From the NCBI RefSeq assembly GCF_964194025.1, contig NC_134468.1:65410001-65474000 (forward strand): DNA of 64,000 nt, written 5' to 3'. This DNA comes from Convolutriloba macropyga (taxonomy: Eukaryota). The stretch's first letter is position 1. Every line of letters starts with the position of its first letter. The translations under genes were made by a program, and so were the position numbers. Positions 1-64,000 of this stretch are shown here, piece by piece. Below the pieces are notes generated by a model that saw nothing but the letters and a program-made list of their open reading frames with translations, did not search any database and was not told where the DNA came from.

Positions 1-1110
1 CATCTGGGTCACCACGAACTGTTCAGATAATGTCATACACATACCTTTTGAACAATTTTTATCACCTCAAACTTATCACCCCCTGCCCGTTGATTGCTTA
101 AATACATACAAATCAAAAGAACATCTTGCATGTAGGCGTATTCCTCATTTGTTATCATTTGGCATTTTGCCTGAAATCAGTTTTTGTATGACTCACATTC
201 CTTTCCTTTTCTTCGGAAAATCCCTCTCCGGTCGCAGTGTTTGCAATTCCCGTTTTGATCAGATTTAGAGATATTCTCACTGAGCTCTGGTTTTTGCAGT
301 GATCCATCAAACGATTTCATCCACAAGTTTGGTAGTTTTACAGTTAGTCGTGCACCCATAGCTAGACCATCGGATTGTACATACCATATCCCGTTACAAT
401 TAAAATAAACATTTGTCACCGCTAACGTGAATAAATTTTGCATTGCGGACCTCTTGATCTCTGGAGTTAGGTTTCCTGAATAGAGTTCTCTTAGAGAAAT
501 TGCTATAGCCTCTCCAACAGCCACGTTGTACAACATTTATACGTCAAGAGATCCTATCTGCTCGTTAGCTTCAAGAGAGTGACTGTAAAGCTTTTCTGGC
601 ATTGTGTGTGTTGGTTTCATTGTTTGCGCCAGGTACTTTCCGGAAAAATGGTGCCAAAAATATGTTCGTTTTTATGACCGCTACCAGGTATCGAAAGAAC
701 AGGTGGGAGAGGTGTATCTTTTTTATGTATCTTTGCTAGGCCATAAAGCCTCGCTGATTGTGAACCAGTTGATCTAAGTCTTTGATAAATTTTTTTAGTA
801 CTTTTCCCCTGCTTCATCAATTGTGGCAGGCTGTCATCTGGTTTTCAGTTTTAACCAAAATTTCATCTTTTGTTCCATTGATTTTCTGAAATTGATCCAA
901 GTTTAGCAGATCATCAAGTTTTTGTCTGTACGTCGACTTTTTTCATCACACAGAACCTGTAGCCATTGTCAAATGGTACCGCTAGCAAATCCTTGGCTTT
1001 AAGGTAATCATGCTTTTTTTGCCTCTCTATCCATCGAGGTTTCGCGTACATTTTTTGCATACCATTATCCGGACGCATAAATTTCACAAAGCTCCTCACA
1101 CTCTGTTTTA
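1..1110 (-). mobile_element. Degenerate Penelope-like (PLE) retroelement reverse transcriptase fragment
   Basis: Frameshifted minus-strand pieces read LRSTGSQSARLYGLAKIHKKDTPLPPVLSIPGS (PLE LYGLPKIHK..PLRPIVS), GSLDV, YVQSDGLAMGARL..LPNLWM (GLAMGSPL motif), and a YVDD-like YVYDII near base 30-45. Runs off the window edge. Confidence 0.75.
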
Positions 1111-1818
1111 TTCTCGCATAATTCACGTACAAAATTGTCAATGTCTTATTTCTTTAGTTGTTTCACTTAATCGACGCTATTTTCCGGCAATCTGCCGGCT
1201 ATGTTTAACAGCATTGGCGATAGTTTGATTGTCATCACATTTCAACGTTAATTCTGTCGAAATGAAAATACGAAAATCTCGTAAATGACTGATACAATCC
1301 TCTTCGAGATGAAACAAAAATAAATTTCTTTTGCTGGTTTCAAGTTTCAACTAATGGTTTTGTGGCTTCAATACTACGACCTTGATTTGGTAAAAAATTA
1401 AATCATATGTGGACGATATGTGTCGGAACATCATGAGCGAACACATAAACGAGCCTCCTTGTTTCAGGATGTGGCTCTCCGTTTGTGCCCACCCGCCAGC
1501 TTAGTAGGTGCATATTATTTGCACCCCCAGACGCACGTGCCATGTTTTTACATAATGATTTACTATGTAATGACATCTGCTTTGTAACGGGGGGGGGGGG
1601 GCACAAACGGAAAAGATCCCAGGATTTATCGCAACTGAGGATGCCTCAATCTAGCTGAAGGTTTTTTGAGGGCAGGACTTGAGTCTATATCAACGTGAGA
1701 CATAACGGTATTTCAGTACTTTTTGCTCTCGTTTTTCTGTGGTATCTTGAAAAAAATTGAAGCTACATGTTTCATCAAGCCGTTTCATTAGTCTCGGATG
1801 TGTTTTAGATTTTGTATA

Positions 1819-4800
1819 ATGGTACAGAAGAAGAAGAGTAGTAAGGCTGCAACTTTTCCCAGCCATGAGTTTTTCATACAGAATCATGGCGATATAGCAG
1901 TGACCATAATGGTCCTATTTTTTATTGGCATGGTTTTTCAGGTTTGTATAGGATTAAATCAACGACTGAACACTTAATGTATTCAATGGATCAGATTGAA
2001 TTCCTTTGTTTTAGCCTACAAATCACATGGCATCTAAAGTTTTGTTTTTGAACTACAACATATCAACCGAAAGTGAGTGGGTATTTTAGTTTTTCATCTA
2101 AAGAAGACTCATCAATTCTATTTGCCCCTTTTTTAGATATATCAATTTTGCACGAGAGACCCCACACGTTCAACTATTTTGTCAGCGGTCCGCTTGACTG
2201 GTGCAACATTTTGTATTACTCTGTTGGATGCATAGTCGCCCATGCTCTTATTCAGGAATACCTTTTGGATGTGAGAAGTCGTTTCTAATTTGCCATTCTT
2301 CCTCCGAGTTCAGTCATGTCAGTTTGTTAATTTTTTAGAAACTTTTAAAGAAATCTCATCTTTCCAAGAGCAAGCTGAGCAAGTTCAATGAAAGCGCCCA
2401 GTTGGGAATATTCTATGCTGTATCCCTGGCTCTAGTGGGTTATATATTTTACATGGTAATATTTATTTACTGATTTAGATACTTCTAAAGTCCTTGAACC
2501 GAGATTTTAAGTCATCTGTTTCAGGAAAAGTTTCCGTTGTCTATTTCTTTCTTGTGGGACGATTATCCTCATAAATACCATGTGTAAGTATTTATTTAAA
2601 TTCGCTAATATTCTTTTCCTGCATTCTGTTTGGTGACCAAAATTTTGTATGCAGTGATCTGCGTAATTTTAATGATGGAGTTACTTATGGTACTGAAGAG
2701 AACTATAACTGATTAGATCAATTTAAACCTGGTTTTTCACCATTATTATTTAGTACGCCCTAACTTTTTGACTGAATTTAGGCTTCATCAGAAGTTCTTT
2801 TTCATCGCACAGGTAACGCTTTTTCACCTGAGCCATTCAAATGTTAATGAGTTGGGATAAATATTATTTTGAATTGCTGTTTAGATAGCCTACTGGATTC
2901 ATATATTCCCCGAAATTTACTTCCAAAAAGTGAGGAAGGTAAGAATAAATGTTTTAGACACCTGAAATCAAATAGCAATAAAGACAGCAATTCAATTTTT
3001 TTTAAATCATTGTTCCGATTAGAGTTTCAAGTGCATGTTTAGGAAGATATGCCTCAGCAGATAACCTATTCTTCTCTCTATCTGGTGTTCCTCACAGCTG
3101 CTTATTTTCTCAAGTAATTTTTATTCTATTTGATTTTAAGTTCATCACTGCAATTATTAACTCTGATTGCAATGTTTAGCTTCAGCCGACTTGCTATGCT
3201 GCTGATTAGCGTCCATTATGCGGTCGAAATTTTATTCCATGTTGCTCGATTCCTCAAAATTGTCGAGAAAGAGGAGGTCGCAAAGATAGTGTAAGTTACG
3301 AGTTTTGGTTTCACATTATTCTAATGTTTCTTTATGCACGAATGTATATGCTGACAGGTTCTGTATTTGGGCGTTTTGTTTTGTAATGGGACGTCTTCTA
3401 ACCTTCCTTTGCGCGTTCCTCACTTTTTGGTAAGTTGTTAGTTTTGTTTGGTTCGTGGAAAATAGATTATTTGACAGTCAATTGTATATGGAAACTGTTA
3501 CAGGGTCGGTCTGAGCAAGACGGAAATTAAGGTCATGGATATCAAAAGTGGCAACTTCAATACGTCCGCCGTGAGGTAATCTTTTTCTTTCTAGGTCTAA
3601 TATATTTCGTACGATAATGGAAAGCTATTTATCTCCTGAGATTTCTCCGAAATATGAAATGTTCTTTAATGGTGAGTTTGCTATCCAGAAAAATTCTATA
3701 CTATTCCTCTAAGCTCTGCCTTCACCTAGACTGTTTAAACCATTCTAATTTTTGAAAAGTGGTCTCCGAAGATGTAAAACTGCTCATTTCCATCAAAATT
3801 CTACCAATAAGGGGTTGACTTTTTGATAAGAAGCTGTCATTTCATGGCAGGCTGGTTTGTCTGGTGGGAGTGTTTGGGTTGCAGACGTGGTTGATGTGGA
3901 ACTTCATCCAGTTCCAGCTAAAGTACATCAGAGATAGGCAGATTGGTAGGGAGGCCCAAGACAGGTTAGCGTTTGCAGAGGGGGAACTTATCGACTCCAG
4001 CGAAGAGGGCGCTGAAGGGAACACACAACCCAACACTGCTGAGAACACCCCAAAGAAGACACGAAGTAAATATAATCATGAGTCTTTAATACCTGAGGTT
4101 GTTTTGCTTGAAGCCGATAAATTCTAACATAGCTGCTTTGTTGTTTTGCACTTGGGGCTGACTTTGTGCGGAATGCAAGAAGATAAGTTTGCCCTCGATT
4201 GTATAGATATCAATCTCATTTATAGATTATCCGTCTATCTGAAGTGAAATAATTGCGCCTATTTATTAATTGCTCTCGAACGCAGGTTTGCAGGAAATAT
4301 TTGGGTCTCCTTGTGTATTTTGCTTAATCGTTTTTTAATAGCCGCGGAGCGATAGCGGCTATTATTGGGGACATCGTGTTTTTTTTACAATTCAAAAAAT
4401 TTGAATTGTATTGGGGCACTGTCTTTTTTTAAGATCTGTTTACCTATTTTCATGAATTTTGAAGTCAAATTTGAGTAGTGATTTTGGTCACACCGAAACA
4501 GGAAGTGGAGCGGAAAAGCGATTGGTTTGGCGACGTGAATTTTTTTACTCTAATTTTAAAGTAGAGTGAGAAAACGGTGTTTGGACAACAGCGCTTTCTC
4601 GCTAGTGGTTTTTTGTTCACATGCGGCAATTTTACTTAGATTTTTACTGTTTTTAATAGCGGCACAGCAATAGCTGGGGCTATTATTGGTCTTCTCTTGG
4701 TTTTTTGTTTCGTCGTCAAGATTTTTGTTACGACAATATGACGTCACAACCACTTCAAATCTGCTTTTTGTTCATTCGTTCATGCAATTTCAACTAAAGT

Positions 4801-7800
4801 GCGTGCGTGACGTCATGTTTTCGCTCTTAGTAAAGCGAGTTTTTTGTTCACTCGCGTGATAAAGTTTTTGGTCAAGCGTGAGTTACCTCACTCTCAAAAA
4901 TGACTTCCTTACTCAGAAATTGACTTTTATTTACTTTTATTGAAAGAAATAAGGTCAAGCGAATGTGTCACTCTTAATATGGGTTATTTGAGATTAACTA
5001 ATAGAGGCAGCAATAACTTATACAGATTCTTAATCAAAATATAACATTTTCAGCCTTCAATGAAAAGACTATCCTTTTGGTCTGTCTTTGTTACCGTTTT
5101 TTTAGACTGCAGATCTACGAAGCTATTGCGGCTATTTTCTGGCAACCTGCTAGCTATGTTTTTGATTTTTTGGATCGGATTTTTTTTTGTAAATGGTTTT
5201 CCCAATCCATTCATAGCTTATTCTAGGCCTAGGTTTTTGTTTGAACCAAATTTCCATCTCTCGCTAGTGGTTTTTGTTCACATGTGGCATTTTGGCATTG
5301 ATTTTCTATTTTTTTATCTGATTATTTAGCTGATTTTCCCATTTCACGCATAGTCCGTTCTAGGTCTAGTTTTTTGTTTTGTCAACAAAAATTCCTTGAT
5401 TTGTACGCAAGGAATTGTCCTGCTATGGTTCTTTATTTCGTCGTCTCCATCGATGATTCTTGGGACCATTGACTTTTTCAGTTTCAGTGACTTCTACTGC
5501 TTTGCAGTTAGTAAAAATTTGTGTGCGTGACCTCATTTTTTGCTTTTAGGTCAATTGCTCGACTTAGCTCACTCAGAAATTGACTTCTGAACTCACTTAA
5601 TGAACTTTAATTTTTATGAACATTTACTAGTTAAAGATCAACAGTGTGCATCTAAGAAGTACCAAATGTATTTTCTTGAATATTAGTCTTTAGTTTTCAA
5701 GTTCGGATAGTTATTTTTGAAAAATCTCTATTAGGGCTTTTCCTTATAGAGCGTGTGTTTCATAAAAGCGACAGTCCGAATCTAGCCCAGAATTCTAGTG
5801 ATCTATTAAAGGACTGGTGGCCAATCTGTCTATTTTATTTCTTTAGTTGTTTCAATTCCATGGAAGGCCACAAGAGTCTATCGCAGCTATTTTCCGGCAA
5901 GCTGGCGGCTATGATTGAATTTTGCTTTTTCTCACATTTTTAAGCAGCTCAACTCCCTTGGAAGCAGTTCATTTCTCAAATTCAAATGAAAATATTGCCG
6001 AAATTTGTGGTTAATAAAGAGCTGATAGCATCATTTAAAATCTTTCAATTTGTAGCCACCGGCTGAAATTGGCTACAATTCACGCTATATCAGCAGACTT
6101 TTGAGAGCAATTTTCCTGGGCAATTATCCTGGTCAGATGCTGGTCAGTTTTCTTCTAAGCTCATCAGAGCAAATGATAATTGGTATTAGTTTTTTTTATC
6201 TTAGCAATTGTTGCAAACGTGTGTGTCTTTATGCAAAATTTTCGCTGGACGGTTTTGACTTCTCGATTGACTTTTACGCCCTTGACTTTTTGCGTTTCGT
6301 GTGATCTAGAATTCTCTCCCAATCAAAATTTCAAGCAGCTGAACTCATTTGGTGGCAATTTAATACTAAAAGTCAAATGAAAAGTGCGCCCAAAACTGGT
6401 GTCATTTTTTTACTTTAAATGTGAATAGTGGTATATGTTAACCTCTGTGGTTATTTGAAGCCCACTATTAAGAACTTCTTAGTCCCATTTAGGCCCTCCC
6501 CTTCCCCCGAACCCGATTGAAGCAGGTTGCAATTGATTAGAGCTCCCAATAGTCGTTCGAGAGCAATTCTTCCGACGTTTAGTTGATTGTTTTTAAATTT
6601 AAAAGCCGTAAAAGAAGCTGAATACAGCAGAATGATAATTAACTAAAATTGCGAATTCATTTAGAGCACTGATAAAGTTTTTCTAATAGCTACGATAGTG
6701 ACAGCTAAGCGGAGATGTTATTGGCCTGCTTTTTGTGTTTAAAATCCAAAGAATTTGAATTATTTTGGAGTGCTGTCTTTTTCATGATCTTCACACCTTG
6801 TTTTATGATCTTACGTTTATGATCTTTCAATATCGACTGAATTGCCCACTTGAATTAATTCTACACCTTTATCAATAACGGCCCTCATCTCAGCCGGCTA
6901 TTATAATTACCCTATTTTTTAAACAATTTAAACAATTCAAAGAATTTGAATTGTATTGGGGAGCACTTTTTTAAGATCTCTTCACAATTCTTCATATTTT
7001 TGAAGTCAAATTGAAGCGATGATTTTGTTCACCTTTTTTTCAACTTTTTTTTACTTCTATCGATTTATTGATCGTTTTTTCTAAATGGTTTTTCCGAAAT
7101 CATTCCTTTTCCATTCTCAGCCTAGTGATTTGTCAATGAAAATTGTAAGAATTGTAGTTCAGGACTTGTTCTATGTTTTTACGAAGAAGAGGCGTTTTGG
7201 TTTTCTTTCCTTGATAAGTATGCGAGCAAGAAAACGAGATGTTCAGGGAGTGAATAAAGTTTGAAAAAGCCGTTTTTTTGTGAAGGAATTCGAGGAGCGG
7301 AGAAAAGAGAGTGGATATTTTGTTCATGCCTTCTTTTGAAACAGAGCGCGAAATGTAGGTGTGAGAAAATTTTTGCTATGCGATTGGTTTTTAATCGCGT
7401 GCTGTTTTTTCAGGCTGATTGTTTTTAATAGCTGCCTTAAGCCTCACCATGGCTATTATTTAGGCGCTATACTTTTTTAGAATTCGCATTTGATCACGTT
7501 TTTTGTTTTATTTTAGTCACGATTTTCACGCTTGACTCGTGACTTACCTCACTGACTGTTGCAATTTAATGGATTTTAAGTTTTTTCACGCATTGAATTA
7601 CGCAATTTAGTGATTACGGTCAATGTCAAAAGAGCAAAATCAAAAGAAACGGGATAATCCGATAAAGCCAGGTCATTAAGTCATGGTGCCTTATGTTATC
7701 AAAGTTTATTGGAGCGATTGCTAGCTGGCATTAACATTGATTAATAGCCTTCAGCTTAGAAGCTGAAAGAATTTTAATTTTAGAATCTAACTGAAACTTC

Positions 7801-9761
7801 ACGCAAAATACAAACACTTTTTCAAACTTAGAAACAAATTCTGTCAATTTTTATTTCTTTTCTGTTTCAATCCCTATGTGCGTCAAGCGGGTCATCGGCG
7901 GCTATTTTCCGGCAATTTGCCGGGTATGTTACACTGATAGGAATCTCAACATAACTGTTTGACATATTTCTTTTTAGAGAAGACTAAAGCTGCTGCTCAG
8001 AGTAATGTCTTGACCCGTCTATACAATTCTCATCCCAAATGTCTATCTGTTAACTCAAATACTACTAATACTTATAACATTTGATTGAAGAACGTCTGGC
8101 GTGAACTAACTGTTGGTACAAATGAATATCAGATAAAGTAACGGCCATTACATATTAGCCACTGAATATCTGGTGAATGGTCATTCGATGTACATAAAGT
8201 ACCTCTAAATTTCTAACTAGTGGCTTCATGACATTCCATTTGGCAATTGTGAATCGGTTTTAATCCCTGATCATCATGTAAAACTCGGAACTGTTTCCTA
8301 TTCCTCACACCTGAACAACATAATCTAATGTGTGTATGTTTTGACCAATATCAGAAAATTTTAGGCGCTTACTCCATGAGGTTTTAACTATGTGGGTATT
8401 TTGTTGTTAACTGAAAACTTATTTTAGAAATCATTAAACGCTCATGGCGCGGCATTTTTAGAAGACCTCAAGTTGTTATCAAATATGATAAGCACGGTAG
8501 CATAAAATCGGAAATCCATTTGGAGAAAATTAAATTTTGTTTTTCAAAAGCTGTTTATTAAATTAATTTTCTGAAGTGTAAGATTTGTTTGTAAATAAGA
8601 TTTTTTTAAAGAAATTTGGGACTTCAAATTTGAACTCAGTCAACCTATGAATATCAACAATTGTACCCCCCCCCCCCCCCCAGCCCAGCTTAGTAGTCAT
8701 TTAACATATACCACCCTATACCATGAGAGAGGGTACTGTAAAGGGTAAGACCCTCAATTAAAAAACGCACTTGAATTCCAAATGGCTTTGAAAATGCACC
8801 ATTAAGTTGTTACCAAACTGCTGGGAGGAAAAGGAAGCAGATAGTTAATATATCCGTAATAACTGTTGGTGTGCACTTAACCTGGTTAATTGCCCTCAAG
8901 CAAACTATGTAGTCATTATTTGGCCTATGTGCTTGATTTTAGTGCGATAGTGTCATACAAAAGATTTCGTAAATTCGCGTGATCTAAGTATATGTTAGAA
9001 CAAAATCTTACGCCCGAGTGCTGGGCACGGGACCTGAAGGGGACTTTGTTCTAACGTATTTAGAGAACCAAAGAGTACGAAAGTTGAATTTCATTTGAAA
9101 TTGAAATTAAGAGTACGACTTTGCAGATTAGTAAGAAAAATTTGAAAATATACAGGAGTTGAAATAAACGAAACCTCTCCGTCTCCGATAGCGAAGCATC
9201 CGATTATTTATAGCGGTTTTATTCAGCTGTCAAAATTTAGATTTCTAACTAAGTCCAATTTTTTGCCCTAATATGGTGTTAGGCAAAATTAGGGAGGAAA
9301 AATTACTAACTTTAAGTCTAATTTCAATCTTTCATGCTAAGCTCTCTGCCTCGAAGTTTTAGTGACCGATAAAATCGTGCCCTGGGTTCTCTAAATCCCT
9401 CTCATTGTTAATTTTACGCAGCTGAACTGAATTGCGATACCTGTGCAACTAGTAGCGTCCATAGTCAATCTATTTCATTTGATTTGGCAATGAACACAAA
9501 TTTTTTGATACTGCCGTTTTTAAATGTTGACGTTTATGTAAAATATAATGACACCCCTAATCCCCGTTTGAGAGCAATGTGTCTGAAGTCAGTCGGAAGT
9601 GAGTTACTTTCATTCATTGTGATAGAATAAGTGTTGACATCTGTTTAGAGAACAAAAGTAATGGATATACAACAGGCACGCAGAATGGAGTATCTTCTCC
9701 TATTCAGTCAAATCAGCTTCGGTCCCGAGGCAACCAATCAACTTCGGCCAAAGTCAAGTAA
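1819..9761 (+). CDS. TRAM1: Translocating chain-associated membrane protein (TRAM1/2 family, TLC domain), 14 exons, about 417 aa
   Basis: Exons 1819-1941, 2015-2072, 2137-2270, 2339-2455, 2525-2583, 2782-2812, 2885-2938, 3043-3113, 3180-3290, 3358-3429, 3504-3575, 3851-4065, 7978-8001, 9649-9761. All introns are GT-AG with matching phases; total 1254 nt. Protein carries TRAM hallmarks SHEFFIQNHGDI, HALIQEYLLDK, HLSKSKLSKFNESAQL, LWDDYPH, QIAYWIHIFPEIYFQK, HYAVEILFH, GRLLT, GNFNT, MWNFIQFQLK and C-terminal GTQNGV. The last two exons are less certain than the first twelve. Confidence 0.93.
4330..7930 (+). mobile_element. Cluster of nested non-autonomous Helentron-like (HINE/DINE-type) elements in TRAM intron 12
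   Basis: Left ends TAATAGCCGCGGAGCGATAGCGGCTATTA (4337; variants about 4655, 6685, 7426) and TACAATTCAAAAAATTTGAATTGTA (4386; variant about 6932). Right ends CGGCTATT followed by the stem-loop CCGGCAATTTGCCGG (about 7899-7923; variants about 1175-1200, 5128-5155, 5884-5912). A family-A copy lies at about 6170-6590. Confidence 0.65.
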
Positions 9762-10029
9762 CGGAAAGTGGAATCTCGATAAATGTTCGCCAGACGAGGA
9801 AACAGAGTTGCACATTACTTGTTTACTAAAGTTGTTTGTGTTGACACTCAGTAGTTACCCCCTATGTACATACATATGCTTAATGAACGGGAACAAAGCT
9901 GGAAGTATTTTCCAGAAAAGTTTAAGCAAACAAAGATTTGAAACAAGTTTATAATATACTCTGACTTCACTGATCTAAGATCGTTAAAACGATGACTAAA
10001 ACCAGTGCGTTTATTCATTGGAAAACTAT

Positions 10030-10035
10030 AATAAA
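10030..10035 (+). promoter_or_regulatory. Candidate polyadenylation signal of TRAM
   Basis: AATAAA about 270 nt after the TRAM stop codon, in unique-looking 3' UTR sequence. Confidence 0.4.
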
Positions 10036-10270
10036 CAGTTGTGCTATCTGTCTAAGCTGACGTGTTTTATTGTAAATGTGTAATCTGCTGCGCAAATAAC
10101 CTTCAATGTCTCGCTAAGTAAGCTAAATTTGTTCCATTTGATTTTGCCTTGATACTTTGTCTTTATATGGTGTAATAGTATTAATCTATTAAATCACTGT
10201 CATCAATTGAGTATTTATTATTTCTGAATTATGAATCGTAGATAGGTTTAGGGCTGATTGCTTCTCAAGT

Positions 10271-10273
<3 letters not shown>

Positions 10274-10322
<49 letters not shown>
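10274..10322. repeat. (TA)n microsatellite
   Basis: Pure AT dinucleotide run. Confidence 0.95.
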
Positions 10323-10327
<5 letters not shown>

Positions 10328-10478
10328 AAATATTAGCTTGCATTGAAGCTCTGCTACGATTTGTAACAACCGGGCGCTAGTTGTATTATAAATAATAGTC
10401 TTTGTTTTTTGTTTCTCTAATGATTTAATTTAGGTGCTGGTTTTTCGCAGTCTTTGACATTATCGTCGTATTGTGATC

Positions 10479-13400
10479 TATGTTGGTATTTAACCTAAAT
10501 TAATGTACATGAAAAGTGATCGAAAGCTTTTATTTAGCCACTATAACGTTGAATTTAATTTGGTGTTAACCTCTCTTCAATGGAACAGCTGTCGAACGGC
10601 AACATCTGATGAGTCAATGGTTCAGATTTACACTTAAGAATGTGTAAAATTAAAAATCTCACTAGTGTCAAAGGAACAGAAAACAAAGTTTTTTTTAAAA
10701 AAAAACAGCTCAACTTAAAGTTAAGATATTGGAATGGCTGAAAGCATAAGATTTGTGCTTTCACTAGCAATATTCTGTTCAGTAGCTTATCAAATTTTTC
10801 GCCTGGCTCACAGACGATTTGCGTTAAAGCTTGCGATGCAAAATTTTCGTTAAAGCATGCGCTGCAAAATAGACTACTGTTTTTGACCATTCTGTCCAAA
10901 AAGGCTGCTCAAATCCATATTATAGGGCAATTGGAAGAGAAAATTAGAGATTTATCAGTTATTACAATTCAAAGAATTTGAATCATATTGGTGCGCTGTC
11001 TTTTTTCATAATCCAGTCTCTGAATTGTGCATGGGCGCTGACTTTTTAAGACTCGAAAGGAGTATTTGAGGAGTGTCTCTTAATCGATGATTTTTGGAGT
11101 GTGTTTAAGACAAGATATAAAGTAAATATCAAGAATAGAGTTGTTTTCTTTACTTTTCGTTTTCCGAAAGAGTGCAAGAAAAGATCTGTGAAGAAATTTT
11201 CTTGAAGTTTTTTGATCAGGTTTGGATTTTTCTGAAGCAGTGTTTTAGATTGAACTCCCATTTTTCAATAAGAAGTAATGCTTTCACGTATCCGATTATT
11301 AATCGCAAGTTTGGAAAAATCTATGACATTCTAAAGCAAAAATTTATACGGATTTTGTTCTTCCCATTTTTTGTGTTTCGGTGATTTTGTAAAAAGAATT
11401 AATTGTATCTTCAGTTTTTGGTTGTTTTTTTGTTTTGATTGATTGTTTCGAGCTTGTTTTCTTGACGAAATTAGGGTAAATATGAACTAGTTGATAGTTT
11501 TTTAGTTTTTTACTACAATTGATATTTAGCCTTTTGCTGAAATTTTTCTCAATCAGTTCTTAATTGAATATTGTTCTATAGGTGTTGATGCTATGAACTG
11601 ACTAGTTGAAAGCTAGATATTGGAATTTTGGCTAAAGAATAGTACAAGTAGTACAAGTTTCCATTTTTCTAAGTTTTTTGTTCTTTATTCAATTTTCGCT
11701 TAATGTTTCTCTGACGTGTTTTGAGTGAGTGATTTAGCTATGTTGGTATTTAACCTAAATTAATGCACATGAAAATTGATCGAAAGCTTTTATTTAGCCA
11801 CTTTAACGTTGAATTTAATTTGGTGTTAAGTGTTAATCTCTCTTCAATGGAACAGCTGTCGAACGGTGACATCTGATGAGTGAATGGTTCAGATTTACCC
11901 TTAAGAATGTGTAAAATTTAAGATCTCACAAGTGTCAAATGAACAGAAAACAAAGTTTTTTTAATAAAAAAACAGCTCAACGTAAAGTTTACGTATTGGA
12001 ACGGCTAAAAGCATAAGATTTATACTTTCACTAGCAATATTCCGTTCAGCTTATCAAATTTTTCGCCTGGCTCAGACGGTTTGCGTTAAAGCGATGCAAA
12101 ATTTTGCGTTAAAGCTTGCGCTGCAAAATGGAAAACTGGTTTTGACCATTCTGTCCAAATAGGCTCAATGGTTTTGTGCTTATACAAATAACAGCTGCTT
12201 AGAACAGAAATTACAAAGTAATCTTATCCGAACCAAGTGAAGAGCAAAAGAAAACTATCCATGCTAGCTCAGTTTTCTCAGCTCACTAGTATCCAAGTAT
12301 GCGATTCACAGAAATTGTTTTGGAGACTTAAACTTATGGTGTGAAGGGCTTTTCTTAGAGTTTGAGCTCCCCCACCCGCAGCCCACAACACTTCACCCCC
12401 CCCCCCCCCCAATCCCCACCCCTGCAGTAAGGGTCCCGTGCAGCCAAAGACTCGCCCGCGCCATTTGTTGCGCCCCCGCCCCCCCGCTGCGCTCACCTCA
12501 CGCCTATTCAATTAAGCTAAAGCTAGCCTCACTAAATTTCGGCTGATTCTATCGTTTCCTAAAGCTAAACAATAAAAATTGATAACCAGTTAGTAAGTGA
12601 AAAAAACTCAACTAATCTGATTAAAAATGACTGAAATACTATATTTAACCAATTTTGAAATACAAAATGAACGCTTCAAAGAGGTAGGTAAACTCATCAA
12701 CTGGTTATCTTGAGTATGCAAGAGCCAGAAACTTCAAAAACTCACTCAAATCCATATTTTAGGGCAATTGGAAAAGAAAATTAGAGATTTATCACCTATT
12801 ACAATTAAAAGAATTTGAACCATATTGGTGCGCTGTCTTTTTTCATAATCGTGTCTCTGAATTGTGCATGGGCGCTGACTTTTTACGACTCGAAAGGAGT
12901 ATTTAAGGAGTGTCTCTTAATCGATGATTTTTGAAGTGTGTTTAAAACAAGATATAAAGTAAATAACAAGAATAGAGTTGTTTTCTTTAATTTTCGTTTT
13001 CCGAAAGAGTGCAAGAAAAGATCTGTGAAGAAATTTTCTTGAAGTTTTTTGATCAGGTTTGGATTTTTCTGAAGCAGTGTTTTAGATTGAACTCCCACTT
13101 TTCAATAAGAAGTAATGCTTTCACGTATCCGATTATTAATCGCAAGTTTGGAAAAATCTATGACATTCTAAAGCAAAAAATTATACGGATTTTGTTCTTC
13201 CCATTTTTTGTGTTTCGGTGATTTTGTAAAAAGAATTAATTGTATCATCAGTTTTTGGTTGTTTTTTTGTTTTGATTGATTGTTTCGAGCTTGTTTTCTT
13301 GACGAAATTAGGGTAAATATGAACTAGTTGATAGTTTTTTAAGTTTTTTAACTACAATTGATATTAAGCCTTTTGCTGAAATTTTTCTCAATCAGTTTTT

Positions 13401-13567
13401 ATTTGAATATTGTTCTATAGGCTTTGATGTTATGAACTGTCTAGTTGAAAGCTAGATATTGGAATTTCGGCTAAAAAAATAGTACAAATTTCTATTTTTC
13501 TAAATTTTTTGTTTTTTGTTCAATTTTCGCTTAATGTTTCTCTGACGTGCTTTGAGTGAGTGATTTA
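10479..13567 (+). repeat. Tandem segmental duplication (10479-11738 and 11739-13567)
   Basis: Both copies start TATGTTGGTATTTAACCTAAATTAATG. 10907-11735 matches 12745-13567, giving near-identical ORF pairs 11046/12883 and 11172/13009. Copy 2 has about 580 extra bp (about 12165-12745) that include a HINE-A fragment. Confidence 0.9.
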
Positions 13568-14989
13568 TCTAAGACAGATGTTTCCGGGAGAGTTGGCAAG
13601 TTGCCCTTTAGCCGTTTATAGAGACTTTTGTTAGAGAACTGCATAGAGATTTCTCCATCGTCACCTCTTTTTGCTTTCCTCGGTTTTCTCTGTGAACACA
13701 TTTTTGTTAGATTGACTGTCAATTGGTAGTATTTTGTTGCAAATTGCCTTATTAGAGGATTTTTCGCCAAAAAATTACTGAGAGTTGTAGTTGAAAGTAA
13801 ATTTCATCAGATGGTAGATCAGTTTTTGTCAGTAATTTTCCTCTTGTTTTTTCCCATTATTGTAACAAAATTTTTTATCATAAATATACAAGATGTGCAT
13901 TAGGTTACTGAGGATTGTTACTGAGGGTTTTTTTTACTTTGAGTCCTTTCCGGAATGATTCCGGCTCTATTTTTTGTAAGATCCCGTTTACATAATCCTC
14001 ATGATGTTTGAAGTCAAATTTCAGTGATGATTTAGTTCACGCCGAATTTTAAGGTGAGAGAAGGGTGTTTGAACAAAAATTTTCTTTCCCGCATGTGATT
14101 TTCTGCTCACACATGGCGTTTCAATTGGGTTTTCCCAATGCAATCATTGTCCATTCTTGTCCAAGTTTTGTTTTGTTAATGACAGTTTTCCTTATTTATA
14201 AAAAGCTTGTGAACAAATACCAAAACCTTATTGACGCGAAAAATGTACAAAAAATCAAGTTCAGAACCGATTTTATAAATGCCCACTGTTTGAAGTCTCG
14301 AAGAACTGAGTGGTACGTTAGTAGACTTCTGTACTAAATTAACATTAAATCTCTCGTTTGTCAATTTGTTCTGATACTATATGAAATAATGAGTTATTCG
14401 CATACGGTGGTTTTGCATCTGTGTTAGAGGAAGTGACTTATTCGCACATTTTTTTGATAGTCTGCCCATAGTCAGAATTCTGATTAAGCTCTTGCAATTC
14501 ATTGCTCTCTTTCTCATCTTTTTAAAGTCTAAATATTGAACATCTATTATCGCATCGTGATTCTGTATCGCTTTTTCATCTGCGGAATAGCGAGAGAACA
14601 GATCTATTATACGGAGCTCACGCTTAACACAACTTCAATTCTACCCAGCAATGGCTAAGCGAATATGACTCAGTTCTACAGAAACGAATGCGCTGAACAA
14701 TTGTTACTCATAGCACAAGGCGCACCATTCACTTATAGCACCTATGGTGGTATCATATGGCGCATTCAGGAACGAAGGAGCGAGAATTGTTAGCCATCGA
14801 TACGGTCTGGTTCAGACCAACCCTTAAGTAACCATTGGTGCATCATTCTTATGCTGGCTATCTTGGCAAAAGTAGGAATATCACTTGAAATTCATCGAGA
14901 AGCTCCTCTGAAAAAATCACTTTTCCTCCAGAAGTCGTCTATAGAAAGTGTGTTAAACAGCACGGCACAGCGGAAGAGACCCTAGGACT

Positions 14990-16195
14990 AATGAACATTT
15001 GACAAACCACTGGTTCTACAAATTGTGTGACAGCAAGTCAGAGCCTCACTGTCATAGCTCAGTCTTGGAGCTGAAGGAGTTAAATTTTTCGATAACAAAC
15101 AAATAAATGAAATAAACAAAACTGCAACAGAAGAGCTTTGGACTAATCTTTTCACAACTTTAATCAAGCGCTGTAATAGAACATTTGACAGATACGCAGT
15201 TCAGTTTTAATTCACTCTATAGATATCTATACTGCGCCAGTTGATAACTATTTGGACGACAAAAGATGCTTGTCGGATGAGCATAGCAATATATTAATCT
15301 ATACAGGAAGTCAGTATCGTAGTGGGGCAAGTGCCTTCTTCTCTCGGTTCATCCTACAGCCAGAATTCAGAAACCCATTTGGACGGACAAACAAGTCACT
15401 GGATTTGAAACTCGCCCAAAAGATATCAAAAATAATCCAAACGCAGTCTAAAGAGTGTACGGAACAATGAAACCTTGTAGAAAAACAGCAAAGCACAAAG
15501 CGAAAGAGACTCTAGAATTGATGAACTTTTGAAAAATCACTGGTTCTACAAAGTGTGCGACAGCAAGGCAGTTTCGTTGTCAAAGCTCAGTCTTGGAGCT
15601 GAAGGAGGGAGAATTTTTGATAGCCCACATAAAAAAATGAAAAAAAAAACAAAATTACAACAGAAGAGCTCTAGACTAATCTTGATACAGTTTTAATCAA
15701 GCAATGCAATAACACATTTGATAGATACGCATTTCAGACTTAAAAACAACTTGAAGGAGAACCCGTGAAAAAGTTTTTATGTCTCCCCAGAAAAATTGTC
15801 AACCAAAGAGGTGAAGTCACAAAAATTTCATTATTCGAGATGTAGTCATCGCTTATATGTTTGATGTACATATTCATCATGGACTCCTAAGATAAACGAT
15901 TGCTCCAAATAGCGACAAACATCGAAATGTGCATACAAAATCAAAAGTGGATAGCAAAACAAAAGCATTTGAAAACACGCCAGCATATGCACGTCAGTCT
16001 ATACGGTAAGCAACATAGTCAATGCAAAAGGAGCAGTGAAATATATGCAACTGAACCGCAACATACAACGGCCCACGAAATATATAAAGAGACAATTTGA
16101 TAATCGAAACACCAGGTTAACAATGTTATAATGAAAAAACTATGAAAAAGTAGTTATAATGAAAAAACTATGTTTGGAGCTTCCGCTGAATGGGG
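14990..16195 (+). mobile_element. Gypsy/Ty3 relic A, gag part (degenerate, internally duplicated)
   Basis: Two copies (about 15000-15200 and 15530-15735) read CDSKAVSLSKLSLGAEGGRIF...TTEEL.TNLDTVLIKQCNNTFDRY, which resembles Gypsy gag. The sequence before the gap recurs at 23805, where Gypsy pol follows. Confidence 0.5.
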
Positions 16196-16627
16196 NNNNN
16201 NNNNNNNNNNNNNNNNNNNNNNNNNNNNNNNNNNNNNNNNNNNNNNNNNNNNNNNNNNNNNNNNNNNNNNNNNNNNNNNNNNNNNNNNNNNNNNNNNNNN
16301 NNNNNNNNNNNNNNNNNNNNNNNNNNNNNNNNNNNNNNNNNNNNNNNNNNNNNNNNNNNNNNNNNNNNNNNNNNNNNNNNNNNNNNNNNNNNNNNNNNNN
16401 NNNNNNNNNNNNNNNNNNNNNNNNNNNNNNNNNNNNNNNNNNNNNNNNNNNNNNNNNNNNNNNNNNNNNNNNNNNNNNNNNNNNNNNNNNNNNNNNNNNN
16501 NNNNNNNNNNNNNNNNNNNNNNNNNNNNNNNNNNNNNNNNNNNNNNNNNNNNNNNNNNNNNNNNNNNNNNNNNNNNNNNNNNNNNNNNNNNNNNNNNNNN
16601 NNNNNNNNNNNNNNNNNNNNNNNNNNN
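16196..16627. other. Assembly gap (N run)
   Basis: N bases. Further gaps at 30648-31004 and 38746-38945. Confidence 1.
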
Positions 16628-16856
16628 NTTTTGTTAATTAGACTTGCTTTAAACGCTTTAAAGACTTAAGTGCTTTATGCTTAAGAAGAACTCAAGCTCA
16701 AAAGGAAACAAGTGTCTGTGATAAAATCAGATGAAATTATGATTTCTTAGTTTAAATCACGTGGTAATTTATTGTTGCATTTGTTGCAGATGTCATCTTG
16801 AATTGAAGTTTTGAAGCTCTCGAAATATGAAGGTCAAAAGGTTGTTTAACGCAACA
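16628..16856 (-). repeat. 3' LTR of BEL-1 (outer end lost in gap)
   Basis: Matches 23544-23770 with about 8 substitutions by eye. Ends CGCAACA on +, next to the purine-rich PPT AAGGAGGCCGGG on - (about 16860-16872). Confidence 0.92.
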
Positions 16857-17245
16857 TAACCCGGCCTCCTTGAACGAGTTCAATTGAAAAGTAATATTGA
16901 AGTCACTTGAGACCTTTTGACAAAAGACACTTCACAGAAAATTTTTGACGCGCAAATTGTTTTCTGAAATTGATTGTTGTTTGCCTTGTTGTCGTCTTCC
17001 TCGTTGTAGTAGTCATCATCGTCTTTGTCGTTGTCGTCATCATCATCCTCGTGGTCATTATCATCATCATCATCATTGTGGTCATCATTGTCGTTGCTGT
17101 CATGAAGGCGAACGATTAACAATTAGCGTGACAGACTTCTAATATTGATTGCTGATGTTATTGACTTGAATATTGATTGCTAACTGTGTAGGGAACGCTT
17201 ATCTTCCGGTCTTGATGTATTGAAATGCGCTGTGCTGCTGACTTG

Positions 17246-20200
17246 TCAATCCTCATCCATTGAGTCATCCGCTGTCTTCCATTTGGGTAACTGAAATTGT
17301 GGGTTTTCCTTCTCTAATGGAACAAGCCGGCTTACTGGTCGTATGTAGAGTCCTTTTTGGGTTCTAACTTGGACGACTCGTACTATCTTGTCATTTCCGT
17401 CAAAAATTTTTGTAATCCTTGCCAGTGGCCATAGCATTGGAGGCGTGCTGTCTTCCTTGATAATAACAATGTCATTGACGGTGCACTGTTGCTTGTTATT
17501 GTGCCATTTTGGTCGATGTTGAAGTGTTGTCAAGTAGTCCACGGACCACTTTTTCCAAAATTGTCTGACAATGTTGATGCTTTTGAACCTTCTGTTTTTT
17601 GTCCGGTTGTCTTCTTGAAATGGCTCCGGCAAAGCTGTTAGTGGGCGACCAATAAGAAAATGTGCGGGTGTTAGTGCTGAAGGGTCATTGGCATCGCTAG
17701 AAGCGGCTGTCAGCGGGCTAGAATTGAGGATGGCCTCAATATGAGTGATCAAGGTTGTGAAACTCTCAAAGGACATATTTGTTGTCCCCACAGTCCTGTA
17801 AAAATGTCTCTTCATGGATTTTATTGCGGCTTCCCAGAGACCTCCGAAGTGAGGCGTCAGTGGAGGAATTTTCAACCAGTTTATCTGCTGTCCTGTGGTG
17901 AAAGCATCTACCAGTCCCTTGAATTCTCTGTCCATTAATAATTTCCGAAACTCAATTTCTCCCCGAGTTCCAATGAAAGTCCTTGAGTTGTAATTATAAA
18001 TATTTTCGGGCAGTCCACGTCGTGCTGTAATTCGTTTTATGGCGTCAAGACAGTCCTCTTTAGTCAAAATAGTCACTGTTTCCATATGAACAGCCTTTGT
18101 GCTGAAACATACAAATAGGGCAACATACGTCTTCTGCAATTTTCCACTGTTGTCTTTTGTGCTGAAAGGTCCACAGTAGTCCAAGCCAGTGTGGGTGAAA
18201 GCAAATGATGAAACAACACGTTCTGTTGGCAGATCTCCCATTTGCGGCTGAAGAATCCTGGCGTCGTGGCGAATGCAGGGCTTGCAGTTGTAAATAAAAG
18301 ATAAATCAATGTTAACTGTGGGCCTCCATGTAAGTTCCATGCATGAGCTTCACGAATTAGAAGCACTGTAATTGGCAAATTTTTTGGAATTAGGATAGGA
18401 AACTTCTTGTAAATTTTGTATGGCGAATTTGCTAGTCGTCCGCCCACGCGAACAACTTTATTGTCTGGGTCGTAGAAGGGAGAAAGTTTGAAAAGTCGTC
18501 CTCTTTTTGGCAACAGCTTTATTTTTCGTTTTGTGGTACTGTTGATCAATTGTTCTTCACGTGTACCTACATGTTGCTCCAATTCGTTGAAACTTGTTGG
18601 TTTGTCCAAATTACCTAATTGAGCTGTACAAAGCTTACCTACCTGAACCTTACCAATGTTGCCTACCTCAACCTTACCATTCTTACCTACCTCAACCTTA
18701 CCAACCTTACTTACCTCACCTTGACCAATCGTACCTACCTTAACCTTACCAACTTCAACCTTACCTACCTCAATTTTACCAACATTACCTACCTTAACAT
18801 TACCAAGGGGTTTATGATAATGCGCATCGTCTGAATTGTTACCTTCCCCTTCTGTCATTGATGAAGATGATTGACTAACAATGGCGTCAAACGCTTGCAA
18901 GTAAAGTTTTTGAATCAGACTGTATATGGCAATCCGTCCATGATAATGATCTGAAGAGCTGAGTTGACAAAATGATTGATGTTCAGATGCTGTTGCAGCT
19001 TCCGATATTTTCAGTTGACATCGTTTTGATGATAGGTTTTTCTTCTCTGAGTAGCATTTGATATCGAATTGCTTTGGATCTGTTCTGCAGGCAAAGGTCT
19101 TCTGGCTTTGTTTTTTAGCCTTCTGAATGAATTTCTTGACATAACAAAAAATTCAAACCAGTTTTCCAAACGAGGATATTCGATGAATTAGCTGAACTAT
19201 TGAGTTGTTCTCCTGAGTAACAACCATTGTCGTTTGCTTCAGTGTTTCTCTTTGCACTTCATTGTTCACTGCGCGCAGATGTTCCTCTGGATTCCGCCTT
19301 CGGCCAATAGTCTTCGCTTTTTTCTAGCCAGTCGGGTCCATTCGACCAAAGGCTGTGTTTGGCTAGGTTTGCGACTGAGATCCCTCGTTATGCGCAATCA
19401 GCAGGATTCTCCTCCGTCGGCACGAAATTCCAATTGCTGGATGGAATAATGTTTTGGATTTTTGCAACACGGTTAGCAACCAATGTCTTCCACTCTCTTG
19501 GAAATCCTTGCAGCCAAGCAAGTGTTACCGTTGAATCTGTCCAAGCGTACACCTTTGGCGTCGCGAAACGTTGGTTGCTCAAAGATGATGATACTGCTTC
19601 CACCAAATTTGCTCCAAGAAGTGCTGCACAAAGTTCCAGCCGGGGAACGCACAAGCTCCTTATTGGTGCAACTTTGGTCTTTGCTGTCAACATTCTTGTG
19701 TGAACTGATCGGTCGAAAGATTGTCGTATATACACAACTGCTGCATAGGCTGTAGTTGATGCATCCCAGAAGACGTGGAGTTCAATATCCGATGATGCTG
19801 GTGAGATTGAAAATACCTTTCTGGGCAGTGTATTATTTTCCAATTCCCTCTGTTGAACTCTGAGTCGGCTGTACTGTTGCTGAAGGCCTTTCGAAAAAGC
19901 TTCGTCCCATCCAAGTCGGTTCATCCAAAGCAGTTGTACAAAAGACTTGAACTGTATTGTTGTAGGTGAAAGCCATCGCAAAGGATCAAAGAGCCGGAAG
20001 ACTTCCGACATTATTTCGCGTTTTGTGGATGGTGTCTTTTCGTCCAGTTTTGCTATGAAACTGAAGTGGTCTGGATTTGGGTTCCATTGACGCCTAAAGT
20101 TTTTATACTGTAGTCGTCGCTTTTAATTGTCATCTCGTCGGTAGTTTCTCGAAAATTTGCAGGTAATCTTTCAACAAGTTCTGGGTTGCTCTAAGGCCAT

Positions 20201-21777
20201 TTGCGAATCTCAAACCCTGCTTCTGAAAGAACTGCTATGATTGATTCCTGCAGTTTCATTGCACTTTCCAGATCGGGTGCTCCTGTCAACAAGTCGTCGA
20301 CGTACATGTCTGTCATGATTCCTAGCTGTACATTTTTGTCCGTAACATCTTCCGCTAAAACTTGTAACGGACGAACAGAATGGAACGCTGATGATGCTAT
20401 TCCGTACGTGACACGTGTCATCTTTAATGTCTTTATATCTGTTAAGTTCGGTTCCTCCGAAAATAGTCGATGATAATCTTTATCTTCGGCGTCCAGTTGC
20501 ACTTGTCTGTACTTTTTTGCAATGTCTGCTGAAAGGGCAACAGGATACATACGGAAACGGATCAGGATGCTGAATAGATCTTTCTGGATCTTGGGTCCCA
20601 CCATCAGTCTATCGTTCAAAGAAATTCCACTGGTAGTCTTCGCTGAACCATCAAAGACTACACGCAGCTTCGTTGTTGTACTTGAGTCTTTGAACACACA
20701 GTGACGGCTGAGATAATAGCTTTTCTCCTTTGGCAGTAGCATCTCATTTTCGGGTACTTCTTTCATGTGTCTTAGTTTAATGAACTCCTGGATGAACTCG
20801 TTATATCCTCTGTACAGATCAGGCTGTTTTTGAAGTCTATCAAGAAGATTTCTAATTCTTCGTCGTGCTTGCTGCTGAGAATCCCCCTGTCCTCAAATTT
20901 CTTTTTTATAGGGCAATTTTACGATGAACCTTCCTTCAGCGCTTCTTCGTGTGGTTGAATTGAAGTGTTCTTCACATCTTCTTTCTTCGTCGGTCAGATG
21001 TTTAGTTTTAGGCACTTCCTCAATTTCCCAAAAACGCTGTAAGTTGTCCTCAAATGATAATACAAAGCAGGTTTGCAAACTGGAAGAATTGGAAGTTTGT
21101 ACGTTTTCGCGTCCGATTACTAACCAACCGAATACTGAGAGGCGATAAGTAACGGGAATGTTTGGTTCTTTCAGTCGGTTGTTTCCAACCATCAAGTCTT
21201 CGTAGTGTCCAGCTCCAATGATGAGATCAACTTGGGTGGGTTTGTTAAAGTCGGGATCAGCCAACTGTAGTTCGTTTACTGTCTCCCAATTGTCTGTGTT
21301 GATGGACCGAGAAGGCAAATCGTTTGTCACTGTTGTCAAAACTGACGCGTCAATGATAATTGGCGCTTTGTTTTTTGGTTGAAGGCAAAGGTCAACAAAT
21401 CCGCAATTAGCTGAGACTTCATTTCCTCTGAGTCCAAAAACACGAGTATTGTTCCTCTTTCTCTTTAGCTGAAGACTTTGTACTGCAGCTTCAGTTACAA
21501 GATTATTCTGAGATATAGAGTCCTGAAATGGTCGCAGATATACGATTTCTCCTTGGACATTAACAGGAACAATTGCTGTCTGGAGAAAAATTTCCTGTGT
21601 CTTGTCTTCATGCGTGAGTGATGCTGTTATCTTTTGATCCATAGTTGTTTGTTCTTCATTACTGCTTGAAGCTCCAGATGTAACATTTTCCTGTTCCCCT
21701 GAGTTGGCTTTGCGGCTGTTCCCAAACGATTTTTTCACTTGATTGTTGACTTGATGGGCATCTTCTCGATGCAACAA
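17246..21777 (-). pseudogene. pol: BEL-1 pol (aspartic protease, RT, Pao RNase H, integrase), broken by frameshifts and stops
   Basis: IFLQTAIV..DSISQ (protease); KLRVVFDGSAK, SADIAK, VTYG, MYVDDLLTG (RT); ELHVFWDASTTAYAAVVY, VPRLELCAA, WTDST, ENPAD (RNase H); RVGGRL, GLDYCGPF, PHFGGLWEAAIKSMK, LTPAHFLIG, FWKKWSVDYL (integrase and C-terminal domain). Confidence 0.93.
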
Positions 21778-21779
21778 GG

Positions 21780-22983
21780 TGTGATGCTTTCGTCCACATT
21801 GGCGTCATGAAGAACCTTCGCAGTTCTCTGCTAGGTGTCCTGGTCGTAGACAATTGAAACAAAGTCCTTTGATTTTGATCAGCTGGGCTCGCTCCTTGAC
21901 ACCTAAAACTTCGAACTTCCCACATTTCCTCTTCACAACATTCGCATTGCTGATTCGTTGACGTGACATGAGTGTGAAGGTGTCTCTGTCCTTGATTTTG
22001 TTGCGAATGAGATCGTTTTTCGATATTTGTTGAACTATTGATTGGTGCTGCTGACTCCAAGGCTTGAACCCGTTCCTCCAGGAAAGTCCTTAATTCCTGA
22101 TAGCTGTAGTTCTTTCCCTTTTGAAGAAAGCTTCCGGAACTTTCGTGTTTCGGAGGGCAGTTTCTCTGCAATCAAGTAGACAAAGAAGGGGTCCTGATGC
22201 TCAACTGGTTGTCCCATGTTCCGCAGAGAAAGTCTGTGCTCTTCCATTATGTCAACAAGTTTTCGTAATTCCCGCGTTTTCATTTGAAACTGATCGATAG
22301 GAAACAATTCCATGGATGTGGGCTCGCAGTATCAATCTTTTGTTGTCGTATCGGTTCTGCAAAATTTTCATTGCAACATTGAAGTTGTCATCGGTGACTG
22401 TGATTGAAGTTAACATCTTCGAAGCTTCTCCTTTCACAGCTGACTTCAGGTACTGTAATCTCAAACTGTTTGTCAACTGATCGTTATCTATTACTGCTCC
22501 CTTGAAGCGATCGAAAAACAAGATCCAGTCCAAGTAGTTTCCGCAAAAACTGGGCAAGTCGAGGTTCGGCAGATTAATGTTCTCTATATTTCTCGAGATC
22601 GTGGTGCTTCCGGCTGCAAATGAGCTCTCTCGCGACGAGTGTCTAGTCTTTCGCTGAACAAACCGATGAACATAGTCGATGTTTTGGCATATCTTGTCAT
22701 CATACTACTCTGTCTGAACAATATCTTCGTCCAAGTTGTCGGGATCATCAAAAAGAGACTGAATCTTTTGGTTCTGCTCAGATAGGAAGGCTTGCTTCTT
22801 CTTCAATAATTCAACTATCTTCTGCAGTTGGATAAGGTCGTCTTCATTGAGAAGTGTGAACGGTTTGTTCATTATGCCGTCTGCTTCATTGTAGAGTTTT
22901 GTTGCAACTCCTCTATGAGCTCCACTCGACTTTCGAAAAAGTTCTAGATTTTCTGGCATGTTTCTGATGTGCTGTTGTCTCAC
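21780..22983 (-). pseudogene. gag: BEL-1 gag (DUF1759-type core and Cys/His knuckles)
   Basis: LPSFCGNYLDWILFFDRFKGAVIDNDQLTNSLRLQYLKSAVKGEA...LQNRYDNKR; CFNCL..GH and KHHTLLH knuckle remnants. Confidence 0.88.
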
Positions 22984-23509
22984 TGTTCTTGGCTTTGCTT
23001 TTGATGCTGTTCCTTAGTTGTATTCTTTGGCTGTATTCTTTGTCTTTATCTGTTGCTGTAAATCTTTGTGGCTAAAAACTCAGAAAACAAGTTAAAACAG
23101 CGTGAAATTTGTAAATATAGGGTTGTATCTATCCCCCCAGCTAAAGTGCGGCCAATTTTAACGCACGGACTTTGTCTTAGTACTTCAGGGGGCAAAGTAA
23201 GCTACCAAAAGAACTAGAGAGAGAAAGAGAGAGATTGACTTCCCCTGAAGTTTTTCAAAAAAATGCAGAAACTTGAGTATACAGTTGCCCCACTAGATAT
23301 CCTCTACCGGGTCCCTTGGTTAGGTTAATCAACCTAGTTATACAAGTTAATCAACTTGAAAAACATGTGGGGGGATGATGTTATCTAGTGGGTGGTCCGC
23401 TTTTCAATTTCCCTTTAAGTTTCCCCTTTTTAGGTTATCAACAAATTTTTGAGAGAGTGAATGCTTTGGGTGCTTAATGCTTTCACTATTTTATCCTTAA
23501 CCCATTTTT

Positions 23510-23519
23510 CGGCGGACCA
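23510..23519 (-). promoter_or_regulatory. Primer-binding site of BEL-1
   Basis: TGGTCCGCCG on the - strand 5 nt inside the 5' LTR. Begins TGG (complement of tRNA CCA) and resembles the tRNA-Tyr type PBS TGGTCCTTCG. Confidence 0.6.
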
Positions 23520-23524
23520 TTAAA

Positions 23525-23767
23525 TGTTGCGTCGCAACACTTATTTTTGTTAATTAGACTTGCTTTAAACGCTTTAAAGACTTAAGTGCTTTATGCTTAA
23601 GGAAAACTCAAGCTCAAAAGGAAACAAGTGTCTGTGATAAAATCAGATGAAAATATGATTTCTTAGTTCAAATCGAGTGGTAATTTATTGTTGCATTTGT
23701 TGCAGATGTCATTTTGAATTGAAGTTTTGAAGCTCTCGAAATATGAAGGTCAAAAGGTTGGTTAACG

Positions 23768-23770
<3 letters not shown>
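23525..23770 (-). repeat. 5' LTR of BEL-1 (about 246 bp)
   Basis: Starts TGTTGCG on +; direct repeat of the left LTR; abuts a (TA)n run at 23771-23802. Confidence 0.92.
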
Positions 23771-23804
<34 letters not shown>

Positions 23805-23808
<4 letters not shown>

Positions 23809-25715
23809 AAAAAACTATGTTTGGAGCTTCAGCCGAATGGGGACGTGGAAAACAAAGCTTCTAAAATGCCCATGTGAAAATGACTCATTGTGATAGCAGA
23901 ACTGCTTCTTGCAAAAAATATCTAACCCTTGGCACAGAAGGACGTTGTCTTTAGTGGTGATAAGCTTCAGGTCAAAATTGTCAGTCTAAAATTTTGGAAT
24001 AATACAAAAGTTGCCTTTGAAGACAGAGTAATATCTTTTTTCACCTGTGTTTTTTGGACTTAAAAACTAACGCTTGCTGATTTAGTTGAACGTTCCATGG
24101 GAAGTTGAAACAGTTGAAAGTTGAAGCAGAAAACTGCCCATTAGGCAACAAGAAGAAACGGCGATTAGTTGTGATGTTTTGATCGCAAACCTGCTGGATA
24201 GCGACACGCAAGAAGTTTTTATGATACTAGACCCGCGTCACTCGTTAATCATTAAATAAACATGGAGACGCGTGTCAGGCAACAAAAAAATGGTCTATTA
24301 CGTCTCAATCTCCACAAAATCAAAGTCCTGCGGTTTCAAAACCAAACTGGCCATGTACATCTATCTCGCAGCATAAGAACTTCATTTCTATTAGGATAAA
24401 GGGAAAATTGGTTACTTCAGATCAAAATTGGTGTTCCTAGCATCGGAATTTTTTATCAGCAAAATAAAAGAGTCAAATCTGCAGTTTAAAAATACTTTTC
24501 TACAATTATGCACAAAACAAAAAAAACGCGGATAAACAAAAAAACCATCGATAATGTTTCTTCACAAAATACAGCAACCGCCGATAAAAGTTTTTCTAAG
24601 CTATGGAAAAAAAACAAAAAATTCACTGCGCTTAGTTTTGTTCAGGTGACAACTATGAAACCAGTTTCTCAGATAACTCTAAAACGGAAATTGAACCACT
24701 TTTGAATTCCGCAATGGAAACAGGACGCAGTAATAGTGATCAACTTCTCAAGCGTATGATTAAACCTTAGCTAACCACTCACTTGCAACTGCTCTATTGA
24801 CAGAAACAAATTAGGTGGTAAAAGAGACCTCAAGACGCTTTTTGAATGTGAAAAAGAGCTAAGCAACTTTCACAGTTGTTCCAGATGGCCATTGAACATT
24901 TTTGGGACGGGAGCTTATTTCGAATCGGGAACAAAGGTATACACCACACAAAAATTATCTCAAAAATCATATCATAATATGGCTTAACAGACAACGCATT
25001 GCTAAAGCGTTTGCAAACCTGATCATTCGCGAACTGTTGTCATAACTGCCAAACGTGGTCAGTTAGTAAAACTAGCTCCTGATGCAAAATTCATAACCAA
25101 AGCAAGTTGCAAAAATAGTCACCTGTCTTTTATCGAAAAACTCATTGAATGATAAGTGCCACAAAAGACAATAGACTTCACAATTATGGATCTCATATAT
25201 GTATTTGAATAAATTGAACATCAACCTGACACCGCAAAGCACTGTAATTGGAGTGTTATCCGAGGCGATAGAAGTGCAAAGTAGAGATTAAAAACCAGTT
25301 CCTATGAGCTGACTGATATGCCGGCTGAAATTCAAAAAAGTTCATGGGTTCAACAAATATCAGTCTTGAAATGTACTGTTTTGTGATTGACATACAAAAG
25401 TGAACATCTAAAATCAGTTTTCTTGTCTTCGAAAGTTATATGCTGACAAATTCCCCTAAAAATGTATGAAATTCCATTTTGCGAAAACCTGAATTGACTA
25501 TCTTGTGTTTAAATGAACACATGATGTAATTTCGCCACTCAAATCTAAAACTTCTTCACCTCTATTCAGAGCTGCACTCAATGGATTAAAAACTTCTGAT
25601 TTTTTGTCATGGTTTTGTCCATCAGTTAAACGTTAAGCACACTCATAACTAATTTAGCTCCTCATGTCTTTATTAAGAAAGCTTTCAAAAAAATTATAAA
25701 CATACTGGACAGAAA
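23805..25715 (+). mobile_element. Gypsy/Ty3 relic A, pol part (protease-RT), heavily degenerate
   Basis: TVVPDGH..LGRELI (protease end); VVITAKRGQLVKLAPDAK (cf. PIVITVKKDQSIKLALDSK); FTIMDL; PDTAKHCN; RLKTSSYELTDMPAEIQK (cf. RFKTGFYGLTDMPAEFQK); YCFVIDI (cf. FLDD); KFHFAKT.IDYL; ISPLKSKT. Confidence 0.8.
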
Positions 25716-26039
25716 TTTAGGTGCTTATAATTCTGGTTTGGGCACTCCCTTAGAAACAAAATTTTTTATTGGATGGAGACATAGAGTTTTAGGTTTGCAA
25801 TTTCTAACCCAGCAAAGAACTGATACAGTATAGCGAACTGAAACGAATAGGTAAATACCGTAATTTAACCGCTGAATTTGCTCGATTGACGCCAAATTTT
25901 GCGCCATTAATTTATTGTCAAACACCTCCCGCTAGCTATGATGAGATTCGGTGGTTAAATATCCAAATCCATAACCCAAAAACTTTTGGTCCCGAATTTG
26001 GAAAAACAAATAGACCTCAGTGGACCAGTATTCAAAAAA

Positions 26040-28660
26040 AGGGAGAGCCGTTTTTCGCTTGAATCGGCTGATTTTCCCATCGATAGAAGTATTTTAAAAT
26101 CAAATGGACCTCATGTTGTCAAAACTCTTGAAAACACCTGGAATATCAATGTGTACTTAGATAAAACAGATAAAATCAAGCGAAAATTTTTAACAGCCGT
26201 AATTTTTGTAGCAAAAAAACTAGAAACACTACAAAAGTACCAAATGACTGTATCTGAATCGGTTTAGTAGGGAGACTAATTCAAACAATTAAGCGTAGAT
26301 TGTCATGTAATAATTAAAAAAAGCTTTGAATGCATTTCATGTAAAATCAGGAAATTTGACAACATTTTACAACTAACGTTTATGTAAAAAGCAAACAACA
26401 CGTGTCTCACCATTCAAAGCAGACCATGGAAAACAGACAGACTTTTTAACCCACTACACGGTTTCAGCGCTATTCTTAAGCTGTCTCATTTGACTTATGA
26501 GAGTATTTTATTTTTTTAAGATGAAAACACTGTGCTAATTGACGTTTACTTTCTCCAAACCAGTACGGACAGATAAAAACCGGTTATAAGGAAGTCAAAA
26601 AGTCAATGACGCTGGCCTTTTGCGACGCATCACAGAGTGAATTGGAATTCAAACACCGAAATCGGATTAGAACCTAGATATTAGCTTCAAAATTGCGCAA
26701 GCAATTATATACCGAGCATTCCCTCAAAACTCGGCTCCAACAACATAATGAATAGATTTTTGCCCGAATAAACACTCATAATCTTTCACTTCTTTCAAAA
26801 ACTGACAACTAGATCTCTCCTGATTGCGTCATAATTTTACTGCCATCTGCTACATCGCTCTACTGAAATAAATTAATTGAAATAATTCGCTCCCACTGAC
26901 ATCTAATGAAAGCTCTTTTTCTCACAAACGTAAAAATCGATGAAAATCTGTTCTTTTTGGATGAAAAGATAAAATCATTCTCTTAACTTTGTTGCTGGGT
27001 ACCCGGGTCAAGGTGTCAACGCTATTCAACGCAAATATATGCAAGATAAACGGTGAATGCAAGAGTTTTTGTAAGATAAGCGGTGAATGCGGTGAAATTA
27101 CATAAATCAGGCGGTGAATGCGTTGAAAAGAAATTTATCGTCTGGTAGTGGTGAAATTACAGAAATTACAATAGTTTCACCACTGAATTTGGCGGTGAAA
27201 TTACATAAAGTCACCGCTTTGAAAAAAGTGTCAAAATTATGTAAGATAAGAGGTGAATGAGACGAAATAACATAAATCGACCGCTAAACTTAGTAGTGAA
27301 ATTACATAAATTCACCTCTTAGAAAAAGTGTCAAAAATATAAGATTATGAGGCAATTTTAGGGGGGGGGGTAATATGAGTTAAGATAAAGTGGTAATAGG
27401 GAATAAGGGAGGAAATGTTAGATTTAACCCACCTAAAATTGCCTCCGGATCTTACATCTTTTTGACATTTTTTTCTGAGCGGTGAGTTTACTTAATTTCA
27501 CCTCTAGAGTAAGCGGTGAACTTACAATAATTCACCACCTTTCACCGCTAAAATATGCAATTTCACCGCTAAAAATCGATAATCTTACAAAAATTCAACG
27601 TTCATGTTTTACAGAAACTAAAGCAAATTTGATTTAAATTCGAAACTAAAATCCAAGAAGTTGGTGAGAAGTTGCGCAGTGGAAGAAGAATTGACTGCCA
27701 TGCAGGGGGTGCGAGGGTCGAATCGGTGTAAGGACGGAAAATTTTAATAAGTGGTGCAAGGTGGTGATTTTTTTTTAAGTTCATCGCTTACTCTACCGAT
27801 GAAATTACATAATCTCACCGCCTTTTACCGCAAATTATGTATAAAATTTGCAGTGAAAAAAAAATTTTTCCGATTTTTCCTCGACCCGGGTAATCAATTA
27901 CACATCTTATAATTATAAGTTAATCCTCATTTACTACTGAGTGAATATCCTAGGCCAAAAGCGGCTTAAGCAAATAATGCAGCATTTCACTACGGCAAAT
28001 CCGGTTTTGAATTCAGAATTGACGAATTGACTACTCAGATTCTGGCAAAACAGCACCGTATTTTGTTTATGAGAGTGTCAAATCAAATTCAATGATTCAA
28101 TGAGGCATGACCTTGGGCCACGAAGCATAGATAAATGCAAGAAGAGCCGTTTTTTTGCATAAAATGACCAATTTTTGAAACTCTCATCGATCGAAGTATT
28201 TTAAAAGCAAATGTAAGTCCACATTTTTGAAAACACTTCGAATATCATTGTGTACCTAGATAAAATTGATAAGATCAAGCGAAAATTTTTTACAGCAGAA
28301 AACTTTGTAGCTTTTGCAGAAAAATTTTGCAGAAAAACTATAATACTAAAGAAGAACCAAATGACTGTTTCAGAAATGGTTTTGTAGAGAGACAAACTCA
28401 AAAAAAGTAAACGTAGGTTGCCATGTAATAAAGGAAAAAAAGCTTCAAATGCATTTCATTTAAAATCAAGAACTTTAGCAACATTTTATCACTTGCTTAT
28501 ATGTAAAAAGCAAAACAGGTGCTAATAGAAGCTCCCATTCCCAAATCAACTGGGACAAATAAAACCGTATAACGCTGGCCTTTTGCGGCTCATCACAGAA
28601 TGAATTGGAGGCCAAACTGCGAATTCAGATTGGAATCCAGATTTTAGCGTCAAATCGGCA
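26040..28660 (+). repeat. Two diverged direct copies of an unclassified repeat (about 26040-26700 and 28140-28660)
   Basis: Shared blocks GAGCCGTTTTT, CATCGAT.GAAGTATTTTAAAA, ATCAAGCGAAAATTTTT, ACGCTGGCCTTTTGCG. Confidence 0.7.
27002..27890. mobile_element. Non-autonomous TIR DNA transposon (889 bp) with TA flanks and subterminal repeats
   Basis: TA-CCCGGGTCAAGG ... CCTCGACCCGGG-TA. The left half has many GCGGTGAA motifs and the right half has TTCACCGC motifs. No ORF. Confidence 0.8.
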
Positions 28661-31099
28661 TTAATGCATTAACAATACAAGTATAAATTTACAGCATGAA
28701 TTGTCTTATTTTCCTGTTTCTTTTACAGTACGAGATGATTACTTAATATACAATTAGAAAGCAACACATTTCTACCCCTATCATATGAACAGTTGTTAAC
28801 TAAAGCAAAGCAAGTTAAACAACAAAAACAAAACGGGTTTATAGTTCCCTTAAAACCTACAACCTTAAAACCCACCCTGAATGCTAACGCAGTTATTCGA
28901 TAAACAGATGTAAACAAACAAAGTGATTCTTATTTCACAACATATTTTAACACCAGTCTATGCAAAGCTTATAAGTATTATTAATTTTTTGCTACCAGCC
29001 GCAAAAGATTTCGTACCTATTGCACCACATATAAAATTATTTTATCCCGGAGGGAATTGAAATAAATAAGACAGACATTTTTTGATACACAAAAACAAAA
29101 TCAAGTGCAGCGTCAATTTTGCTATGTAAAAGATACAAAAAACTGCCCAAAAACACCTACACTTGTAATACTCGCTAAAAAATTTACTTTCTCTATTTTT
29201 TTGTGCCGTTTTCACGTTTTAAATTAAAATGAATCAAACAGCTTCTTTACAAAGAATCAAATCTCGCACAATTTGCTAGCCTATTTCAAAAGTATTAACA
29301 AAGCACATTCTCACGATCTCTCAGGCCAGCCACGTTGAAAGAAACTTTTCGCAGGCATATCATCTAAACAAAAGTTCCCCGACCTCAAAACATGGGCAGC
29401 CATCCTTATACAAGACTTCTTAGGTTTTCAGACTAACAAATCAATGTCTAATTTTTTAGGGGCTCATAAAACCATTTTTTCGATTTTTGTTAATACGTCA
29501 TCCATCTTATTTAAATTGACACAAAAGGTCCAGTTGTATACACGCATCAAAAGAGAACTCATATATCAATGGTTTTTTAGACGCTTTCTCGCACTATGAA
29601 GTTGTAAAATTGACTCTACTCGAACCTTCAATAAATTATTCGGTCATTGGCCTGCTAAATTTGGCATCCCGAGCTTTAAGTCAGAGATAACGGAAATGAA
29701 AACAATAACGGTGAATTTACGCACTTTTTTGTTCATACAATTTTCAGTTTAAACCGCAAACGCTTTATGTTCCGTTGCAAAATGCCATAGTCAAAAACAG
29801 CAGCAGCAAACATCTGAACAGTATCCACTATCTTGCGCACTGTTTTGGAAACAAAATAATCATGAGATCCGTGGTCTCAGAAAGTAAAATTGTCCTCTCT
29901 GCCTTTAACTCTCAGATTTGAATATGGGACTATCCTTATATCAAAATTGTTTTTCGTCTCAAACCCCATTTTTCAATTATGTTTCACTTTTAATCAACCT
30001 TAGATGTGACTGGGAAAAGTAAACCAACCGATATGTAATATTGCAATTTTCTTCATAAACATACACATACAGACCAACTCTGTCATCATCCCCAATTTAA
30101 AATGTTAAGAAAAAAACTTTCGGATCATAGTTCCTTAATGAAGGAAAGACATAGACCAATGTCTACAAACATCAATCACAGAAGGTGGGACCCTAAATGA
30201 TATTCGAAACTTCGATAAAAGTAAAATATACATAAGAGGATTTTCAGAGTTTAAAATTTGTTCATCACAGAATTTGAAAACATCCCTTGTTTCCGTAAAG
30301 ATTTATTCAATCAAGAAGAAATTGAGAAACACTTCTCTGATAATTCTCCCCTCAAAAAACCACCACAGCAAACTACGGTTGGAAAACCAAAATCTTGGCT
30401 GAACTGTAATTTCCTCCAATTTCACTAACCCAATACAATAATAATTGAGAGCTTTCTTTTTTCCAACCCAAGGAGAGTTGTGGTCCACAAAAAACGAATC
30501 TGTTTAAACCACTCGCAATTCTTTTTCACCTTGGATCTAGTTTCAAGTCTTTCTCTCTCTCTTTCTTTTCTGAATTTCTCTCAACCTCTGTGATCAAATC
30601 TCTTTATTCTATGCCCTCTCATAATTGTCTGTTTTTAAATAACTCTTNNNNNNNNNNNNNNNNNNNNNNNNNNNNNNNNNNNNNNNNNNNNNNNNNNNNN
30701 NNNNNNNNNNNNNNNNNNNNNNNNNNNNNNNNNNNNNNNNNNNNNNNNNNNNNNNNNNNNNNNNNNNNNNNNNNNNNNNNNNNNNNNNNNNNNNNNNNNN
30801 NNNNNNNNNNNNNNNNNNNNNNNNNNNNNNNNNNNNNNNNNNNNNNNNNNNNNNNNNNNNNNNNNNNNNNNNNNNNNNNNNNNNNNNNNNNNNNNNNNNN
30901 NNNNNNNNNNNNNNNNNNNNNNNNNNNNNNNNNNNNNNNNNNNNNNNNNNNNNNNNNNNNNNNNNNNNNNNNNNNNNNNNNNNNNNNNNNNNNNNNNNNN
31001 NNNNTTATCTCACTTCCTCCTTAACTCTCTCCTTACAAAAATTTAACAATCTCTCTTTGAAAACTTTAAATCTCTATCTCTTCTCACTTCTCTCTCGAA

Positions 31100-34000
31100 T
31101 AAAAAAACGTCACAGAACAGGTCTTTCCATATCATCTATTCATCTGTCCACAGTACAGTCCAAAACATATCAGATATGATACCATTTCCAATTGCTTTTC
31201 TTTTCACTAGTCAGGAAAGTTTCCATTTAAAACACAATCTTGCCAATTGTCATCAGATCCACGTGCTCAGAGCAGCAAGTGTTCAACACTTATCAATAAC
31301 AAAGTCTCATTCACCTGAAGCCAGCTTTGCTTCACTGGCCCACAGCGACACACCCCGTTTGAACAAAATTTTTTTAAGTCACAGCACTAAAAAAATACTA
31401 GAAATACTCTATAAAAAAATTCGTATATAGAAACCTTCAAGTATATCACAAATATTAAAAATTGTCAAATTAAATTATCAAAAGACTTTTAAAACAATGA
31501 TGACAGATTATACGCTGAAAAATGTTGCGATTGGGTTTTCTATATCATTTTCTAAATTTTATAATGAAGAACTATAAAGAGTGTAGTGAAGATTATAATG
31601 AAAAATTACACTACTCTATCTACAGAAATTTCCAAATCAAGTCCACAATTCTCAGAACTATTGTACACTTATCTAGTTAAAAATTAGTATTTGACGCCAT
31701 AAGAGCCTCCATCGGCTTTATGTGTTTTAAAGACGCCGTAAAACTGATTGAACAGCTCCAAATCAAGTGAATCTTCATAGCCACAATCTATTTTCTATTT
31801 TGATAGAAAAGATTACACACTCGATGAATTTTTAGTAATATCCTCTTCTGATTTTCAAGGTCTCAATTAACAACATAATGCCATCACAACAAAAACCATT
31901 TTTGCTGCAATTCAAATTTGAGTACCGCATTTTAATCTGTTAATTCTTGTGTTTTCATAGAGCAATCAGCATCGTTTTTACTATTGTAATATTTATCCAA
32001 ATATTGGACCAAGTTTATATTCAAATTTGCGACCCTAATTTGCCTGCCAATACAAACCCCAGTGTGTCCCCAGTCAAAGAATCAGAAGATTTTTCCTACA
32101 GTAACTCTGGGAAACAATTCATCTGCAAAAATTCTCTTTTAAAACACTTTAATAAAAAAAACGCAAGCTCAAGAAACGGATGAACTTCCCTACTTCGACA
32201 GTCCTCCTCCATGATCTGCAGATAGATTTTGTCCCTCTGAAAACTCTCTTCTATTTTATCTCGCAATCAGTAATTCCGCTGTTGGCTTCCCCAGACTTCC
32301 TATCGTAATAGCAACACAAGCAATATCAACAACAACAAATATGTACTCAAAAATTAATACCTTATACATGTTTACAATTTGCAAATTATTAGCAGCATTG
32401 ACCAAAACTCTACTAAGACCGCTCCACAAAGGGCAAAACAATCAAAATTATGAAAAATTCAAACTCAATGTTTTTCGCCGAAAAATTTGCTAGCACAACA
32501 CCTACTCAAAATTCAGATTTGACAAAACCGTTGCACACTGTATCGACAATTAAAGAGACCCAAGATTATTTTAGCTTGACCTCAATTGATCAATAGATAG
32601 TGATGTTTTAAACACCCAATTTTCTTCCCAGAAATTTTCATAAACCGCAAGCAAATCTTGTAGTCTAGCTCAAATACCCAGTTCTCATATAGAAAGACTC
32701 AGTCTCAGTGGAATTACTCTTTTTTTTAACTAACTGCTCCCCCTCCTGCCGCAGCTCACTATCTCTAAGCCTTCACTGAAAACCTGCTATGATTACAACA
32801 AGCTGAAGCACCCCATGGCCAGAACGAAATATGCATATCACCTTTGTTTGCGTAAGGAACCAGACACTGCTATAACCAGTGTCAAAATTACTGTTGAACC
32901 AGATGATTTTTCGCCCTCAAGCGTCCATCCCGACTATCATTTGTGTTAAAACGAACCCCTCACCGTGTTTTTGTCAAGAGTTATAATAAAAATTGGCATA
33001 ATACTATGAGTTCTTCATTCCTCACTCAGGATTATCTTACGCATAACCACTCAAAATACAAGATTGTTTCCTGATTTTCTATTTTTTTTTATTGGCAGCA
33101 CCAGTCCAACAGACTATCGAAATTGATTAACATAAAATTTTAGCTCCAATATTTGGAATACAATATCCCAAAGTGACACATTATGAGTGCTCTGCAGAAC
33201 ATATTACAAACATGGAGAATTATAAGCTTAATAACATCGGCGAATGCAAAAACAAACCCGCCGTTTACCAGATCCTAGCCGCCCAATAGGCTATCTTCTC
33301 ACAAATCAGAACTACACAAATACGTGTTTTTGTCCGTTACAGACCTCTCGGCAAAAAAAAAAGAAAATACTTTAAAACTTATCGCCCTCAAAAGAGGCTT
33401 CGGGCTCAATCACGAAAATTGTTTAAAAAAATTTTCTACTCCGTCAAAATTGAAGCTCATAGACAACATGCTTGACTGGATTCCATAACAAACACCACTA
33501 TGAAATACAACTTATTCAATTTGATTTCTTAAACGACTCACAATGGAAATCTTATATTGAAGCTCGACGAGAAACTTTCCAGTTCGATTGCTGGTAACCA
33601 TTTCCAATTCAACACGGAAATTAAGTTTTTAACCCAACTCACAGCTAGAGTACAACGCAAAGAATAATCTTTGTGCAAATCGACTGTGAAACCCTCTACA
33701 GTCCAATTATCGTGCTATTCATACACTAGGTGTGTCACTACAACTCACAAACATAACACCTACTCTCAAACTAGAGTCAGAATTTATTTATAAACCACTC
33801 CACTAAAGCCAAAATAATTGCTAACCCAGAGATTACTAGCGGACATTCGACGTTGTCAATTGCGGCCCCGAATGGTAAAGCTTCAGAACAGATGTTTCTT
33901 TGAAACTCTCACAAAAAAAGAAACAAACACGGGACATCAGCATAAGGCCTACTTGTACCCAAGTAGATTTAACGACCACTTGAATGATGAATCGGATTTG

Positions 34001-37000
34001 TTCGAATTAGTAAGCCGACTACTTCAGAAAAGTAATGAGAATAAATGCGTCGGCACAACCTCAAAAATTTTTCAGATTGCCTACACTGCAATACTGAATA
34101 GACCACCCTCCGTATCCCCTAAAAACGAAACACACTCTGTTGAAATGGTTATCTTGTACAACACAGACAGGGATCGTAAACAGATTGCATTCATTTCACT
34201 AACGCATAAATTTCTATTAGTAGAGCATTTTATTACAGTAGAAAGTAATTTCGCAACACTCCAAAGCTCTAAAAAAATTATTTTACTGCTTTCCAATTTA
34301 TTATCAAAACAAATTGCCAATAGTTGACCAGATAAATCAAAAAACATTCTCCTGGTCAATTATAGCACCATGTAAAGCTGATAATTTTGACGAACAAATA
34401 ACAGCTGACGCGGAAGACGATGTTTTGCATCGGATTATGCCTTACTCAATTCAGTCACGAAACAACGTAAGGGGGATGATAAACAACGTCGTTCTATACA
34501 TATTGTTTTTATTGCTATAGATCTAACAAAATTGAATCAAATAAAAGATTACGCTGCAGAGAGTTGGCAAAAGCGGCAAGTTTTGCAGAACTTTCCAGAC
34601 AAGTACAATTACAAGTACAATTTTCTCAGTTACAAAAACAATACCGAGACAATTTCAAAAATCTCTTTATAAACAGAAAAGCTTGTACTCTTCGAAGTCT
34701 TGATTGGAGTGATTTAATCAACGGCAAATAACTAAAAGACTCGCCCACATTTTTTTGATACCCATGGTATGCATTAATATAAACAGCCAATGCACGGACA
34801 ATGATAAATTTTGTATAGTGTTTTTTGGGCTTATTTAGAATTGTTTTAGCAGGTTAAAATGAAGTCTTATTATAATCAAATCTGATTTAAACACAGATAA
34901 TTACCTCCGATTTTGATTTGACATATTCTCTCAAACTGTTTTCCACGTTTTAGAAGCAGGCTCTTACAAATTTAAACCAATCTTCCAACGACGATTTATG
35001 ATTGCTACAAACCTCCCTTAAAAAATTTCAAACCAGATTTTCAATCTCTTCCTTTAGAAATTTTTCTACCATATAAACAAAAGCCATCACAAGCTACTTC
35101 ATTATCACAAGATTTTTTCAGTGATAACCCAGATTATTGAGAAATTGCTGAAAATTTCAAGATCCGTCTTCCAAGTATTCCAAATTATGTCCTTTATCAG
35201 ATGTCAACCACACTGCCAGTTCACACCCAGAGAACTCAAAATTCCCACCAACGTCAAAAATACACTGTTTCAACTCCTGATGATCGAATTTTGAAGCTTT
35301 CTATCCTTGCATCTATAGTCTATGCCGTTCGATCCTCAATGTTGGTGCCCATTGAATGCGAAATGCAAACACCGGTACCACTCACAATAGCGCAACTCTT
35401 CCCACATCTTTGCTCTGTTTCGTCGGCCACCTATTCTTGGCTGATTCCTCTGCCCTCACCCAACACGTCATCCTCATTCTCCTCGAAGGCAACGAACAAG
35501 CTCCCTCTTCTGATCTGTAGTGGCCCGAATTCACCGCAGACAACTCAAAAGCCGCAGTGGTTAGACTCGTTGCAGCTTGCCATTCAAAGAAATTGAACAC
35601 CTTTGACTCATTGACAGAGAAACCAATCATGGGCAGACCAATAGGAGTGATTGACCACTGAGATGGTCCTTCCTAACTTTGGAATCTCCGGCCGAATCAG
35701 GATGCCACCTCTGTAATCTGTCCAACAGCCGACTTACCCTTATTCGACAACTCCAATACTGAACCTTCCTCCAGTAGGCCTGCGCTCTAACACTCAACAG
35801 CTCTACCGATCCACCTCCGAGGCCAGAGAACGCATGTACGCCGTTTCAAACGAATGGCCATCATCCACATAAAATTTTTGTTTACAGATCAGTCGACAAC
35901 ATACACTTCCACGGGAATATCCTTCAGCCCAAATCAAGCCTGGACCTTCAACAAATGTGATGCCTCAGACGTCTACTCTATCTTATTATTAGGGCTAATG
36001 ACAGCGCTCGCCACATCGGCCGATATTCAGCCCACACAGAGGTGCATATTCCTTTTCTTCCTCTTCCAGACCAGGCAAGGGACATACCCAAGAGCGATGG
36101 CGCCAAACTTTATGTATAATCAGTTCACTAAGCACAACCAGATGCTTACCCAGCATTCAGTACAAGTTCCGGAGATAACTTACATTGCTACCCTACCAGA
36201 GCACACACCCTGAAGCCCACCACTGTCAGCGGCACAATTCGATAGCTGGAAAATGAGTACGTAGAAGTACGTGATCTTGATCGTTACCTTGAATGAGTAC
36301 AATTTACACAATACCCGTTTCACGTTACGCTTCTTGCTCTCCTCAATGTACTTCTTTGCGTTGACAGAGTGGCGTGCCAGCGACTATCTAAACACGATGT
36401 TTGCGAGGGACACTGCTCCCTATTAAGTTCTCGAGAAAAACGACCCCTTCAATTCCCAACTTACTTTTTAAATTTTACCCTGATCGATGAAAATATTCAG
36501 TTGGATTGTGTGAAAACGTTGACAATAAGTACACCAAGCACAAATACTATTTTGTCTAGCGCCATTTCGATTGGTCAAGTCTTCTGGACATGAGTTTATG
36601 TCTTCAGTACGTGAGTACAACGATCACCTCTCCTTATTACTTCAACTATTGGTATGCCATCGAACGCGGTTCTGCGAAGATACTCTCACAAAATTTGAGC
36701 CTATCAGAAACACACTAAAAGTTTTGCCCCAATGGCGGCCACCCACCGCCCTCTGTTTATCCCATCTGAGTATTTGAGCAGCAACAAATGTGCGGCAACG
36801 ACGTTTATGTACGCCCAAAAATATAAATTTCTCTAAGGAGATTGTATTACAGACAAACTTGTAGACCACACCTTCCAGCCGACGAAAATAAGATCCTCAA
36901 TCATCTTGCAATGCAACCAGATTGTAATATCGATCTCTTTCTTATCGCCCTTGCAACGCGTCATGATCGAGATACGGAGTTTCTGGACTTTTTCAAAGAT

Positions 37001-37080
37001 CCTCAGAATTGCGATCCAGACTTTGATTTCAAGCATAGATGGTGAACACTGTCCCTCCAGGCAACACATTTTTTATCACT
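31100..37080 (+). mobile_element. Gypsy/Ty3 relic B: integrase remnants, env-like gene and further 3' coding-like relics
   Basis: LLHDLQIDFV at about 32205-32235 (integrase core start), a decayed zinc-finger-like region before it, C-terminal HLCLRK..EPDDFSP at about 32840-32920, then an env-like segment. Boundaries are poorly resolved and may extend to about 28700 upstream. Confidence 0.5.
33062..34330 (+). pseudogene. Decayed env-like glycoprotein of Gypsy relic B
   Basis: Hydrophobic signal-like CFLIFYFFLLAAPVQQT in frame (one stop) with KVTHYECSAEHITNMENYKLNNIGECKNKPAVYQIL...FSQIRTTQIRVF. Later pieces read STKAKIIANPE and PRMVKLQNRCFFET. Confidence 0.45.
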
Positions 37081-49300: not shown

Positions 49301-52300
49301 GTTGACAAGACACTTTGCTTCACTGACGATCGTGGCAAAGACATCTGGGGTGAGTTTCGCGTTACCGCGGTTCAAGAGAAGAGCTCGTTTGACACACTGA
49401 ACGAGTATCTCCCACACCCCACCGAAGTGAGGAGCAGAAGGGGGTTTGAGCTTCCATTCGACTGACTGGTTCAGTAGCTGATTTTTGATATAGTCGTGAT
49501 CCAACCTCAGTGATCTTCGTCTGATCTTTCTTGCTCCCAGGAAGTTGGATCCGTTGTCTGACAAAAACAAACGACGTTGACCGCGTCGAGCGATGAAGCA
49601 TCGGATTGCTGTCAAGCACTTGTCTGTGCTGAGGTCTTCTGCAACCTCCAGGTGAATTTCTCTTGTAACCAGACAAGTGAATAAGCAGATGTAGGTCTTC
49701 ACTTCTGCATCTCGATGAACGACGGTGAACCTTGCCAGGTAGTGCACGCCGACATTGGTGAAGATGACTAGTGTCTGCGTTTCCTGGAAACGAATGTCTG
49801 ACAGGTCTGCCATCGATGGTTGTAGTCCCTGTGCTCGGAAGCGGCGACAGTCGAAACATTTGAAAGCCAAACTTCTCAGGAAGGCTCTGATTCCAAGAAT
49901 GTGAAACTTCTCTGATTCCACCTCTGTTGTATGTAGTTGCGGTTGTATTCAACTATGTTTATACAATTTTCGTGGCATTTCTGTATGTAGAGCTGAATGC
50001 TTGGCGTCAAAAGGTAGCGAGCTTCGTTTTGTCCTGCCACCAACGCGAAGAGGTCCGCCTTCAAAGGAAGGAGACAAACAGAGCAGACAATCTTTCTTTT
50101 ACAAAGACCTGTTTTGTTTGATGTCTTTGATAGCGTTATTGAAGGACTTCTCTTGCGGCTTTCTGAAGAGATAAATGAGTTTTCCGCTGATATGCTGCCA
50201 CTTGGAGACGTCTGTGTTGTTGCGGATCTCTTGTACTCTATTTGCAATAAAGGTTTTCAATTTGTCTTTGCTTTTAATCCAGGCAAGGACAGCTTCACTT
50301 TCGCTCCAAAAGTGTTTTGAAATTACTGGTGTGGTTAGTTGCTTGAAAACAAATTGCATTAGTCTTCATCCAGGCACTGCTGCTTGCAACTCAAGTTTTG
50401 GGATGCTGTTTTGTTTTAGTGGCCCAACTTTAGCTCCAGCTATAACGAAGCCAGCTGAAATTGTGTTAGCTGATTGAGATCTCATGTAAATGACTGCTCC
50501 ATAAGCCAACTGTGACGCATCACAGAAGCAATGTAACTGGTTTATCAGAGATGGCTTGATCGGAGAAACAAAACATCGTGGCTTTGCTCTTGCTGGCACA
50601 TTTAGATATTGCTCTATTCAAGTTTTTATTGATTTCTGTTTCTGATCTGACAAGAGGTCATCCCATGTAAGTCCTTCTTTCCAAGTATCCTGCAAGATGA
50701 TTTTTAGTGTAATCACTAATGGGGCAATGATTCCTAATGGATCAAACAAGCGGGCAATTAAAGGAAGGAGCTTTCTGAGTGCGAAGTCCGTTTTGTCTTC
50801 CTGAACTTTGGTAAGCTTCTGGTGGAAGAAAGTGTCATTAGCTGTATTCCACATTACACCCAAGACACGATGTTTGTCTATTTCATTGTCACAATGCTCT
50901 TTGGGTATTTCGTCAAAGCATTGAGCAAAGTTTGACACAAACTTAGTTCGACTAAAACCTCCTTTAGAGTGTTTGTCGCAGGCATGAGCTGCCGTTCGAT
51001 CTTCCTGTTCATTGACGAAAGAATGTGCGTTCATCCATGTAGAATCTGTGACTTATTAAATCTTTCGTTGTAGTGGTGTTTCCGAATTATTTTGCTGTTT
51101 GTTGGAGCACAAAAATTGCTGTAGTTGGTAAACCTCTGGCTCCAAAGATGAGTCGCGTGTACTGGAACTGCTGTTTGGAGTTCTTTGCCGGCCAAAGAAA
51201 ACGGAGGCTAGACTGATCTTCTGTTCTTATGCAGATCTGCATAAACATGGAGTCTGTCTGCCATTACTGCAACGGAATGCTGGCGAAAACGGAGTAATAG
51301 GCCAACTAGGTTGTTGAGAAGGTCGGGACCTCAGAAGATTTCTGTTAAGCGACTGCTTCTTGAAAACAGATTCGGCGTTTGCAACACGCCTAAGTTTTCC
51401 GGGTTTGCTGCGGTTGGTGACAGGGTGACGGCGAAGATACCATATCTTCTCCAGTGGTGGATTTAAGAAAGTAACTGATTTGACATAACCTTTCTCTAAA
51501 TCGGTCTCCAAGTTTTCTCATACAATTGTTTCAACTCAATATTTTTGTTAAGTCGGCGCTGAAGGCTGTCAAGCTGTGCTTTGGCAACTGCATAGTTGTT
51601 ATCTAATTTAGTGTCCTGTTTCCAATGTAAACCTTCTTCATATCTGTCTCCGATTTGATTAATTGTATCTTGGCGTATTTGAACTGCTCTTTCACTGTCT
51701 GTTGAAGTATCTGCAGTTTCTTCAGTTTCGGTTCCTGTATTCTCTATTTCCAGAAACTGGTCGCACATTCATTGATGTCTTTCAGTGTCAACAGTTAAAT
51801 TTGTGAGCGCATTGTCAAAGGCTCTATAACTATGGGACAGGAAGTTTGTCTGCTCTAGGATTGATTCATTTTTTTTTAAAAATTGGGCTTTTAGTTGTCC
51901 AACCGAGATTGCGTAAAGCAAAAGGGCTTCCTGAAGGTCCTTGTAGAAACACACTTTCCATAATAAATTGGGCGGCGTCAACCTTTAACGGTATCTGTAT
52001 CTTGTTATCACTAAGTTCAGGAAAATGTATATGTTGAAGGTGAGTAGGACGACCACGCATCCTTGAAAGTCCAATTACTCCCTGCATGTACGTAGTTTAA
52101 ACCGAAAAGTGGTTTTTCGCTTTTGAACTTTCCAATGTCTAAGCGAACAAGATTTGCGTACCTTACGGATTCGTCAAATGCGTGTGATACATTCAGATCG
52201 AATTCTGAAGTATTTGGAGCCCCTACCTTGTCGGCATCGGTGTTGAGGACGTATGAAATGGTACTACCCTTGTCCAGAATGGCATAACAATTATGTCTTT

Positions 52301-55300
52301 TCCTGGATCACCTGTAGTTGATTTCTCGTTCTTGGTTGAAAGCCAGGATTTTAAACCTGAGTTGGAATGCCATTGTTTTTGTCTTGTTGGTCCAGCGGTT
52401 CACACATTGGTAGATCAATTTCCGTTAAGTTTGTCATTTCGGGCGCTTTCTCTCTGTCTGTGTGGAGAAGACTATGGTGTTTGCCATTGGAATGTCGACA
52501 GAGAACTTTTGACGTGCCGTTTTTGGCGGAGTGACTGGCACTTAAGCAGTTTAACAGAGTGAGTTCTTCCTTGCTTCGCTATTGCGTCTGCTGGCATCGA
52601 GTCTGAGAAACTGTGGACACTTGCCAATGTAGTGATTGCTGAGAAACTGCGGACACTTGCAGGCTTGATCTTGCTGATCAAGTGGGCATTTGTTCTGCTC
52701 CTGTTTGCTGTTGCATTTCTCATAGACTGCTTTGAACCAGAGAAAGAAGAGCTTCCTTTTGTTTCGTTGCTACTGTAAGCCGTCGATTGCTGAGGCTTTG
52801 CATTATCGATGTTCCTATTCGCACGATTTTGGTGTTTAATCTGGTTGTTGAAGGAACTTGAACCCTGTGGTTGGTTTTGTTGACCCGAATAGTTGATGAA
52901 AACGTGTCTTGTAATTGTTGGAAAGCTCTGGATTGTCGATCCATCCAATCGGAAAGCTCTACAAGACCTGCATTCGTCCAATTGTTGTCAACATGTTCGG
53001 TCCCCTTCAACTTGAGTGGGTTTGGTAGCTTATCACGGGCTATCGTGAGTAATTACTTGGCTTTTAGGTCGGCACTGAAACCATGTGAGACAAATGTCTG
53101 CGTGGTCATTCATGTTTGGTCTTTGAAAAGCTTCTAGTTCTTTTGTTAAAGCACCGACGTTTTGCCGGTTTTCAAAGCGTGTGTTGAGTTCTTGAAAGAG
53201 TTACGGAAGAGTAAAAGTCTGGGTTGCAAAGACAGCCGGAGATGCAATCCTTTGCCTGTCCAATGAGTAAACTTTACAAATAACTCATTCAGTGTCAGTG
53301 ATGTCTTCGTTATTGTGGTCGAAGAAAACATGCTGCTCCATTCGTTCCACTTAAGCGGGTCTCAATCGAACCTCTGAATTCGGATGTCCGACAGCTTTAC
53401 TGAGCAATGAATGTTCCGTTTACGGTATGGATTGGAGCTCTGATTGCCAGAGTTTTGGCTGATCGGGTAAACAGGTCCACGAAGGGTTACGTTTGACGGC
53501 TCAAATTTACCGTTTGCAAAGTTAGACCAATTGTTTGGGCAACAGCCCTGAAATGGGCTGGAATGGCTTCATCTTGGTAGACGATTGCCGAAACAAACTG
53601 GAGCTGGTGTTCTATGATCAGGTACATATTCAAAGAGGCCAGTGTTTTTAATGGGCCTGGGAGGAGCGAAAGTATTTCTAACCGGAGGAAGTGTTTCTCT
53701 GAAAACTGGCGGTTGAATATATAAATTTGTAGACAATTGTGGGAATGCACAAATTGCGTCAAAAAAGCTCTGCGAAGAAATTGCTGGATTCACAATTGGT
53801 GCTATTGGTTGAAGGGGCTGATGTTGATTTCCTGCTACGTTGATAGGTTCTGATCGTTCCTGCTGATGGCTGGGATTATTCTGTACATCAGTACTGATGA
53901 CTATTAGTTTTCTTGCAAAACTCCCATGATGGACTGCACTTGTCTATCATAGTAATCGGGTTGAATGTTGATTGCTGGTCTGCCAAATCATTGATTCGTT
54001 GTTAACGGGTATCTCGCATACTTTTTGAACAACTCTCGGAGACTCGGGTCCAGAGGGAAACGGTTTTCGGTTACTGCATGATGAAGCGGCACTGCATGGA
54101 CGCGTTGAGGTGTTTCGGAAGGAAAGTTCATGCTTCTTTACAGTTTGTGCAACTTCTACTTTTAGCTTTGTAAAGCATACTGCATCGTTGAAGAGGAGTC
54201 TTCAGCGTCCACATTTTCCGATTGTGTAAGCTGGTCGACAAGCTCGTCTAATTGTGACATTGTTTTCTTGAATTCATCATGTACTGACACAAATTCGGGT
54301 TCCAGGACTGACTGTATTAGATATTCTAGTTCCCGTTTGAGCTCTTTTACAATGTTTAGTTTTCGGTGAAACAATCTAACTGTACTAACTATTGATGGCT
54401 CTTGACCTCCCATTCTCTTTATTGGTGTTTTTTCTGAACTTTAGAAGCAAATTGAAAGGCCAAGTGGGGTGAATATAGGCCCCTTGGAGGTCACAACGAA
54501 TGAACTTTTCACCTCTTAGATGTCACTTAGAGGTCATGTGGCGTAATCTTTTTACCTTTTTGAGGTCACTTAGAGGTCAAGTGGGGTCACTTTTCGACCT
54601 TTTTGAGGTCGCTGAGGTCAAAGGGGTGACCTTTTGACTTTATAGAGGTGACTTAGAAATCAAGTGGGGTGACCTTTTGAACTGTTAGAGCTCACTTAGA
54701 GGTCAAGTAGGGTGGCCCTTTGACCTTTTAGAGGTGTTAGAGGTCAAGTGGGATGAACTTGTAACCTTTTAGAGGTCACTTAGAGGTCAAGTGGGATGAA
54801 CTTTTGACCTCTTAGAGGTCACTTGGAGGTCAAGTGGGGCGACCATTTGAACTGTTAGAGGTCAAGTAGGGTGACTGTTTGACCTTTTAGAGGTCACTTA
54901 GAGGTCAAGTGGGCGACCATTTGAACTGTTAAAGGTCAAGTAGGGTGAATTTTTGAACTTTTAGAGGTCACTTGGAGGTCCGTGGAGGAAAATTAGTGAT
55001 TTTTGGACGTCACTCGGGGGTCTCTGGAGGACAGTAGATGACTTTCTTAGGTCACAGGGGGGTCCTGTGAGGACAATTAGTGATTTTTGGAAGTCACTTG
55101 TGGGTTCCCTGCAGGACAGTTGGTAACTTTCTTAGGTCACTTGGGGGGGGGGGGTTCCCTGGAGGACAATTATTAATTTTTGGAAGTCACTCGTGGGGTC
55201 CCCTGGAGGATAGTGGGTGGCTTTCTTAGTCACTTTGGGGGTGCCTGGAGGACTTTCGTAGGTCACTTGAGGGATTCCTGGGAGACAGTGACAGTGGGTG

Positions 55301-58300
55301 ACTTTCGTAGGTCACTTGGGGGGTCACGGGGGTCAATTAATGATTTTTGGAAGTCACTCTTGGGGTCCCTGGAGGATAGTGGGTGGCTTTCTTAGTCACT
55401 TGGGGGGTCCCTGGAGGACTTTCGTAGGTCACTTGAGGGATTCCTGGGAGACAGTGGGTGACTTTCGTAGGTCACTTGGGGGGTCCGTGGTGGACAAATA
55501 GTGGTTCTTGGAAGTCACTCGTGGAGTCAATGGAGGACAGTGGGTGACTTTCTTAGGTCACTTGGTGGGTCCCTGGAGGACAGTGGGTGACTTTCTTAGG
55601 TCACTTGGGGTTCCCTGGAGGACAATTAATGATTTTTGGAAGTCACTCGTGGAGTCCCTGGAGGATAGTGGGTGGCTTTCTTAGTCACTTGGGGTCCCTG
55701 GAGGACTTTCGTAGGTCACTTGAGGGATTCCTGGGAGACAGTGGGTGACTTTCGTAGGTCACTTGGGGGGGGGGGGGTCCCTGGGGGACAAATAATGGTT
55801 CTTGGAAGTCAGTCGTGGGGTCGCTGGAGGACAGTGGGTGACTTTCTTAGGTCACTTGGGGGGACCCTGGAGGACAGTGGGTGACTTTCGTAGCTCACTT
55901 TCGGGTCCCTGGGGGTCAATTAGTGATGTTTGGAAGTCACTCCAGAGGTCCCTGGAGGACAGCGGGTGACTTTCATAGGTCACTTGGGGGGTCCCTGGAG
56001 GGCAGCTGTACTGCAAGCTGGTTCTGCTGGCAGAGCACTAAAAGCTGTTGAGTGTAGCTGCTGAAGAGTCAGGTTGGCCTGAGTATGCTGGCTGGCTGTT
56101 GGAGGGCAGTAGTGGGACTCTACTGCAAGCTTGTTCTGCTGACAGAACACTGGAGGCTGTTGGGTGCAGCTGCTGATGATTCAGATTGGCCTGAGTGCGG
56201 TGGCTGGCTTTTGGAGGGCAGTAGTGAGGGTCAGCTGCAAGCTCGTTCTGATCGCAGAACACTGCAGGCTGTTGGGTGCAGCTGCTGATGACTCAGGTTG
56301 GCCTGAGTATGCTGGAGGGCAGTAGTGGTGCTGTACTGCAAGCTGGTCCTGCTGGCAGAACACTGGAGGCTGTTTGGTGCAGCTGCTGATGAACCAGGTT
56401 GGCCTGAGTGCGCTGACTGGCTGTTGGAGGGCAGTAGTGAGGGTCTTTTCCAAGCTGGTTCTGATGGCAGAGCACTGCAGGCTGATGGGTGCAGCTGCTG
56501 ATGACTCAGGTTGGCCTGAGTGCGCTGGCTGGGTCCTCTTCGTCTTGCTTGTTGATAAAATCTTTGCAAAATTTTTCACCGGACCCGAGATTTTGAGCCA
56601 AGCTACTAAAGTTTTCAAAATCTGATTTTTTAAAAATGAATTCAATCTTGTACAATTATTTTACTAATTACAATTTTGACGCATTTAATGAAACCTCGGT
56701 TTATAGAAACCTAATGAATGGTATTTCGAAAGGAGGGTTGTTAAAATGCTGGTCCCAGAGAATTCAATATGAAGAACACTGTTTTTATAAAATTGAAATC
56801 GCTTTTGTAGCTTCCTAAGACTTGCCACGAGATGTAGTTTTTGTATAGGTTACCGGCACATATCTCTCGGTTGAATCATCCATACCTGTTTGTGGTCGCT
56901 TAAAAATGTTGCAATACTTTTCTCTCTCTAGATCTCCATTTGCTGACATCTAATGCCTTACACGTTCTCTCTTGGCTTTGACCTCTGTGTGTTGAGATCA
57001 TTGTATTGAAATGAAGATCTCCCTTGTTGTACTGCTATATTAATTCACCTAATATGTCAGCCGGCTCCTTGACTTCTGAGAGTCCATCGTTCAGGTTGTT
57101 GGGTACCATGGTTCATCTCTCGATCGGCCTTAGAACTGGTTGGTAAGTAGGCTGAAGCGCCAAAATGAATACGACTAAGAGCCTCCTGTCCATCGTATCC
57201 TGTCCTTTTGTCAATATCTATTTGCTTCGTTTCGCATGTTTAATTTCTCTATATAAACCAAATCAAGTAAAGCATTTTACATTCGGTTAAAATCGACTTC
57301 ACATTCTCTTACAATTTTGGGTTATAAAGTCATAAGAATCAATCATACAATTGCGGTAAAATCAGCGAAGTTAATGTGAGGCATTAACACCCCTTTTTAT
57401 ACTCTTTTTCGCTTAACTTTCACTTAACGTTAGTAGAATGTTTAATTGCTCTTGAACGCAGTTCATAGCAATTATTGTAAACGTGTGTGTCTTTTTTTAT
57501 GCAAATTTTTCGCTTGACAGTTTTGCGCTTTTCTTCTAGAACATTCTTTGACTTCTCAAGTGACTTTTTCACGCTTTCGTTCTTCATTTTCGAGTGATCT
57601 CTATTGCTCTGAAGTAAAGCTAATATAAATTCGGTTGCAGAATAAGTGAGGTATGTGATCTGAAGCGCAGTGGTTAGTAGTTGTGGATGTGAATCGGGAG
57701 GGCAGTGGTTCGAATCCCGGCGGGGAAAAAATTTTTGGCACCCATAATTTGATCTAGGCTACAGCCCCTGAATTAAATTGCCTCGCCTGTCGTTCAAGAG
57801 CAATTCTTCCGACATTTGTCGGTTTATGTTTTGTTTTGTGTTACTCATTTTTGATCAACCAGGTTGTCAATGCCAAACAAACACCCCTTAGTAAAAATAA
57901 AAAATAAAATGGTGACCAGAAAGGTCAAAATCAAAGGTCAAAAATGGTGATCCGAGTTATCAAAGGAAAAGATATGTTTTTCTAAGATACGAAAAGTAAG
58001 TTGTGACATGTTAATTTTGACATTCTAAACAGCTGGAGACCAGGGTGGAGGACTTACTACAGCTACCCTGTCTGGATCTGGAGGGGAGGACGAGACTACT
58101 GGAGACGAGGTTGAAGGTTTTGCATATGGAGTGGAAGATAGCTCTGGGGAGGTGTTGCTGGGTGCTGTCAAACAGCAGTGTTCAATCGCTGGCAGCATCC
58201 CCAGTCTGGCTGAGCTCGATTTGAGGGAGGATGTCTACGCTATTCTTTCAGATGCCAGTGAGTTTCAACGACGGCATGACCAATCATAATATGTGACAAC

Positions 58301-61300
58301 CAATTATTAACTAGTGCAAATAATGTCGGAACTGTATTACAAGCGCTCGAATATATGCTATATGCCTTGTGCGATGTGGTATTATTAATTGCTCTCAAAC
58401 GAAGTTTGTAGCAATTATATTAGTCCTGTCGGTATTTTTTATGCAATTTTTCGCTTGACCAATTTTTCGTCTGACGCATTTGACTTTTCGTCCTGAAAAA
58501 CGGGATAAACAGGTAGCGCCCAGCGGGCATTAAGTGCTCTTAGAGCCGTTCAGTCCCTAGTCTTCAAGTATGTGATTAACAGAAACCGTTTTGGAGACTT
58601 ATACTTATGGTGTGAAGGGCGGTTCTTAGAGATTGAACCCCCCCCCCACTGTTGCCAACCCATCAGTCCCCCTGTGCACCCCCCCTCCCCCCCCCCCCCC
58701 CGCTGCGCTCACCCTGTCGGTCGTTTTTTTTTGCAATTTTTCGCTTGCTCCCGCTGCGCTCACTTACGCCCCTTCAATTAAGCTAAAGCTAGCCTCACTA
58801 AACCGTGCCTAGCTACTGACTAAGCCAACCGCGCGTCGGTCGTTTGAGAGCACTTCGCCCAATGTTAGTCGGTTATGTTTATCGAGTTTATCTTTGCAAG
58901 AAACCGGGAAAATTATAATTCCAGAAGCTGTTAGAGCCAGCGGTAGTACATCTAGCTCTCTCTCTGGAGATTACGAAGTATATGTCTGCAGTTTTTAGAT
59001 GTCTACTTCCAGCAAATGTAAAGAAAGTGAGCTATAAAAGCTTACTAGGTCCCATTCAGCAACCCTCCTTTATTTTTATGGATTAAACCAATAACACAAC
59101 CTTTAACAATTTTAACATTTTTCAGCAAAATTGACGAAAATCGGGAAAATTACAAAAACTTTTAACGGAAGCATCGTAATTCGGCCGAATGTTTACAAAA
59201 CTTAAAATCTCGATAACGCTCTTGGAAGAAAAAAGTTAAAATCTTTTTAATTCCATATTCTACGCTGGACGGGCTTTCTATACTACCACTCGCAATTCTC
59301 TTCGATGATTATATCAGTCGGCCGAAATTGACTGAAATCCATTTGATTATATAGTTCATCCCCCCACTAAATTGGGTCGGAACAACAATGATTGGAAATG
59401 TTTTGTCTTTTCCTTTTCGGTGCTTTCCTTTAGCTAAGGGCCATAGACTATTTAGTAGCTTTTGCCCTGAAGTGTGTTGGTTGTGTTAAATTGTTTTTAT
59501 AGATTCCATTTTAAAATCCAAGTACGCTTTGTTGACTTTCAAAGTTTGATATTGCCTGAAAAACGAAGATGTTCAGGACAACCATTAATTTTTCTCGGGA
59601 TTCATTCGGTACTTGTCCAGCTATTTTTTGTTACAATCGCAAAAATTTAGATAGTACTGGCGCGCTTCTTCAATGATCTCTTGTTTTTTTTCTTGATGGA
59701 AATAAGAACTCAGATAAAAATGTTTACTTTAACATGGTGGCATAGGAAAGGGAGGAAAATAGCGCGTTAGTTTGAAGCGTTATTTTTGTCAAGTTCGTTT
59801 GAATTGGGTTGAGAAACTTGTATTTGAACAAGTTTTTGGTTTTCGAAAGCTAATTGTTTTCACAAGCGGCTATTAGACTTCTAATTTCCTCCTCGTATTT
59901 ACAACTACCGTTTGCAAATAGTCATACATGCGTTCTAATAAAGCAAGTTCGTACTTTTTTGATTTATCAAAGAACAATTAATGGTTTTTATGACTTACAC
60001 ACTTTTTGTTTTAAATTTTCCTCCATTTTTTGAATTTTGCTCCTTTTCTTAGTCTGATTTTCGACTGGTTTCATTGGATCTCTTACGAGGCGTAAAAGAA
60101 GCTACATCATAGCTTTAAGCGCGGTGAGATTTTCACTTCACAATTTGTTTTCAAATAGTGTCAGTGATTTCTAGAGTATTGCTCATTTTTGTATTTCCGA
60201 TGGTTGAGCACTTAGCTTAATCTTATTGATGATAGCTGTCATCCTTTGTTAATCAACCAAATTGAATCTGATTAATGGTTTGAGTTAATTGTCAATTTTT
60301 TCAATGACTTTTGAGATAAAACTTGTTTTTGAAACTTGGCGAGTTTTTGAGTTTCATGTTATTTTTTAAACTTTTATTCTTATCACTTTGTCTCATTGTA
60401 GACAGGTCTCATCGGTTGATAATCAGGCTTAAATTATTCGAAATACATTTTAAGCTCAAAGCTATTGCTTTCTGTATCTGGCAGTCATAGTCTTCGAAAA
60501 TATTTGTGAATTTTTAAATGTTGCCCACTTTTTCTTTTAGTTGTCTAATAATTTAGTCTCATTAATGCCAAGTATCATTGTTTCGCTATTGAGTAATGAA
60601 AAGGCATAATTAGTGACTTGAATTTTGTGCAGTGAGTGTTATGATTTCAGCTTTTTTAAATTAAAAAGTGGTAATTGTTTTTTGAGTTTCGCTCGTTTTT
60701 TATGTGGGCTATTGGCTTTGTCAAATTAGGGAGCTCTAACGCTTTCTAGTGCGGCGTTTTTGTTGATAACTTATTGAGTACAGTTTTTAGTTATCGCCTT
60801 TATTGGTTTGGAAAACTTGTTCTCATTTTGTATGTGGTTTGTGTTTTTCTCACTTTGTCGACACTATTTTCTCTTTTTTGCCAGTTTTCTCAGCTTTTGC
60901 CGTTTTTGCTTTGTCTGGCATTGATTTCAACAACTTTGCATTGTGTACTCATGCTAAGTAAGCGAAGTGTCAGTGTTGATATAAAGTGATATATTGAATT
61001 ACTCTCGAATAGAAGCACTTATTGTAAAGGTGTCTTTTTTAATGCAAAATTTTTGCTTGACCGTTTTTTGACTTTTCGAGTGACTTTTACACTCTTTACT
61101 TTCTGCGTCACAATTTCAAGCAGTTGAACTCAATTGGCGGCAGATTAATACTAAAAGTCAAATGATAAGTGCGCCAAAACTGGTACCATTTTTTCTCTTT
61201 AAATCTTAGTGGTATATATTAACCTCTAATGAGGTTATTGGAAGCACTCTAGTGCATTTCTTAGTCGCATTCGGCTTACAGCCCACTAATATATTTGTTT

Positions 61301-63690
61301 TGACTGTCATAGTTTGATATTGCAGGAAAAATTTTTGATTTTCAGGTAATTAATTTATTCTATTCTTTGGTTTTTGTTTCAGGACTTGTCCTGCTGTTTT
61401 TTATTGTTGTAAGATTGTTGTAAGACGTTTGCAAGACACTAAGACACCAGGATCACTCTTAATCTGCTTTTTTTTCATTCATTTTGTTAAATTCAGACTG
61501 AATTGCGTGCCTGTCGTCTTTTTCCACTCTTTTTGTAACTAGTTTTTCATTATCGTGATTATCACAGGGACTTGCTCATTCTCGAAAAGGTTTTCCTTGC
61601 TTTCAATTTAACAAGATATGCAGGTTCTTGATCAAAATATAACATCTCAGCAATTAACAGATGAGAATTTTTTTGTCTGGTTTTTTATTTTTATTAGCCA
61701 TCCTTATCATCCAAGCCGGCTATTTTAGCGCTTCGTTTTTTTTTTATTTCGTCGAATATTTTTTATTGCGTCCAACAAATCTTTGTTTTGCTATACCTCA
61801 TTTTGCCGCTTTTTCGATATTTCGACTTCTGTTGGCTAGTTTCTATCTTCACTCATTCTGATCAAAGTGCTTCTAAACCGCAGTTGCTCAGCAAGGTAAT
61901 CTGTAATGAACAGAATCAGCATCAAGGAGCGAAATCAGAAATGGAAACGGGATCAATCACTAAACGCCCGAAGTTTGAAGCAATTATTACAAGCGTCTTT
62001 TTAATAAAAATTTTTCGGTTTGACCGTTTTCTTCTCATTCTTTCGATTTCACTTCTTGAGTGACTTTTTCACGCTTGACTTCTTAGGTGCAGAGTTTGCA
62101 AAAATTGTTATTTTCCCTCTTTTTTCTCGATTTATTGCTTGACCTAATTTGCTCTTATTGGAGAACTAAGTCGGACATAAACTAACATAAAAGGGGTTGT
62201 AGACTAGAATACAAGGGCCTGAGTGGCGGAAGTTTCCAGTCTAGGAAGCAGGAGGTAGCGTGTTTTAATCCCTCACTGGTCGGATTTTTTGCACCAATGA
62301 ATTATTTGAACCAATATCTTCGCTACAGCCACCTCTTGAATTGCGCCGCCTGTTGTTTGAGGGCAATTTAACCGATGATAGTAGTTTTTTTGTTTGGTAT
62401 TGAATCCCAGCCCTGTAGCTTCTCATTAAGAAACAGTAGTTTATCTAACTACAAAATCTAATCAAAATAGCGTGCACTTTAATTTAATTTTCTTTTCTTT
62501 CAATCCCAACCTGGGTTATGAAATCAGTGGGGGCAATTTTCCTGCAATTCTTAAAAATATTTTTGAAACTGCGGATCTACAAAGCTATCGCGGTTCTTTT
62601 GTGACAATTTGTCATCTGTGTTGTTTTTGATTCTAGGAGAGGTTTTTAATCTGATAAAATTTAAACTAAACCTAAGGAGATAAATAGTTCTTTTTGGCCA
62701 CAGATTGTCCAAGTCAAGTTGCGTTTACGCTTTATTTGATGCGTACGAAGAGAAGTACGTGGTAGTTTGCATGTGGTCGAGCTTGAATAATGTTAAGCGG
62801 GTTTTTTTTAGTTTCAATTTGTGACCATATAGCTATAAAAATTCTGTTCAGAGTTTATCTATTTGGGGTGGAATTAGTCGATCGATGGTCATCAGTTTAA
62901 TCAACTAGGTTTAAGAGAAATCATGAGAAACTATGAATTTGATATAAGCGAACTTATGTTAAAAACCAAATGTGTATTTGCCGTAAAAATTGTATTGATG
63001 ACAGTTTTTTTAAGCGGATCGCAAAGTTTTCTTCGATATTCATTGATATCTCTTATTGACAATTGCTCTCAAACAAAGTTTGTAGCAATTATATTAGTCC
63101 TGCGATCTTTCACACTACCAGTCCGTCTGATCGTTTTTTTTTCATCTGACCATTTGACTTTCAGTCCTCAAAAATAAGTAAACAGGTCAAAAACGGAGGG
63201 TATCAGGGTTCCTGGGCAGTTCTCTTAGAGACTTACGACTAACTAGTCTTTAAATATGCACTTCACCAAAAATGTTGAGGAAAAATAAATTCATGTTGTG
63301 ATGGGCGGTTCTTAGAGTTTGACAGCTGACCAACCCCGCTCCACCTCATCCGCTCAATTAACCTTGAGTTAGCGTCACTAAGCCGCAACGGCTCGCCAGT
63401 CGTTTGAGAGCAGTTCGCCCGACGCTAGTGCGCTATATTCAACGATTTTTTGAATTGTAATTCTGGACAAAGACTTGTAATTGTAGGCAACGATTTTCTG
63501 TGTAATTGCAGACAAAGACAATAAGGAGATCTACTACATTGGGTTGATTGACTGTCTCACACATTGGGGTACTAGGCGCAAAATGGCCTCCACGGCCAAG
63601 ACAGTCGCCAAGCCCACCCGACAGACCACCGCCAACCCGGATGATTACGGCGAGCGCCTCGCCAACTTCATGGACTCTCTCATTCAGTAG
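40367..63690 (+). CDS. PIP4K2: Phosphatidylinositol 5-phosphate 4-kinase type II, last four exons (5'-partial, 207 aa)
   Basis: Exons 40367-40474 (FLKECNLMDYSLLLGIHN...), 48356-48467, 58033-58257 (...ELDLREDVYAILSDA) and 63512-63690 (KEIYYIGLIDCLTHWGTRRKMASTAKTV...TANPDDYGERLANFMDSLIQ*). GT-AG introns with matching phases 0, 1, 1. MDYSLL, the DVYAI/EIYY.G.ID motifs and an Ala-type activation loop match PIP4K2. Confidence 0.9.
41050..42880 (-). repeat. About four diverged head-to-tail copies of a repeat with tRNA-like (A/B-box) segments
   Basis: Recurrent GAGTGGATGAAAAA (about 41210, 42340, 42860), TTGGCTCG (41391, 41822, 42107, 42608) and TTAGGA.CTTAAA. Minus-strand CGCAGCGGTAGCGCA and GTTCGAGTC boxes in some copies. 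Confidence 0.5.
44654..44960 (+). mobile_element. HINE-A copy (3'-truncated)
   Basis: TAATTGCTCTCAAACGAAGTTTGTAGCAATTA left end and TGGTGTGAAGGGCGGTTCTTAGAG core. Confidence 0.7.
44960..46500 (+). repeat. Diverged tandem repeat of about 165 bp, with a recent 333-bp tandem duplication (45614-45946, 45947-46280)
   Basis: Recurrent ATAATAAG.TACTG and TTTAA..TCAC motifs; TTGTCATTTCTTAGGTTTGTCTAGCCTCAAGAGCCACGG occurs at 45614 and 45947. Confidence 0.75.
46820..47310 (+). mobile_element. Two adjacent HINE-A copies
   Basis: Left ends at about 46820 and 47107; right end TCGTTTGAGAGCAATTCGCCCAATGTTAG at about 47272-47300. Confidence 0.7.
48752..48939 (-). repeat. 3' LTR of BEL-2
   Basis: Direct repeat of 57166-57364, lacking an 11-bp ATTTTACATTC segment. 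Joined directly to a truncated integrase tail with no PPT. Confidence 0.88.
48950..52300 (-). pseudogene. pol: BEL-2 pol remnants (protease, RT, RNase H, integrase)
   Basis: AILDKGS (protease), KPGKLRRVANA, HRVLGVMW, LFDPLGIIAP, LHCFCDASQLAYGAVIY, IPKLELQAA, FIANRV, FLSDNGSNFLG, APHFGGVWE, LTPNHFLLG, TPRGIWPLGRV. Confidence 0.9.
52300..54413 (-). pseudogene. gag: BEL-2 gag remnants
   Basis: Coiled-coil N-terminus (ORF 54162-54413), KLSDIRIQRFD.DPLKWNEWSSMFSST core, WTNAGLVELSDWMD, and Cys/His remnants. Confidence 0.75.
54455..54980. repeat. Minisatellite array 1 (about 43-bp unit GAGGTCAAGTGGGGTGACCTTTTGACCTTTTAGAGGTCACTTA) in the BEL-2 leader
   Basis: About 12 degenerate tandem units. Confidence 0.9.
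54980..56003. repeat. Minisatellite array 2 (about 43-bp unit CCCTGGAGGACAGTGGGTGACTTTCTTAGGTCACTTGGGGGGT) with higher-order structure
   Basis: More than 20 units; four unit variants recur in a fixed order. Confidence 0.9.
56003..56535. repeat. Minisatellite array 3 (about 113-114-bp unit, 4-5 copies)
   Basis: CTGCAAGCT-type anchors at about 56011, 56123, 56235, 56336 and 56448; each unit has a CAGGTTGGCCTGAGT-type core. Confidence 0.9.
57166..57364 (-). repeat. 5' LTR of BEL-2
   Basis: TGA...TCA direct repeat of the left LTR, adjacent to the PBS. Outer boundary uncertain; no clear TSD. Confidence 0.85.
57443..57830 (+). mobile_element. HINE-A subfamily copy containing a tRNA-like segment (about 57658-57725)
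   Basis: Left AATTGCTCTTGAACGCAGTTCATAGCAATT; right TCGTTCAAGAGCAATT plus hairpin CCGACATTTGTCGG; internal A-box-like AGCGCAGTGG and B-box GGTTCGAATCC. Confidence 0.65.
58385..58880 (+). mobile_element. HINE-A, well-preserved composite copy
   Basis: AATTGCTCTCAAACGAAGTTTGTAGCAATT ... poly-C tract ... TCGTTTGAGAGCACTTCGCCCAATGTTAGTCGGTTATG. Confidence 0.75.
58713..59510 (+). repeat. About 800-bp duplicate of 47145-47950 (HINE-A 3' part plus flank)
   Basis: Near-identical from CCTGTCGGTCGTTTT through TATAGATTCCATTT. Confidence 0.9.
63061..63440 (+). mobile_element. HINE-A copy just upstream of the last PIP4K exon
   Basis: AATTGCTCTCAAACAAAGTTTGTAGCAATT ... CGTTTGAGAGCAGTTCGCCCGACGCTAG. Other degenerate copies at about 61000-61270 and 61965-62385. 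Confidence 0.7.
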
Positions 63691-64000
63691 TCAACCTCAC
63701 TCAACTACCATTCGATGCCAGCCATACAACCCACTTCGTTCAACTTGCTCCCATTTACTCTCTACATTAAAATCACGCGGCCATATTATGAAGAAAGCCA
63801 ACAAATTCACATCTACCTTGCTCTGTGATATCATGAAAACTTGAACATTATTAATATAAAAGAACAAATTAATATTGAAGCGTTGTGAAGTTTTCAAAAT
63901 TGGCGGTTTTGTATGACTTCTAGCGGAGCACGTCAATCATCTTAGAAGATAATATGCATGATGTGTTAAAAAACAGAACAGTCGCTGTTATTATATTATA

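Follow-up and report, generated by a model that had tools for sequence, protein, structure and literature searches.

The window, that is, the whole 64-kb stretch of DNA analysed here, contained a plus-strand PIP4K gene and, antisense in one of its introns, a decayed BEL/Pao LTR retrotransposon of a family that we called F1 (48752..57389, minus strand). The host, a marine worm, is likely an acoel, as its HNF4 shared 75% identity with the Symsagittifera roscoffensis protein and no more than 47% with those of other named animals. The last PIP4K coding exon (63512..63690, plus strand) was accompanied by a Pfam PIP5K match at 63511-63678 (E 2e-9), and the likely exons upstream (48356..48467) and downstream (58033..58257) of the element, both on the plus strand, were placed from AG/GT borders and reading frame. 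With the flanking exons placed in this way, the element made up most of a 9.6-kb intron. A preliminary description had located it inside PIP4K and had suggested an enhancer role there; the intronic position between exons stood, but nothing tied the element's leader array to PIP4K regulation. Other repeats were also seen in the window: a ~1-kb repeat with two copies (46900-47990 and 58500-59530), 1-2 kb on either side of the element; six long minus-strand frames of 150-367 codons at 17246-22704, probably another decayed element; and a 333-bp tandem duplication, 99% identical, at 45614-46283.

The 5' LTR was 224 bp long (TG...CA; 57166..57389, minus strand), as delimited by homology to the 3' LTR, and its start was common to five of the six other copies shown. 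Three nucleotides inside it was a PBS-like sequence starting with TGG (57157..57162, minus strand); beyond these first six bases the copies differed. The gag-pol region (48878..54413, minus strand), with the likely gag ATG at 54411-54413, was left by stops and frameshifts with many short frames, and the 3' LTR (48752..48939, minus strand) lacked its first ~26 bp. Pfam matches in the window copy were to Peptidase_A17 and DUF5641 (the latter below the curated cut-off), and one other F1 copy had DUF1759, RT, A17, integrase and DUF5641 in order, with the integrase below the curated cut-off. Together, the two copies had the Pao-type domains in the gypsy-like order of BEL/Pao elements. Additionally, the 224-bp 5' LTR, the partial 3' LTR and the 8.6-kb length agreed with the range given for this group (LTR pair 0.2-1.2 kb, element 4.2-10 kb; PMC3118150). 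No Pfam match to a protease was found in the window element or in the family copy. Near 52270, a degenerate motif was noticed by eye that we take to be protease-like. Comparison of the element flanks for a target-site duplication gave five matching bases out of six. The LTR pair of the window copy had 10 substitutions in 187 aligned columns, and therefore this insertion was old; in two other F1 copies checked the LTR pairs were >99% identical, and therefore the F1 family was recently active.

The 2.7-kb leader consisted of a unique stretch and three stacked tandem arrays, named C, B and A, with units of 112, 43 and 43/32 bp, respectively. Between the PBS and array C, the unique part of the window copy (56590-57160) showed no match exceeding 150 bp in any of the 19 other F1 copies compared, and the LTRs and PBS sequence also varied between F1 subfamilies. 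The comparison suggests that LTR and leader parts may have been swapped as modules. Distal array C (56005..56532, minus strand) had only 0.1 AGGTCA per kb. Each unit of array B (54980..56005, minus strand) had one perfect AGGTCA half-site on the element's antisense strand and a degenerate AAGTCA on the sense strand; two further motifs of the units were a GC-rich palindrome, which we take to be COE/EBF-like, and a GACCCCCC run, presumably similar to Zic/Glis sites. Array A (54455..54980, minus strand) ended ~40-75 bp from the likely gag ATG, in agreement with its earlier description as directly upstream of gag, and its 43- and 32-bp units contained 21 perfect half-sites in both orientations. 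Arrays A and B were considered as coding repeats and rejected, as there were stops in all frames. No frame of at least 150 codons crossed either array at 30 of 30 loci, and long frames started at the downstream edge of the array.

The four DR5 motifs (AGGTCA-n5-AGGTCA) first described in array A were exact (54563..54579, 54773..54789, 54816..54832 and 54891..54907, plus strand), and there was no other DR5 in the 64-kb window. The DR2 at 54797..54810 (minus strand), a motif that most other copies did not have, was likewise present, and we found a further one at 54670-54683. The inverted half-site pairs noted before were also real: array A had three IR7 (starts 54488, 54741 and 54784), one IR6 (start 54615) and five ER5 palindromes without strand assignment (54805..54970; starts 54805, 54848, 54880, 54922 and 54954), in addition to one DR4 (start 54574). 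Perfect half-sites numbered 21 in the 526 bp of array A, compared to 18 in the 54,360 non-element bases of the window. Shuffled versions of array A (n=2,000) had at most four half-sites each and never a DR5. It had been cautioned that tandem amplification multiplies one chance motif. However, when a single 43-bp unit was shuffled, 1.9% of trials produced one or more half-sites and none of 300,000 produced three or more, and therefore the copying of one chance hexamer did not account for the density. One of the three half-sites of the 43-bp unit looks like an internal 11-bp duplicate. Elsewhere in the intron, outside the element, there was an isolated DR7 of perfect half-sites (57922-57940).

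The array was characteristic of F1 copies regardless of how they were selected. A search with the array DNA gave 76 matches; gag was adjacent at every locus among the matches listed, and long frames began beside the array in most of these loci. Copies picked by the array had it in 20 of 20 cases, and copies picked by gag, which were mostly absent from the former list, had it in 19 of 20, leaving a single gag-picked copy without it. The geometry of the half-sites differed between copies. Array-picked copies (n=20) had 2-11 DR5 and 3-14 ER5 each, with DR2 absent in 17. Among the gag-picked copies (n=20), 18 had a 24-bp unit of pure ER5/IR7 alternation, representing a second F1 subfamily; DR5 numbered 0-2 per copy and was absent in 6, and DR2 was absent in all 20. 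From the printed units, the 32-bp unit would be the 24-bp unit with an 8-bp duplication that created DR2, and the 43-bp unit would be the 32-bp unit with an 11-bp duplication that created DR5. DR5 and DR2, including those of the window, appear to be by-products of these two duplications within a 24-bp unit of ER5/IR7 in one subfamily rather than a conserved unit. In one divergent F1 copy (L221:2445-2950), a ~100-bp distal array with IR7 sites replaced arrays B and C.

A search with the gag N-terminus identified sister families at ~53% (F2) and ~42% (F3 and F4) identity. A tree of the integrase region left this clade unresolved, and a tree of 540 Pol residues resolved it as ((F1,F2),(F3,F4)) with support 98/98 and 88/94. 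F1 and F4, which are separated by the deepest node of the tree, were ~0.7 amino-acid substitutions per site apart in Pol. Gag-proximal arrays were present in 7 of 7 F3 and 9 of 9 F4 copies, with units of 21/22 bp (or 32/54 bp) and from 9 to ~145 sense-strand AGGTCA upstream of gag. Moreover, a 112-bp distal array was found in F4 as well, and array B was ~70% identical to a 43-bp dimer of F4. Copies of F2 (10 of 10) had only a 101-bp array without AGGTCA, in which a GTCA core and an antisense AAGTCA remained. The F2 unit (e.g., L084:2755-5303) looked like a fusion of two halves, one similar to array C and the other rich in TGAC and containing a perfect 6-bp palindrome, and the F2 arrays exceeded 5 kb in several copies. 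No such leader array was seen in 20 of 20 other DUF1759 elements sampled from 150 matches. Judged from these sequences, the array is a trait of the clade and not a local accident.

We then compared array types, namely F1A and F1B (arrays A and B of F1), the 24-bp subfamily, F3a, F3b and F4. When 1,581 hexamers were ordered by their lowest density in any of five array types, AGGTCA, the word already singled out in the preliminary description, came first; shared ancestry forces some k-mer to be shared, and first rank among ~21-43 ancestral hexamers would alone be roughly a 1-in-20 event. In F1B the hexamer stood on the antisense strand only and in F3 and F4 on the sense strand only; F1A had it on both. 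The fraction of anchors with an IR7 partner was 0.95 in the 24-bp array, 0.47-0.62 in F3 and F4, and 0.14 in F1A, with none in F1B. For ER5, the partner fractions were 0.94 (24-bp), 0.68 (F1A) and 0.47 (F3b), and for DR5 they were 0.49 in F1A, 0.10 in F1B and <0.08 in four other array types. Thus, the ER5 arrangement recurred in the two F1 subfamilies and in one variant of F3, and ER5/IR7 were more widespread than DR5/DR2. The 5' context of AGGTCA in F3 and F4 was YCAAGGTCA or AAAGGTCA, and we take these contexts to include ERR and NR4A monomer sites. The YCAAGGTCA-type context corresponds to the NR5A monomer site (NR5A motif: PMC11202083). Helical phasing was considered as a common property, with 89-100% of same-strand spacings in five arrays falling no more than 1.5 bp from a multiple of 10.6; it was discarded because the unit of the 24-bp subfamily broke it and the spacings were not independent.

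Half-site columns were less variable than the rest of the unit. In this comparison, array borders were fixed, reference units were observed ones, short units were dropped (10 in F1A, 0 in F1B, 11 in F4 and 20 in F3a), and L139 and L091 were excluded from F3a. Heterozygosity of half-site versus other columns was 0.095 versus 0.190 in F1A (p=0.065; 284 units from 21 copies), 0.097 versus 0.191 in F4 (p=0.013; 383 units), 0.101 versus 0.206 in the 24-bp array (p=0.11; 324 units), 0.119 versus 0.147 in F1B (p=0.43) and 0.146 versus 0.180 in F3a (p=0.25). Pooling 54 half-site and 120 other columns gave p=0.001 with no single array decisive, and all these p-values overstate independence since units share ancestry and neither columns nor units are independent. 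The conservation of half-sites therefore held in the pooled data, but on its own it was significant only in F4 and borderline in F1A. Cross-family unit alignments alone gave p=0.08-0.2. Rare-variant rates at half-sites were lower than at other columns in F4 and F3a and equal to them in F1A and the 24-bp array, and this equality argues against a mutation-rate artefact.

The host had a set of candidate binders. As had been proposed, its nuclear receptors were listed: a zf-C4 search gave 43 exon-level matches, corresponding to ~30 loci by manual pairing, and many of these loci carried the CEGCKG P-box. Such a P-box reads AGGTCA (PMC12856210), and binding to single half-sites, too, is described for most human receptors (PMC10345098). 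When 10 DNA-binding domains were compared with the PDB, the best match was RXR for two, ERR for one, NR5A for one and NR4A for one (the last by a thin margin), and five could not be assigned to a class by best match. RAR was the best match for none of these 10, and ~20 further loci were judged by eye only. Candidate binders by class were L032 and L033 (RXR-like), L031 (ERR-like), L045 (NR5A-like), L049 and L055 (NR4A-like), L043 (COUP-like) and L036 (TR2/4-like). Four unassigned receptor exons (L046, L048, L050 and L054; G000:C13:8.80-9.05 Mb and C2:8.46 Mb) were near-identical, two of them with altered zinc-finger residues, and three receptors (L038, L039 and L056) had an unusual CESCKLFF P-box. 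Our literature search found no catalogue of acoel nuclear receptors.

A similar site was found outside the BEL/Pao clade. Genome-wide, there were 663 exact DR5 versus 212 for the reversed control, and 271 everted-plus-DR5 composites versus 0 for the control. The first 100 of the 271 composites fell into two groups, an F1-like one and the ~2-kb LTR of a gypsy-type element with RT, RNase H, integrase and protease. Its site was identical to the F1A core at 28 of 31 positions in an LTR otherwise dissimilar to the F1 leader, and it may have been captured by one element from the other. A divergent variant of this LTR kept 24 of 24 bases of the four half-sites versus 12-13 of 24 spacer bases, when found by a search with three of those half-sites, the remaining one not being searched for. 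Among 29 close LTR copies picked by flank, half-site columns were no less polymorphic than the other columns (5/24 versus 47/206, p=0.53), and three of the five half-site variant columns were G-to-T, still within RGKTCA. The four-half-site LTR composite was seen in copies of this gypsy-type element at L145:999-1048, L146, L150, L157, L158 and L161-L204. The element also had a 725-codon third frame without a Pfam match, possibly env-like, and shorter, probably non-autonomous relatives had the same LTR.

Since AGGTCA was kept in distant sister families while its spacing and direction changed, it was likely that the arrays were receptor landing pads. We consider it probable that the array is an element-encoded nuclear-receptor landing pad serving the element's own expression. 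Accordingly worded, the earlier nuclear-receptor interpretation survived with respect to an array that is owned by the element, is family-wide and has half-sites less variable than spacers, but not with respect to DR5/DR2 as the functional unit or to RAR/RXR as its readers. Host nuclear receptors would bind the leader array and regulate the element's own LTR promoter, and selection would act on the presence and density of half-sites rather than on one dimer geometry. The binders would be receptors with a CEGCKG-type P-box that tolerate monomeric or flexibly spaced sites. Candidates are NR5A/ERR-like receptors at the F3/F4 sites, NR4A-like ones at the F3b/F4/F1A sites, and RXR-, COUP- or TR2/4-like dimers on ER5/IR7. 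The output would be activation somewhat more probably than silencing or insulation, possibly in cells that express the receptors and contribute to the germ line. The insertion in the PIP4K intron would be passive.

An alternative was that the array is a neutral minisatellite, in which an ancestral palindromic unit with a chance AGGTCA multiplied through slippage and through template switches of the reverse transcriptase and has persisted by descent and homogenisation. Unit numbers varied widely (array B was 0.3-4.1 kb long), the distal arrays were equally tandem without AGGTCA, and F2 did without the hexamer altogether; moreover, mosquito LTR elements were described as commonly holding tandem repeats that are not family-specific (PMC3286476). 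Poly-C and poly-A spacers mutate by slippage. However, the half-site effect stood against non-run spacer columns (F1A, p=0.036; F4, p=0.008). Neutral persistence was also difficult to reconcile with the survival of AGGTCA, on either strand, across ~0.7 amino-acid substitutions per site, and with a near-identical composite in an unrelated gypsy-type LTR. We regarded this explanation as unlikely.

It was also quite unlikely that the site belongs to a non-receptor protein with a TGAC/GTCA core, such as a bZIP, TALE homeodomain or zinc-finger factor, for which the array would be an enhancer, silencer or gypsy-like insulator. Full AGGTCA, and not merely GTCA, was top-ranked in five arrays, and the G-to-T changes at three of five variant columns of the gypsy LTR half-sites stayed within RGKTCA. 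Nevertheless, no word but GTCA was dense in every one of the six proximal arrays, F2 among them (27 per kb), variation was lowest at the TGAC/GTCA columns, and the first G was altered in a common variant of F4. The leader arrays of gypsy and ZAM are reported to have insulator activity (PMC7168160).

The possibility that the units form RNA hairpins in the leader transcript for packaging, dimerisation or translation control, with the ER5 palindrome as a 6-bp stem, was very unlikely. Sense-strand folding was good in F1A, F3b and F2 (z -4.5 to -8.2) and weaker in F1B (z -2.5 to -6.0), and F2 had, by eye, a perfect 6-bp palindrome with different bases. However, the sense strands of F3a and F4 were unstructured relative to shuffles (z -1.6 to +0.5) and still kept the hexamer, the antisense strand of F1A folded equally well or better, and of 203 stem pairs that had changed in the 24-bp array, 5 were compensatory, 51 were G-U and 147 were mismatched. 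A shared RNA function was not supported by these folding scores and compensatory-change counts.

The original proposal of a retinoid-type DR5/DR2 enhancer for RAR/RXR, possibly acting on PIP4K, could draw on four perfect DR5 and two DR2 of the RGKTCA type in the window, two RXR-like genes in the host, the genome-wide excess of DR5 over reversed controls (663 versus 212) and a gypsy LTR variant that kept the DR5 spacing despite a changed spacer, but it was the most doubtful of all, as the DR5/DR2 geometry was confined to one F1 subfamily and not kept across copies or families, RAR was the best match for none of the 10 tested domains, and the window copy was old, decayed and intronic with no sign of host-side conservation.

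Hormone response elements are carried by the LTR of MMTV. A parallel to the predicted landing pad was provided by the binding-site arrays in the 5' UTRs of Drosophila retrotransposons, namely the copia leader enhancer, the Su(Hw) insulator of gypsy, with 12 sites within 350 bp, and the ZAM 5' UTR (PMC7168160). Similar to them, the F1 leader had a non-coding tandem array lying after the 5' LTR and ahead of gag, with the repeated motif more conserved than the spacers (pooled p=0.001), and we predict by analogy that the arrays would work like those leaders. In contrast to the fly elements as described there, the present arrays belonged to an acoel BEL/Pao clade, had nuclear-receptor-type sites (up to ~145 over 4 kb), were stacked in twos or threes, and turned over in strand and spacing between families. 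The 5' monomers of mouse L1 are likewise copy-number-variable tandem units at the 5' end with subfamily turnover (PMC7778262), but they form a non-LTR promoter, whereas the arrays reported here were downstream of an LTR and had much shorter units. Sirevirus motifs were similar in being short, high-copy palindromic cores kept across divergent elements while the intervening bases change, with function deduced from conservation as in our case (PMC2829016); they differed in belonging to plant Ty1/copia elements, in their CGG-CCG core and in their position in LTRs and before env. Alu and SINE B1 are also mobile elements with AGGTCA-type or NR5A-type sites, and Nr5a2 binds those of B1 in the early embryo (PMC7778262, PMC11202083). 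Those vertebrate elements were described with one to few sites each and with binding shown, in contrast to the dozens to >100 predicted sites, kept across families, of the acoel elements.

Our literature search found no report of AGGTCA arrays in the leaders of BEL/Pao or acoel retrotransposons; repeat libraries in the supplements of acoel genomes may contain them. Leader binding-site arrays were known from a few fly elements, and here they characterised a whole clade, in which the site was kept while unit length, spacing and strand turned over. In the acoel S. roscoffensis, about half of the genome consists of LTR elements (PMC9911081), and the present analysis named a candidate class of host regulators for such elements. 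The arrays could serve as natural high-density probes for the targets of uncharacterised nuclear receptors in a deep-branching bilaterian, and they would allow one to test directly if the activity of mobile elements is adjusted to receptor signalling by the elements themselves.

A broader scenario would be that the BEL/Pao leader arrays, the gypsy-type LTR composite and a third repeat with three half-sites converged on one host nuclear-receptor pathway, that array length is a dial by which element expression is set according to a ligand or nutrient signal in germ cells or stem cells, and that thousands of genomic sites titrate the receptor and rewire neighbouring genes; we consider this speculative and unlikely to hold. 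The third repeat was unclassified and ~2-3 kb long (L149:1025, L159:1702 and L160:1389). It had two or three AGGTCA at an 11-bp pitch, and these were kept in copies that were 81-88% identical.
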